Shown: one piece after another, positions 1-64,000 of the stretch
Layout of the letters: every line of letters begins with the position of its first letter
How positions within the stretch are numbered: the stretch's first letter is position 1
Assembly (NCBI GenBank): GCA_963850305.1
Contig: CAWKKR010000007.1
Span: 896,001-960,000, forward strand
DNA from: an uncultured delta proteobacterium
GTDB taxonomy: Bacteria; Myxococcota_A; Polyangia; Polyangiales; Polyangiaceae
Direction of reading: 5' to 3'
Length of the DNA: 64,000 nucleotides
The notes under the pieces: generated by a model
Seen by the model: the letters and a program-made list of their open reading frames with translations, nothing else
The model's database searches: none
Told to the model about the DNA's origin: nothing
Program-made: the position numbers and the translations under genes

Positions 1-1
1 C

Positions 2-205
2 CACGCGGACGACTATCAGCCATCGAACATCACGTTCTCGCACTTGCCGCCGCTCGAGGGAATGCGTCTGAAGAAGCGCGCGCGCTACGAGGCGCTCGCC
101 GAGCGTGCCCTCGATGATCTCGGGGCGTGGATGCGAGACGCACGCGCAGCAATTCCTGCCGAAGATCGGGCGCGCGGGCGCGTCGCGATGACCGCGGGGC
201 CGTGA
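2..205 (+). CDS. trmFO: 3' end of tRNA (uracil-5-)-methyltransferase TrmFO (partial, starts before the window)
   Basis: Frame 2 reads ...[37 protein letters not shown]..., matching the TrmFO/Gid C-terminal (F/Y)QPxN(I/V)xF-xx-PPL...RAL signature; TGA at 203-205. Not in the ORF track. Confidence 0.75.
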
Positions 206-234
206 ACGCGCGCACGGGCGTGATGGGTGCATCG

Positions 235-1461
235 TCAGAGAAGCTCCGCGATCGTTCCGTCCGCGAGCAGCCACGCCGAGTGAGGGATCCGGAGGCGCGT
301 ACCGTCACGGACGAGGCGGCCGCGCGCGACGAGTCGTTCCGCAGCGCGGACACGCGCCGGAGGCCAGGGATCTACGCCGATGGCGCTCGCCGTCGCTTCC
401 AGGTCGAACCCCTCCGAGAGCCGTAACCCGAGCATCAAGCGCTCGGCGAGGTCCGTCTCCGGCGTGAGGGTTTCGAGATCCGAGACGAGCTCTCCGGCGC
501 CCGCGCGCCCGAGATCCGCTGACCGCCATGCCCCGATCGAGCCCAGATAACGTTCGGGTACGGGCGTGTTTCGGTAGCGTACGCGCGAGCCGTTCAGCGT
601 CACCGTGCCCCAGGCGCCGCACCCCAGACCGAGGTAGTCGTCGCCCCGCCAATATCCGAGATTGTGACGGGCAACGTGACCGTCTCGCGCGTAGTTGCTC
701 ACCTCGTAGTGCGCAAATCGGCTCTTCGTCAGCGCCTCGTGCACAGCCACGAAAGAGTCCGCGACGGCATCTTCCGTAAGGAGCGGTAGGCGTCCTTTCC
801 GGGCGAGCGCACCGAACTGGGTGCCCGGCTCGACCGTGAGTGCGTAAGCACTCAGATGCGTGACGCCCAGGTTCGCTACGGTGAGCACCTCGCGCGCCGC
901 ATCTTCGGGTGACTCTCCCGCTACCCCGAAGATCAGGTCCGCCGATACCCGGGGAACACCCGCCGACAGCGCCGCTTCCACCGCGGCAAGGCCGCCTTTT
1001 TCATCATGCAAGCGTCCGAGAAAACGAAGACGATCGGGGTCGAGGCTTTGCACGCCTATGCTCACGCGGTTCACCCCGACGTCGAGAAGTGCGCGAGCGC
1101 AATCGGCGTCGAAACTCGATGGATTGCACTCCACGGTCACCTCTGGGGCGGCGCGGGACGGGAACGCCGCGAGAATCGCCCCGAGTACTCGACCGAGTGC
1201 GGCCGGGCTCCAGAGCGACGGCGTACCCCCGCCGAAAAAGACCGTCTCGAGGGCGACTCCCTCGACTTCTGCTGCGCGGCGATTCAGTTCGGAAACGACC
1301 GCATCCGCGTACCGAGCATGGTGGATGGCGTCCCGCGGGGACGCGACGCTGAGAAAGTCGCAGTAGCCACACTTCTGCAAACACCACGGGAAATGCACGT
1401 AGACGCCCATCTTCCGGTGCGTCGGCCGCTTCGCGCCTTCCGTCGATGTTGCCGCTGCCAT
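235..1461 (-). CDS. hemW: Radical SAM heme chaperone HemW (HemN-like)
   Basis: YVHFPWCLQKCGYCDF (CxxxCxxC), FGGGTPS, HLSAYALTVEPGT, YEVSNY, HNLGYW, YLGLGCGA. Start placed at ATG 1461; 1410 is an alternative. Confidence 0.92.
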   Translation of the reverse strand: MAAATSTEGAKRPTHRKMGVYVHFPWCLQKCGYCDFLSVASPRDAIHHARYADAVVSELNRRAAEVEGVALETVFFGGGTPSLWSPAALGRVLGAILAAFPSRAAPEVTVECNPSSFDADCARALLDVGVNRVSIGVQSLDPDRLRFLGRLHDEKGGLAAVEAALSAGVPRVSADLIFGVAGESPEDAAREVLTVANLGVTHLSAYALTVEPGTQFGALARKGRLPLLTEDAVADSFVAVHEALTKSRFAHYEVSNYARDGHVARHNLGYWRGDDYLGLGCGAWGTVTLNGSRVRYRNTPVPERYLGSIGAWRSADLGRAGAGELVSDLETLTPETDLAERLMLGLRLSEGFDLEATASAIGVDPWPPARVRAAERLVARGRLVRDGTRLRIPHSAWLLADGTIAELL

Positions 1462-1482
1462 GGGGGGTGTTAGCTTGAAGAT

Positions 1483-1512
1483 TAGACGCGGAGAGTCCGC
1501 GTCGAGTAGAAT
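1483..1512 (+). promoter_or_regulatory. Possible sigma70-type promoter of rel
   Basis: TAGACG (1483-1488)-N18-TAGAAT (1507-1512), 11 nt before the ATG; no SD seen. Confidence 0.35.
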
Positions 1513-1523
1513 TCCCCACCCCC

Positions 1524-3740
1524 ATGCTCGCACTCGACGTGATCGTCGATCGCGTACGCAGCTACCATCCGACCGCCGACGTCGCGATCATCTCGAAAGC
1601 GTACCAGTTCTCGCAGCTGGCGCATCGAGAGCAAAAAAGGAAGAGCGGGGATCCGTACTTCACCCATCCGGCGAGCGTGGCCGGCATCATCACGGACCTG
1701 AAGCTCGATACGGCGAGCATCTGCGCTGGGCTTCTCCATGACGTCGTCGAGGATACACCTGCGACTCTCGCCGACATCGACAGAGAATTCGGGAGCGAGA
1801 TCACGACGCTGGTCGACGGCGTCACGAAGCTCAACAAGATCAATTTCACGTCCAAGGAAGACCGTCAGGCGGAGAACTTTCGCAAGATGGTCGTCGCGAT
1901 GGCGAAGGACCTCCGGGTCCTGCTCGTCAAGATCTGCGACCGGCTGGACAATATGCGAACGCTCGAACACATGAGCGTGGAGTCCCAGGAACGCATCGCC
2001 CGGGAGACGATGGAGATCTACGCGCCGCTGACGAACCGGCTCGGAATCCACTCGTTGAAGAGCGAGCTCGAGGATCTGTCTCTCCAGTATCTAGAGCCTG
2101 ACGTCTACCGGCAGATACTGAGTGGGCTCGCGGCGAGTCACAAGGAACGCGAGCGATACATCGAAGGTGTCTGCCGGACGCTGAGGCAGCATCTCGCCGA
2201 GATGGGCTTCCCGGCAGACGTGTACGGTCGAGCGAAGCACATCACCAGCATCTTCCGGAAGATGAAGGAGCAGCAATGCGATCTCGAGCGCGTCTACGAC
2301 GTGCTCGCGTTCCGGATTTGCGTGGAGTCGGTGACGGAGTGTTACGCCGCGCTCGGCTGCGTCCACTCGAAGTGGACCCCGATCCCGGGGCGATTCAAGG
2401 ACTACATCGCGCTGCCGAAGCCGAACATGTACCAGTCGCTCCACACGACGGTCATCGGACCCGGCGGCAAGCGAATCGAAGTGCAGATCCGAACGCACGA
2501 CATGCAGAGCGTCGCCGAACGCGGGGTGGCGGCACACTGGCAATACAAGGAGCGCGCCTCGGGAGTCAGTTTGCGAGACGCGCAGAAGTTTTCCTGGCTG
2601 CGCGAACTCACGGCGTTCCAGAAAGATCTCAAGGACCCGGCCGAATTTCTCGAGAGCGTGAAGATCGACTTGTTTCCCGACGAGGTCTACGTGTTCACGC
2701 CGAAGGGCGAAGTCCGGGTTCTTCCGCGAGGCTCGACGCCGATCGATTTTGCCTTCAGCATTCACTCCGACGTCGGGGCGACGTGCTGCGGGGCGCGCGC
2801 GAACGGACAGATCGTGCCGCTCCGGTACAAGCTCCGGAACGGCGACGTGATCGAGGTGATGACTGCGAATGCCCAGCACCCCACGAAGGACTGGCTCGAT
2901 TTTTCGATCACCTCGCGGGCGAGAAATAGAATCCGGAGCTATCTGCGTACCGAGCAGCGCGAGAAGAGCGTGAACCTCGGACGAGAACTCCTCGAAGCAG
3001 AGATGCATCGCGCAGGAATGAGCCTGGCGAAGCTGACGAAGAACGAGCGCGAGCTCAAGCGGGTGCTCGAGGCGCAACACCTGGGTTCGTTCGATGAACT
3101 CCTCCTCACCGTTGGGTACGGCAAGGTCCAGGCCGAGGACATCGTGCAGGTGGTTCGCGGTACGCCGTGGGGCGGCCGCGAGAGCGAGGCGCCGCGCCCG
3201 GAACTTCGGCCGAGTCCCATCGAACGGATCGTGCGGAAGGTGCGCGGCCGCGATCACGGGGGTATCACCGTCAACGGTGTGGACGACGTGCTGGTACGGT
3301 ACGCGCGATGCTGCAACCCGCTTCCCGGCGACGCGATCATCGGATTCATCACGCGAGGCAGGGGAGTCACCGTGCACCGGCGCGAGTGCCAGAAGGCGTT
3401 CGACACCGACCCCGAGCGCCGCGTGGAAGTGAGCTGGGAGACGGACTCGAAGATCAATCGGCCGGTTCAGCTCAAAGTGACGACCTTGAACAAGCCCGGC
3501 ATCCTGGCGAATGTGAGTCAGGCCTTCAGCGCGCAGAAGATCAACATCAGTGAAGCCAACTGCCGCGCGGGGGACGACGGTCGCGCCTGCAACATTTTCA
3601 CGTTCCCGTGCGCCGATCTCGCCCAGTTGAAGAGCGTGATGCGCGCGTTGACGAAGGTGAAGGGGGTCGTGGAGGTCGAACGTACCTGGGCCGCGGGCGG
3701 CGCGAGCACCTCGAGCGCCTCGAGCGCGCCGAGCCGTTGA
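1524..3740 (+). CDS. rel: Bifunctional (p)ppGpp synthetase/hydrolase (long RSH: HD, synthetase, TGS, ACT)
   Basis: RKSGDPYFTHP, LLHDVVED (intact HD), DRLDNMRTL, RFKDYIALPKPNMYQSLHT, EVQIRT, AAHWQYKE, TGS VYVFTPKG..DFAFSIH, RCCNPLPGD, C-terminal ACT. Confidence 0.96.
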   Translation: MLALDVIVDRVRSYHPTADVAIISKAYQFSQLAHREQKRKSGDPYFTHPASVAGIITDLKLDTASICAGLLHDVVEDTPATLADIDREFGSEITTLVDGVTKLNKINFTSKEDRQAENFRKMVVAMAKDLRVLLVKICDRLDNMRTLEHMSVESQERIARETMEIYAPLTNRLGIHSLKSELEDLSLQYLEPDVYRQILSGLAASHKERERYIEGVCRTLRQHLAEMGFPADVYGRAKHITSIFRKMKEQQCDLERVYDVLAFRICVESVTECYAALGCVHSKWTPIPGRFKDYIALPKPNMYQSLHTTVIGPGGKRIEVQIRTHDMQSVAERGVAAHWQYKERASGVSLRDAQKFSWLRELTAFQKDLKDPAEFLESVKIDLFPDEVYVFTPKGEVRVLPRGSTPIDFAFSIHSDVGATCCGARANGQIVPLRYKLRNGDVIEVMTANAQHPTKDWLDFSITSRARNRIRSYLRTEQREKSVNLGRELLEAEMHRAGMSLAKLTKNERELKRVLEAQHLGSFDELLLTVGYGKVQAEDIVQVVRGTPWGGRESEAPRPELRPSPIERIVRKVRGRDHGGITVNGVDDVLVRYARCCNPLPGDAIIGFITRGRGVTVHRRECQKAFDTDPERRVEVSWETDSKINRPVQLKVTTLNKPGILANVSQAFSAQKINISEANCRAGDDGRACNIFTFPCADLAQLKSVMRALTKVKGVVEVERTWAAGGASTSSASSAPSR

Positions 3741-3778
3741 AAGGGAGCGGACTGCCTGCACATTCGGGCCCGATTGGC

Positions 3779-3807
3779 TTGACAGAGGCGCGGACGCTCA
3801 GTAGACC
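3779..3807 (+). promoter_or_regulatory. Promoter of tRNA-Gly
   Basis: Perfect TTGACA (3779-3784)-N17-TAGACC (3802-3807), 11 nt upstream of the tRNA. Confidence 0.5.
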
Positions 3808-3817
3808 GAGCGTCCAC

Positions 3818-3890
<73 letters not shown>

Positions 3891-4107
3891 CGGCCCCAAA
3901 AGGGAAGAAAAACCGGGAGCCGGAACCGAGCGATCCTCGTTCCGGCCGCCTCATTTCATGTCCGGTTGGGAGCGCGAAATTCTTGAAAAACGAGTCGTGT
4001 GGCGGGGTGGGTGAGCACGGCACTTCCAGTCGGATCGAGCATCGAGTTGAATCGTAAGAACGGCGCACCCCGGGGGGATACCGGGTGCCAGGGATGCGAC
4101 GACAGTC

Positions 4108-5040
4108 ATGGCTAGCGATGCAGTCAACACCATCATCGATTCGTTGAAGGAACACGACGATCTGCCGCGAAAGCAGATCGCGGAGATCGTGGAAATTCTA
4201 GGTCCGGAGACGGCGCTCGGCCTTCTCCGGGAGACGCGCCGTGTTCAAGACGAGGGCGGCGTCGAGGTTCGCGATGGTTCACGGCGGCGCACGGATGGCG
4301 GCGTGTTCTTCAGCCTCGCCAAAACCAAGCTGCCAAAAGCGGATCGGAACCGGATCTTCCGCGTGCGGCCGCCGAAGCCAGAGACGGCGGACGCGCCGGC
4401 CTCGGAAAGCAAACCCGAGGCAGGGAACGGTGTACCAGTCATCGAGCGACGGCCGCGAGGTCCGGCGCCGCCGGCCGCGCGCGAGGTTCGGGAGCCACCA
4501 CCGGGAATCGGTCGTCGGCGCGTCGTGGAGGTGGAAGTCCTGCGCCACCACTCCCCGAAGGTTACCCCGGAATCCGAGGCCGCTGTTGCTCGCGTCCAAC
4601 CGGCAAAGCATGCCGAACCGACGGAACCGACGGAACCGACGCCCGCGCACGGGATGCGACCCCTCAGACGGATCGTCACCGTCGCGCCGACCGTTCGAGA
4701 CGAGCCGCCTGCGACTGCGGAAGCGGCGAAGGAGCGCTTACGCCACATCCTGCAAGCGCTGGGCGCGGCAGATAAACGCCGCATTCTTTCCGAGTTGCTT
4801 CGCGAAGCGGGCGGGGGGCTTCCCGACCTCGAAGCGAGACGGGTCGTCGAGGCGAAGCCGGCGCCGGAGCCGAAGCGAAAGCCCGGAGTCGACAATCAGA
4901 CACGCGAACAGGTACTCGCGGCGGTCACGGATGCGCTCGGCCTGTCGAGTGCAGATCTCGCTTCCGTGCTCTACGGTGACGACTCGCGCGCGGCCCGCAA
5001 CAAGGCGCGGGGCGTCCTTCAGCGGCTCAGGAGATCCTAG
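4108..5040 (+). CDS. Protein with N-terminal PHAX-type RNA-binding domain and Pro-rich linkers
   Basis: LGPETALGLLRETRRVQDEGGVEVRDGSRRRTDGGVFFSLAK resembles the PHAX RBD core GSRRRTxGGVF; short helical segments at the C-terminus. Confidence 0.72.
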   Translation: MASDAVNTIIDSLKEHDDLPRKQIAEIVEILGPETALGLLRETRRVQDEGGVEVRDGSRRRTDGGVFFSLAKTKLPKADRNRIFRVRPPKPETADAPASESKPEAGNGVPVIERRPRGPAPPAAREVREPPPGIGRRRVVEVEVLRHHSPKVTPESEAAVARVQPAKHAEPTEPTEPTPAHGMRPLRRIVTVAPTVRDEPPATAEAAKERLRHILQALGAADKRRILSELLREAGGGLPDLEARRVVEAKPAPEPKRKPGVDNQTREQVLAAVTDALGLSSADLASVLYGDDSRAARNKARGVLQRLRRS

Positions 5041-6652
5041 AACGCCGTCGACGGCGTGTGATTGCGAGCGCGCCGGCGGCGAAGAGTAGCGGCGCGCCCG
5101 CGTCGTGCGGAGCCGCCGACCGAAATGGGAGCGAGCAGGAGCATCCTGAACTCTTCTTCGTCGCTTTCGGCGCGGTGCCGGCATCGGGCAACCCCCCGTC
5201 CAGGCTGCAGCGGTCGCCCTGCGTGAACTCCTTCTCGAAGCCTGCGTAATACGGCAAGGCGGTCGGGTCGTTCCAGAGAATGGAGCAGGCCTGGCTCATC
5301 ATCGAATTCGGTGAACACGCGGGATAAGTGACGTCGCAGATCGTCATGAGGGGCGAAAACGAATGCCCTTCGTCGGTGGAAACGCCGAGCGTGTACGCCG
5401 GGATGCCGCGCGCGGCGAAGTTGTCGTTGCCGGCGTAGAGGCGCCCGTTTGCGGTGCCGTCCGCGACCCAGTTCAACGCCCAGACGGCGCCAGAGAACAC
5501 CCTCGTGAACGCCGCCTGGCCGCGCGCGAGGGCGTCGTCGAAGTTCGCGGATTGCACGCCATCAATCGGTCCCGCGATGAGCAGCGTCTTTCCGTCAGGT
5601 GACAGCGCGAGCCCCGGCAAATCCCCGGTGCTCTGGAAGAGTGGTTTCCACGTTGCGCCGGAGTCGGTGGTCGCATAGATGGCGTCGGGAGCGTTCACGC
5701 CGAGACCCTCCGGCAGATCGAGCCACACGACGGCAATGTTCGGTCGCGTCGGATCGACGAGGACGATGCGGACCGTGCAGTCGTTGTCCTGCGGCTGGAT
5801 GGCGAACGTCGATTCGTGCCAGGTTGCACCGTCGTCGTCCGAGCGCTCGATCATGCCGGTCGTGGGATCGTTCGGTACCCCGCCCGCGGCGTAGATCGTG
5901 TTCCGGTTCGAGGGAGCACGCAGGACGCTCGCTCCGAAGAAGTGCTGCGGGAGCGAGCTGCCGACCCGAGACCATTTGTCTCCGTTGTCGAGAGAGTGCC
6001 AGATGCCGCCCGAGATTCCTGCGTCCCCGTGCCCCGTGGCCGTGATGATCAGCATCTCGGTTCCCGCGCCACCGGTTGCGCCGGCGTCCGTGATGGGACC
6101 GAGGCTCGCGTCGCTCCTGGCCTTGCCCGCGTCCAGCGCCTTCGGACGCCCCGCATCCACACCTTGGCCGGCGTCCGGTCGACCGGCGTCGAGCGGCTTG
6201 TCGAGGCCCGTCGCGAAGACGCCGCCGTCGACCGCGGGCGTCGCGCCCGGAAGTTTCATCGCCACGATTTCTTCGACGACCTGGCCGTCGAAGGCAGGGT
6301 TCGCGTGCCAGCTGCAATAGTCATCCGTGATCTGGAGACCATTGAACTGACTCGCGACGAGGACGCGCCCGCGCGCGCCGAGAATGGACACGCGGTGTTC
6401 GGCGCTCAGGGAGTTGCCTCCGTACACCTCGGCGCAGGTCCACTTCCACGACTGTCCGTCGTCCGTCGTCCGCATGAGGCCCCACACGTCCGAGCGCAGC
6501 AGAATCTGCTTCGGGTCGTCCGGTGCAAACGAGATGCTGAAGGCGCGCGGGATGCCACCGTGCGCGCTGGCGGCGAGAGCCAGCGTCCCGGCGACGGCGA
6601 ATGTTGCCATCCCGGTGCCGGCGCGGAGCCAGGTACGTCTGGAAATGCTCAC
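5027..6652 (-). CDS. Exported BNR/Asp-box beta-propeller-like protein with MYXO-CTERM-type sorting signal
   Basis: Signal peptide (SRRTWL..ALAASAH); repeated Asp-boxes (TTDDGQSW, SLDNGDKW, SDDDGATW, TTDSGATW, STDEGHSF); C-terminal SSGCSCSL, hydrophobic helix, RRRRR. Confidence 0.75.
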   Translation of the reverse strand: MSISRRTWLRAGTGMATFAVAGTLALAASAHGGIPRAFSISFAPDDPKQILLRSDVWGLMRTTDDGQSWKWTCAEVYGGNSLSAEHRVSILGARGRVLVASQFNGLQITDDYCSWHANPAFDGQVVEEIVAMKLPGATPAVDGGVFATGLDKPLDAGRPDAGQGVDAGRPKALDAGKARSDASLGPITDAGATGGAGTEMLIITATGHGDAGISGGIWHSLDNGDKWSRVGSSLPQHFFGASVLRAPSNRNTIYAAGGVPNDPTTGMIERSDDDGATWHESTFAIQPQDNDCTVRIVLVDPTRPNIAVVWLDLPEGLGVNAPDAIYATTDSGATWKPLFQSTGDLPGLALSPDGKTLLIAGPIDGVQSANFDDALARGQAAFTRVFSGAVWALNWVADGTANGRLYAGNDNFAARGIPAYTLGVSTDEGHSFSPLMTICDVTYPACSPNSMMSQACSILWNDPTALPYYAGFEKEFTQGDRCSLDGGLPDAGTAPKATKKSSGCSCSLPFRSAAPHDAGAPLLFAAGALAITRRRRRSRIS

Positions 6653-6807
6653 AAGGATTTCGGGAGGCTAGCACTGCCCCGGAGGATGGAAGGCCCGTTT
6701 TGCGGTCTCTCGCTGACGTGGCAGTCAGTCATGGGATCGGTCGGTGTCCTCTCGCGTGGATGCGCCGCGAGCGGATCATTTCACGAGCACCGAAGGCAAT
6801 CATCCGC

Positions 6808-7845
6808 TCACTTCGGTGGCTTCGTGTTTCCGATATGCAGCCCGCACTCGCGCTTGGTCGCATCCTCCCACCACCACCGACCCGCGCGCTCGTGTTCGCC
6901 GGGGAGGACGGCCCGCGAGCAAGGTTCGCAGCCGATCGAGACGAAGCCGTGCTCGTGAAGGGGATTGAACGGGACCCCGTTGTCGCGAATGAACTGCCAC
7001 GTGCGCGCCGAGGTCCACGCCGCGAGCGGATTGAACTTCACGAGCCGTCCATTCGCCCCCGAGAAGGTGCGGTCCCACTCGACGACCGCGATTGCCGAGC
7101 GCGTCGCCGGACTCTGATCGCGTCGCTGACCGGTGGCCCATGCACGCGCGTGGGCCAGCCGTCGTCGCATCGGTTCGATCTTCCGGATCTCGCAGCACTC
7201 TTCGTGTCCGTCTTCGTAGAAGCTGAATAGCCCCTTCCTTCGCACGAACGGTTCGAGCAAGGCGGGGTCCGGCGCGGTGATGTCGATGTCCGTGCCGTAG
7301 CGCTTCCGGACGGCGTCGATGAATCGATACGTCTCGGGATGCAGTCGCCCCGTGTCCAGCGAGAAGACGGAGAAGGGGAGCCCGAGCTCGGCGGCCATGT
7401 GCAGGAGCACCACGTCCTCCGCGCCGCTGAACGCAATCGCCAGGTCTTTGCCGAAGTGCTCGAGTCCGGCGCGAAGAATCTCATCCGGCGCGCGGTCGGT
7501 GAGCTCGACGGCGAAGCGCTCCACGTCGAACTCGGCTCTGCTCGCATCGAAGGAATTTCCGTCGATGGCCTTCGACGCGGAGAGGCGCTCCTTGGCGAGC
7601 TTCACGGCACTCTCGTAAACGGTCTCGCGACCATCGTCTTCGCGGACGATGAAGAACGGCGCGATGCTCACTCCGAACTTTGCTCCGAGTTTCATGCCGG
7701 GCGAGGCTGGGTCGTCTTCCAGAGCGAGGACCACTTCGTCGATGCGGTTCCACAGGTCCCGGCTCTTCAAGAAGTCTTCCGCCTGAGCACATTTGCGACA
7801 CGGCTCTCCGTTCCCCAGGCGCTTCTTGACCATCGTGACGTGCAT
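6808..7845 (-). CDS. cysH: Adenosine 5'-phosphosulfate (APS) reductase, 4Fe-4S type, with extra N-terminal CxxC domain
   Basis: [59 protein letters not shown]. The CC...CxxC set marks the cluster-binding APS reductases. Confidence 0.92.
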
Positions 7846-8024
7846 CAGTGCTCCGGACGGGTCCCCGAATCAGGGACTTTGCTCCCGAGTTAGAGCGCAT
7901 TCTCGCGGCCGCGCAAGCCCTGCGGGCTCCCTACGCCCCAGCGACGAGCGGCCGGGCGCGCGGCGAGGCGGCAACCGTATGCCACCGGTCGGCGGATGGT
8001 GCTATGAGACCGGGTTCGAAGATC

Positions 8025-8930
8025 ATGAGCGACAAGGTCGGAGCGGACCCGGAAGAACTCGACTCCGGTTGGGAAGACGATGACGCGCCGAAAGCCGCGC
8101 CCGCTGCTCTGGCCTCGCTGCCTCCGGTCTCGGTGCCCGCAGTACCTGCTTCGCGCGCGGCGGCGTCCCCATCGATGAAGCCGTTGGCGCCGGCGAAGGC
8201 GAAAAGCATTTTCGACGTCGGGCCCAGCGCGCCGCGCGTCCCGCGTGAGGTGCCCCCAGCTCCGAAGGCGCCGGTCGTGGAGCCCCCGAAGCCCGCGGTG
8301 GTTGCGGCCGTGAAGGCATCGGTCGTGGAGCCCCCGAAGCCCGCGATTGCGCCAGCAACTCCTGCGGCTTCCCAGCCTACGGCGATCCGCCCGCAGGCGA
8401 TGGTCGCGCTCCAGGCTCTCGAGAACTCGCGACGCCCGAAGGTCCTGGACTCGCCCGAGCGCGTGCCCGCCGTCGCCGCGGCCACCCCGACTCGCGCTGA
8501 ACTGCCGCCGGAAAGGGCCGCCGCTCCGGCAAGACCGTCTCCCAAGAAGAAAGCGAAGCGCACCGCCGATCGGCGCGCGGATCGCGCAGGGCGCAAAGCC
8601 GACCGCATGGCGCGGAAGCGTGCAGCGCGGCAAGCTGCGGCCCGCAGCGCCAATCAAACTGCAAATCCCCCCAAGGGGAAGCGGCCCGCGGCGGCATCTG
8701 CGGAAAAGCCCGTCGCAGGACCGGAGGCCAAGGCCCGCAAAGCTCGGGCCCCCGCGTCGCAGCCCGAACGCGCGAAGCCCGTGCCGCGCCCCGCTCCGCG
8801 CCCAGGGTCTTCCTCCTCGCGGGAGCCCCGAACGAAAGGTGCCCGCGCCGCGATTGCGGTGTTGCTTGCCGTCGGGTTGATGCTCGGCTTCTGGCTGCTA
8901 TTTCGACTGCCCGGGCACGCGGCGCATTGA
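8025..8930 (+). CDS. Hypothetical Pro/Ala/Lys/Arg-rich protein with C-terminal membrane anchor
   Basis: MSDK..ELDSGW start, low-complexity body, C-terminal AAIAVLLAVGLMLGFWLLF. Confidence 0.6.
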   Translation: MSDKVGADPEELDSGWEDDDAPKAAPAALASLPPVSVPAVPASRAAASPSMKPLAPAKAKSIFDVGPSAPRVPREVPPAPKAPVVEPPKPAVVAAVKASVVEPPKPAIAPATPAASQPTAIRPQAMVALQALENSRRPKVLDSPERVPAVAAATPTRAELPPERAAAPARPSPKKKAKRTADRRADRAGRKADRMARKRAARQAAARSANQTANPPKGKRPAAASAEKPVAGPEAKARKARAPASQPERAKPVPRPAPRPGSSSSREPRTKGARAAIAVLLAVGLMLGFWLLFRLPGHAAH

Positions 8931-8996
8931 CCGGAAAGTGGCCCCGCGGCTCCCTCACAAGCCGCGGCGCCGGGCCGCCCGCACCCCTGGGTCGAA
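8931..8996 (-). ncRNA. Candidate sigma54-dependent small RNA (~65 nt)
   Basis: Lies just downstream of the sigma54 motif at 9005-9023 with no credible CDS; ends in hairpin CCGCGGCT/AGCCGCGG (8944-8967) followed by ACTTT. The hairpin could instead terminate the convergent 8025-8930 gene. Confidence 0.3.
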
Positions 8997-9004
8997 GCGA
9001 CGAC

Positions 9005-9023
9005 CAAGCAGGTTGCGTGCCAC
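9005..9023 (-). promoter_or_regulatory. sigma54 (-24/-12) promoter
   Basis: Minus strand GTGGCACG-CAACC-TGCTTG with exact GG-N10-GC spacing. Confidence 0.65.
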
Positions 9024-9160
9024 CGGGCTCGCGCCGGAGCGATCGGTGAATTCCGGAGAGAAACGCCGCGCGATGCCGCATGCGCTCGGGTCCCCCATCG
9101 CGTGATTTGCGGTTCCGTGAGGGACGGCCGTCGGCACAGGTGTGCCATTGAAATCACACT

Positions 9161-10027
9161 TCACCTTGCTGGCGGAAGGGGCAGGCGGCGCACGGGCGGG
9201 GGCGCGGGTGCAAAAGGTTCGTCCGATGCTGACGGAGCGTCGTCGCCAACGCGCCCTCGACGAGACGGGAACGCGACGCTGAACGTCGAGCCTTTTCCGG
9301 GCGTGGACTCGACGGAAATCGTGGCACCGAGCTCCACGGCGATCTCTCTGCATACGGAGAGCCCAAGTCCCGTCCCTTGCCACGCCGCCTTGATGGTGAA
9401 GAAGGGTTCGAACACGCGCTCGAGGTGCTCGCGGGCGATGCCGGGTCCAGAGTCCGAAATCTCCACGACGACCCCACGCGAGGCATCCACGCGCGTGACC
9501 ACGCGGATGAAGTGGTCATTCTCCGCATCACTCGCCACGGCCTGTGCGGCGTTGACGATCAGGTTCAGGAAAAGACGGCTCACTCGCGACTCGTTGCCCA
9601 CGATGGGAGGCACTGCATCGAAATCAGTGATGACCCGCGCGGAGTGATCGATCTCGGTTCTGGCGATCTTGAGGCACGAGATGAGCACGCTCTCCAGATC
9701 GACGTGAGATATCCCCGAGCGCCGAGCCGTGACGTCGAGGGCGAGATCCTGGAGTCGCTTCGCGCCTGCGACCGCCTCGCACACGCATCGCCGGAGCTCG
9801 GTGGCTCGTCCCTCCGATGGATCGCGCTCCGGATCGCTCAGCCGATGTTCGATGTGCTCGAGGTTCGACAGCAAATACGAGAGTGGCCCGAGCATCTCGC
9901 TGAGGGCGCCGGCAGCCAGTATGGCGAGCGAGGCGGTCTGCTCGGTGGCCCCCGCTCTCACCGCCGAACCCTCCACCGAAGATGCATTCGACGGCCCGTT
10001 CTCCGGACGCCCCACGCTCGTCGCCAC
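9161..10027 (-). CDS. Cytoplasmic histidine-kinase-like protein (HisKA + HATPase) lacking the phosphoacceptor His
   Basis: N box LFLNLIVNAAQA, G1 ISDSGPGI, F box FEPFFT, G2 GTGLGL, GKGSTF; H-box position reads LAAGALSEMLGPL. Start uncertain (GTG 10027 or 10015; ORF track starts at 10135). Confidence 0.8.
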   Translation of the reverse strand: MATSVGRPENGPSNASSVEGSAVRAGATEQTASLAILAAGALSEMLGPLSYLLSNLEHIEHRLSDPERDPSEGRATELRRCVCEAVAGAKRLQDLALDVTARRSGISHVDLESVLISCLKIARTEIDHSARVITDFDAVPPIVGNESRVSRLFLNLIVNAAQAVASDAENDHFIRVVTRVDASRGVVVEISDSGPGIAREHLERVFEPFFTIKAAWQGTGLGLSVCREIAVELGATISVESTPGKGSTFSVAFPSRRGRVGDDAPSASDEPFAPAPPPVRRLPLPPAR

Positions 10028-10039
10028 ATTCGCGTTCGG

Positions 10040-10055
10040 TGCAAGACACATGCCC
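10040..10055 (-). promoter_or_regulatory. sigma54 (-24/-12) promoter of the kinase-like gene
   Basis: Minus strand GGGCATG-TGTC-TTGCA, GG-N10-GC; predicted +1 near 10029, next to the in-frame GTG at 10027. Confidence 0.55.
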
Positions 10056-10203
10056 TTTGCGATCCTCCGACATTTCTTCCCGAGGACTGGGGGCGTGTCC
10101 TCTGGGGTGCACGCTGTCCTCGCAGCGCTGGCCACTCGAACGGACGGGTCGCACTGGCACCATCGCGCAGCACGGCGAGCGTTTTCTGCTCGGCAGGGCT
10201 GGG

Positions 10204-11730
10204 TCAGTCCCGCCGCTCGATGCCGAAGGCACGGATCAGGTTGTAGACGTGCGAACGCGCAAGATCGAGTCGTCGGGCCGTGGCGGCGATATTGAAGCCC
10301 GTGGCGTCGAGGGTGGCCCGGAGTAACTCCGCCTGGAACCGCCGCGTCTCCTCCTGGAATGTGCGGCAGGCGCCGTCTTTTTCGGAAGATGGGGCGCTCG
10401 AACCGAACAGGTGCGACGCTTCGACCTGGGGCACGTCTTCCGCAGCAGCGCGGATCGTCCCCGCTTCGACGACGTGCGCCAGCTCTCGCACGTTGCCGCG
10501 GAAGGGCGCAGCCCGCGCCGCACGCAAGGCGCCCAGCGACAGATCGACCCGCCGGAGTCCGTGCGTCCGTTGCGCGAGCTCACAGAAGTGCTTTGCGAGC
10601 AGATCGATGTCGTCCCGCCTCTCGGACAGGGACGGCAGCCGGATGGGCAACACCTGCAGGCGGTAAAAGAGATCGTCCCGGAACCGGCGTTGCTCGACCG
10701 CGGCTTTCAAGTCGACGTTCGTCGCAGCGATGAGACGGACATCTGCGGCGCGCGGGCGCGGGGCGCCGAGCGGGTAGTATTCTTTCGTCTGAAGGAGCTG
10801 CAGAAGCTTGGCCTGCGCGCTGATGGAGAGCTCCGCGATCTCGTCGAGAACGAGCGTGCCCCCCTCGGCTGCAGCGACCTTGCCCTCGATCCGGTGAGCC
10901 GCGGTCGAATGCGCACCGGGCAGCGCACCGAAGAGCTCGCTCTCCATCAGCGGCTCGGGGATCGTCGCGCAGTTCAGTTCGACCAGCGGCTTGCCACGCC
11001 GGGCGCTGTTCATGTGGATCACGCGCGCGAGGTGGCTCTTGCCGGTGCCCGTCTCGCCGGTCAGCAACACGCCGACGTCGAGCGGGGCCACGAGCGCGAC
11101 CTCGCGGAGCAGTCGCTCGATGGCCGCCCCCTGTCCGACGATCTCGTTCGCCTGGATTTTCTTCCGTACCTCGATCGTTGCATCGACCGGTCGCACGCCG
11201 TCGAACAGACGATGAACCAGCGGAGCGAGCTGCCTGCCAAAGATCGCCGCCCGCTCCAGATCTTCCTCCGAGAACGGTCCCGGGACCGTGCGACCCTGTA
11301 GATAGACGACCCCGGCTGGAGGGTCCGCTCCGATGGGCGCGCACAGTACGGCCTCGATGCGTGAGCGCCGCACGCTCCCCAGGTCGCGGAAACGGGGATC
11401 GAGGAGCGCCGATGGCGTCACGACGGCGCGTCCCGATGCAGTCGCCTCCGCGATGATCCCGCGCGAGACGGCCGCACGAATTACCCCGAGCTCTTCGTCG
11501 GAGCACCCTGCAGCGGTCCACCAGCCCGCGTCGGTTTCCGAGAAGACCTCGAGGTAGCCCTGCGAAGCCCCGGCGATCTCGAGAAGCAGCGCGAGGGCAC
11601 GGCGGAGAAACGGCTCGAGCTCCGTTTCGGCATTCAGGCCCAGGAGGCCCAGGTAAAGGTCTCTCTCCGATCTAACGCGGTCGGTAACGATCGCCGCCGA
11701 CGCCGCCATGGCCCGCATCATACCGGTCAT
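10204..11730 (-). CDS. GAF - sigma54-activator AAA+ - Fis HTH transcriptional regulator (atypical L1 loop)
   Basis: GAF (AVLCAPI..GVVYLQ..FSEEDL), Walker A GETGTGKS, ESELFGALPGAHSTA, Walker B LVLDEI, QAKLL, FRDDLFYRL, GNVREL, HTH NIAATARRLDLARSHVY. Start may be 11709-11781. Confidence 0.92.
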   Translation of the reverse strand: MTGMMRAMAASAAIVTDRVRSERDLYLGLLGLNAETELEPFLRRALALLLEIAGASQGYLEVFSETDAGWWTAAGCSDEELGVIRAAVSRGIIAEATASGRAVVTPSALLDPRFRDLGSVRRSRIEAVLCAPIGADPPAGVVYLQGRTVPGPFSEEDLERAAIFGRQLAPLVHRLFDGVRPVDATIEVRKKIQANEIVGQGAAIERLLREVALVAPLDVGVLLTGETGTGKSHLARVIHMNSARRGKPLVELNCATIPEPLMESELFGALPGAHSTAAHRIEGKVAAAEGGTLVLDEIAELSISAQAKLLQLLQTKEYYPLGAPRPRAADVRLIAATNVDLKAAVEQRRFRDDLFYRLQVLPIRLPSLSERRDDIDLLAKHFCELAQRTHGLRRVDLSLGALRAARAAPFRGNVRELAHVVEAGTIRAAAEDVPQVEASHLFGSSAPSSEKDGACRTFQEETRRFQAELLRATLDATGFNIAATARRLDLARSHVYNLIRAFGIERRD

Positions 11731-11783
11731 GCCCCCACCGCGTTCAATCGAGTGGACGATCCGGGCGCCGGAGAAGGGCACTC

Positions 11784-11803
11784 ATGTCTACTTTCTTGGA
11801 CAT
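11784..11803. promoter_or_regulatory. Palindromic candidate enhancer/operator ATGTC-N10-GACAT
   Basis: ATGTCTACTTTCTTGGACAT, between the regulator start and the divergent sigma54 motif, ~75 bp upstream of its predicted +1. Confidence 0.5.
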
Positions 11804-11841
11804 CGGGTGAGGTTTGCAGCCGAGAAACTCGAAACTGGCAC

Positions 11842-11860
11842 GTGGCACGTCGAGTGCTTG
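11842..11860 (+). promoter_or_regulatory. sigma54 (-24/-12) promoter divergent from the bEBP gene
   Basis: GTGGCACG-TCGAG-TGCTTG, GG-N10-GC; identical at 14 positions to the motif at 9005-9023. Confidence 0.65.
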
Positions 11861-11868
11861 TGATGGCA

Positions 11869-11982
11869 GCCGGAGATGGGGACCTGGCCTCCAAGAAAGA
11901 GGCCAGAAACGGGCCGGGGAACCTAGCCATGGCGGGGCCGCCGCCCAAGCGCAAGAACGCAGGGCGGCGGCGGTAGGTTGTT
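11869..11982 (+). ncRNA. Candidate sigma54-dependent small RNA (~110 nt) with two CAAGAA-loop hairpins
   Basis: HP1 CTGGCCTC-CAAGAAA-GAGGCCAG (11884-11906). HP2 10-bp stem GCCGCCGCCC/GGGCGGCGGC (11937-11971) capped by GCG-CAAGAA-CGC and extendable by AACCTA/TAGGTT. Only 15-16 codon ORFs follow the predicted +1. Confidence 0.42.
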
Positions 11983-11993
11983 GGGGTGTCGTC

Positions 11994-13979
11994 TCAGGGC
12001 GGGGCCGGGGGCGCTGAACTTCCGGTTGGCGCCGGGGCAGTCGGCGTGCCCGAGGCTGCGCCCGCCGGTGCGTGCTCGGCCGTCGCGCTCGGCGCAGGCG
12101 GCGGGGCGGCAGTTTCGGTCGGAGGCGCTGGCGCCGGCCCGGTGCTGGCGGTGGCGGAGGCGACCGCGGCCGGCCCGGTGACGGCTGTCGGACGGCTCGC
12201 GTGACTCGTGCCGGCATCCCGGTGCTCCGTCGCCGCCAAGACCACGGCGGCACTCGCAAGCGGGACGATCATGGCTCGTGCGGCCGGATCGAGCGCGGCG
12301 CGTCGGAGTTCTTCGAGGGGGAGCGTTTTTGGAACGGGCACCCGCGGCTGCACGCCGGGGATCGCATTCAATCGCACAACGACCACGGGCCGCGAGCCGT
12401 CGACTTTCACGGTCTCCGGGTAAAAGCCATCGCGCTTGATTTCGATCCGGACCGTCTCGCCGTCGCCGATCGCGAGGGAAACGGGCATCCCGCCGAGACT
12501 CTTGCCGTCGCGGTACACCTCCGCGTCGATGGGAGAAAAGACCAGCGCGACGGATCTCGTCGCGGGCGTCGCAGCGGATGAAGTGGGTGCCGGCGCCGTC
12601 GATGGAACCAGGACACTGTCGGATGCGGCCATGCTCGATCGATGCGAGGACGTGAGAAAGAGTCCCCCGGCGGACAGAACGGCCGCAATGGCGAGCACCC
12701 ACGGCCAGAGCGGCGCCGGTCGGACGACGTGCGCCGTGAGTTCCCGCCGCGCCGCGAGGATGAGGGACGCGTCTTGATCCCGCTCCGCGCGCGCCAGTAG
12801 ATCCGCGAGGGCGACCGGGGGATCGCCCCGCTCGAAGCGCTCCACGTCGGCGCAAAAGTCGTTCATCGATGCGTAGCGATCTTCCGGCTTCTTCTGGAGG
12901 CACTTGAGCACGATCGCATCGAGTGCATTGCCGACCGATTGCGGCGGCGCGTCCAGGCGCGCCAGCGGAACCGGTGCGGTGTACATGTGTTGCGTGAGCA
13001 GCCCCACCGGGTTCTCCGCGTCGAACGGCACCTTGCCCGACAGCATCTCGTAGAAGATGACTCCGAGAGAGTAGATGTCCGCGCGCGCGTCGACCTCTTC
13101 GCCGCTCGCTTGCTCGGGCGACATGTAATGAGGCGTTCCGAAGATGGTCCCGGCGCGAGTGATGCGGTTGGCCGCGCTCCCCATCTTGGCGATGCCGAAG
13201 TCGAGTAGCTTGACGAAGTCTTCGGTCCCGTCGCGCGTCGTCAGAAAGATGTTCTCCGGCTTCAGATCGCGATGAACGATCCCGGCCTTGTGGGCTGCGT
13301 TCATGCCCTCCGCGATTTGTTTCGCGATGGCCAGCGAGCGAGGCACGAGGACGAAACCGTCGTTCTTGATTCTCCGAGCGAGTGTTTGCCCTTCGAGATA
13401 TTCCATCACGAAGTACGTCGAACCATCCGGGAGCTCCCCGAAGTCGACCGTGTCGACGATGTGAGCGTTCCCGATTGCCGTCGCTGCGCGGGCTTCGTTC
13501 ACGAATCGCTCGACGACGTCTCCGTCCTCGGTCGGCAGGAGGATCTTGACGGCGAAGAGCTTGTCGATGACGTCGTGGCGCGCGCGATAAACGACGCCCA
13601 TGCCGCCACGTCCGAGCACGCCTTCGATGCGATAGCGCCCGTCGACGACGCATCCGACGTACGTGCTCGCTGGGCCGGCGCCTTCATCGCCCGAGTCCGC
13701 GGCGTCCGCGCGCACCAGCGGGACCTGCCTCAGCGAGCCGAGTCCGCGGCGAGTCACTGGCTCGGCATCCCCCATCGCCAGCAGAGTCGGGTTTTCGGCC
13801 ATCGAACGGTCCGCGTCCGCGCGGAGCTCGATGGCTGAGCGCGGTCCGTCTTCGATCGGCGTCGCTTGCGGGTGCGCCGCTTCCTGCCCACGGCGGGCGG
13901 CTTCTGGCCTCGGCCGATTCGTTCGCGGAAGCGGGCCGCGCTCGCCGTCACGTCGCGGTTTGTCGCCCGGGTCGCTCAT
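11994..13979 (-). CDS. Hanks-type Ser/Thr protein kinase, membrane-anchored, with PEGA-like and Pro/Ala-rich C-terminus
   Basis: LGRGGMGVVY, FAVKIL, HRDLKPEN, DFG, GTPHYMSPEQ, DIYSLG; TM LWPWVLAIAAVLSAGGLFL; FSPIDAEVY..LGGMP..RDGFYP. Confidence 0.95.
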   Translation of the reverse strand: MSDPGDKPRRDGERGPLPRTNRPRPEAARRGQEAAHPQATPIEDGPRSAIELRADADRSMAENPTLLAMGDAEPVTRRGLGSLRQVPLVRADAADSGDEGAGPASTYVGCVVDGRYRIEGVLGRGGMGVVYRARHDVIDKLFAVKILLPTEDGDVVERFVNEARAATAIGNAHIVDTVDFGELPDGSTYFVMEYLEGQTLARRIKNDGFVLVPRSLAIAKQIAEGMNAAHKAGIVHRDLKPENIFLTTRDGTEDFVKLLDFGIAKMGSAANRITRAGTIFGTPHYMSPEQASGEEVDARADIYSLGVIFYEMLSGKVPFDAENPVGLLTQHMYTAPVPLARLDAPPQSVGNALDAIVLKCLQKKPEDRYASMNDFCADVERFERGDPPVALADLLARAERDQDASLILAARRELTAHVVRPAPLWPWVLAIAAVLSAGGLFLTSSHRSSMAASDSVLVPSTAPAPTSSAATPATRSVALVFSPIDAEVYRDGKSLGGMPVSLAIGDGETVRIEIKRDGFYPETVKVDGSRPVVVVRLNAIPGVQPRVPVPKTLPLEELRRAALDPAARAMIVPLASAAVVLAATEHRDAGTSHASRPTAVTGPAAVASATASTGPAPAPPTETAAPPPAPSATAEHAPAGAASGTPTAPAPTGSSAPPAPP

Positions 13980-14217
13980 GAAGCAGAAAACCAGCGGTTC
14001 AGCGGAGGCTCCGCGGCTCAGCAGACGTCAGTATAACGGGTTTCCGGCGCACTCAACTCGCGCCCGTCTCGGCTCGCCCCTCGGGGGCGGAATGCTCGAG
14101 GACCGGGCTGAAATCCCTCACGGCGATGCGGTCCGACCCGTATCGCCGATGTAACTGGCCGCGCCGCTGTGTTCTACTCAGGCCCTCGGGCCCACCGGGC
14201 CACCCAAGGAACGATCT

Positions 14218-15234
14218 TTGAAAGCCCTCGTCACTGGCGCCAGCGGCTTCATCGGTGGGCACGTCATCGAAGCCCTGCGCGCTGCCGGGCACGACCCCGT
14301 CGCTCTCGTGCGACCGACCAGCGACACGACGATGCTCGAGCAATGGGACGTCGCGATCGTTCGCGGCGACGTCACGGATCCGGATTCTCTGCGGATCGCC
14401 TGCGAGGGGGTCGACTGTGTCATTCACACGGCAGCCGTCGTTTCCATGTACGGCGCCTGGGAAGAATACCGGCGCGTTGGCGTCGTCGGCACCGAGAACC
14501 TGGTGGCCGCCGCGGTCGAAGCCAAGGTCACGCGATTCATCCATCTGAGCTCCATAGCGGCTTACGGCTTTCGCCACGCGCAGGGCGTCGTCCTCACCGA
14601 GGACATGCCGATCGACGAAGAGCCGGAGCCCTGGAACCATTATGTGCGCGAGAAGATGCTCTCGGAGAAGGTCGTTGGACGCGCGCATTCGGCGGGGCGC
14701 ATCCAGGCAACCGTCTTTCGCCCGCCAGTGGTGATTGGTCCCCGTGATCGGAACGTCGTCACGCGCATGATGAACCTGCTTCGCCTCCCGTTCACCGGCA
14801 CCATCGGCGCGGGCAACAACCGAGTCGGTTGCGTCGTGGTCGAGGAGCTTGCGGAGGTGGTCGTCCGTGGCACGACGGCCGAAGTTGCCGCGGGACGGGT
14901 CTACAACGTCGGTGGCAAGACCCCGATCACCCAGCGCGAGCTCTACGGTCACTACGCCAAGGCCGCGGGGCGCCGTGCCCAGCCCTTTTTCGCGCCTTAT
15001 CGCGTCGCATTCGCGGGCGCGAGCATCGCGGAAAGGCTGTCCCAGCTCGCGGGCCGCAAAGAAGAGCCGATGCTCTCCCTCATCAGCGTTCCCGTGTTCG
15101 GCCAGGACTTCACCGTCGACTCGTCACGCGCCGAACGCGAGCTCGGCTGGAAGGGCGCCGCGGACTACGAGCGAGCCGTCACCGAATCCGTGAAGTGGTA
15201 CCTCGAGCACGAGAAGAAGACAATCTCGGCCTAG
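14218..15234 (+). CDS. NAD-dependent epimerase/dehydratase (extended SDR, 3-beta-HSD-like)
   Basis: VTGASGFIG, VIHTAA, IHLSS, YVREK (YxxxK), GPRD; TTG start after AAGGA. Confidence 0.9.
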   Translation: MKALVTGASGFIGGHVIEALRAAGHDPVALVRPTSDTTMLEQWDVAIVRGDVTDPDSLRIACEGVDCVIHTAAVVSMYGAWEEYRRVGVVGTENLVAAAVEAKVTRFIHLSSIAAYGFRHAQGVVLTEDMPIDEEPEPWNHYVREKMLSEKVVGRAHSAGRIQATVFRPPVVIGPRDRNVVTRMMNLLRLPFTGTIGAGNNRVGCVVVEELAEVVVRGTTAEVAAGRVYNVGGKTPITQRELYGHYAKAAGRRAQPFFAPYRVAFAGASIAERLSQLAGRKEEPMLSLISVPVFGQDFTVDSSRAERELGWKGAADYERAVTESVKWYLEHEKKTISA

Positions 15235-15318
15235 AACCGCGCCGCAGACCGCGACGGTCCATCCGTCGGGACCGCCGATGGGCAATCCATCAGTCCGCCC
15301 GCCTCAACATCGCGACGC

Positions 15319-16020
15319 TTAGAGACAGGGGGCGAACGGGTATGCGCAGCCGCATTTTCCGGCGCTCTGGCAGCAAACGCCCGAAGCGATCCCGCAGGCG
15401 CTGCATCCGGTGGTCGTTTTGCCGTCGGAGCATGCACTTGGGGCCGTCGCGCCGCCCGCGCCGGTAACGCCGCCCGCGGACGCCCCGCCCGACGCTGCCC
15501 CGCCCGATGCACTCGCTCCGCCTGACGCTGCCCCGCCCAATCCACTCGCCCCGCCTGACGACCTCGCTCCGCCGGACTCACCTGCTCCGCCCGACGACGC
15601 GCCTCCGGCGCTGCCGACATCGCCACCGCTACCCTTGCCGGAGCCCCCGGTTCCCGTGGCACTCCCTCCGCCCGAGCCCGCGTCACCGGCATCCGAAGGT
15701 GCCCCGCCGTTCCCGGTTGTCGAGCCGTCACCGGGTGCACCGCCGTCTCCAGTTGCCGAGCCGTCACCGCGGCCGCCGTTGCCGACCGCGCCGCCGGTGG
15801 AGGGGGCAACCTGGAATCCGCCGGACCCAACGAGTCCACCGGACCCGAGCTCGGACGCACCCGTGCCGCTCGAACTTCCGGTGCCGCTCGCGCCGCCGTC
15901 GCCCGGTGTCAGGGCCCCGTCATCGAGCGTGAGCGTCGAGATATCGCCGCCGACCTCCTGCCCCTGCGCACACGCTACTGCGATGAGGGCAACGAGAGGA
16001 AGGGTGACGATCTTTCGCAC
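15319..16020 (-). CDS. Hypothetical lipoprotein, Gly/Ser-rich linker with small Cys-rich C-terminal domain
   Basis: GTG 16020, signal LPLVALIAVAC, long GGA/GGS tract, C-terminal C..CSAC..CC..CGC..C. Confidence 0.6.
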   Translation of the reverse strand: MRKIVTLPLVALIAVACAQGQEVGGDISTLTLDDGALTPGDGGASGTGSSSGTGASELGSGGLVGSGGFQVAPSTGGAVGNGGRGDGSATGDGGAPGDGSTTGNGGAPSDAGDAGSGGGSATGTGGSGKGSGGDVGSAGGASSGGAGESGGARSSGGASGLGGAASGGASASGGAASGGASAGGVTGAGGATAPSACSDGKTTTGCSACGIASGVCCQSAGKCGCAYPFAPCL

Positions 16021-16202
16021 TACCAGCGAGCGTAGCGCGTCCGTGCACTCTTCACAACGGCACGCCGGGGCTCGGCCCTGACGCGGGCGCCGGGCTCTGT
16101 TTGGCCAGCGCTTCTGCAAGGATCACGCGATACGCCGAGCCCAGATGTACCCACAACGGCCCACGTCCTTTGGCTGCCGCACCCCCTCGTGCGACGACTC
16201 GG

Positions 16203-16544
16203 TCAGCCTTTCCGCTTGGCCTTGCGAGGTGCCTTCTTCACGGGCGCTGGCGCCTCTTCCGCTACGGCCGCTTTCGCTCGCGGCGCTTTGCGCGGGGCCT
16301 TCGGCGCGTCCCCTGTTTCGCTCGGCTTCTCGTCGCCCGTCAGGTACTTGAACGACACCTTGACCTTCGCGCGATACGCGACGGCTTTGCCTTCCATGAT
16401 CTGCATGTCGAGCTGCGATACTTCCGCGATGCGAAGATCCCGAAGGCTCAACGACGCCGTCTTCACCGCGGCCGCGGCAGCCTTCTCCCAGGACACCGTG
16501 CTCGTGCCGATCAGTTCGATGACCTTGTAGACGCTCTCAGCCAT
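16203..16544 (-). CDS. Dodecin family protein with basic C-terminal extension
   Basis: SVYKVIELIGTSTVSWEKAA..LRDLRIAEV..YRAKVKVSFKY; AAGGAG RBS; ~45-aa K/A/P/R tail. Confidence 0.9.
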   Translation of the reverse strand: MAESVYKVIELIGTSTVSWEKAAAAAVKTASLSLRDLRIAEVSQLDMQIMEGKAVAYRAKVKVSFKYLTGDEKPSETGDAPKAPRKAPRAKAAVAEEAPAPVKKAPRKAKRKG

Positions 16545-16859
16545 GTAAGGACTCCTTTTGATTTCCCCGCGGCGCCGCGGGCGCCCTCCGGGCGTCCCGC
16601 AAGCTACCGCGAAACGCGGTCAGCCCGATCTCGGAAACCACCCCCCTCGCGGCGTGGGTTGCGGCTCTCGTCGTTAGGGCCGTGCTCTGGTTCACGGCCA
16701 TGGAGCGGGCATGAAAATCACCCCCGCTGGATACCGCGCCGGTTTGGGTAACCACGCTTGCGGATCGTGCGTTCGCGGATAAGTTGGGCCCGCCGTCCCC
16801 CCCGCCGCTCGCTGGCGGCGGGCAGCGCGGCCGAAGTTCATCCGGCAGAGCGAGGAGCG

Positions 16860-18164
16860 TCAGCACGGGCTCCCGGTACAGGCACGCCCGGCGACTACCG
16901 GCTTACCGTCCGTACCGACCGCGATGCTCTGCACCACGGCGTTCTTTCCCGAGATACCGGTGAGAGCTCTCCCTCCGCTGTAGGCGGTGTCCACCGCGAA
17001 TGTGCCGCCTAGGACCCTCACGCTCGCGAACTCCTCGAACGAGCCGACGTGAGCGTTGCCGCCGATGTAGAAGTTGACGCCGGTCGTCGCGACGTGCCAT
17101 GACGGAATGAAATTCGCGACGACCGATGTCCCCGACAACGCGTCGAACATCACCTGGTCCGAAACCCCATCCGCGAGTCGAGCGACGAGCACATTCGCCC
17201 CCGAGCCGAAGTCCGACAGATTGTCAGGTCGACCGACGACGATCATGCGGTTTGAGGAATCGTATGCGACTCCGGTCGCGCGCTGGTTTCCGACCACCGT
17301 TATGTTGATCAGTTTGATGCCTCCGGTCCCAAACGAGGTGTCTAGAGCACCCGCGGACGTATAGCGAGCAACCCCCATGACTTGTTTGCCCATCATGGAG
17401 CTAATGGGCGGGGTCTCTCCCACGACCGCGATGCGCCCGTTCGAGTCGCAGGCGAGATCATACGCCACGCTGCCGTTGCCGCTGCTGAACGTGCCGGCGA
17501 AATCCCCTTCCACGACGGATCCAATGCGGCTCCCGTTGCTATTCAGTCGGGCAACATAGAATCCCGGTTCTCCGTCGCCTAGATCCGCGTCGTTCGCCAG
17601 GACGGCGTACGTGCCGTCGGCCCGTCGTTTGAGCGAATAACCGGCAGCGCCGGACGCTCCGCTGAAGGGTTCGCTCGGGACAGGGAAGGTGCTGTCCACG
17701 GCGCCGGTCCCCGTGAAGCGAACCATGAACGTCGTGAAAGAGCCGTCGGGGTCGTCGATCGAATTGCCGAGTACGGCAATCGCATTCTCGGACGACCCGG
17801 CGGGCGTCAGTGCGATCGAGACTGCCTCTTCATACTGTGCGGAGGAATCGAATTGATACGAGGTGATGCCACCGAAGCCAAAGGATGTGTCCACAGAACC
17901 ATTGGTGTTAAGTCGTCCCACTAGCAAGTGCGATTTGTTGCTGGAATCGTAAACGAAGCCTGCCTCGACGATCTTCCCGTTCGAAGCGACTGCGACCGCC
18001 GTGGCTTGGTCAAACGGGCCACCGCCAAGGGGAGCTTGAAAGTCCACCGTGCCCGTGGTCGTGTATCGGATCGTCTCCGTGTACGCATGAGCTTGGCGTT
18101 CCCCCGCCGTGACCACCAATGACGCGCAGCCCATCCCCAGTACCCAGTGCGCAATTCTCATCAT
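16860..18164 (-). CDS. Secreted delta-60 repeat (beta-propeller-like) protein
   Basis: Signal ..QAHA; repeats NGKIVEAG..GRLNTNGSVDTSFG, VRFTGTGAVDSTF, ARLNSNGS, ARYTSAGALDTSFGTGG, DGKPVVAG. Confidence 0.82.
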   Translation of the reverse strand: MMRIAHWVLGMGCASLVVTAGERQAHAYTETIRYTTTGTVDFQAPLGGGPFDQATAVAVASNGKIVEAGFVYDSSNKSHLLVGRLNTNGSVDTSFGFGGITSYQFDSSAQYEEAVSIALTPAGSSENAIAVLGNSIDDPDGSFTTFMVRFTGTGAVDSTFPVPSEPFSGASGAAGYSLKRRADGTYAVLANDADLGDGEPGFYVARLNSNGSRIGSVVEGDFAGTFSSGNGSVAYDLACDSNGRIAVVGETPPISSMMGKQVMGVARYTSAGALDTSFGTGGIKLINITVVGNQRATGVAYDSSNRMIVVGRPDNLSDFGSGANVLVARLADGVSDQVMFDALSGTSVVANFIPSWHVATTGVNFYIGGNAHVGSFEEFASVRVLGGTFAVDTAYSGGRALTGISGKNAVVQSIAVGTDGKPVVAGRACTGSPC

Positions 18165-18624
18165 GTTGTTTCCCCTTTATCCCTTTTTCAATTGTGCGCC
18201 CACCGCGACGCACTTCCCGACCTAGCCTAGTCTAGTAAGCCGGCCGATGCAATCAGTCAACGTCTATCGTGACGTCGCGCGCGGCGGCCAGATGCCACGA
18301 TGGCGGGCGTGACGGAAGCGTCGTCGCAGCGTCGCCACTGCGGTAAGCAAGCGTTCGGGCGCGTTTAGCGGTCTTCTCGCGCCCGGGGCTGGCACAAGCT
18401 CCGTATTCTTGGAGCAGAAGAGCGATGGAACGATCAATAACCCGACGCCGTCACGGCGTGGCTCAAACATACGTCAACGGAGCTGCGCGACCTGAAAGCT
18501 TGATCGCCATCACGAAAGGTCGCTCAAAGGTCCCCCACTCAACCCGCCGGCCCTCCGCCGGCCCCCGCCGTCCGGCGCCGGCCCCGAGCCGTCAGGCCGG
18601 GAGTTTTCTTACATTCCGTGAGTG

Positions 18625-20352
18625 TCAGCCGGGCACGCCGCGCGCCTTGTTGTACTTCGCGTGGGCCCAGAACTCTTTGAGCGTCCGCGGACCTTGCGGC
18701 TCCTTGATTGTCCACCGGCGCGGGCCGATCTCTTCGTCGAGCTGCCGCTTCATCATGGCGAACGTGTTCGCGTCGGCTTTGCAGCGAGCCGCCGTCGGAT
18801 CGACCCGGTAGATCTTGGCCGCGTTCAACCCGAAGATCTTGTTCTTGATGGCCTGCGTGATCGGCGGGTAGCCGTACGTCTGCTGGTACTCGTCGGTGAT
18901 CGTGAAGGAGCGGAACATCTCGATCTGGCTCTGCGGGCTGCCCGACAAGATGCAGTCCGTGCCCCAGACGATGTTGTCTTCGCCAAGGTACTTCAGGAGC
19001 TTGCCGATGTAGTGCTGCGCTTGGTTGGTGTCGCCCATCACCTGGCTCCATGCGCTGCCCATCTCGGCGAACACGTTCAGGCGAACGCCTGACTTCTTCG
19101 TGCCGGGGCTGTCCGGATCGTCGATTACACCCTTCTCGATGAGATCGCGGATCAGCATATTGACGCCCGTGACTGGGCCCGTCGGCGCGTAAGGCACGTC
19201 CTCTGTCTTGGTCGGCGCCAGGGCAGAGATGGCGGTGCCGCCGGTTCCTGCATTGATCGCGGAGTGGTAGATGACGAAGTTCGCTTCTTGATAATCGAGA
19301 GCGACGGTGCCGACGTCCGTGGGCTCGTTGTGCGTGACGTCGAAGCCCGGGATCGGAAGGCCCTTGTGGACGGCGAAGTTCGGCACTCCGAGCTTCAGCC
19401 CCGCCTCGATGAACCTCCGGCCCACCGGATCCGTCAGATAGTACCCAGCGGCCTGACCGCTCGCGTTCGGGTACGTGTCAGAGGTCCACGCCGGGTACGC
19501 CTTCCAGGAGCCGCAGCGCCATGCCGGATCCGCCATCGCGGCCTGCATGCCCTCGATCTGGAGCTCGATGAAATCGTTCGGCATGACCTGCACCTGATTG
19601 AGCACGCGCTGGGACATGTCCTTCTGGTTGATCCAATCGCGTAGATCCCGCATGCCCTCGTTCGACAGCGGCAAGCCACACCCGGCGGGTGCCTGACCGA
19701 GCAGGGAGCGCTCGGGAGAAAAGCACATTGCGGCGGGCCACGACGTGATCACCGACACCGTCGTGTCGCTGTCCACGAACATCAGCTCCGCGTAGTGAGT
19801 CTGGTCGAAGCAATCGAGCTTGTCGGCTTCCGTGCAGCTGGTCTGCCCGCCGGCGATCAGATTGAGGAAGATGGGGTAAGCGACGTTCTGCGTGCGCCAG
19901 GGGCCGTTGTCGAAGGAGTGCGTCTGTACGTCCATGATGAACTCTTTGCCGGCAGTTCCGTCCGTCTGGATGTACGCGCTCGGATCGCAGGTCGCCTCCG
20001 GCGGCACCAGGTACGGCCCTTCGATGCCGTACTTCTGCTGGCCGGTCGAGGAACCCGCGTCCGCGCCGCTCGAGCCCGAGTTGCTGCTCGAACAGCCGAA
20101 CTGGTTGATCGCGGCCATCGTCATGGCCATGCCCATCGAGCTCGCGAGAAACTCGCGGCGATCCATCCCGAGGTAACGAGACTGGTCGTCGGCGCGACGC
20201 AGAATTTCCTTGCGCAGCTTGGCCTGATGCTTCGTCTGCGTGTGGAAATATTCGCCGTTCGAGATGTTGTTGAACCAGACCGGCGGCTCGAGCGGGTACT
20301 CGGGATCGGTCTTCTTCCGCAGCTTCAGCCAGGGGAACTTCGTCTTTGCCAT
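18625..20352 (-). CDS. Amidohydrolase family (Amidohydro_2-like) protein with internal twin-arginine signal
   Basis: ATG 20352 after GAGGAG; MDRREFLASS..FGC; metal-site motifs DVQTH, VHKG, IYHS, WGTD; KIFGLNAAKIY. Confidence 0.85.
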   Translation of the reverse strand: MAKTKFPWLKLRKKTDPEYPLEPPVWFNNISNGEYFHTQTKHQAKLRKEILRRADDQSRYLGMDRREFLASSMGMAMTMAAINQFGCSSSNSGSSGADAGSSTGQQKYGIEGPYLVPPEATCDPSAYIQTDGTAGKEFIMDVQTHSFDNGPWRTQNVAYPIFLNLIAGGQTSCTEADKLDCFDQTHYAELMFVDSDTTVSVITSWPAAMCFSPERSLLGQAPAGCGLPLSNEGMRDLRDWINQKDMSQRVLNQVQVMPNDFIELQIEGMQAAMADPAWRCGSWKAYPAWTSDTYPNASGQAAGYYLTDPVGRRFIEAGLKLGVPNFAVHKGLPIPGFDVTHNEPTDVGTVALDYQEANFVIYHSAINAGTGGTAISALAPTKTEDVPYAPTGPVTGVNMLIRDLIEKGVIDDPDSPGTKKSGVRLNVFAEMGSAWSQVMGDTNQAQHYIGKLLKYLGEDNIVWGTDCILSGSPQSQIEMFRSFTITDEYQQTYGYPPITQAIKNKIFGLNAAKIYRVDPTAARCKADANTFAMMKRQLDEEIGPRRWTIKEPQGPRTLKEFWAHAKYNKARGVPG

Positions 20353-20368
20353 CGTCCGGCTCCTCGTC

Positions 20369-20947
20369 TTATGGGGTTGGGCAGTTGGCGCCGGTGGCGC
20401 ACGTGTTGAGACTGTTGACCAGGTAGGTGGAGAGCCCTGTGTTGCCCCACTTGTCGAAGATCGGGGTGCACCCCGCTGGGTGGGCGGGCGTCGTCGTCGG
20501 CGTGAGGTAACAGGTGTACGGATCGCTGCAACCGACGTCTTGCGTGCACTGTCGCATCTCGCGACAGCCCTGGAGCGCGTCGCACTGGTGGACGAGCTGG
20601 AGACAATTGTCGCACTCGCAGTCGCGCACGTTCGCAGGTGCAGCAGTGTGGAGCCCACCGGCGTCCGGGATGTCGAACGCCTTGCAAGCGGCGGTCAAAG
20701 CCGGCACGCCCGCGTCTTCCGCTATGCCCCACGGCTCCGCGACCGTGTCGTAAGCGAACGACGCGGGAACCGGCCCTGCGTCATAATCCTGCACTGTGTA
20801 TTGCTCGGAGCTCCCGCCGTCAGAAGCGCCAGTGGTCGGCTTCTTGTTGTCGGTGATGTCCTTGGAGCAGGCCGTCACGCCGAACAGCGCAGCGGCAGTT
20901 GCAATCACGACGAGTTTCGTCGCCGTCTCAAGAGGTCGCCTAGACAT
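20369..20947 (-). CDS. Cys-rich lipoprotein, co-oriented upstream of the amidohydrolase
   Basis: Lipobox VTAC; CxCxxC..C....C....C....C....C pattern; 16 bp gap to the next gene. Confidence 0.7.
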   Translation of the reverse strand: MSRRPLETATKLVVIATAAALFGVTACSKDITDNKKPTTGASDGGSSEQYTVQDYDAGPVPASFAYDTVAEPWGIAEDAGVPALTAACKAFDIPDAGGLHTAAPANVRDCECDNCLQLVHQCDALQGCREMRQCTQDVGCSDPYTCYLTPTTTPAHPAGCTPIFDKWGNTGLSTYLVNSLNTCATGANCPTP

Positions 20948-21219
20948 TGGGATTACTCGATAACACGAAACTCGGCCCTGTGACAACCGTTCGGTACAGA
21001 TGCGGCCATCCGGTTAAATTTGGATAAATATTCATCGATATCAGTATTTTATCTGACATGTCAGCTCCCGACCCAGGCTCACCGCGACGAGCGGAATGCC
21101 GCTCATCCTGCGCGCCAGCCTATCAAAGAATGAAAGACTGCACAGCCCCGATTGCCATGCCACGAGAATACCGGAGGGCCTCGCCGACCGGATCGGCCAC
21201 GACGGGCCACTTGGAGCAG

Positions 21220-21864
21220 ATGCGTGAGCGAGCGCGTCAGCGCACTGCCGGCCTTGCGCTGGTGAGCGCATTGCTCGCGGGCGGCTGTACCGGGAGCGCG
21301 CACGCAAGTGCGGACGAGAGACCCAAGTCCTACGGACGGGATGCTTCGTTAGATGCGCGACCGCCCCCCGTGAGCCCGCCGACCACGGGTCCGCCGACGT
21401 ACGCTCCGACGTTCGCGGCGGTGTACGGAGAGATTCTACTCCCGACGTGCGGCCTCCTTTTTTGCCACGGGTCGGGCGGATTCTTCGAGCTCGACACGAG
21501 AGCGAATGCCTACGCGACGTTGGTCGGTGTGCCGGCGTCGAGCTTCGACTGCGCGCCGACTCATCTTCTTCGAATCGATCCCGGCCATCCGGAGAGTAGC
21601 CTCGTGTATCTGAAGGTGACGACACCGCCCTGCGGGGCGCGGATGCCCCTCACGTTCGGCGGCAGCGGACAGCTGAACCGTCGACAGCTAGCGCAGCTGA
21701 AGCAATGGATCGAGCGCGGCGCGCCCGACGATTCCATCTGGGACAGCGGTGAGGCTCCGCTGGAAGACGCGGGTGCGGACGCGAGGCCGGTCGCCGATGC
21801 CAGCGGCGACCAGGACGCCCGAGTCGAAGCGAGCGACGGAGGCGACGACGCCAGCGGGGACTGA
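21220..21864 (+). CDS. Lipoprotein with planctomycete-type monoheme cytochrome c-like domain (CX4CH)
   Basis: GGAG RBS, lipobox AGGC, PTFAAVY..CGLLFCHG..RIDPGHPESSL..RMP..QWIERGA. Confidence 0.62.
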   Translation: MRERARQRTAGLALVSALLAGGCTGSAHASADERPKSYGRDASLDARPPPVSPPTTGPPTYAPTFAAVYGEILLPTCGLLFCHGSGGFFELDTRANAYATLVGVPASSFDCAPTHLLRIDPGHPESSLVYLKVTTPPCGARMPLTFGGSGQLNRRQLAQLKQWIERGAPDDSIWDSGEAPLEDAGADARPVADASGDQDARVEASDGGDDASGD

Positions 21865-21928
21865 CGGAGGCGCGCGTAACTTCGTTTTCCTTGTACTCGA
21901 CGCCTTCACCCGAGGTACGAAACCCGTC

Positions 21929-23415
21929 GTGTCGAAGGCGACGTCGGTTTTCGCGCTGATGGTGGGGCTCTTGGTCGTCGGGATCCCGCGGCCGGCCAGC
22001 GCCGCGGACGAGCTCGCGCCGGACGTGGCCACGGCGTTCGATCTGTCGACGTTTGCGACGGGGCTCGTGCTGCCGACGGCGATCGAGTTCTTGCCGGACG
22101 GGCGGCTCGTCATCACCGAAAAGCTGGGGCAAGTGCTCGTGCATCTGCCGAACGGGACGATGGTCGAAGCGGGGAAGTTCGACGTGGATTCCCACACGGA
22201 AAAGGGACTCCTCAACGTCATCCGGCACCCCGACTTCGTTCATAACCATCAGCTTATCTTCTTCTATTCGTCGGCGAGCGCGCCGGAGACGGACAAGCAG
22301 AAGATCTCCATCGTTCGACTGGGGGACGACAATCACCTGGATTTTTCGACCGAGCGGGTGCTCGTCAAGGACCTTCGAGGGCCGGACGATCACGAGATGG
22401 GCGGCGGTCTTGCGATCGACAAGGAAGGGAACCTCCTGATCGGCGTCGGCGACACGGGGTGCCGGGCTCACAAGCATCCCGAACCGCCCTATGCCCCGAC
22501 GAATTACTTCGCGACGTGCCTCACGAACGGCAACGGGAAGATCCTGCGCGTCGGACTCGACGGCTCGATTCCGGCCGATAACCCGCTGGTGAACGTCCCG
22601 CTCGCGACGACGTGCGGCGAAAGGTGCGGTGACGATCCTTTCTCGATCGCGCCCAGCACGCCGCGAAAGGACATCTGGGTGTGGGGGCTCAGAAACCCCT
22701 GGCGGATCTGGGTCGATCCGAAGACGGGATACGCGTGGACCGCCGACGTCGGTGACATCACGAACGAAGAGATCGACGTCATTCCCCCCGAAGGCGGCCG
22801 GGACTACGGCTGGCCCTGGCGCGAGGGCAGTGCGGGCCATGCGCTGACGCGCAGTGCAAGAAGACGCTCCCGGATCGCGGGAACTGCGCGGAACCCGCAT
22901 ACTTCTGCCGGCACGACGACGCTCCGGGGGACGCCGACGCGGGCTGCAAGTCGATCAACGGCGGGCTCATCGTCGATGATTGCCGCTGGCCCGATGGGTA
23001 CCGCGGGCGGTATTTTTTTGCCGACAATGCGAATGGTCGGATCTGGTCGCTCGCGCCGACGCCGGATCGCAGGTCCATCGTCAAGGGGAGCCGCAAGGAC
23101 GTCGGGCACGCGGACGGCTTCGTCGTCGACATGGACACGGGTCCGGACGGGGCGCTGTATCTCGCCGTGATGCGCATCCCGCCCGACGCGAGCAAGGTGC
23201 TGCGCATCGCACCGAAGGTGCCCCGGCGATGCGGCGAAGCTGCCGCGTCGCAGGCTGCAATCACCGCCGGGTCCGGCGCGCTCGCTCCCGTCGTCGCGGG
23301 GACGCCGCCGGTCTCGCAGGCGCGTCGCTCGCGACGCCGGCTCGTCTTCGGCGCGATCGCCGCGCTCGCTCTCCTCGTCGCCGCCGGGATCGCCCTGAGC
23401 TCCCGGTCGTCGTAG
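21929..23415 (+). CDS. PQQ-dependent glucose/sorbosone dehydrogenase family protein (frameshift near 22850), C-terminal TM anchor
   Basis: PTAIEFLPDG, EKGLL, NGKILR, IPADNP, WGLRNPWR, DVG, EEID, DYGWP. Continues in another frame (YRGRYFFAD..GRIW..GPDGALY) into ORF 23131-23415. Confidence 0.85.
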
Positions 23416-24402
23416 TCACGCCAGGGGCACGCGCTCGCGGATATAGTCGCCGATCTCGTCGATGGCGGCCGAACCCTGGGGCACCATGAAGGCGAAGAGC
23501 TGCCACACGTGAATCATGTCTTCCCAGATCCGGAAGGTGACGTCGACGCCGGCTTGCCGGGCACGTTCGGCGATCCGTCGCGAATCGTCGAGCAAGGTTT
23601 CCGCGGACCCGACCTGGATGAGGAGCGGCGGCAAGCGCTCGAGGTTCGCGTAGAGCGGCGCCGCGAGCGGGTTGCGGACGTCCTCGTCCTTCACGAACCG
23701 CTTTCGATATTGGTGCAGCGCGCGACGGCAGATGTAGTCGTACCTGTCGTTTTCGTCGATGGTGGCGCCGAGGCCCTCGAGGTCGACCCAGGGCGACATG
23801 CAGACCCCCGCGGCGGGAAGCGGAACGCCCGAGTCGCGGAGCTTGACCAGCGTCGAGAGCACGAGCCCGCCTCCCGCGGAATCGCCGGCGATCACGATGC
23901 GTCGCGGGTTGATTTCTTGCCCGAGCATCCAGGCGAAAGCGTTCGTCGCGTCCTCGAGCTGAGCGGGGAATTTGTGCTCCGGGGCCAGCCGGTAATCGAT
24001 GGCCAACGCGTTCGCTCGACTCGCACGGCAAACCCGCGCCAGGAGGTCGCGGTGCGTGTCGATCGAGCCGAGCCCGTAGCCACCCCCGTGGAGAAAGAGG
24101 ATGACCGCGCCGCGCTCTGCGTCTTCGCGACGGAACCACTCGCCGGGGATGCCCCCGACGGACACCTTCTCGAAGGTCGTTTCTTGGTAGATGGGCGAGC
24201 TCGGCAGTCCAAGAATGACGGACCGCGTCGAACGCCGCTGCGCCTCGAGCGGTAAGCGGATGATGCGCTGCGAGGTGTGGTGGAAGACCTCCGCGAGCGT
24301 CTCGAACGTCGGGTCCCACGTCGGCCTCAGCGGCCCGGACATCTTCCGGCGCAGGTTGACCGCGGCGCGAAATCCGCGGATCAAATTCCAGAACGGCGAC
24401 AC
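23416..24402 (-). CDS. Alpha/beta hydrolase, HSL-family (family IV) esterase
   Basis: LHGGG, IDYRLAPEH, AGDSAGG, SPWVDL, ETLLDD, MIHVW. Confidence 0.93.
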   Translation of the reverse strand: MSPFWNLIRGFRAAVNLRRKMSGPLRPTWDPTFETLAEVFHHTSQRIIRLPLEAQRRSTRSVILGLPSSPIYQETTFEKVSVGGIPGEWFRREDAERGAVILFLHGGGYGLGSIDTHRDLLARVCRASRANALAIDYRLAPEHKFPAQLEDATNAFAWMLGQEINPRRIVIAGDSAGGGLVLSTLVKLRDSGVPLPAAGVCMSPWVDLEGLGATIDENDRYDYICRRALHQYRKRFVKDEDVRNPLAAPLYANLERLPPLLIQVGSAETLLDDSRRIAERARQAGVDVTFRIWEDMIHVWQLFAFMVPQGSAAIDEIGDYIRERVPLA

Positions 24403-24514
24403 GACAGCCTTCTACAGCGAAAACCGTGCCGGCAGGTCCGGGAAAGTGAGCCGCCAGATGGCCCGGGAACGCGGATCGCGTAAGATGCGGGCGCCATTCC
24501 GACCCGCGCGATCG

Positions 24515-25739
<1,225 letters not shown>

Positions 25740-25744
25740 GGGTC

Positions 25745-26992
25745 ATGCAGATCGCGACGCCCGGGCGTCCTCACATTTCCTACTGCACGAACATCCATCC
25801 CGCCGAGTCGCTCGCGGAGACTCGAACCGCCGTGGAAGACCACGTGGCTCGGGTGAAGTTGCTGCTCGGCATGTCGGAGCCTTTCGGCGTCGGTCTGCGG
25901 CTCTCCGCGCGGGCGGCGACGGAGCTCGACGAGCCGGCCGCGCTCGCCGAGTTCCAGGCCCTCCTGGCTCACCATGGACTCTACGTGTTCACTGTGAACG
26001 GCTTTCCTTTTGGCGCCTTCCACGGCGAGCGCGTCAAGGAGGCCGTCTACAGGCCGGATTGGCTCGAGCCGGAGCGCGTCGCTTACACGGACCGGCTCGC
26101 GCGCCTCCTCGCGCGGCTCCTTCCGGAGGGGACGAACGGAAGTATCAGCACCGTGCCGGGTGCCTTTCGCGCGCGCGCCGCGGACGGCGCGGCGGCCGAG
26201 GCGATCACGCGCGGCATCCTCGCCCACGCGGCCGCTCTCCTTCGGATCCGGGAGCAAGAGGGCAAGCTCGTCGAGCTGGCCCTCGAGCCAGAGCCTTGCT
26301 GCTTTCTCGAGACCGTGGAGGACGTGGTTCGATTTTTCGAGCAACGTGTCTTCACGCGCGAGGCGCTCGGTCATTTCTCGGCTCTCACCGGCACGACCGG
26401 ATCGGTCGCCGAGGACTTTCTGCGACGACACGTCGGGGTTTGCGTGGACGCGTGTCATCTGGCCGTCGAGTTCGAAGACGCCCGAGCGGCCATCAGTCGC
26501 CTTCGCGGTGCGGGCATTCGCGTCGGCAAGATCCAGGTGACGTCCGCGCTTCGCGTCGAACTCTCCGGCAATGCCCTCCGCGACGAAGCGACGTTCGCCT
26601 CGCTCGCGCGGTTCGATGACGGCGTCTATCTGCATCAGGTCGTCGAGAGGTCGGAGACGGGGATCGTTCGTCACCTGGACTTGCCGGATGCGATGGCCGC
26701 GAGCCGAGCGCAGCGCTCGAGAGCGGAGTGGCGCGTGCACTTCCACGTCCCGGTGTTCGCCGAGACGCTCGGGGCGTTCGCGAGCACGCAGCCGTTCCTG
26801 CGCGATCTGCTCGACATCGTGAAGAAGGAACCGACGAGCGAGCATCTCGAGGTCGAGACGTACACGTGGGATGTGCTTCCCGAAGAGCACCGCGGTATCG
26901 ACGTGGACGTCGCGATCACGCGCGAACTCGCGTGGACCTTGCGGCAGCTGGGACAGCCGGCGACAGCGCCGCGCGTGGGCGAGGGATCGTGA
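25745..26992 (+). CDS. eboE: EboE, xylose-isomerase-like TIM barrel metabolite traffic protein
   Basis: YCTNIHP, GVGLRLS, NGFPFGAFH..VKEAVYRPDW, LEPEPCC, DACHLAVEFE, YLHQV, EWRVHFHVP, HLEVETYTWDVLP. Confidence 0.9.
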   Translation: MQIATPGRPHISYCTNIHPAESLAETRTAVEDHVARVKLLLGMSEPFGVGLRLSARAATELDEPAALAEFQALLAHHGLYVFTVNGFPFGAFHGERVKEAVYRPDWLEPERVAYTDRLARLLARLLPEGTNGSISTVPGAFRARAADGAAAEAITRGILAHAAALLRIREQEGKLVELALEPEPCCFLETVEDVVRFFEQRVFTREALGHFSALTGTTGSVAEDFLRRHVGVCVDACHLAVEFEDARAAISRLRGAGIRVGKIQVTSALRVELSGNALRDEATFASLARFDDGVYLHQVVERSETGIVRHLDLPDAMAASRAQRSRAEWRVHFHVPVFAETLGAFASTQPFLRDLLDIVKKEPTSEHLEVETYTWDVLPEEHRGIDVDVAITRELAWTLRQLGQPATAPRVGEGS

Positions 26993-27874
26993 CGGCACCC
27001 GCGGCGTCGCGGCCGCGCCTGTATCTCAAGCTCGGGCGCGTCTCGAACCTGCCGACCGTCGCGACGAACACGCTCGCCGGGGTCGTGCTCGGCGGGGGTT
27101 CCCGCGACCTTCCGACGGTGTCGACCCTGGCCGTCGCCCTGTCGCTCTTCTACGTCGGAGGGATGTTCCTCAACGACGCGTTCGACCGCGGCATCGATGC
27201 CCGCGAGCGGCCGGAACGCCCGATTCCATCGGGGCAGATCGCCGCGGGCGAGGTGTTCGGGGTCGGATTTGGTTTGCTCGGCGTGGGATGGGCGCTGCTC
27301 GTTCTCTGTGCGGCGCGACACGGGACCGCCGCGAGCTCCGCCGTTGCGGGCCTCGTCCTCGGCGCGCTCATCATACTCTACGACGCGTGGCACAAGCAAA
27401 ACCCGTTCTCTCCCGTCGTCATGGGCGCGTGTCGCGGCGCGGTCTACGTCGCGGCCGCGCTCGGGATCGGGTGGGGGACTTTCGAGCAATCCGGGACGCG
27501 GAGCGATCGTCGTCGCTGCTTATGTCATCGGGCTCACGTTCGTGGCGCGTCAGGAGAACCGACGGAGCTTTCGTGCCGGAGCTACCCTGGCGCTCATCGC
27601 GTCGCCCATCGCCGTCGCCGTCCTCGGTCCCTCCATGACGTGGGTCGCGTGGGTCGCCCTGGGCGGCTTCGTGGTCTGGGCCGCGACGGCGCTCGTGCCT
27701 CTCTTCGCGTCCGAGCGCCCGAACATTCCGCGCACGGTCGTTCGACTGATCGCCGGCGTGTCGCTCGTCGATGCGCTGCTCGCCGCAGCCTATGGCGCTC
27801 CCTGGGTCGCGCCGCTCGGGCTGGTCGGACTGCTGACGACGCTCGGGCTGCAGCGCTGGGTTCGCGGGACGTAG
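26989..27874 (+). CDS. eboC: EboC, UbiA-family prenyltransferase (frameshift near 27470)
   Basis: GTGA overlap with eboE; LGRVSNLPT, GMFLNDAFDRGIDARERPERPIPSG, YDAWHK, MGACRG; continues in another frame (YVIGLTFVARQE..LIAGVSLVDA..LQRWVRGT). Confidence 0.85.
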
Positions 27875-27881
27875 CGGTCCG

Positions 27882-29249
<1,368 letters not shown>

Positions 29250-29309
29250 CGCAGGACCGAGGTTCACATTTCGGGGCCGGGCCGAGAAGAGGCACGTACG
29301 CTTCGCTGC

Positions 29310-30065
29310 ATGAACGTGCATCTCGAACCCCAGGGTCCTGTCTCGGTGCTCACGCTCGATCGCCCCGAGCGCCGCAACGCCGTCGATCGAGCGACCGCGG
29401 CCGCGCTCCTCACGGCGTTTCGCGCCTTCGAGGCCGATGAGTCGGCTCGTGTTCTCGTCGTGGCAGGACGGCCCGAGACGTTCTGCGCGGGAGCGGACCT
29501 CAAGGCGATGGACAACGACGTCGACGCAGACGGAGGCCCGATGGGGTTCACGCGGCTCCAGGCGTCCAAGCCGACCATCGCCGCCATCGAAGGTTGGTGC
29601 GTCGCGGGCGGCCTCGAGATCGCCCTCTGGTGCGATCTCCGCATCGCCTCCCGCGCCGCGCGGTTCGGTTGTCTCGAGCGGCGCTGGGGCGTGCCGCTCA
29701 TCGACGGGGGCACGCAGCGTCTCGGGCGCGTGATCGGCGTCGGCCGCGCCCTCGACTGGATCCTCACCGGCCGCGTCGTCGAAGCCGAGGAAGCCGAACG
29801 AACGGGCTTCGTCACACGGCTCGTCGAGCCGGGCGAAGCCCGGGCCCAGGCGGTGGAACTCGGGAAAACCATTGCCGGCTTCCCCTGGTCCACGGTGCTC
29901 GCGGATCGCGGGTCACTCTACGAGGGTCTGGGGCGCCCGATCGAAGAGGGGCTACGCATCGAGGCCAAGCGGGGCATGGAGGCGCTCCGCGACGGCGCCG
30001 TCGGCGCGCAGCGCTTCGCGACGGGGGAGGGCCGCCATGGGCAGGGTCCGCGACGCGGCGCATGA
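29310..30065 (+). CDS. Enoyl-CoA hydratase/isomerase (crotonase) family protein
   Basis: LDRPERRNA, FCAGADL, KPTIAAIEGWCVAGGLE, RRWGVPLIDGGT, LTGR. Confidence 0.93.
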   Translation: MNVHLEPQGPVSVLTLDRPERRNAVDRATAAALLTAFRAFEADESARVLVVAGRPETFCAGADLKAMDNDVDADGGPMGFTRLQASKPTIAAIEGWCVAGGLEIALWCDLRIASRAARFGCLERRWGVPLIDGGTQRLGRVIGVGRALDWILTGRVVEAEEAERTGFVTRLVEPGEARAQAVELGKTIAGFPWSTVLADRGSLYEGLGRPIEEGLRIEAKRGMEALRDGAVGAQRFATGEGRHGQGPRRGA

Positions 30066-30198
30066 AATCCATCCCTGGCTGGCGGTCCCGATATTTGCAG
30101 CTAGAACTAATTTCCGTCGGGGAACGGCTGAAAAGCGGGGCCCAGAGGTTTAGGCTGTGACCCGACCGGAATCTCGCGCGTATGCCACTCAAGGAGAC

Positions 30199-30753
30199 AT
30201 GGCCATGATTCGCTCGATCCTCGCCGCCGCTTCCGGCGTGTTTCTCGTGGGGACAATCGTCTCGGGCTGCGGAAGCAAGTCGGATTCCGGAGGCGATAGC
30301 CAGGCATCCTCCCAGACGGGGTACGCCGCGGAGCCCGCGTGCTCCGTGGAAACGCGCGCCACGCCGTACAGCGCCGGTATGTCGGAGACGGCGGCAGACG
30401 GCATGGTCGTGACGATCGACAATGCCGTTCCGGCGCCGCCGCGTATCGGCCAGCCCGACCCCACGACGAGGAAGTACAACCAGTGGACGATGTCCGTTCG
30501 TGCCGGTCTGGACGGCGGCATCGGAGATGCTGGCCCGGGACAGCTCATCCCCAACGCAACTCTGAAGATTACACCGTACATGCCCGATCACGGTCACGGC
30601 AGCCCGGTCAACAACGTCGTCACCCCTCAGGGCGACGGGACCTACTCGGTCCGCGATCTCGACTTCAGCATGCAAGGGTTCTGGGACGTGACGGTCGCAG
30701 TGACCGTCGGCGGCACGACCGAGCAGGTCATCTTCCCGCTCTGCGTCGACTGA
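30199..30753 (+). CDS. YtkA/FixH-like lipoprotein
   Basis: AAGGAG RBS, lipobox VSGC, PYMPDHGHGS, DGTY..DFSMQGFW. Confidence 0.72.
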   Translation: MAMIRSILAAASGVFLVGTIVSGCGSKSDSGGDSQASSQTGYAAEPACSVETRATPYSAGMSETAADGMVVTIDNAVPAPPRIGQPDPTTRKYNQWTMSVRAGLDGGIGDAGPGQLIPNATLKITPYMPDHGHGSPVNNVVTPQGDGTYSVRDLDFSMQGFWDVTVAVTVGGTTEQVIFPLCVD

Positions 30754-30760
30754 GCTGCTG

Positions 30761-32365
30761 TCAGAAAACTTTGGATGAACCGGTGATCACGCAGGTCGCA
30801 GGCTCGCTGCCGACGAGCTTGGTGCCCAGATTTTCGGCCTGGGCCAGAGCGGGAGTCCAGACGAGGGTCGTCGTGATGCCGCCGTCGCCTGGATCCGGCA
30901 CGTCGTCGATGGTCGGGAGAGCGTCGACGATGGCTTGCGACGACGCGTCTGCAGGGCCGCCGAGGTCGAGCTGCGCGGAAGCGTCCTGGACGCCTGCGTC
31001 GCCGCCGCCGGGAGGCGCGGTCAAGCCCGTTCCGAAGAGATCGTTCAGGACGTCGCGGCCGATCGTTCGCATGTGGATGGTCAGAGTGACCTTCGCCGGC
31101 GTCTGATAATGGCTGCCGATCTGGTACTGCCGCATGTGGTACGTGCGGTACGCGTGCGGAGCAGCGAATAGGGGGCTGGTCGAATCGAGTGTCTGCGTCT
31201 CGGGTATGGGTGTCTGCTGGCCCGCTGACTGGTCGATGCTCGCCACCTGCCAGAACATGTGCGCGGGCTGGCCGCTCTGGTCGAGCGCGACGTCGCGGAA
31301 CACCCAGAGATCTGGATCGTTCTTGACGTCAATGACCGGCGTTCCGGGGGGGACGACTCCGCTCCTGTACGTCTCCGTGCCGTCGGCCGCGTAAGCGTGC
31401 ACTTCGACCCACATCCGCCGATCCTGGCTCGCCCCTGAAGGCACTTTGTGCCCGGCGCCAAAGTTGTCGATCCCGACGATGGCGTTCCCGCTGTCCGGTG
31501 CGACGCACAGGTCGGTGAGCATCGCGGTGGAGAACTGGCTCTCTACTTGCTCCAGCTGCACGTCCTTCTCCGGAAATCCGGGCGTGATTGCCACGTCGAT
31601 TCCGGGGAATTCATGGTGGTGCCGGAACGGACGCGAGGGAACGACGAGGCCCGGCGCGCTGGCGATGGGGACATTGATGTCGGTCGCCATGTGGCAATTC
31701 CCGCACGACTCGGGCGTGGGGCTTGCGGGCCTCGGCTTGCTGAAGATCGACGCGTTCCACTCGGTGAACGTGCGTTCGAGCGCCACGTCCTGCGCCGCGC
31801 CGGAGAAGTGCGCGGGCACGACGATATCGTGGCACGAACCACAGAGCGTCGAGCTATCGGCGACGTCGTTGCTGTCGTGGAGCTTCGAGTACGCGCCGAT
31901 GTGCACGTCGTTCTTCACGGGGTTCGCGATGCCGCCCCGCATCGTCGTGTCGTTCGCGAGGACGAGCGGGTTGTTGTGCGTCCCCTGGACGTCCTTCACC
32001 TGGTGGCAGAAGTAACAGGTGACGCCCTGTAGATCGGCGGGCACGGTGTCGAGATTCAGTCCGTCGGTCGTGGCGTTCTCCGAGACGGCGAGGGGCGCGT
32101 GGCAGTTCACGCAGAAGTTCCCGAGCTGTCCGCCGGTGTCTTTCTGGCCTCGCGCGTTCATGGCGCGGAAGACGGGATCGATCGACGCATAGGCGTGCAT
32201 GCTGCCCGACCACTCCGTGTAGTGCTCCGCGTGACATTGCTTGCACGTCGTCGGGTCCATCAGCTGGGCGCGGGTGTCGGTCTTCTGGGGACCGCTGTCA
32301 CCCCCGCAGGCGGCGACGGCGCCGAGGAGCGGCACCGAAAAAAGAAATAGTCCGACATGTCTCAT
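30761..32365 (-). CDS. Pentaheme c-type cytochrome lipoprotein (c554-like N-terminus)
   Basis: Lipobox VAAC; five CxxCH (CKQCH, CVNCH, CYFCH, CGSCH, CGNCH); YTEWSGSMHA; GAGHKVPSG..RR; ATGA overlap with the upstream gene. Confidence 0.9.
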   Translation of the reverse strand: MRHVGLFLFSVPLLGAVAACGGDSGPQKTDTRAQLMDPTTCKQCHAEHYTEWSGSMHAYASIDPVFRAMNARGQKDTGGQLGNFCVNCHAPLAVSENATTDGLNLDTVPADLQGVTCYFCHQVKDVQGTHNNPLVLANDTTMRGGIANPVKNDVHIGAYSKLHDSNDVADSSTLCGSCHDIVVPAHFSGAAQDVALERTFTEWNASIFSKPRPASPTPESCGNCHMATDINVPIASAPGLVVPSRPFRHHHEFPGIDVAITPGFPEKDVQLEQVESQFSTAMLTDLCVAPDSGNAIVGIDNFGAGHKVPSGASQDRRMWVEVHAYAADGTETYRSGVVPPGTPVIDVKNDPDLWVFRDVALDQSGQPAHMFWQVASIDQSAGQQTPIPETQTLDSTSPLFAAPHAYRTYHMRQYQIGSHYQTPAKVTLTIHMRTIGRDVLNDLFGTGLTAPPGGGDAGVQDASAQLDLGGPADASSQAIVDALPTIDDVPDPGDGGITTTLVWTPALAQAENLGTKLVGSEPATCVITGSSKVF

Positions 32366-32832
32366 GGGCCAGGCGCTCCTTTCTTGATCCACTGGACGAT
32401 GGCGCAGAGCGTCTGATCGTCCAGATGATCGCCGGGCGGCATCGACCAGGGATCTCCCACGGACTCGAGCCGCACGATGACTTTGCCGCAACTGACGTCG
32501 CCTGGGATGACGCGCCTCTGGCCCTCCGCGTTGGTTGCCAGAAGATCTGCGTACGCCGTGTCGATATCGTCGAGCTTGAGGCCCGCCTCCGGATTCGAGC
32601 CGCCGTGGCAGCCCCCGAGGTCGCTATGGCTGCACGTCGGAAAGAGCGTCTCGGTGAACAGGTTCTCGAAGGTTGGCGGGTAGAGCGGGTCCGTGCACGC
32701 AGCGTTCGCGGGAGTCGACAGGCACGTCGGCTCCCCGCCAGTAGCGTCCTTGGACCCGCACCCCGACGTCACGGCGAGTCCCGCGAAGCCGAGCGCGACG
32801 AGTCGTGCGAAGACTCGAGCTCGGAAAGGCAT
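32362..32832 (-). CDS. Lipoprotein with cytochrome c-like domain (CX7CH), paralog of 21220-21864
   Basis: Lipobox TSGC, PTFENLF..CSHSDLGGCHG..RVIPGD..SMPP..QWIKKGA. Confidence 0.65.
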   Translation of the reverse strand: MPFRARVFARLVALGFAGLAVTSGCGSKDATGGEPTCLSTPANAACTDPLYPPTFENLFTETLFPTCSHSDLGGCHGGSNPEAGLKLDDIDTAYADLLATNAEGQRRVIPGDVSCGKVIVRLESVGDPWSMPPGDHLDDQTLCAIVQWIKKGAPGP

Positions 32833-32984
32833 TCGGATATCAGCGACTTCACCCTCCCGCGACCACGAGGTCAAGGACGGTCCAGGCCTGCCACCTGGGC
32901 TCGATAGTGGCACCAACCCGCACGCCTGGTCGGCATAAAAGCCTGGGGGCGCTCCGTGGCGCGAGCCGGCTCCTCGACGCGACG

Positions 32985-33104
32985 TCAGCCCTTCTTGTCG
33001 CTCTTCGGCGTCGTCAGGAAGAGGATCGCGGGGATGGTTCCGATGAGGAGAACGATCGAGCCGACGATCGCGGCGAGATTGACGAGGCCGTTGTCGAGGG
33101 TCAT
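32985..33104 (-). CDS. Small single-pass membrane protein (39 aa), not in ORF track
   Basis: MTLDNGLVNLAAIVGSIVLLIGTIPAILFLTTPKSDKKG*; almost all third codon positions G/C; alternative ATG at 33128. Confidence 0.6.
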   Translation of the reverse strand: MTLDNGLVNLAAIVGSIVLLIGTIPAILFLTTPKSDKKG

Positions 33105-33298
33105 GGCGTCTTGGTCAGGACCATACATCGAGGCGCGCGGATGGCAAGCGCTAGCACGCCTTACCAGGCTCTTTGGCAGGACGGGTCCCTCGGACTGCCC
33201 GCTCGGGCGTTGGTGAGGGCGCGACGGGGCTCGATGGGTCGGGGCCGTGATATAAGCCCGTGACGCTCGGGCAGCGCCCGGGCATGGAGGCGGCCTCG

Positions 33299-33856
33299 AT
33301 GATCGACGAAGTTCTGAGCGAACTCCATCAGAACATGGAGAAGGCTCACGCGGCGCTGAAGCGGGATCTGACGAAGCTCCGGACCGGTCGCGCGCATTCC
33401 TCGATGCTGGACGGGATTCGCGTGGATTACTACGGTCAGCCGACGCCCCTCGCGCAGCTGGCGACGGTCAACGTTCCCGAAGCGCGGCTCATCACCGTGA
33501 AGCCCTGGGACAAGTCCCAGGTCAAAGCCGTCGAGAAGGCCCTCAAGGAAAGTGACGCCGGCCTGAACCCCTCGGTCGATGGGGACCTCATCCGGATCCC
33601 GGTGCCCCCGCTCAGCGAGGAGCGCCGCAAGGATCTCGTCAAGGTCGCGCGCCGAAATGGCGAAGAATGCCGGGTCGTCATCCGCAAGGCGCGGCACGAG
33701 GCGCTCGACCTGCTCGCGGAAATCAAAAAAGACGGCGGCGCGAGCGAGGACGACGTCGAGCGCGCGAAGAAGAAAGCGGAAGAAATCGTGGCCGAGGGCG
33801 GACACACCGTGGACGCCATCATTCAGGGGAAAGAAAAGGACATCCTGGAGATCTGA
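33299..33856 (+). CDS. frr: Ribosome recycling factor
   Basis: [57 protein letters not shown]. Confidence 0.97.
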
Positions 33857-33935
33857 CGCCCCGGCAAGTCGCTCGCGGGCGCGCGGGATCTTCGCCGGAT
33901 TCCGGACGAAACCGGGCCGTTTGCCGATGAGGTCG

Positions 33936-33965
33936 TTGTTCGGCGGCCCGAGCCGGGCCTATGAT
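33936..33965 (+). promoter_or_regulatory. Possible sigma70-type promoter of the PP2C gene
   Basis: TTGTTC (33936-33941)-N18-TATGAT (33960-33965). Confidence 0.35.
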
Positions 33966-33981
33966 AAGATTTTTGAGAGAA

Positions 33982-34884
33982 ATGCGCGCCGTAGCCCACG
34001 GAATCAGCGACGTCGGTTTGCAGCGCGAGCACAATGAAGACAGCTTCGCCGTGCTCGCCGACCATGGTCTGTCCATCGTCGCGGATGGAATGGGCGGACA
34101 TCGCGCAGGGGACGTTGCGAGTCGTCTTGCGACGGACGCCATCGGTGAATTCTTCAAGAAGACGTCGAATGAGGACGCCACCTGGCCGTTTCATTTCGAC
34201 CCGAACCTCTCGGACGAGGAAAACAAGCTCATCACGTCCATTCGCCTCGCGAATCGCCAGATCTACGAGCACAGCACACGCTCGCAGGAGCTCCGCGGCA
34301 TGGGCACGACGGTCGTCGGGGCCCTGTATTCGCGCCGCAAGAATCGGATGTTCCTGGGTCACGTCGGCGACAGCCGCGCGTACCGCGTCCGTCACGGCGA
34401 GATCAAACAGATGACGCGGGATCACTCCCTCGTGAACGACTACCTGGCGGCGATGCCCGACATGACCGAGGAGCAGCGCAGCGAGCTGCCGAAGAACGTC
34501 ATCACGCGTGCGCTCGGCATGCAGGACAACGTGGAGGTGGACCTCCAGAGCGACGAATGCGAGCCGGGGGACACGTACGTGCTCTGCTCGGACGGCCTGA
34601 GCGGCATGATCAGCGACCGCGAGATCCTGGACGTCGTCACGGGCAGCGAGAAGCTCGAGGATGCCTGCCGCACGCTCATCAGCATGGCCAACGAGCACGG
34701 CGGGGAAGACAACATCACGGCGATCCTGATTCGCGTCGAGGACGACGCCGATCCACACCGGAACCTGGAGCTATCGACGACGCAGCCTCAATTGGGGCAG
34801 GCAACGGAGATGGGCTCGCTCGACACGCCCCGGGCACCGCAGGCATCGAGCACCGATCCCGCCCCGCCGCCGTCGAGGCCGTAA
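33982..34884 (+). CDS. Stp1/IreP-family PP2C Ser/Thr phosphatase (resembles Myxococcus Pph1)
   Basis: [23 protein letters not shown] insertion, [39 protein letters not shown]. Confidence 0.93.
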
Positions 34885-34916
34885 GGGGCCCGGCCCGGCC
34901 CCGCCGCGCGGGCGGT

Positions 34917-35513
34917 CTAGCCGCTGCAGTTCTCGAAGAGGAACGCGCCGTCGGTGAGGCAGTCGGACGCGCCCGTCTGGCTCGCGACGTTGAACGCGTC
35001 GCAGTGGAACGTGGCCCAGATTTCTCCTTTTTTGATGCCGCCTTTGTTGGGCGTAATCGTCAGAGTGCAGCTGTTGCTGGTCCGGCTCTTCTGCGTCTGG
35101 GAGTCGTAGGAGTTCATGGTCAGCCCGGTGCTGCTCCCCGAAGCACTCACCGTGCCGGTCACGCTGAGCGTGAGGTCGGACGAGGATACCGAGGCGGAGA
35201 CCTCGAATTCGTCACCCGACGGCGCCACCGAACAGGTGACGCGGATCCCCTGGGAGCGGTCGACCACGACATTCTCGTCGGGCTTGCAGCCGGTGCTCTC
35301 GTCGCAATTAAGCAGCTCCTGGTTGACCTCGTTCTGGATGCTCTGCTGAGGGATACTCAGATAAGAATGCGAGCCGTCGCACGACTCGCCGCTCGACGGG
35401 TCCGGCTGAACGGCAATCGTGATCGCTGCCTGCGGCGGTGGATTTGGTGGCGCACTGCAGGCGAGGGCGCCAAAAGAGACCGCTGGCACCGCAAGCGTAA
35501 GAGCAAGATTCAT
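34917..35513 (-). CDS. Hypothetical lipoprotein (beta-rich, several Cys)
   Basis: GGAGG RBS, lipobox ALAC, C-terminal GEIWATFHC..C..GAFLFENC. Confidence 0.7.
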   Translation of the reverse strand: MNLALTLAVPAVSFGALACSAPPNPPPQAAITIAVQPDPSSGESCDGSHSYLSIPQQSIQNEVNQELLNCDESTGCKPDENVVVDRSQGIRVTCSVAPSGDEFEVSASVSSSDLTLSVTGTVSASGSSTGLTMNSYDSQTQKSRTSNSCTLTITPNKGGIKKGEIWATFHCDAFNVASQTGASDCLTDGAFLFENCSG

Positions 35514-35643
35514 CCGACAGGTCCTCCGGGAATCCCTATCTACCCCAGTCGCGCACGCGCGGGCAAACGGAGCATTTCGACGATCCGCCCGGAATGCAAG
35601 CCTCCGCCTGTACGACACGCGCCAGGGACCGGAACAGTTACGG

Positions 35644-35717
35644 GGTGAGTGACGGGGATCGAACCCGCGACAACAGGAGCCACAATCCTGTGCTCTACCA
35701 ACTGAGCTACACCCACC
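35644..35717 (-). tRNA. tRNA-His (anticodon GTG) with encoded G-1; CCA not encoded (CCG)
   Basis: Minus strand G-GTGGGTG-TAGCTCAGTTGGTAGAGCA-CAGGA-TTGTGGC-TCCTG-TTGTC-GCGGG-TTCGATC-CCCGT-CACTCAC-C. Confidence 0.97.
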
Positions 35718-35736
35718 GTGAACAGGGGGGCGACGG

Positions 35737-35766
35737 ATCTTAGCTCAGCTGGGGTGCACCCCGCAA
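35737..35766 (-). promoter_or_regulatory. Promoter of tRNA-His
   Basis: Minus strand TTGCGG-N18-TAAGAT followed by a GC-rich discriminator. Confidence 0.45.
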
Positions 35767-35787
35767 CCAGGGGCTTTGCGCTCCTGT

Positions 35788-35996
35788 GCCCTCCCGAGCT
35801 CGCCCACGCTCGGAGCGGCTTGCGTCGAGCCCTCCCGAGCTCAATCGAGCTCTCTGCCGCTCAGGTGAGCCGTCGCAACGCTCAATCGAGCGTCGCACGA
35901 CTCGATTCGAGCCGCGCCGAGCTCAATCGAGCGACCACCTACCTCGATTCGAGCCGCGCCGAGCTCACCGAAGCACGGTCTCGCCTCGGTTCGAGC
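35788..35996. repeat. Degenerate ~41-42 bp tandem repeat (~5 copies)
   Basis: GCC(C/G)..CCGAGCTC core at 35788, 35829, 35869, 35911, 35953; exact 25-mer CTCGATTCGAGCCGCGCCGAGCTCA at 35901 and 35943. Confidence 0.7.
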
Positions 35997-36166
35997 GGGC
36001 GGGGGCACAGACGAGCTTTTTTTCGCTCGCGACGAGCCGCCCGACGCAGGCGTGAGCCATTGGACGCGCTCGGCGAGCAAACCGAGCACACGCATGCGCT
36101 GCTCTGCCGCGCGAATGAGCAAAATCCGGCTACCTCGTCCGGCCCGACTGCCCATCAAGGCTGCGC

Positions 36167-37198
36167 TCAGCCGAGCCGTTCGTAGCGGTTCGCGGCCTCG
36201 CGGGCACGAGAGAGGTCGGCTTCGTGCCGAGGGTCGATCGAGCCGAGGGCCACGGAGCTCGGCGCGGCCGCCAGGGCGTCCAGCACGGCGCGGAGCGACC
36301 CCTCGAGACCATCGAGATCGTAGCCCCCTTCGAGCACCAGGCCGAGGCGGCCTCCAGGTCCGCGGGGGATGGCCTGCCGCAGTTGCTGAATCATTCCAGC
36401 GTACCCTTGCTCGGTCACGCGCATCTCCGCGAGCGGATCGCGAGCGTGCGCGTCGAAGCCCGCGCTGATGAGCACCAGCTCCGGGTCGAACGACGCGAGC
36501 TTCGGTCCGACGATGCGCTCGAAGGCGGCAACGTAAGCAGCGTCGCCGGCGCCGGCCGATAAAGGTACGTTGACCGTGGCCCCCTTGCCGTCGCCGCGGC
36601 CAGACTCCGCGACGTCGCCCGTGCCCGGATAAAACGGGAACTGGTGCAGCGAAATGAACAGCACGGACGGGTCGTCGTAGAAGATCTCCTGCGTGCCGTT
36701 CCCGTGATGCACGTCGAAGTCGACGATGGCGACCCGAGCGACGCCGCGTGCCCGCGCGTGCGCCGCGGCGACGGCGACGTTGTTCAACAGACAGAACCCC
36801 ATCGCGCAACCCGGGCGTGCGTGATGGCCGGGAGGGCGCACGAGCCCGAGTCCGAACGCCGCCTTGCCGTCGAGGAGAGCGTCCGTCAGGGCGATCGCGC
36901 CGCCTGCAGCCCGCCGCGCCGCAGCGTAGCTCTCCGGAGCGAAATACGTGTCCGCGTCGAGATACCCCGTCCGCCCGTCGATCTTCGAGAGTTCCTCGAG
37001 GTAGGCGGGTTCGTGGACGCGGGCGAGTTCATCGAGGGAGGCATCCCGGGGCGCGAGTTGCTGGATCGAGCCGACCCGGGCGCCCGAGAGGGCTCGCCGC
37101 GCCGCTTCGAGCCGCTCTGGACGCTCCGGATGTCCCGAAACCGGCGACCTGTGCTCGAGAAAGAGCGGATCCTCGACGACGGCAATGGTGTTTTCCAT
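36167..37198 (-). CDS. Zn-dependent histone deacetylase / acetylpolyamine amidohydrolase family protein
   Basis: HPERPERL, RPPGHHA, MGFCLLNN, DFDVHHGNGTQ, SLHQ, SAGFDAH, LEGGY. Confidence 0.95.
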   Translation of the reverse strand: MENTIAVVEDPLFLEHRSPVSGHPERPERLEAARRALSGARVGSIQQLAPRDASLDELARVHEPAYLEELSKIDGRTGYLDADTYFAPESYAAARRAAGGAIALTDALLDGKAAFGLGLVRPPGHHARPGCAMGFCLLNNVAVAAAHARARGVARVAIVDFDVHHGNGTQEIFYDDPSVLFISLHQFPFYPGTGDVAESGRGDGKGATVNVPLSAGAGDAAYVAAFERIVGPKLASFDPELVLISAGFDAHARDPLAEMRVTEQGYAGMIQQLRQAIPRGPGGRLGLVLEGGYDLDGLEGSLRAVLDALAAAPSSVALGSIDPRHEADLSRAREAANRYERLG

Positions 37199-37309
37199 CA
37201 GGTTTCGGTAGCGTAGCTCACTGTACCTTCACCAGGCGCGGCCCGAGAGAGCTCTCGGGGCCATCGTGCCGGCAAACCACCGGCAGGCCAGGTAGAAGGG
37301 GGGAGCACC

Positions 37310-38479
37310 ATGCGTTCGAAGATCATCATCGTTAATGCCGGCATCATCGTCATCGTGGCGGTTCTGTCGTTCGTGCTTCTCGCCACGGGCCTCCGGAGCA
37401 CGCTGGCTGATCCCGCTGCGAGGAAGGCAGACGCCGAACGGTCGCTGCGCAGCGCCAACGCTCAGCTGGATCTCGACGGCCTGCTTCTGGAGCGTTGGCT
37501 CGCCGAGCAGGCGACCCGCCCCGAGGTAAGGGACGTTTTCTCGGGTGGCACCGAACAGGCCCGGAACGATCGCGCGACGGCGGAGGCCGACAAGCTGCGC
37601 GGCATCGCGACGTCGAACCCGGAGTTTGCCCGGATACCGCCGGCCCTGGTGCTCTTCGTCGACAAGGACGGCGTCGCGCTCGGCCGCGACGGCTCGGCGT
37701 TGATGCGCGGAGACAAGATGGCCGACGCGTATCCATCGCTCGGGGCCGCACTGAAGGCCGGCCACACGATGAGCGATATCTGGCTCAACCGCGCGCGCCA
37801 GGAGCAGCTCTTCGCCAGCTACGCGCCCGTTCGTGGCGACGACGGTACGGTGGTCGGATCGCTCGTGATCGGCACGGCCTTGAACGACGAGCGCCTCAGC
37901 AGGACCAGTGATCTCACGAGCGGCGCCGCGCTCGTGCTCGGGGTCAAAGGTCAGGCCGCCAAGCTCGAGATCATCGCGAAGAGCGACCAGGCCGGGGCCG
38001 ATGTTCTCGGCATCGCCCAGTCCGGCCCCGTCATGGACGCCGCAACCGCGGCGCTCGGGAGCGGGAACCTGACCAACGTGAGCGATGCGTCGAAGGATTT
38101 CGTCGTGACGGTGGCACCTCTCGGCGGCTATGGCGACGGAGCGAACGCGGCCCTCATCGCCCTCGTCCCGGCATCCCTGGTCGCCAGCCTTCCGAACCTC
38201 TTGTGGCCGGTATTTGCCGTCGGCGGACTCGGCATCTTGCTGGTCATCGCCGGGGGCGTCGTTCTCGGCAACTACATGTCCGAGCCGATCTCGGAGATCG
38301 AGGAAGGCTTGCTCCAGATCATCAATGGCCGGACCGACCTCCGTTTCCAGCTCGAGCACGAGGAGCTGGGCGGCCTCATCTCGCGCATCAACACGCTTCT
38401 CAATGCGTTGATGGGCGTACCCGAGACCGACGAGGAAGGGCGGACTTCGGCCGCGCCCGAACAGCCGTATCAGGAGTAG
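37310..38479 (+). CDS. Membrane protein: TM - Cache-like periplasmic region - TM - HAMP, no output domain
   Basis: Two hydrophobic helices; LFVDKDG..YAPVRGDDGTVVGSLVIG; EPISEIEEGL..INGRTDLR..EELGGLISRIN; short acidic tail. Confidence 0.7.
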   Translation: MRSKIIIVNAGIIVIVAVLSFVLLATGLRSTLADPAARKADAERSLRSANAQLDLDGLLLERWLAEQATRPEVRDVFSGGTEQARNDRATAEADKLRGIATSNPEFARIPPALVLFVDKDGVALGRDGSALMRGDKMADAYPSLGAALKAGHTMSDIWLNRARQEQLFASYAPVRGDDGTVVGSLVIGTALNDERLSRTSDLTSGAALVLGVKGQAAKLEIIAKSDQAGADVLGIAQSGPVMDAATAALGSGNLTNVSDASKDFVVTVAPLGGYGDGANAALIALVPASLVASLPNLLWPVFAVGGLGILLVIAGGVVLGNYMSEPISEIEEGLLQIINGRTDLRFQLEHEELGGLISRINTLLNALMGVPETDEEGRTSAAPEQPYQE

Positions 38480-38508
38480 ACGGCTTGGGGGCCACCAAGG
38501 CCGCCGCG

Positions 38509-38537
38509 CGGCTGCACCCGGCTGCACCCGGCTGCTC
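38509..38537. repeat. Short intergenic tandem repeat CGGCTGCACC x~3
   Basis: CGGCTGCACC CGGCTGCACC CGGCTGCTC. Confidence 0.6.
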
Positions 38538-38639
38538 GGGTCACGGGGAAGGACTGTCGGGAAGAGGGGGTAACCCTATTTCCGAGCATCTCGGCTCGCC
38601 ACTTGCTATCCCTCGTGCCCCGCCCGCTAGAGATTCTCC

Positions 38640-39389
38640 ATGGGACTCTTCGATTTTCTCGGCAAGAAGACCAGTGACGCGCCGCCGGCGCCCAAGAAGC
38701 CCAGCGCAAAGGACCTTCCGCGCCTGGCGCGCCTTTCCGGCGACAAGATGGCGCAGAACTACGATCGTCAAGAAGCGATCGCCGAGCTCTCGAGGATCGC
38801 CACGGGCGCTGCCGCCGAGGGTCTGCTCAGGAGATTCGGTTTCACCATGGAGCCGTCGATCACCGATCAGGAAGAGAAGGAGTCTGCGGCGGAGGGTGTC
38901 GCTGCGGCCGGCGAAGCGGCCATCGAGCCCATTCGTCGCTACTGCGTGCGGGCCGAAAGCCTCACCTGGCCTCTGAAGATCCTGAAACGCATCGTGGCCG
39001 AAGAGCAGATGATGGATGAGCTCTTGACGCTCCTGGAGCAGTTCGACACCGAGTACGTCCGAAACTCGGAGCCGAAGATCCAGCTCATCGCCGCGCTCGA
39101 GGAATACGTGTCCGATGACGTGCGGACCGCGGTGGAGCCGTATTTGCTCGATGCGAACGAGACCGCCCGGTTTCACGCGGCGGTCACCGTCTTCGCGATG
39201 AACGACGCGAAGAGCGTCGCGCCCCTGGTGAACGCGCTCGCCGAGGAAGAGTCTCTTCGCGTGAAGAATCGCATCGCGGTCGGGCTGGTCGAGAAAGCGT
39301 GGCCGGTCCCCCCGGAACTCGCCGATCCTTGCCGCAAAGGGCTGCCCCCTGGGTTCGTCCTCGACGGCGACCGCGTGCGAAGAAAGTAG
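38640..39389 (+). CDS. HEAT-repeat protein with N-terminal MGLFDFLG amphipathic helix
   Basis: RQEAIAEL, LLDANETARFHA, VAPLVNAL..ESLRVK helical repeats. Confidence 0.75.
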   Translation: MGLFDFLGKKTSDAPPAPKKPSAKDLPRLARLSGDKMAQNYDRQEAIAELSRIATGAAAEGLLRRFGFTMEPSITDQEEKESAAEGVAAAGEAAIEPIRRYCVRAESLTWPLKILKRIVAEEQMMDELLTLLEQFDTEYVRNSEPKIQLIAALEEYVSDDVRTAVEPYLLDANETARFHAAVTVFAMNDAKSVAPLVNALAEEESLRVKNRIAVGLVEKAWPVPPELADPCRKGLPPGFVLDGDRVRRK

Positions 39390-39500
39390 CGACGCAAGGT
39401 CGACGGACCCGGCTGGCCAAAGCGGGTCCTCCGCTTCACGCCGAGGCCGGGGTCGAGGGATAACGGGGAGCGGCCGCGCTGCGCGCTGCGGTACCCGAGA

Positions 39501-40433
39501 CTATTCGCTGATGTCGGGCTTGGTCGGGAAGAAGAAGCCCCAGGAGACCGTCAACATCTGGTTGAACTTGAACTCCTTGTCGGCCGAGCTGATCGCGTAG
39601 TCCGGGAACTTGTTGCCGGGTCCGCCCCCGTGATTGTCGAAGCCGCTGGTGTTCCTCGAGAACGGCATGCCGCGCCACTCGAAGCCGAAGGCATTCCAGT
39701 TGTTCACGTAGAACGAAAGTCCGAGACCGAAAGTAGGCGCGATCGCGACGCTGCTCTGCAGGTTGAACGACTGGGGGCTGGAGCAAGTGCCCGCCGCGCA
39801 ATTGCCGCGCTCCCGGACACCGACGACCGCGGCGCCGCCGAAGAGGTACAGATCCGTGTCCGCGAAGATGCTCTGGAAGAGTGCAATCTTGCCGCGGAAG
39901 GGCACCACCGTCAGCTGCGGTGCGAGCACCCAGTCAATCGTCCCGAGCTGGTTCAGGAAGTTCGGACCGAGGTTCACCGACGTGATGCGCGCATCGGTGG
40001 TCGGGGGCTGACCGTGGCTCAGCTGAGTATTGTTCACATTCTGCCGCTGGACGTTGACGGTCTGGATGTTTTCGGCGAGCGCGGTGTCGACCTTCACGGC
40101 GCCATACGCGCCCCACACTCCGAGCGCGATCCAGTCCGCGAGGTTGTAATTGAGGCGAGCGCCGAAATAGATTTCACGCTGATACTCGTCGAGGAGCGAG
40201 AAAGTCGCCGTCGGCGCAATCTCGAACCGGCCCTGGCGATAGAGCTTGAGCTTGCGCACCGAGGGCGCCCCGGCGAGCGGCCCCGTCAGGAGGATCTCCT
40301 GGGCCTGGGCGGTTTGGGTCCCCGCGAGCAGCGTCAAGCCAGCGACGAGGCCGGCGAGCGCCACCCGTCCCATCCTGCCCACGATCTTGCTGGTCAATCG
40401 CATCGCGCCGTGTCCTTGCCGTTGTTCGATCAT
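39501..40433 (-). CDS. Myxococcal outer-membrane beta-barrel, GltA/GltB type
   Basis: Signal ..TAQA; GRFEIAPT..SLLDEY, YNLADWIALG, VPFRGK, DLYLFGGA, GLGLSFY, C-terminal SWGFFFP; ATGA-coupled to the upstream barrel. Confidence 0.8.
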   Translation of the reverse strand: MIEQRQGHGAMRLTSKIVGRMGRVALAGLVAGLTLLAGTQTAQAQEILLTGPLAGAPSVRKLKLYRQGRFEIAPTATFSLLDEYQREIYFGARLNYNLADWIALGVWGAYGAVKVDTALAENIQTVNVQRQNVNNTQLSHGQPPTTDARITSVNLGPNFLNQLGTIDWVLAPQLTVVPFRGKIALFQSIFADTDLYLFGGAAVVGVRERGNCAAGTCSSPQSFNLQSSVAIAPTFGLGLSFYVNNWNAFGFEWRGMPFSRNTSGFDNHGGGPGNKFPDYAISSADKEFKFNQMLTVSWGFFFPTKPDISE

Positions 40434-41533
40434 TTCGGCAACCGGTAGTCGAAGGAGAACGGAATGAAGACCGAGATGCCGAGCTGTGCTTGCACGTTGT
40501 TCGTCAGGCGTGCAGACGGGTCGTACCAGGTGCTGGGGTCCTTCGGATTGGCCGCCACCGTCGTCGATTCGATCTTGTCGTCGAAGATGTAATCCCGGAC
40601 CTCCATGTCAGCGGCAAACCACCGGCTGAAGAAGACCCGAAGCCCGAGCCCGGCGTTGAACGCGAGCTCCGGCTTGAAGTCGAACGTGCGGTTATCCGGG
40701 TCGATGGTCGGGATGGGGCGTGCGCTCAGGGCGCCGACGCCTCCCACGACGTAAGCGTCGTACTGGAAGATGAAGTCGGCAAAGCCCGAGAACTTTCCGG
40801 CGACGGGGACGTATGTGAAATTCAGCGCGCCGCCCCACTGATATTCCGTGAGCGGCACCGCGATGCGTGCCGCGCGGCGCGTCTCGAAGTTGAACAAGCT
40901 GTCCGCGTTGAAGGGCTGGTAGTAGTTGCCATTCACGCCGATCGCGAGAACCTGCGTGATCCAGTAGTTCAGCCCGACCCCAGGCCCGTCGTGCGAGACG
41001 AACTGATCGTTCAACGTGAGCGACCAGTACGGCATCAACTCCACGCGGTGCTTGCGGAGCGCGAACACCTGCTGGACGGCGTAAACCTGCTCCTTGATGT
41101 CTTTCGCCGCTTCCTTGTCGAAGTCCACCTTGGGGCAAGCGTCGGGGTCGACCTTGCAGATGCCCTCGAGGTCGCCGCTGGCCGCGGGGGTCTCGCCTTC
41201 ATCGCTTTCGTCGCCACCGGACTGGTCTCCGCCCTCGCCACCGGACTGGTCTCCGCCCTGATCGCCACCGGACTGGTCTCCGCCTTGATCACCGCCTTTG
41301 GTAGCGCCCCCGCTGTCATCATCGGAGTCGTCCGACTTGTCCGCTCCCTTTGGCTTGCTCGCTCCCTTGTCGCTGTCGTCGCTGTCGCTGTCGCTGTCGT
41401 CGTCGCTATCGTCGTCCTTCGACGCAGCGGCAGCATGCTTGGCCGTGCCTTTGCCCTTACCCTTAGCGTGAGCGCTGAGGGGGTAGTGGCAGAGAGCGAC
41501 AGCGACCAGCAGCGCAATGCGGACCTTCTTCAT
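40430..41533 (-). CDS. Myxococcal outer-membrane beta-barrel, GltA/GltB type, with acidic Gly/Asp/Ser N-terminal extension
   Basis: VYAVQQ..HRVELMP..TLNDQF, YVPVAGKF, DAYVVGGVG, GLGLRVF, EVRDY, GISVFIP. Confidence 0.82.
   Translation of the reverse strand: MKKVRIALLVAVALCHYPLSAHAKGKGKGTAKHAAAASKDDDSDDDSDSDSDDSDKGASKPKGADKSDDSDDDSGGATKGGDQGGDQSGGDQGGDQSGGEGGDQSGGDESDEGETPAASGDLEGICKVDPDACPKVDFDKEAAKDIKEQVYAVQQVFALRKHRVELMPYWSLTLNDQFVSHDGPGVGLNYWITQVLAIGVNGNYYQPFNADSLFNFETRRAARIAVPLTEYQWGGALNFTYVPVAGKFSGFADFIFQYDAYVVGGVGALSARPIPTIDPDNRTFDFKPELAFNAGLGLRVFFSRWFAADMEVRDYIFDDKIESTTVAANPKDPSTWYDPSARLTNNVQAQLGISVFIPFSFDYRLPK
41211..41285 (-). repeat. Coding tandem repeat GGDQSGG(D/E) x3
   Basis: TCGCCACCGGACTGGTCTCCGCC at 41211, 41235, 41262. 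Confidence 0.8.
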
Positions 41534-41649
41534 ACTTCTTCCGCTTTCCCCGAGGCAGGGCCTACTCCGGCGCAGTCAGTGTAACTCTTCACACCGGGTG
41601 TAACTGGCGGGAACTACAAGCAAAATTACCCAATCGAAAACGCGGGGCG

Positions 41650-41679
41650 ACTATATCACGCTAAATTTGAGGCAATCAA
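41650..41679 (-). promoter_or_regulatory. sigma70-type promoter of the beta-barrel pair
   Basis: Minus strand TTGATT-N18-TATAGT with extended TGn -10, in an AT-rich island. Confidence 0.55.
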
Positions 41680-41811
41680 CAACCAAAACTCACGCGGCGA
41701 CTTGGCAAATCCTCAAAATCTTCTTCGCCGCGCCAAGTCAAAGCCATCCTCACATCAACCCACTCGCCACTTCTCGCTCAGAGCGCGCGGCACGCGAAGC
41801 GGAAACGGGCT

Positions 41812-43050
41812 TCACGCTTCCGCCGCGGCGGAGTCGGGGCCAAGCAGCGCGTCCACGAACTCCGCTGGCGAAAACTCATGCAGATCGTCGGGTCGTTCAC
41901 CGAGTCCCACGAAGCGAACGGGCAGCGCGAGCTCATCCGAGATCCCGAGAACGACGCCGCCCTTGGCAGTGCCGTCGAGCTTGGTGAGCACGATGCCCGT
42001 CAGATCGAGGGCGGCTTTGAACTCGGTTGCCTGCGCGAGCGCGTTCTGTCCATTCGTCGCGTCGATGACGAGCAGGATCTCGTGCGGCGCACCTTCCAGT
42101 GCCTTGCTCGCGGTGCGAGCAATCTTTTGCATTTCCGCCATCAAGTTCGTCTTCGTGTGCAATCGCCCGGCCGTGTCCGCGAGCACGACGTCCGCGCCGA
42201 TGGCCTGGGCCTTCTGGATGGCTTCGAAGACTACGCTGCCCGGATCCGCGCCGTCCTTGCCGCGGACGACCTCGCACCCGACGCGCGAGCCCCAGACGGC
42301 GAGCTGCTGTACGGCGGCGGCGCGAAAGGTATCTCCGGCGGCCAGGACGACTTTGACGCCCTCGTCCTTCAACTTGGTCGCCAGCTTGCCGATGGTCGTC
42401 GTCTTGCCCGCGCCGTTGACGCCGACGAAGAGCACGACCGTCGGTTTCGCCTTCAGCTCGAGCGAGCGCACTTTGCCGCCGAGATCGAGAATCCGGCGCG
42501 ACTCTTCGCGCAATGCTTCCCAGACCCTCTCCGGATCGACGTGCTCACCTTTGCCGAGCGTGGCGCGCACGCGCTCGAGAATCGTGGCCGTCGTCTTGAC
42601 TCCGACGTCCGAGGCGAGGAGCACTTCCTCGATCGAGGCGGCGATCGCCTGGTCGATTTCCGGGCGTCCGCCGAACAGGCTCTTCAGCTTTCCGAAGAAC
42701 CCCTCCGACTCGCGCGATCTGGCGAGTCCGCGCCGCAGACTGTCCACGTCCGCTCGACGGGAGAAAAGCCGGCGTGCGGGCGCTTCGGGAGCCGGTCTTT
42801 CCGGTGCCGCCGGAGGTTCCGCCGCGGGGGCGGGCTCCGACGGCGCGGTCTCGGGGCGGACCGAGGCCGCTTTTGCCGCTTCGCGGGGTGCAGCCTCGGG
42901 CTTGCGAGACTCCCGCTTCGGCGCGGCGTCTTCCTTCGGCGCGAGCGCCGGCTGGGCCTTGCTTGACGGAGGAGACGGCGCCTCGGGCTTCCGGACGAAC
43001 AGGAAGTAAATGGCGACGACGACGATCAGTGCGATGATGACGAAAGTCAT
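41812..43050 (-). CDS. ftsY: SRP receptor FtsY with N-terminal transmembrane anchor
   Basis: SDVGV, GVNGAGKTTTIGKLA, AGDTFRAAA, DTAGR, DATNGQN, TKLDGTAKGG, GLGE; N-terminus MTFVIIALIVVVAIYFLFVRK. Confidence 0.97.
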   Translation of the reverse strand: MTFVIIALIVVVAIYFLFVRKPEAPSPPSSKAQPALAPKEDAAPKRESRKPEAAPREAAKAASVRPETAPSEPAPAAEPPAAPERPAPEAPARRLFSRRADVDSLRRGLARSRESEGFFGKLKSLFGGRPEIDQAIAASIEEVLLASDVGVKTTATILERVRATLGKGEHVDPERVWEALREESRRILDLGGKVRSLELKAKPTVVLFVGVNGAGKTTTIGKLATKLKDEGVKVVLAAGDTFRAAAVQQLAVWGSRVGCEVVRGKDGADPGSVVFEAIQKAQAIGADVVLADTAGRLHTKTNLMAEMQKIARTASKALEGAPHEILLVIDATNGQNALAQATEFKAALDLTGIVLTKLDGTAKGGVVLGISDELALPVRFVGLGERPDDLHEFSPAEFVDALLGPDSAAAEA

Positions 43051-43108
43051 GCTCTCTCTGCCGTTTCGGCGAGCGGGGTGGCCACTATTCAACGCGGCGT
43101 GTCGGGCG

Positions 43109-44845
43109 TCAACGCGGTTTGCTGGACGGGGGCTCCCTGGCGATCAGTTCGCTTTCTCTGCGCTCGTCCGGGGGCACCGGGCCGTAGGCGGCTTCGGTCA
43201 CCGAAATGGCCCAATCCGCGACGGCGCGATCCTTCCGTCGTCCGGCGACTGCCGCAAGCTCGAGCGGAGTCGGCTCCTTGTGACCTGCCGCCCAGGCGTG
43301 ACCGCCGCGGCGAGCCCAGGCAACCAGGCGGTCGAGGAGCGCCCGCCGCCGCGAGACGAGGCTGATGGCGAGCACGCCATCGCGCGGCGCTCGTTCGGAC
43401 AGGGTCGCGTGGTGCGGTGCGGTCGCGACGAGCCGTGCACCGTCGTTACGCGCCGCTGCCACGTGCGGCAGGTGGAACGCACCTTCCGCGGAGGTCGTCT
43501 GCGTCGCGGCCACGCCTTCGCCGTCGAACGCTGGCACGATGATGCTGACGCGAGCGCCGGCGATCGGCGTCCCATCGTGGGCATCGACGACGCGGCCCCG
43601 GAAACCTTTCTGCGACGCATCGGCCTCGATCAATTCCAGCGCGGGGCGTCCATCGGTCGGAAGACTGCCGGCGAGCGTGCGGGTGCGGACTGCTCGCGCG
43701 GGCCGCTTCCACGACCGCATGACCCAGTACGCCACCGCCGCGGCGGCGAAGAGCCATGGCGTGCCGCCCCACGGACTGGGCGGACGCACGGGCACATCGA
43801 TCGCGAGCGGTTCTCCGGGGGTCCAGCCGCCGCTGGAGGGGACGTAGCGGAGCACGATCGACGCCGGCTTGTTCCGCGATGCCGTGAATGTCGCGACGAC
43901 GTTCGCGGCACCCGCCGACACGGGCCCGAGCCCGACCGGTTCATCCTCGGACGTTGCCTCGACGAAACCGTCTGATACTGCCCCTGCTGCCGAGCTGACC
44001 CCGACGGTCAGAGCGACGCCCTGCGAGGGATCGGACGGGCCCGGCGCGCGCGCGAGTGACAGGTGCGCCGTGGCGCGGCGCTCGAGGAGCGCCGTTTCCG
44101 CGGCTGGCGCGAGAACCCCGCTGCCGCGGAATCGGACGATGAGCTTGCCGGTGCCCGGCGCTCCGAGAACGCGTGAATCCACGTCGAACTTCGCAGTACC
44201 TCCGATCGCCACGTCGGTTGCGCCGAGTTCCACTTCAGCCTTCGCGTCGAGCGAAGGCTGATGAAGCAGGACGAGGCGCACCGGGTCGCCGGCGCTGCCG
44301 CCATCGGCAACCGCCGTCGTCACCCAGACGACGAGGGAAGGCGAGTCGAGCGACGCGACGAGCGTTGCGGACTCGAAGTGTAGAGACAACCGCCGCTGTC
44401 CCGTCTCGCGTGGCACGGTCGCGGATGCAGCTCCGTGAAATCGATCCCCCGCGTAAGCAAGCGAGCTCCCCTCGACGCCGTCAGCGGAAGGCAAGCGAAT
44501 ACAGAAGAAGCCCAGAGCGTCCGTGTGCACCGAGACCAGCCCGCTCGTGACGTCGACGCGTTCCCCGGCGCGGCACCCGCTCGCGTTCGCGCCGTCCTCC
44601 GCGACCGACAGGGTGACGTCCGCGTCCTGGACGGGCTGTCCGACTTCGTCTCGGAGCCCCCCCGACACCTCCAGGGCGTCCGGACCTCGCACGAGCCCGA
44701 CGTTCACGAACGCCGCGTCGGCATGCACACGGAGTGCTTCACGCGCACCGGCAGCGCCGGCCACGCCGATGACCGCGAGCAGCGTTGCGAGGGCGTGCCC
44801 GACCTGCACGATGTGCCTGACGCGAAGCGCCCGAGTGCGCGGCAT
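43109..44845 (-). CDS. Membrane protein with Ig-like repeats and carboxypeptidase-regulatory-like domain
   Basis: Signal peptide, beta-rich repeats, TM WLFAAAAVAYWV, GRVVDAHDGTPIAGARV..TSAEGAF, C-terminal EAAYGP. Confidence 0.65.
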   Translation of the reverse strand: MPRTRALRVRHIVQVGHALATLLAVIGVAGAAGAREALRVHADAAFVNVGLVRGPDALEVSGGLRDEVGQPVQDADVTLSVAEDGANASGCRAGERVDVTSGLVSVHTDALGFFCIRLPSADGVEGSSLAYAGDRFHGAASATVPRETGQRRLSLHFESATLVASLDSPSLVVWVTTAVADGGSAGDPVRLVLLHQPSLDAKAEVELGATDVAIGGTAKFDVDSRVLGAPGTGKLIVRFRGSGVLAPAAETALLERRATAHLSLARAPGPSDPSQGVALTVGVSSAAGAVSDGFVEATSEDEPVGLGPVSAGAANVVATFTASRNKPASIVLRYVPSSGGWTPGEPLAIDVPVRPPSPWGGTPWLFAAAAVAYWVMRSWKRPARAVRTRTLAGSLPTDGRPALELIEADASQKGFRGRVVDAHDGTPIAGARVSIIVPAFDGEGVAATQTTSAEGAFHLPHVAAARNDGARLVATAPHHATLSERAPRDGVLAISLVSRRRALLDRLVAWARRGGHAWAAGHKEPTPLELAAVAGRRKDRAVADWAISVTEAAYGPVPPDERRESELIAREPPSSKPR

Positions 44846-44935
44846 GCGGCGTCGAGCCTACACCCGAAACTCGCTACGGTTCGGGGGTCTCGTCTTGACA
44901 TCGTTCGCCGCAAAACGGATGGTGGAGTGCTCGCC

Positions 44936-45766
44936 GTGCTGTCTTCCGCTCTTCGCGTCGGATTCGTCACGCTGGGGTCGATCGCGTTGTTCGTTGCGGC
45001 GTCGTGCGTGTGCACCGTCGCGCGGGCCGACGCCAGCGTCGACCACATGGCGAGCGAGCTCCGGAACAACGAAGACTTCCGGGTTCGCACCCAGGCGGCG
45101 CTCGCGCTCGGGGCGTCGCGCGACAAGGCCGCCGTCGCGCCCCTCTGCGAAGGACTCGACGACTCGAACACGTCCGTTCGCGCCGCCGCCGCCGCGGCTC
45201 TCGGCAAGCTCGCGCTCGGCGGCGCGAACTGCCTCAAAGCGCACCTGTCGAGCGAGGCGAACGCGTCCGTCCGGACCGTCATCGAAAAGGCGATATCGAG
45301 CGCGAGCGGGGGAGGCGGCCAGGCCGGCGTGTCTGCGGAAACGAAGTACTACATCGCGGTGGGTCCCACGACGGACAAGACCGGGCGCGGTGGCACCGGG
45401 GTGGACGACATGGTGCACGACGCCATGGTCCAGGCCGCGGGTGGGCTCGACGGCTGCGTGGTCGCGCCGCGTGAAGAAAAGGCCGAGGCCGCGAAGGCGC
45501 TCGTCGCGAAGTACAAGCAGATGAAGACCTTCTTCCTGTGGCCCAAGGTGCAGGCCCCGGACTACGGCGGCGGAAACCTGACGGTCAGGTTCGAGATCGC
45601 GGTCTTCACTTATCCGAGCAAGGCTTTGAAGGGGACGATACCCCTCAAGCTGACGATGCCGGATGTTCCGACGACGGACCGGAGCTCGGAAGACGACCTA
45701 ATCCGGCGTGCAGCTGAGTCTGCGCTTCAACGCTTCTTCGAGAACGCGGACAGGTTCGCACAGTGA
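44936..45766 (+). CDS. Exported HEAT-repeat protein
   Basis: GTG after GGAG; signal ..VARA; DFRVRTQAALALG, LDDSNTSVRAAAAAALGKL, EANASVR. Confidence 0.75.
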   Translation: MLSSALRVGFVTLGSIALFVAASCVCTVARADASVDHMASELRNNEDFRVRTQAALALGASRDKAAVAPLCEGLDDSNTSVRAAAAAALGKLALGGANCLKAHLSSEANASVRTVIEKAISSASGGGGQAGVSAETKYYIAVGPTTDKTGRGGTGVDDMVHDAMVQAAGGLDGCVVAPREEKAEAAKALVAKYKQMKTFFLWPKVQAPDYGGGNLTVRFEIAVFTYPSKALKGTIPLKLTMPDVPTTDRSSEDDLIRRAAESALQRFFENADRFAQ

Positions 45767-45920
45767 GAGCTCTCGTTTACGGGTCCCCTTATCGAACGCC
45801 GGAAAAGTGCCGCCACGCGCTTGCACCGCGGGACCGTAGCCCCGTACGCTTCCGGGGTAGGAGTTTCGGATCCCGCACGCGCAGGGAGCGCCGGCAGAGC
45901 ATTTTTCGGAGAACACGGTC

Positions 45921-46709
45921 ATGGGAGTAGCGACATCGGTCTCCGTGGGTCCGCCGGGGCGCCATCAACGTCGGCTCAGGAACTACCTGCTCGACGCGCA
46001 TTTTCAGCTCAAGTACGCGGGCTACCTCGTCGGCATCGCCTTCGTCCTCAGCGTCTCCCTCGGGACGATTCTCTGGCGAACCAGCACGGCTGTCATCGCC
46101 GAGAGCCGCGAGTCGGTCGCCGTCGGAGAGCAGGTCGTCGAGCGCGGCCGAGACGTCGTGAAGGAGAGCAAGAAGGTCAACGCGGTCGTTCAGATGAACA
46201 TCGTGCGTGATCCGGCGTACGCGGACAATCCCGCGCTCCTCACGGCGTTCCAGTCGGATGCCAAGGACAACGACGACAAGCTCAACAATCAACAGAGCGG
46301 GCTCGAAGATCAGGCGAAGCGGCTGAAGGACGAAGCCACGCGCCTCGAATCCCAGCAGCGCGACGTCGGGACCGCGCTCGTTCTCTTGCTGGCCTTGTTC
46401 GTCGTGGGCGTGGGACTCGCGGGGATCGTCGTCACGCACCGGATAGCGGGCCCCATCTACAAGATGAAGCGCCAGTTGAAGGAGCTCGGAGACGGCAACT
46501 ATCAGATCCCGTATCCGCTCAGGAAAGGTGACGAGCTGGTCGAGTTCTTCGAGCAGTTCCGGACGATGGTCAGGCAGCTCCGCGAACGGCAGGAAAAGGA
46601 GATCGCCCTCCTCGACCGCGCGATCCTGAATCTATCCGCGAAGACCGATGAAGCGGAGCTCAGCGAGCTGAAGAGCCTGCGCGAGAACATGCAGGCGAGT
46701 CTCAATTAG
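45921..46709 (+). CDS. TM - coiled coil - TM - HAMP protein without output domain
   Basis: RRLRNYLLDAHFQLKY, two TM helices, THRIAGPIYKM..GDGN..LRKGDEL..F..M. Confidence 0.78.
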   Translation: MGVATSVSVGPPGRHQRRLRNYLLDAHFQLKYAGYLVGIAFVLSVSLGTILWRTSTAVIAESRESVAVGEQVVERGRDVVKESKKVNAVVQMNIVRDPAYADNPALLTAFQSDAKDNDDKLNNQQSGLEDQAKRLKDEATRLESQQRDVGTALVLLLALFVVGVGLAGIVVTHRIAGPIYKMKRQLKELGDGNYQIPYPLRKGDELVEFFEQFRTMVRQLRERQEKEIALLDRAILNLSAKTDEAELSELKSLRENMQASLN

Positions 46710-46730
46710 CCGTGTCGCGCGGCGACGGAT

Positions 46731-47186
46731 CTAGAAAGCAGCCTTCGCGTATTCGACGGTGGGCACGCCGTCCGTGAACGCGACGCTTGCGGCATCGATG
46801 CGCAGCCGATCGACGGTCGCATCGTCGCGGTAGCGATCTCTCCAGAGACGCTCGGCGGCGCGGCGAACGCGCGCGCGCTTCTTCGAGTCCAGGCTGCCGA
46901 AGGCACTCGTCCAGGCCTTGCCTCCTCGTGCCCGCACTTCCACGACGATCACGACGCGCCGGTGGCGCGCGACGATGTCGAGCTCGAGCCGCCCGACGCG
47001 GAGGTTCGTCGCGACGATGCTCGCGCCCGCGCTCTTCAGGTATTCGACGACCGCGGCTTCAGCGCGCTTCCCCAGGTCTTGCGCCCGGGCGGCGCGAGTG
47101 CGTTCAGTTGATGCCGTCGGGGTGCACCGGCCCGCAGGTTTCCCCGGCAAGCAAGCAAGGGCTCCCGCTCGCCACTTGAGCGGCAT
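46731..47186 (-). CDS. YraN (UPF0102) family putative nuclease; start uncertain
   Basis: LGKRAEAAV..L..G..IVATNLR..ELDIVA..VVEVRAR..KRARV..LRID..AF. Confidence 0.85.
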   Translation of the reverse strand: MPLKWRAGALACLPGKPAGRCTPTASTERTRAARAQDLGKRAEAAVVEYLKSAGASIVATNLRVGRLELDIVARHRRVVIVVEVRARGGKAWTSAFGSLDSKKRARVRRAAERLWRDRYRDDATVDRLRIDAASVAFTDGVPTVEYAKAAF

Positions 47187-47763
47187 TCGTCAGCGCCGTT
47201 CCCGCCTTGATGCAATAGGATCCTGCGAGCTGCCCGCCGCCGCTTCCGGTGCCTGCAGCGGTGACCAGACCCTGCGGAATCAGCTCGGTACACGAATAGC
47301 CGCTCGGGCACTGGCAGTACCGAACCCCCTTGTCGGGGCCATCGCAGCGACACGAGCAATACACGGCGTCGCTCGTCTGGCGACTCAACAACTGCGGGGG
47401 GACCGCGACGGCGATCAGGTTTTGAGGATTGCCATCCGCGGCCGCTCCGGGCACGTAGCACCGATTCTTCGGGTCGATGCTCGGATCTGCGAGGTTCGCT
47501 TCTTCGGGCGTGGCGGGGCTCGGGTTCGCGAGCTGCCCGTACGGGCAGCTCACGCGACCCGCGAAGTGATTCACGAGACAGAGCCGCGACTCGCACTGGA
47601 ACGAGCGGCTCTCGGTGTAGACCTGTGTGACGTCGTACCCCGCGAAGTTCTGGTCGTATTCTTGTTCGGGGACGCACGGATCACCGACGCCGGTGCTCTG
47701 GCAGGCGGCCGCGCCGAGACTCAGAACTGCAGCGATGAGAAGAAGCGTATTGGTCCGACGCAC
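47104..47763 (-). CDS. Cys-rich lipoprotein, CglC/GltK-like
   Basis: GTG 47763 after GAGG, lipobox AAAC, VGDPC..S.QCESRLC..YCSCRC..C..C..YC spacing recalls CglC; divergent from gltC. Confidence 0.6.
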   Translation of the reverse strand: MRRTNTLLLIAAVLSLGAAACQSTGVGDPCVPEQEYDQNFAGYDVTQVYTESRSFQCESRLCLVNHFAGRVSCPYGQLANPSPATPEEANLADPSIDPKNRCYVPGAAADGNPQNLIAVAVPPQLLSRQTSDAVYCSCRCDGPDKGVRYCQCPSGYSCTELIPQGLVTAAGTGSGGGQLAGSYCIKAGTALTNAAQVASGSPCLLAGETCGPVHPDGIN

Positions 47764-48251
47764 GGGTGCCTCGTGGGAATTATAGGCCTGAAAGCCTTCC
47801 TTCACGCGCCGGCACCGTAACCTCTCGCGCGGAATTCCGTCAACGGCAAAGCGTCCAGAGGATTTCGCGTCGCGATGCGCAGCGAAGCCTTCATGTGGAG
47901 CTGCTTGCTCCAGCCGATGCGCGGCGCCGAGCGAAGCGAGCCCGCCGAACGCGGCGGGGGGAGCGGTCGGGCCAGCGAACTGCGGGGGGCAAAAAGCCCC
48001 CGGGGACCCAATTTCACGTCGCGCACGGTCGCTTCTGGATAGCGAGTAACTGGTCGCGTCGTGGAGTGCATCATGGTCGATCTGATGCTGAGTGTGAGCG
48101 CGATCGAATATCGGCTCGTCATGAGCGCGCATCGATCGAGAGTCGCATGCGATGGGTGATGACGATCCAAATTTCTCCCCCGCACGGAAGTCGCGCGGTC
48201 GTCACCAAAAATGCGGATGTGGATGAACGTTTCCACTCTCGGCAGCCAGTC

Positions 48252-48281
48252 TTGACAAGGAGAACACGGGGTATCTAACAT
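48252..48281 (+). promoter_or_regulatory. sigma70-type promoter of the gltC operon
   Basis: TTGACA (48252-48257)-N18-TAACAT (48276-48281). Confidence 0.6.
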
Positions 48282-48404
48282 CCCCGCTGCCGCGAGCAGG
48301 TATCTATTGATTCTCACTGGCTTTTTGGGATCGCGCGCCGGCTCGCGAGGACGCGAGGTGCGGTCGCGATCACCGCGGAATCCGTGTCGTGAAGGAGAAA
48401 TCTC

Positions 48405-50151
48405 ATGTTGCGTAAGCGCCTTGTAGGAGCGTTGTTGGCCGTCACCGTGGTCGGTGCGAATGCAACCGTTCCGCGAATTGCCCGCGCCCAGCAAGTGCTG
48501 GATCTCGACGATGATTCGGATTCGACGCCAGCCAAGAAAGGCGCCGCATCGAAGCCCGGCAAAAAGGGCACGGTGGATATCGACCTCGACGACAGCTCGG
48601 ACAAAGGCGGAGGCACGGCTGCGGCCGGACAGATGACGGAGCAAGCCGCCGCGGCAAAGCGGCTGTTCGACAAGGATCGTTACGCGGAAGCGGCGGTTTC
48701 GCTTTATCGCGTCGTGGCGGGTGAGACCGGGGACGACCCGGGCAACCAGCAACTCGCTCAGTATTATCTCGCCGTCTCTCTCTACAAGCTGAAGTTCTAC
48801 CAGGCGAGCTACGCGCTCTTCAGCCTCATCTCGATGCAGAAGACGCACCTCAAGTTCCGCGAGACGCTCCTCTGGCTCGCGAAGCTGGCGACGCAGCTGC
48901 CGGAGCCCGCGGACATCATCGAACGCGTCGGCAAGTACAGCGACGAGGAAGTCGCGCGCTTCGACAATCCGCAGCAAAAAGATCTGTTCTGGCAGCTCAA
49001 CTACATGCTCGGCCGCTACAAGTACCGGAACCGCGAGTACGAGGACGCGATCCGCCTGTTCCAGAAGGTGGATGAACAGAGCCCGTACTACGTCCAATCT
49101 CAGTTTTTCTCGGGCATCAGCTACGTGCAGCTCCGGAAGTCCGTCCCGGCGATCAAGTCGTTCCAGCGCGTCGAAAAGGCCGTGGACGAGGGCGCGCAGG
49201 GCGTCGAAGACGAGGGTCGCATGCGCGATCTCGCCTATCTGTCGATGGCCCGGACGTATTACTCGTCGTCGATTCAGCTGGATCCCGAGACGAACGCTCC
49301 GAACGTGAACAGCGAGAAGCTGAGCGCGGCGGTCAAGTACTGGAACCAGGTGGACGAGGCGAGCGAGTACTGGCTCGACGCGCTCTTCGAGGAGTCGTGG
49401 GCGTACTTCATGGCCGGCGACTATCCTCGCGCGCTCGGTAACATCCACACGATCCAGGCCCCGTACTTCCCGGGATCGTTCTATCCGGAAGCCGACATTC
49501 TCAAGGCGGTCATCTACTTCTCGAACTGCAACTACGAAGCGGCCACCACCGTGGTCGCACGGTTCAACAAGAAGTATCAGCCGATCCGCAAGGAGCTCGC
49601 GAAGGTCCTCAAGCACTTCAGCGGGGAGCCCGAGGAGGCGTACAAGTTCCTCCTCGCCGTTCGCGACGGCCAGGCCGATCTCGGATCCGAGCATCAAGAA
49701 CATCGTCCAGACGGCGATGAGCGACCGCCAGCTGCTCCGCAACATCGAGTACGTGAAGGTGCTCGACGCCGAGCTCGGGCGCTTCAAGGAGGCCCCCGGC
49801 CAGTTCCAGCAGTCGGGTCTCGGGCAACAGGTTCAGGATGCGCTGAAGCTCGCTCGCGAGATCGCGGTCAAGAACGCCGGCAAGCTCGCCAAGTCCCGCT
49901 ACGACCGGAACATGGACGACCTCGACGAGCACCTACGGAACGGCCAGAAGATTCTCATCGACATCACGGCCGCTCAGAGGAATTTGCTCGACGAGAAGAT
50001 GCAGCAGGGACAGGTGAGCAAGGTAGACGCGAAGATCTTCGGCGTGGTGAAGCCCGACGAAGAACACATCATTTGGCCGTTCCAGGGTGAGTACTGGCGC
50101 GACGAGCTCGGCTTTTATCGCCAGGTCGTCGAGTCGGCGTGTGGGAGATAA
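48405..50151 (+). CDS. gltC: Gliding motility TPR protein GltC (frameshift at ~49683)
   Basis: AAGGAG RBS, signal peptide, TPRs, ALFEESWAYF..RALGNIHTIQAPYF..YPEA..YFSNC, C-terminal WPFQGEYWRDELGFYR..C. Removing one G at 49683-49684 joins the two ORFs (ADLDPSIKNIVQTAMSD). Confidence 0.8.
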
Positions 50152-50157
50152 TGAAAG

Positions 50158-53100
50158 ATGAGCGCTAAGCTAGCGTTACCGTTTCTGGCAGTTCTGAGTC
50201 TGCTTCTTCTGACCCCGTTCGCCAGAGCGGACCAGGACGACGATTCTTCGTCGTCGAAGACATCGTCGTCGGCGTCATCATCGTCGGGACCGGGGATAGC
50301 CAATCCGTCGGCGTCGAAGCGGCTCTCGAATGAATGCATCTCGGATGACGCCTACAAGGAGCTCGAGGCGTGCCCGGGCGGCCCGAAGAAGTTCGACATC
50401 CACCAGAAGCGGGGCGCCGCGTTCAAGAGCGCTCCGCCTCCGGTCGAAAAGAAGGAGCGGACCGACGCCAAGCCACCGCCGCCGAGCGAAGCGATGGCGG
50501 CCGGCGAACGCGACGAGCGCAAGACGCGCTTGAAGGCGCGCGCCCGGGAGCTGCTCATCACGGAGATCACGGGGCTCGAGGGGCTGTACGGGAGTACGCG
50601 GCGGCATTCGCCCGATCGCCCGCAGCTCGTGAGGCGCCTCGCGGAGAACTACGTCGAGCTCGAAACGGCAGCGCAGCACGACAAGACGCAGGCGGAGGTC
50701 AACGCGGACGACGCGAAGCACCAGAAGAACCGCTCGAAGTACGAGCATTCCCGTGGCGAGGCGGCGAAGGCGAAGCGGATCCTCGATTCAGCACGGCAGA
50801 ACGCGATCAAGTTCTACACCGTGATGAAGAAGGACTACCCGAACTACTCGAAGATCGACGAGGTGCTCTATTACCTCGCGTACGAGTACGAGCAGGCCGG
50901 GGACCTAGACAACGCGCGCAAGGTCTACTTCGAGCTGATCCAGAGCGCGCCGAAGTCCAAGTACATCCCCAACGCCTATCTGGCGTTCGGCGAGCTCTTC
51001 TTCCAGGAAGCCATGGGCGACCCGTCGAAGTGGGATCTCTCCGCGGAAGCCTACAAGCAGGTGCTCAAGTATCCCCCGCCCGACAACAAGGTCTGGGGCT
51101 ACGCGCACTACAAGCTCGGCTACGTCTACTGGAACACCGGGGACTTTCCGAAGGCGATCCAGGAGTTCAAGGAGACCATCGAGTACGGCGATAAGTACTC
51201 CGATCAGCCGAACGCCGTGCAGCTTCAGAAGGCCGCTCGCAAGGACATGATCCCCGTCTACGCGATCGCCGGGAAGCCCGACAAGGCCTACAACTTCTTC
51301 CAGCCGCTATCGGGTGACAGCGAGGGCAGCGACACGAAGACGCTCGGCATGTTGAACGACCTCGGCACGTCGTACCTCGACACCGGCCACTACCCGGAAG
51401 CCATCGTTCTCTACCACGAGCTGATGAGTCGCGACAAAGGCGACCGGTACTGCGAGTACGAGACGAAGGTGAGCCAGGCCACCCAGGCGTTGAACGCCGG
51501 CGACAAGGGCGCGGTCATCAAGGAGTTCGACAATCAGGTTCGGGTGCGCAAGGAATTCCTCGCAGGGAACCATTCCCAGAAATCCAAGGACCAGTGCTCG
51601 AACGACACGGCAGAGCTCCTCTCCGAGGCGGCCATGAGCTGGCACCTGGAGGCCGTGGGTAGCAACGGAACTCGCGGTACGGGCAGCCAGGACACGATGG
51701 ACAAGGCGGCGATCCTTTATCGAAAGGTCGTCGACAATTTCAAAGCCGCCGATTTCGACAAGTTCACGTTTCCGCGCATCGTCAAGGAGGACTGGCCGAC
51801 ACTCTTCAAGATCAAGTACGCGATGGCGGACTTGCTCTACTTCCAGCAGAAGTGGGACCAGTGCGGACCTGCGTTCGACTCGGTCGTCGAGGAGAATCCC
51901 ACCGGTTCCGAGGCACCGGAAGCTGCTTACGCATCGGTGCTCTGCTACCAGAAGATGTACGACCAGGCTCACAAGGGGAATGAGGACAAGAAGGGTCGGG
52001 GCCTCGGTCCGACGGGGGCCGATGCCAAGGACCGCCAGGCGAAGAAGGGAGAGTGGCAGAAGGTCAAGCCGCTGCCCTTCACGGACATGCAAAAAGGCAT
52101 GATCCAGGCTTTCAATCGGTACGTTTGCTACATCAAGCCACCCGAGGGCGACAAGGACGCGCTTTCTCAGTACATCGAGGTCAAATACGCGCGTGCGCGC
52201 ACTTACTTCGAAGCGCAGCACTGGGAAGAAGCTGCGATCGCGTTCCGTGACGTCGCGCTGAGTTATCCCAACAGCGACGCCGCGGGCTACGCCGCGAACC
52301 TCTACCTGGAGTCGCTGAACGTTCTCGGGTCTCGCTCGGAGCCGCCGAAGCCGTCGTGCTTCGACGACATGGCGGGCGACGTCCCGACGTTCATCAAGCT
52401 GTACTGCCAGGGCAGCAAGGCGAACGACAACAAGGAGCAGTGCGATCTGCTCGCACGCATCCAGTGCGACATCAAGCGCCTCAGGGCGCAGAAGATTGTC
52501 GAGCTAGCCGACAACATGGCCGACAAGGGCCAGGACGGCGCGCTGGACAAGTACAAAGAAGGCGGCGACGCGTACATCGAGCTGTGGCGCACGTACGGCG
52601 AGCAGCAGACCCAGAACGGGGAGCCGTCGCAGTGCGGCAAGATGGACGAAATTCTCTACAACGCGGCGCAAGCGTACCAGGCGGGTCGTCTGCTCGCGAA
52701 GTCCATCAACGTCAGACGTATCCTTCTCGACCCGAAGTACAAGCTGAACGACTCGGACGTCGCGAAGAAGTCCATTTATCAGATCGGCAAGAACTATCAG
52801 GCGATTGCCGTCTACGACGTCGCAGCGAACTATTTCGAAAAGTACGCCGACGCGACGAAGTACCAGGGCGAGGACGCCGATCAGGCGATAAGCGACGCAG
52901 TGGTGCTCCGGCTCGGGCTCGGTCAGGCCGACGAGGCCATCGACGACGCGAAGAACTTCGACAAGTACTACGGTGCCAAGAAGCCTCAGCTCACCGCCCA
53001 GATCGCGTTCGCGATCGCGGACCACTACGCCCAGAAGGAGGACTGGGAAAACACCCGGAAGCAGCTGGCTGGCGCGCTGCGGCTGATCGACAAGAACGCA

Positions 53101-53952
53101 ACGGCGGACGTTCAGGTCATGGCGCACACGCTCCTGGCGCGTGCGCTGACGAAGCTGAATCAACCGACACCCGCGGGACGAGAATACGCAAAGGTCGTAT
53201 CGCTCTGGAAGGATCCGCAGAAGGCCGTATCCGCGATTCAAGCCATCCCGGGCGAAGACGATGCGGGTAAGCAGCGGCGAATCGGCAAAGCGCTGACCGC
53301 TGTCGGTGAGGCGTACTTCTACTTCGCGGAGCAGAAGCGCGCGAAGGTCGATAAGATCATCTTCCCCGTCTACAAGGGCAAGGGGACGATCGAGGACGTC
53401 AAGAAGCACATCAACACGAAGGTGAAGGACTGGATCACGAAGAAGCGGCCGCTCATCGAGGAGGCAACGGGCGAGTACAAGAAGATCGTGGATCTCCAGC
53501 CTGTACCGCCGCCGCAGTGGGTCATCGCTGCGGGCTCTCGCGTGGGGTCCATGTGGGGCCAGTTCGTGAAAGAGTTCCGGGCGGCGCCCATTCCGGATTC
53601 GATCCGGAAGGACGTGGAGCTCCGGCAGACGTATTACGCGTCGCTCGACGACGCTTCGGAGCCTCAGAAACAGATGGCGCGGGGTGCCTTCAAGACGTGC
53701 CTCGACTACTCGGTTCAGTATCAATACTTCGACGAGTTCAGTCGTGCTTGCGAGGAGTGGCTCGCGCAGAACTACAAGTCGGAGTTCCACTTGATTGACG
53801 AGTTCCGCGGATCGCCGAACCGCGTGAACAGCGTGATCAGCGAGCGCGCCTACCCGCTTCAGATCAGCGGGGAGCCGTACATCATCACCACGGTGCAGAA
53901 GGCCGCGAGGCCGGCGAAGAAGGAAGACAACACGAGCGACAAGAAGAAGTGA
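50158..53952 (+). CDS. gltD: Large periplasmic TPR protein GltD (AgmU-like)
   Basis: Signal peptide, many TPRs (YPNYSKIDEVLYYLA, PKSKYIPNAYLAFGE, YAHYKLGYVYWN), QWVIAA..RVG..F..APIP, C....F.EFS..C; position between gltC and gltE. Confidence 0.75.
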   Translation: MSAKLALPFLAVLSLLLLTPFARADQDDDSSSSKTSSSASSSSGPGIANPSASKRLSNECISDDAYKELEACPGGPKKFDIHQKRGAAFKSAPPPVEKKERTDAKPPPPSEAMAAGERDERKTRLKARARELLITEITGLEGLYGSTRRHSPDRPQLVRRLAENYVELETAAQHDKTQAEVNADDAKHQKNRSKYEHSRGEAAKAKRILDSARQNAIKFYTVMKKDYPNYSKIDEVLYYLAYEYEQAGDLDNARKVYFELIQSAPKSKYIPNAYLAFGELFFQEAMGDPSKWDLSAEAYKQVLKYPPPDNKVWGYAHYKLGYVYWNTGDFPKAIQEFKETIEYGDKYSDQPNAVQLQKAARKDMIPVYAIAGKPDKAYNFFQPLSGDSEGSDTKTLGMLNDLGTSYLDTGHYPEAIVLYHELMSRDKGDRYCEYETKVSQATQALNAGDKGAVIKEFDNQVRVRKEFLAGNHSQKSKDQCSNDTAELLSEAAMSWHLEAVGSNGTRGTGSQDTMDKAAILYRKVVDNFKAADFDKFTFPRIVKEDWPTLFKIKYAMADLLYFQQKWDQCGPAFDSVVEENPTGSEAPEAAYASVLCYQKMYDQAHKGNEDKKGRGLGPTGADAKDRQAKKGEWQKVKPLPFTDMQKGMIQAFNRYVCYIKPPEGDKDALSQYIEVKYARARTYFEAQHWEEAAIAFRDVALSYPNSDAAGYAANLYLESLNVLGSRSEPPKPSCFDDMAGDVPTFIKLYCQGSKANDNKEQCDLLARIQCDIKRLRAQKIVELADNMADKGQDGALDKYKEGGDAYIELWRTYGEQQTQNGEPSQCGKMDEILYNAAQAYQAGRLLAKSINVRRILLDPKYKLNDSDVAKKSIYQIGKNYQAIAVYDVAANYFEKYADATKYQGEDADQAISDAVVLRLGLGQADEAIDDAKNFDKYYGAKKPQLTAQIAFAIADHYAQKEDWENTRKQLAGALRLIDKNATADVQVMAHTLLARALTKLNQPTPAGREYAKVVSLWKDPQKAVSAIQAIPGEDDAGKQRRIGKALTAVGEAYFYFAEQKRAKVDKIIFPVYKGKGTIEDVKKHINTKVKDWITKKRPLIEEATGEYKKIVDLQPVPPPQWVIAAGSRVGSMWGQFVKEFRAAPIPDSIRKDVELRQTYYASLDDASEPQKQMARGAFKTCLDYSVQYQYFDEFSRACEEWLAQNYKSEFHLIDEFRGSPNRVNSVISERAYPLQISGEPYIITTVQKAARPAKKEDNTSDKKK

Positions 53953-53956
53953 CGTC

Positions 53957-53980
53957 GGGAGCCCTTCGGGGGCTCCCCTT
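53957..53980 (+). terminator. Intercistronic GC hairpin (weak terminator or mRNA stabiliser)
   Basis: GGGAGCCC-TTCGG-GGGCTCCC followed only by CTT. Confidence 0.45.
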
Positions 53981-54009
53981 CCGATTGTCCTGCAAGTTTC
54001 AAGGAGCTC

Positions 54010-55626
54010 ATGATGACGCGCGTTTTTTCGAGTTTGGTCGTCGCAGGGGTGCTGTTTCAGCTGACGGGGTGCGGCGGAGGCGCCGGGGCGAACAGCAAGC
54101 CTGCGGAGGAATTGCCGCCGTCACAGGCGAGTGGGTTCAAGACGAGTGCCGGCGTGGCGGTGCACAAGGAGGCGGCAAAGGGATTCGACGAGGCACTGAA
54201 GGCGTTCGTCGGACATGACAAGGCCTTCGATTGGACGCCGGACTCCTGCAAGGAAGTGGCCGGCATGTTCATGAAGGCGTCGGACGTGCAGCAATCGGCC
54301 ACGAACCGCGGCTTTCCTTCGGCGCTCTACAACGCGGGGCTTTCGTACCAGCGCTGCGAGCTCCAGGGGGACGCCCAGAAGGAGTTTCAGGCGGCTCTCG
54401 ACGCGGACAAGAGCTTTCACCGCGCCGCCACGCAGCTTGCGCTTTACGACTATCAGAAGACGCAGGACCTCGACGCTACGATCGACAAGCTGAACCAGAT
54501 CATTCGTGACGCGAAGTTTCAGGACACGGACGCGCTCGTGAGCGTCGCTGCGCTGCAGATGGAGCGCGCGAACGATCAGTCCGATTCCGACGGCAAAAAC
54601 GATCTCGAACGCGCCGTGAAGAATATCCAGCGCGCGCTTGCCATCGACGACACGTTCATGCCGGCGTTCAACCAGCTTGCCATTTACTATCTCGAGCAAG
54701 CCAAGGCCAAAGCCGGTCGAAAGGTGGGCCGGCAAACGGGTCTCGTCGTCTCGGGTCAGTCGCGGAAAGGCGTGGATCAGCAGATGCTCGATCTCGCTGC
54801 GCTCGTGTCCGCCCAGGGCGTTGCGAAGAACCCAAAGTATGCCGCTATTTACAACACGGCCGGTCTCATCCAGGTGGAGCAGCGCAATTACAACGGCGCC
54901 GTGAAGAGCTTCAAGAAGGCGCGGGAGCTCGATCCAAGCTTCTTCGAAGCGGACATGAACTACGGCGCGGTGAATCTGTCGTTCCGCGGCTTCAAGGAAG
55001 CAGATGCGGCGTATCGCGAGGCCATCAAGCTGAAGCCGAAAGAGTACGAGGCGCACCTCGGGCTCGCACTTGCGCTACGCGGCGACATCGACGACTCGAA
55101 CTTCGACAAGAACGTCGCGGAAGCGCAGAGCGAGCTGGACCAGTGCAAGAAGCTCGCGCCCGATCGTCCCGAGACGTACTACAACGAGGCGATTCTCACG
55201 CAGGAGTATCGCGCCAAGGGCTCTCAGGAGCAGGCGATCCCCATGCTGAAGAAGGCCGCGGACATCTACCGGACCTTCGTGGAGAAGGCGCAAGGGAACG
55301 ATGCGTTTGCCGCCGCCGTGAAGCGCGCGAAGGAACGCACGCAGGACATCCAGGACACGATCAAGTTCGTCGAGGAGGGTGAAGCCGCGCGGAAAGCCGA
55401 TGAGGAAGCGCAGAAGGCGGCCGCGGCTGCTGCGGCCGCCGCACCGCCGGCATCGACCACGCCCCCACCAGCAGCATCGGGTACCGCGCCACCGGGTGGC
55501 GCGGCGGCGCCAGCGCCGGCGGCGCCAGCCAAAAATGATAGCGTTGGCGGATGCCTTTTTGAGGAATCGCGCCCTCGAGCCGGAACTTTGCGCCGCCTGG
55601 CGTGTCAGAGTCTGACAGCGGGATGA
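54010..55626 (+). CDS. gltE: TPR lipoprotein GltE (AglT-like); true stop may be 55536-55538
   Basis: AAGGAG RBS, lipobox LTGC, TPRs (AAIYNTAG, EADMNYG..L.FR, EAHLGLALALRG, ETYYNEAIL), Pro/Ala tail; precedes gltF-gltG. Confidence 0.75.
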   Translation: MMTRVFSSLVVAGVLFQLTGCGGGAGANSKPAEELPPSQASGFKTSAGVAVHKEAAKGFDEALKAFVGHDKAFDWTPDSCKEVAGMFMKASDVQQSATNRGFPSALYNAGLSYQRCELQGDAQKEFQAALDADKSFHRAATQLALYDYQKTQDLDATIDKLNQIIRDAKFQDTDALVSVAALQMERANDQSDSDGKNDLERAVKNIQRALAIDDTFMPAFNQLAIYYLEQAKAKAGRKVGRQTGLVVSGQSRKGVDQQMLDLAALVSAQGVAKNPKYAAIYNTAGLIQVEQRNYNGAVKSFKKARELDPSFFEADMNYGAVNLSFRGFKEADAAYREAIKLKPKEYEAHLGLALALRGDIDDSNFDKNVAEAQSELDQCKKLAPDRPETYYNEAILTQEYRAKGSQEQAIPMLKKAADIYRTFVEKAQGNDAFAAAVKRAKERTQDIQDTIKFVEEGEAARKADEEAQKAAAAAAAAAPPASTTPPPAASGTAPPGGAAAPAPAAPAKNDSVGGCLFEESRPRAGTLRRLACQSLTAG

Positions 55627-55646
55627 TCAGGGCAGCCATAACAGGG

Positions 55647-55676
55647 TTGACGTGAGACTGGCCTCCTGAGTACGAT
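55647..55676 (+). promoter_or_regulatory. Internal sigma70-type promoter upstream of gltF
   Basis: TTGACG (55647-55652)-N18-TACGAT (55671-55676). Confidence 0.6.
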
Positions 55677-55714
55677 ATCACTGTAATTTGTCGGAAAATT
55701 CTGTGGAGGCTGCA

Positions 55715-55984
55715 ATGATGCGATCAGTACGTGTCGGGTTGGCTGGCGTGGCGCTCGGGGCGATCGTTTTGGTGTCGAGTGGACGCGCCTTTGCGCAAGA
55801 CAAGGGCGGAGACGACAAGAGCGCGGGCTACGGCTATTCGTTCGATGACGATCCACTGAGCGCCGGCGGCTTTGGTCCGAACGACGCGACAATTCGAGTT
55901 CGTCCGCGAGCTGCGCGTACGACCTTGATTCGTCCTCGAACGTCGTTCGTGCCGGAGATGTTGAAGTCCGTAGAGAGCTTGTAG
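55715..55984 (+). CDS. gltF: Small exported protein GltF/CglF
   Basis: GGAGG RBS, signal ..AFAQ, YSFDDD..G..P..LIRPRTSFVPEMLKSVESL. Confidence 0.8.
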   Translation: MMRSVRVGLAGVALGAIVLVSSGRAFAQDKGGDDKSAGYGYSFDDDPLSAGGFGPNDATIRVRPRAARTTLIRPRTSFVPEMLKSVESL

Positions 55985-56077
55985 TCGTTGAGCGAGGTCG
56001 GTCGCGGATTTGATGCGGGAGACTACTCCCGCGGGGAAACCTTTGCCGGGATAGCACCGAGGAATCGATAGAGAAGC

Positions 56078-58132
56078 ATGGCCAAAGCCGTTCTAAACTT
56101 CGCGATTTATCGCAGCGACGCATTCGAGCGACGAGAGAGCATCGCTCAGGACATCGTAAAGGTCGGCAAGGATCCCAAGAGTCATCTGCGCATCGACGAC
56201 GAAGCGGCGTCGCGCATGCATGCGGTGATCGAGGTCGGCGGTCCTGAGGACATCACCCTGATCGATCTCGGGAACGATCCCGGCACGCTCGTGAACGGCG
56301 CGCGGGTCAATAAATGCAAGCTGCACGTCGGGGACAAGATCGAGATTGGCCAGACCCAGCTGATGCTGGAGTCGGCGGAGTCCCAGGGCGAGCCCGTCGC
56401 TGCTGGGTTCGCATCAGCAGCGCCGAAGGCTGCCGTCGCGTCGAACCCATTCGCGGCGGGCGCGGGTGGCGGGTCGAACCCGTTTGCTGCGGCATCGAAC
56501 CCATTTGCCGCCGCGGCTGCGGCATCGAACCCATTCGCGGCGGCGTCGAATCCGTTTGCCGCTCCGGCGAGCCCCTTTGCGCCGAGTCCGGCTGCGCACG
56601 GGCACGGTCGCCACGGTGTCCCGGATGACGCGCCGCCAGGGACCTACACGTACACGCTCGTCAAGAGTGGTCCGGACGTGTCTGCGGACGAGGTCGAGCT
56701 CGTCCACGTGCAGGCGGTCGAAGTCATGGTGCTTTGGGGTGCGAACGTGCTGCACGTCTCGCATCTGACGCCCCCGCGAAATTTTTACGTGGGTGAAGAG
56801 CAGGGTAAGAATTTTTCGACGGATTTCTTCATTCCGTCGGAACAGCTCGGGACCACGCGCATGCCGGTGGTCCTCGCCGACAGCGGTTCGATCAGCGTCG
56901 TGATTCCGGCCGGTGCGAGAGGCTCGGTGGAGCTTCCAGGGCAGCCGAAGATGTCGCTGGACGAGGTGCGGCAACGCGCGCAGCCGTGCGCGGAAATGAG
57001 CGGGGCGCAACAGTTCCCGATAGGCACGGGGGGCAAGGCCCGGATCGAGCTCAATGACTTCGTGTTTCAGGTCGCGGCCGTCAACGCTGGCAAGCCGATA
57101 AAGCACGGCGTGGGTGCGGGGCTCGACTGGGGCGTCCTTCTTTACTTCGGTGCGTCGATTCTGGGTGTCGGCGGGTTCATCGCCGCGATGGCGTTCTTCG
57201 TGCCGCCGCTCGGGCTCACGGATGACGAGGACATCGATAAGAACGCACTGTATCTGATGCAGCAATTCCTCGATGCCGCTGCCGAGCGTGAACAGGAGGA
57301 AAAGCAGACCGAGCAGCCTCCGGACGCGAACGCCGACAACAAAGAAGGTGGCACCGGTACGCGAGCCAAGGGTGAAGAAGGCTCGATGGGCAAGCAGGAC
57401 AGCAAGGCGACGAACAAGCGCTACGCCGTCCAGGGCCCGCAGGACAATCCGGATCCGCACATTGCCCGGCAGGCTGCGCTGCGCGAGGCGATGGAGTTCG
57501 GCATGATCGGCCTTTTGAACACGGGCGCCGCTGGCGATCCGAATGCGCCCACGGCACCGTGGGGTCGCGATACGTCGCTCGGGTCGGACTCCGTGAGCGC
57601 CATGGGCAACATGTTCGGCGACGAGATCGGCGACGCCTACGGTGCGGGCGGTCTCGGCTTGTCGGGTATCGGAGAGGGAGGCGGCGGTCGCGGGGAGGGC
57701 ATCGGTCTCGGTTCGATCGGGACGCTCGGGCACGGTGCGGGGACGGGTACCGGGCAGGGCTTTGGCTCCGGGCATGGCCGTCTGGGCGGTGATCACGTCG
57801 CGAAGGCGCCCAAGGTGCGCATGGGGCAAACGACCGTCAGCGGCCGGCTGCCACCGGAAGTCATTCAGCGTATCGTTCGACAGAACTACGGTCGGTTCCG
57901 GCTCTGTTACGAGCAGGGCCTCGCGCGAAACCCGAACCTGGAGGGACGCGTGCAGGTGAGGTTCGTGATCGGTCGGGACGGTTCGGTCTCGAACGTGGGA
58001 AATGGTGGGTCCGACATCCCGGATTCGGCCGTGGTTCAGTGCGTGATCCGCAACTATTACGGTCTGAGTTTCCCGCAGCCCGAGGGCGGCATCGTGACGG
58101 TCGTGTATCCGATCATGTTCTCCCCGGGCTAG
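56078..58132 (+). CDS. gltG: GltG (PglI): FHA - NPF-repeat linker - TM - Gly-rich - TonB-like AgmX/PglI C-terminal domain
   Basis: KVGK..SRMHAVIE..IDLG..GTLVNG (FHA), TM, RAKGEEGSMG, Gly-rich tract, EVIQRIVRQN..RLCYEQGL..NPNLEGRV.VRF.IG..FPQPEGG.V.V.YP. Confidence 0.88.
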   Translation: MAKAVLNFAIYRSDAFERRESIAQDIVKVGKDPKSHLRIDDEAASRMHAVIEVGGPEDITLIDLGNDPGTLVNGARVNKCKLHVGDKIEIGQTQLMLESAESQGEPVAAGFASAAPKAAVASNPFAAGAGGGSNPFAAASNPFAAAAAASNPFAAASNPFAAPASPFAPSPAAHGHGRHGVPDDAPPGTYTYTLVKSGPDVSADEVELVHVQAVEVMVLWGANVLHVSHLTPPRNFYVGEEQGKNFSTDFFIPSEQLGTTRMPVVLADSGSISVVIPAGARGSVELPGQPKMSLDEVRQRAQPCAEMSGAQQFPIGTGGKARIELNDFVFQVAAVNAGKPIKHGVGAGLDWGVLLYFGASILGVGGFIAAMAFFVPPLGLTDDEDIDKNALYLMQQFLDAAAEREQEEKQTEQPPDANADNKEGGTGTRAKGEEGSMGKQDSKATNKRYAVQGPQDNPDPHIARQAALREAMEFGMIGLLNTGAAGDPNAPTAPWGRDTSLGSDSVSAMGNMFGDEIGDAYGAGGLGLSGIGEGGGGRGEGIGLGSIGTLGHGAGTGTGQGFGSGHGRLGGDHVAKAPKVRMGQTTVSGRLPPEVIQRIVRQNYGRFRLCYEQGLARNPNLEGRVQVRFVIGRDGSVSNVGNGGSDIPDSAVVQCVIRNYYGLSFPQPEGGIVTVVYPIMFSPG

Positions 58133-58583
58133 GGGCCGCTTCCGTTGGGATTGCGTGAGCACGCGGATCGGCTGACGCCGCCGGTCCCCACACGGCCATA
58201 CGTTTCCGCCACACCGACGGCGGTTACGCGCGTCGCAAGCGGTCGTCGGCGAACGCGGGCGGTTCCGGACAGCTAGGGAATGCGCGAGGTCGCTCAGCGT
58301 CTACGTGCGACCCTGGTTCCCGCCGCGTGACGCTCGGCCCACAAGGAGATCGATCGAGGTGATCGAAGCCGAACGAACCGATGAAACGCGGGCTGAGCTG
58401 GAAGCCATGGCGCGCCTTCGAGCCGACGCGAGCACACGGTTCATCTCGCCGCGGAAAGCCCTGGAAACGTGGGTGAATCGCGTCGACGAACGGCTTTACT
58501 TCAGAGCGGCCGGTATCTATGCTCGTGTCCTTGTCCAGGCTGTCAGTCCCAACGTCCGCAGGACAAAGGGAAGGGTGCTCGTG

Positions 58584-59516
58584 ATGAAGAATGAGACCAG
58601 CAAGCGAGTGGCGGTGGTGACCTTGGGGCTCACGATTGCAGCAGGAGCGCTCGGCTGTAGCCGCGATCACATCGAGGCCATCGATATGTCGAACCTCGGC
58701 GATCAATCGCTGAAGGTGAACGTCGATGGCGCGATCGAAAAGTACGAAGAAGCGACGCGTCTCGACCCGACGAACCACCTGATCTTCGCGAAGCTCGCCA
58801 ACGCGTACCAGAAGAAAGAAGACTGGGACAAGATGGCGTCTACGCTGGCGCATGCGTCGCAGGTGGCGCCGGACTTTGCGAACTATTCTTACAAGCGTGG
58901 TTACGCGCTGATGCAAAAAGCGGCCGCGGGGAACCCCGACGCCTACGAGGAAGCCAAGCAGCCGCTCCAGAAGTGCATCGCGACGGATCCGAACTTCGCG
59001 GAGTGCTACCACGAGCTCGGCACCGCGAATCTCTGGACGGACAATCCCCAGGCCGCGCTAGAGAACTGGACGAAGGCGATCGAGCACGATCCGAACGTCG
59101 GGTATTTCTATCCGCCCCTCGCAGAGACCCTGATCTCGTTCAAGCTGTACGATCAAGCGGAGGGCGTGTTGAAGGAAGGGACGCGGATCATCCAGCCCAC
59201 GGATGATCACAACAAGAACGACCTGTACGGGATGTACGTACTCCTCTCGATGGTGCACCAGGCGCGAGGTGACAAGGAAGCCATGGTGAGCGATCTCGAG
59301 AAGGCGAACGAAATCGACGGAGAGAAGAATCCGGAGATCGGTTTCAATCTGGGAAGCACGTACGCCGTCATGAACCCGCCTCGGAAAGAGAAGGCGGTTC
59401 AGCTCCTCAAAACGTTCACGAAGCGCGTCTGCAAGGGTGCGGAAGCGGCGAAGAAATTCCAGGATCAGTGCGCCACCGCCAACGACTTGATTCAGAAGCT
59501 CGGCGGCACGGAGTGA
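58584..59516 (+). CDS. TPR lipoprotein
   Basis: Lipobox ALGC; TPRs (YEEATRLDP, KCIATDPNFAECYHELG, KAIEHDP). Confidence 0.8.
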   Translation: MKNETSKRVAVVTLGLTIAAGALGCSRDHIEAIDMSNLGDQSLKVNVDGAIEKYEEATRLDPTNHLIFAKLANAYQKKEDWDKMASTLAHASQVAPDFANYSYKRGYALMQKAAAGNPDAYEEAKQPLQKCIATDPNFAECYHELGTANLWTDNPQAALENWTKAIEHDPNVGYFYPPLAETLISFKLYDQAEGVLKEGTRIIQPTDDHNKNDLYGMYVLLSMVHQARGDKEAMVSDLEKANEIDGEKNPEIGFNLGSTYAVMNPPRKEKAVQLLKTFTKRVCKGAEAAKKFQDQCATANDLIQKLGGTE

Positions 59517-59616
59517 CCGGCAAAGGACGCCTTCGTTCCTCGTTCTCGGGGCAGCACGATGCCACCCCGTCTCCGCGGGCGCGGCGTCCACGGCTTTCTA
59601 AGGTGTTCGAGGAAGC

Positions 59617-63999
<4,383 letters not shown>

Positions 64000-64000
64000 A

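What the first reader, a model, noticed from the sequence alone, without database searches (positions are those of the whole stretch)
8931..11990. Candidate sigma54 small-RNA cassette: twin outward-facing promoters bracket a pseudokinase and an atypical bEBP
Seen: the same motif GTGGCACG-N5-TGCTTG with correct GG-N10-GC spacing occurs at 9005-9023 (minus) and 11842-11860 (plus), both pointing away from the two enclosed genes. A third -24/-12 motif (10040-10055) precedes the kinase-like gene. My manual scan of the other intergenic regions found no further correctly spaced motif. Each outward promoter has an upstream palindrome and faces only 65-115 nt of hairpin-rich DNA before a convergent gene. 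Established: sigma54 needs a bEBP bound upstream, and sigma54-driven sRNAs next to bEBP genes are known (Qrr/LuxO in Vibrio, Pxr in Myxococcus). Inference: a self-contained module whose outputs are sRNAs; I do not recognise it as a described family.
Basis: partly seen in the sequence, partly recalled or inferred. Interest (0 to 1): 0.82.

Follow-up and report, generated by a model that had tools for sequence, protein, structure and literature searches.

The report
Two conserved sigma54-driven myxobacterial RNAs
In one group of uncultured myxobacteria, a gene switch and a disabled signalling enzyme are flanked by two conserved, folded RNA genes of no known family, which probably act as the switch's regulatory outputs, though nobody has yet shown that they are made.

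Summary
The window is from an uncultured Polyangiaceae genus. All three sigma54 motifs recur in the five complete orthologous loci of that genus, although synonymous sites are saturated. Each outward promoter faces a conserved non-coding element with no Rfam match. RNA-L (8996-8933, minus) is a 64-71 nt hairpin RNA. RNA-R (11869-11979, plus) has an invariant 18-mer, two hairpins with compensatory changes, and G-U pairs favouring the promoter's strand. In all 11 RNA-R copies an ATG-started ORF of unconserved sequence stops at that core.

Corrections: the promoters are not twins (different enhancer palindromes; the shared 19-mer is a consensus coincidence), and the module is not strictly self-contained (one homologue lacks the bEBP gene). 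The GAHSTA loop marks a Myxococcota-wide bEBP subfamily tied to correctly spaced sigma54 promoters, so it is probably functional. The kinase-like protein is a sensorless DHp-CA with a relaxed H-box.

It works like PxrK/PxrR/Pxr but is not Pxr. Expression and targets are not shown.

The parts
8933..8996 (-). RNA-L: predicted 64 nt sigma54 transcript; variable 5' hairpin, conserved G/C-rich linker, 12-pair 3' hairpin, short U tract
   Evidence: Conserved in 7 full copies, 84 of 84 cells paired but no compensatory change; stays with the cassette while the convergent neighbour changes. Ends inferred.
9005..9023 (-). sigma54 -24/-12 promoter of RNA-L
   Evidence: present in window, L002-L006, L084, L099
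9132..9147 (.). Palindrome GGCACA-N2-TGTGCC, likely enhancer/operator of the RNA-L promoter, 71-148 nt upstream
   Evidence: Single copy in G000; at the cassette in 5 of 5 genus genomes searched plus 7 further sites; distances. Binding factor unknown.
9161..10027 (-). Sensorless histidine-kinase-like protein (DHp + HATPase_c), H-box degenerate; start codon inferred just after the predicted start site
   Evidence: PF02518 only; closest to EspA/EspC kinase cores, below cut-off; His in 5 of 8 orthologues, Ser here; H+4 Asn replaced in 8 of 8
10040..10055 (-). sigma54 -24/-12 promoter of the kinase-like gene
   Evidence: Conserved GGCAY...TTGC; weak matrix score
10095..10114 (.). UAS-like site (TGTCCA-N6-TGGACA type) upstream of the middle promoter
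   Evidence: Conserved block in alignment A3; position
10204..11709 (-). bEBP, GAF-AAA+-Fis HTH, loop GAHSTA in place of GAFTGA; start at 11709 inferred (ORF caller gives 11781)
   Evidence: Pfam; Walker A/B, R-finger and sensor II motifs present; AAA+ fold matches FlrC/FleQ/LuxO at rmsd about 1.4 A; 74-78% identity to genus orthologues
11717..11722 (-). TATGAT, possible sigmaA-type -10 box 7 nt before the bEBP ATG (leaderless mRNA)
   Evidence: Invariant CATCAT block in alignment A1; role inferred
11740..11803 (.). Two UAS-like palindromes (11740-11759, 11784-11803) upstream of the RNA-R promoter
   Evidence: the second is the top genome-wide score, but it was in the training set
11842..11860 (+). 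sigma54 -24/-12 promoter of RNA-R
   Evidence: Present in 10 of 11 RNA-R copies; L091 is chimeric upstream
11869..11979 (+). RNA-R: predicted 111 nt transcript; invariant GGGGAC, hairpin P1, invariant 18-mer (11909-11926), 6-pair stem AACCUA/UAGGUU, long hairpin P3
   Evidence: 11 copies aligned; 6 pairs changed on both sides vs 2.2 shuffled; 18-mer exact in 7 of 7 genus genomes. Ends inferred.
11876..11926 (+). 16-codon ORF ending at the TAG of the 18-mer (49-59 codons in the ten relatives; peptide not conserved)
   Evidence: translation not shown
11994..13979 (-). Convergent Ser/Thr kinase, constant right neighbour
   Evidence: PF00069; adjacent in the genus loci that extend that far

Best explanation
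A genus-specific sigma54 regulatory locus whose outputs are two structured RNAs and a non-phosphorylating kinase-like protein. Shown by sequence comparison: three conserved sigma54 promoters, two kinds of conserved enhancer-like palindrome, and two non-coding elements under strong purifying selection. Inferred: the GAF-AAA+-HTH protein, despite its GAHSTA loop, binds TGTCCA-N6-TGGACA sites and, on a signal read by its GAF domain, activates the RNA-R promoter and the kinase-like gene while damping its own promoter. RNA-L is fired from its own sigma54 promoter under a second factor that binds GGCACA-N2-TGTGCC. The RNAs act as regulators, most likely through their invariant G-rich single-stranded linkers (pairing with mRNAs or binding a protein), as Pxr does. 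RNA-R is made with a dispensable leader carrying a short ORF whose stop codon lies in the 6-pair stem, so translation may set its fold, stability or processing. The kinase-like protein probably modulates signalling by protein contact, not phosphotransfer.
For: Promoters conserved while four-fold sites of the bEBP gene are 36-47% identical and 1 of 114 is invariant over 7 loci; against that, an 18-mer is invariant in 11 of 11 RNA-R copies. RNA-R: 93% of cells paired, 6 pairs with change on both sides vs 2.2 +/- 1.1 shuffled (1 of 500) and 0-3 for slid controls; 23 G-U pairs on the promoter strand vs 7 on the other. RNA-L follows its promoter at a fixed short distance while the neighbouring gene changes. 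Outside the cassette, 10 of 50 GAHST-family loci have an outward, correctly spaced sigma54 motif vs 2, 0, 0, 1 for wrong spacings, and 8 of the 10 carry the same UAS vs 2 of the other 40. ORF ending at the core in 11 of 11 copies; shuffle probability 0.05-0.47 each, 0.07-0.16 with the observed length.
Against: No transcript data. RNA-L shows no compensatory change and was not called a terminator. In the window copy itself the hairpins fold slightly better on the minus strand, and z-scores do not pick a strand. Only 11 and 7 related sequences from one genus; covariation controls are inflated by relatedness. Changes at the Phe and Thr of GAFTGA mostly abolish activation in model bEBPs (PMC3162934, passages), and 40 of 50 family loci show no nearby sigma54 motif. 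UAS-like sites also lie beside canonical GAFTGA bEBPs in this genome, and L084 lacks the bEBP gene. No perfect complement of the linkers lies near a called ATG start in G000. rpoN is split over three frames in this assembly.
Confidence: 0.65

Rival explanations
1. The conserved hairpins are cis elements of mRNAs: RNA-L is the terminator/3' end of the bEBP and kinase-like transcripts, and RNA-R is a 3' UTR structure of the convergent Ser/Thr kinase mRNA; the outward promoters only give antisense or interfering transcription.
For: RNA-L ends in hairpin plus U tract on the strand of the two genes. RNA-R always abuts the kinase stop, and antisense z-scores are as good or better in 6 of 11 copies. 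Kinase orthology outside the genus could not be resolved, so the two could not be separated.
Against: Terminators rarely keep unpaired sequence invariant at saturated divergence. G-U asymmetry 23 vs 7 favours the promoter strand. Each element has its own conserved promoter and enhancer-like site.
Confidence: 0.12
2. The right transcript is primarily an mRNA for a small, fast-evolving peptide; the conserved structure is its 3' stability element, and only RNA-L is an sRNA.
For: An ATG 49-77 nt after the predicted start opens a 49-59 codon ORF in 10 of 10 long copies, always ending 0-10 nt after the 18-mer.
Against: The 18-mer is read in three different frames; substitutions show no third-position bias in 7 of 7 pairs; the window copy has lost two thirds of the ORF; ribosome-binding sites are not evident.
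Confidence: 0.12
3. The RNAs are real, but the GAHSTA protein is not a sigma54 activator: it represses or occupies the enhancers, and canonical bEBPs encoded elsewhere fire all three promoters.
For: GAFTGA Phe/Thr changes usually abolish activation (PMC3162934 passages; PMC3467059 passages). Similar UAS sites flank canonical bEBPs. L084 has no local bEBP.
Against: His at the Phe position is kept in 44 of 50 family loci across the phylum and the family is linked to correctly spaced promoters plus UAS; ATPase motifs are intact.
Confidence: 0.08
4. Chance motifs, or the inverted ends of a mobile element.
For: The two 19-mers form an inverted pair; GC-rich DNA gives hairpins freely (RNA-L z = -0.47).
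Against: Fixed chromosomal context within the genus; the two ends differ in relatives; no transposase or integrase domain in the enclosed genes; conservation far above neutral sites.
Confidence: 0.03

Closest known systems
PxrK/PxrR/Pxr of Myxococcus xanthus (Rfam RF01812)
   Same: Kinase-type gene, sigma54 bEBP gene and an sRNA with its own sigma54 promoter downstream; lineage-restricted RNA; longer precursor forms (PMC5568312 abstract and background; PMC10217877 and PMC5684412 passages).
   Different: No RF01812 match. Two RNAs on opposite sides. Activator has GAF and no receiver domain, loop is GAHSTA. Kinase lacks sensor and a constant His. Host is Polyangiaceae; Pxr is reported from Cystobacterineae.
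LuxO/Qrr (Vibrio) and GlrK/GlrR/GlmY (enterobacteria)
   Same: sigma54- and bEBP-dependent sRNA genes (search listing with abstract starts only; the rest recalled).
   Different: Phosphorelay-controlled activators with GAFTGA; no Rfam match of either RNA here.
NifL-NifA (Azotobacter vinelandii)
   Same: A histidine-kinase-like DH-GHKL protein without kinase activity beside a GAF-AAA+-HTH bEBP (PMC12998190, abstract and Introduction).
   Different: No PAS domains here; the kinase-like gene lies downstream under its own sigma54 promoter; binding is untested; L084 keeps the kinase-like gene without the bEBP.
Group III GAF bEBPs NorR and PexR
   Same: GAF-AAA+-HTH build; NorR is the best NCBIfam hit, below cut-off; PexR acts as repressor and activator from UAS overlapping a sigmaA promoter (PMC12754779 passages).
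   Different: GAHSTA loop; metal ligands in GAF were not examined; outputs are RNAs.

Membership tests
Pxr sRNA | Match to RF01812 | tested here: not met
   No hit at E<=5 in 8700-12200; 0 of 5 genus genomes over cut-off
Pxr sRNA | sigma54 promoter downstream of a bEBP gene | tested here: met
   RNA-L promoter lies downstream of bEBP and kinase-like gene
Pxr sRNA | Activator is a response regulator with a cognate histidine kinase | tested here: not met
   GAF, no receiver domain; H-box degenerate
Pxr sRNA | Processing into long and short forms; control of development | not testable with these tools
   Needs Northern blots and genetics
Canonical sigma54 bEBP | PF00158 AAA+ domain with Walker A/B, R-finger, sensor II and Fis HTH | tested here: met
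Canonical sigma54 bEBP | GAFTGA loop | tested here: not met
   GAHSTA; His variant in 44 of 50 family loci
Canonical sigma54 bEBP | Acts on -24/-12 promoters from upstream enhancers | tested here: inconclusive
   Genomic association 10 of 50 vs 0-2 controls; no biochemistry
Sensor histidine kinase (HisKA-HATPase_c) | Phospho-acceptor His in an intact H-box | tested here: not met
   His in 5 of 8, never with Glu at +1 and Asn at +4 together
Sensor histidine kinase (HisKA-HATPase_c) | ATP-binding N, G1, F, G2 boxes | tested here: met
   PF02518 E 7e-24; alignment
NifL-NifA anti-activator pair | PAS sensor domains on the kinase-like protein | tested here: not met
   Only HATPase_c found; about 285 aa
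NifL-NifA anti-activator pair | Direct complex that blocks the activator | not tested
Any Rfam 15 family | Covariance-model match over either RNA | tested here: not met

The most novel reading that the evidence does not exclude
RNA-R is a translation-gated regulatory RNA: a sigma54 transcript whose short ORF is kept for its frame and stop position, not its peptide, so that a ribosome terminating inside the AACCUA/UAGGUU stem refolds or releases a structured RNA with an invariant G-rich core. It is controlled by a bEBP subfamily that activates sigma54 through a His-Ser-Thr loop instead of Phe-Thr-Gly, held in check by a sensorless NifL-like pseudokinase in a feedback loop, with a second sRNA wired to a different activator.
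Probability: 0.25. Interest if true: 0.85.

Novelty: new variant of a known kind. Interest (0 to 1): 0.62.

Why it matters
The myxobacterial review consulted names Pxr as the characterised regulatory RNA and places its origin in Cystobacterineae (PMC8538405, passages). Two unrelated, lineage-restricted sigma54 RNAs in Polyangiaceae would show the same bEBP-to-sRNA wiring arising again. The GAHSTA subfamily, found in 34 of 301 Myxococcota genomes sampled, would be filtered out as non-functional by the usual GAFTGA rule, yet it is tied to correctly spaced sigma54 promoters, which is directly testable in vitro. An ORF conserved in position but not in sequence that stops inside a conserved RNA stem is an unusual design. 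Limits: one uncultured genus, no expression data, no targets.

Tried and rejected
Expression: no RNA holder listed, so no reads were laid. Pairing of RNA-L with RNA-R: binding energy within about 2 SD of shuffles in 7 of 7 pairs; rejected. Targets: perfect complements of the linkers (5, 37 and 1 sites, plus the locus itself for the 18-mer) were not near a called ATG start; a crude test. Wider homologues: models R1 and R2 gave only one borderline hit each (E 0.046, 0.016) among 147 non-genus family genomes, with 21 or 30 candidates scored per genome, and none in 29 loci of other GAHST bEBPs or 20 kinase loci of other genera. 37 of 43 metagenome matches and both viral matches of the 17-mer were chance and were dropped. 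Divergent 6S RNA: weak 6S candidates lie elsewhere in 2 of 4 genomes; rejected. CsrA sponge: CsrA found in 3 of 4 genomes, not G000, and no constant ANGGA loops; not pursued. G-quadruplex from four invariant G tracts: cannot be told from general invariance; untested. Mobile-element ends: rejected. Earlier scan findings: nothing relevant. Literature searches found no description of this locus; subscription papers are mostly not covered, PMC2764435 was not held, and no supplements were read (Additional file 3 of PMC3162934 lists defective GAFTGA variants and may bear on the loop).
Full report
Observation. The two 19-base motifs lie where stated and are the only copies of that exact pattern in the genome. 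A looser sigma54 pattern occurs 25 times at the correct spacing against 2-20 times at seven wrong spacings, so a single motif is weak evidence. The middle motif scores poorly alone (rank 2201). The enclosed genes encode a GAF-AAA+-HTH bEBP and a protein with only a HATPase_c hit. Named relatives at 75-78% identity are uncultured Polyangiaceae. rpoN is present but split over three frames, as is a paralogue of the bEBP; assembly indels are the likely cause (inference).

Conservation. The bEBP has orthologues at 74-78% in five same-genus genomes; a sixth has it broken over a contig end. All three promoters recur in the five. The context relA-PHAX-cysH-[cassette]-Ser/Thr kinase-dodecin is constant where contigs reach, but the gene facing the left promoter changes between species (dodecin is my label for that ORF, from recall). 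Four-fold degenerate sites of the bEBP gene are 36-47% identical to the window and 1 of 114 is invariant over seven loci, so shared non-coding sequence reflects selection.

RNA-L. After the left promoter comes a 64-71 nt unit: variable 5' hairpin, conserved G/C-rich linker, 12-pair hairpin and a short U tract. All 84 cells pair; two one-sided changes are C-G to U-G, valid only on the promoter strand; none is compensatory. The window copy folds no better than shuffles.

RNA-R. An 18-mer at 11909-11926 is exact in 7 of 7 genus genomes and has one-mismatch hits in 3 of 376 others, below the 12 reversed-pattern control hits. A metagenome scan gave 43 matches, of which 6 are homologues (two near-copies of genome loci) and 37 chance. 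Eleven distinct copies share GGGGAC, hairpin P1, the 18-mer, a 6-pair stem and hairpin P3. Of 25 hand-named pairs, 6 change on both sides against 2.2 shuffled and 0-3 slid; one of the six is mostly mismatched, and relatedness inflates this control. G-U pairs number 23 on the promoter strand and 7 on the other, though the window copy alone gives 0 and 2. Neither RNA matches Rfam or Pxr, and models of both found nothing convincing outside the genus.

The ORF. The predicted right transcript is 111 nt here and 267-317 nt in the nine relatives with a promoter. In all ten long copies an ATG 49-77 nt in opens a 49-59 codon ORF that stops 0, 8 or 10 nt after the 18-mer, in three frames; the window has a 16-codon version. 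Shuffling the leader gives such an ORF with probability 0.25-0.47, or 0.07-0.16 at that length, and 0.05 for the window. The copies are related, so these cannot simply be multiplied. Substitutions show no codon-position bias. I put translation with a regulatory role at about 45%.

One weak hint of transcription. L091 is a chimeric contig joining RNA-R to AT-rich sequence that includes rRNA; the junction is 205 nt before the 18-mer, close to the predicted start (183-230 nt in the others). The library type is unknown, and the kinase mRNA from the other strand could give the same picture.

Enhancers. The right and middle promoters share TGTCCA-N6-TGGACA-like sites. The left promoter has a different palindrome 71-148 nt upstream, single in G000, which recurs at 7 further sites in five genus genomes against 1 control site; 4 of the 7 have a sigma54-like motif within about 60 nt and 3 are orthologous DUF2330 genes. 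The promoters are therefore not twins. L084 keeps RNA-L, the kinase-like gene, a UAS pair and RNA-R without the bEBP gene, and UAS-like sites flank two canonical bEBPs in G000, so input in trans is likely.

The bEBP. ATPase motifs and fold are normal. The family occurs in 34 of 301 phylum genomes. In 50 distinct non-cassette loci, His replaces Phe in 44; 10 have an outward, correctly spaced sigma54 motif against 2, 0, 0 and 1 for wrong spacings; 8 of these 10 carry the UAS against 2 of the other 40 (the pattern was widened after seeing L007, and controls used the same pattern). Most of those promoters precede protein genes. Published mutagenesis says such loop changes usually kill activation (PMC3162934, PMC3467059; passages), so activity is probable, not shown.

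The kinase-like protein. It is a genus-specific form of about 285 aa; hits in other genera lie in open frames of 519-1119 aa. His is present in 5 of 8 orthologues, Ser or Arg in 3, and the H+4 Asn is lost in all, while the ATP-binding boxes and a C-terminal PPVRxLP motif are kept. A NifL-like anti-activator role (PMC12998190, abstract and Introduction) is an analogy, about 30%; binding could not be tested.

Verdict. A real, conserved locus with two RNA elements of no described family, wired like PxrK/PxrR/Pxr (PMC5568312 abstract and background; PMC5684412, PMC10217877 passages) but not a member of it. Eight literature searches found no description; coverage excludes most subscription papers. 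New variant of a known kind; interest 0.62.

Noticed in passing
G000 genome-wide: Several of the 25 consensus sigma54 motifs are followed by an ATG about 12-20 nt after the -12 box, suggesting leaderless or very short-leader sigma54 transcripts.
   Followed up: no
G000:C9:20315-21786 (L123-L125) and G000:C2:79436-82572 (L034): rpoN is split over three frames and a GAHSTA paralogue is in two pieces 1.6 kb apart; assembly errors or real breaks.
   Followed up: no
L153, L154, L157 (upstream of DUF2330 genes), L155, L156, L158, L162: The GGCACA-N2-TGTGCC palindrome recurs near sigma54-like motifs before genes that look secreted or membrane-bound; a possible regulon of an unknown factor.
   Followed up: partly
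L007, L016, L017, L178, L192: GAHST-family bEBPs in other genera face sigma54 promoters that precede proteins with LuxR-like HTH tails (read by eye, not scanned).
   Followed up: partly
L167, L185, L186: Other GAHST-family loci have outward sigma54 motifs with no clear long ORF in the next 200 nt; L167 and L186 have motifs on both sides; possible unrelated RNA outputs.
   Followed up: no
L037, L038 and L035: The second GAHSTA paralogue of the genus often lies next to or near a Ser/Thr kinase gene and shows no sigma54 motif nearby.
   Followed up: no
window 4108-5040 (+): A protein with a PHAX RNA-binding domain (PF10258, E 6e-19), conserved about 4 kb from the cassette in L032 and L033.
   Followed up: no
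window 11836-11849: The right promoter has a tandem TGGCACG-TGGCACG duplication not seen in relatives; the long leader of relatives is also missing here.
   Followed up: partly
window 3819-3891 (+) and 35642-35716 (-): tRNA-Gly(GCC) and tRNA-His(GTG).
   Followed up: no
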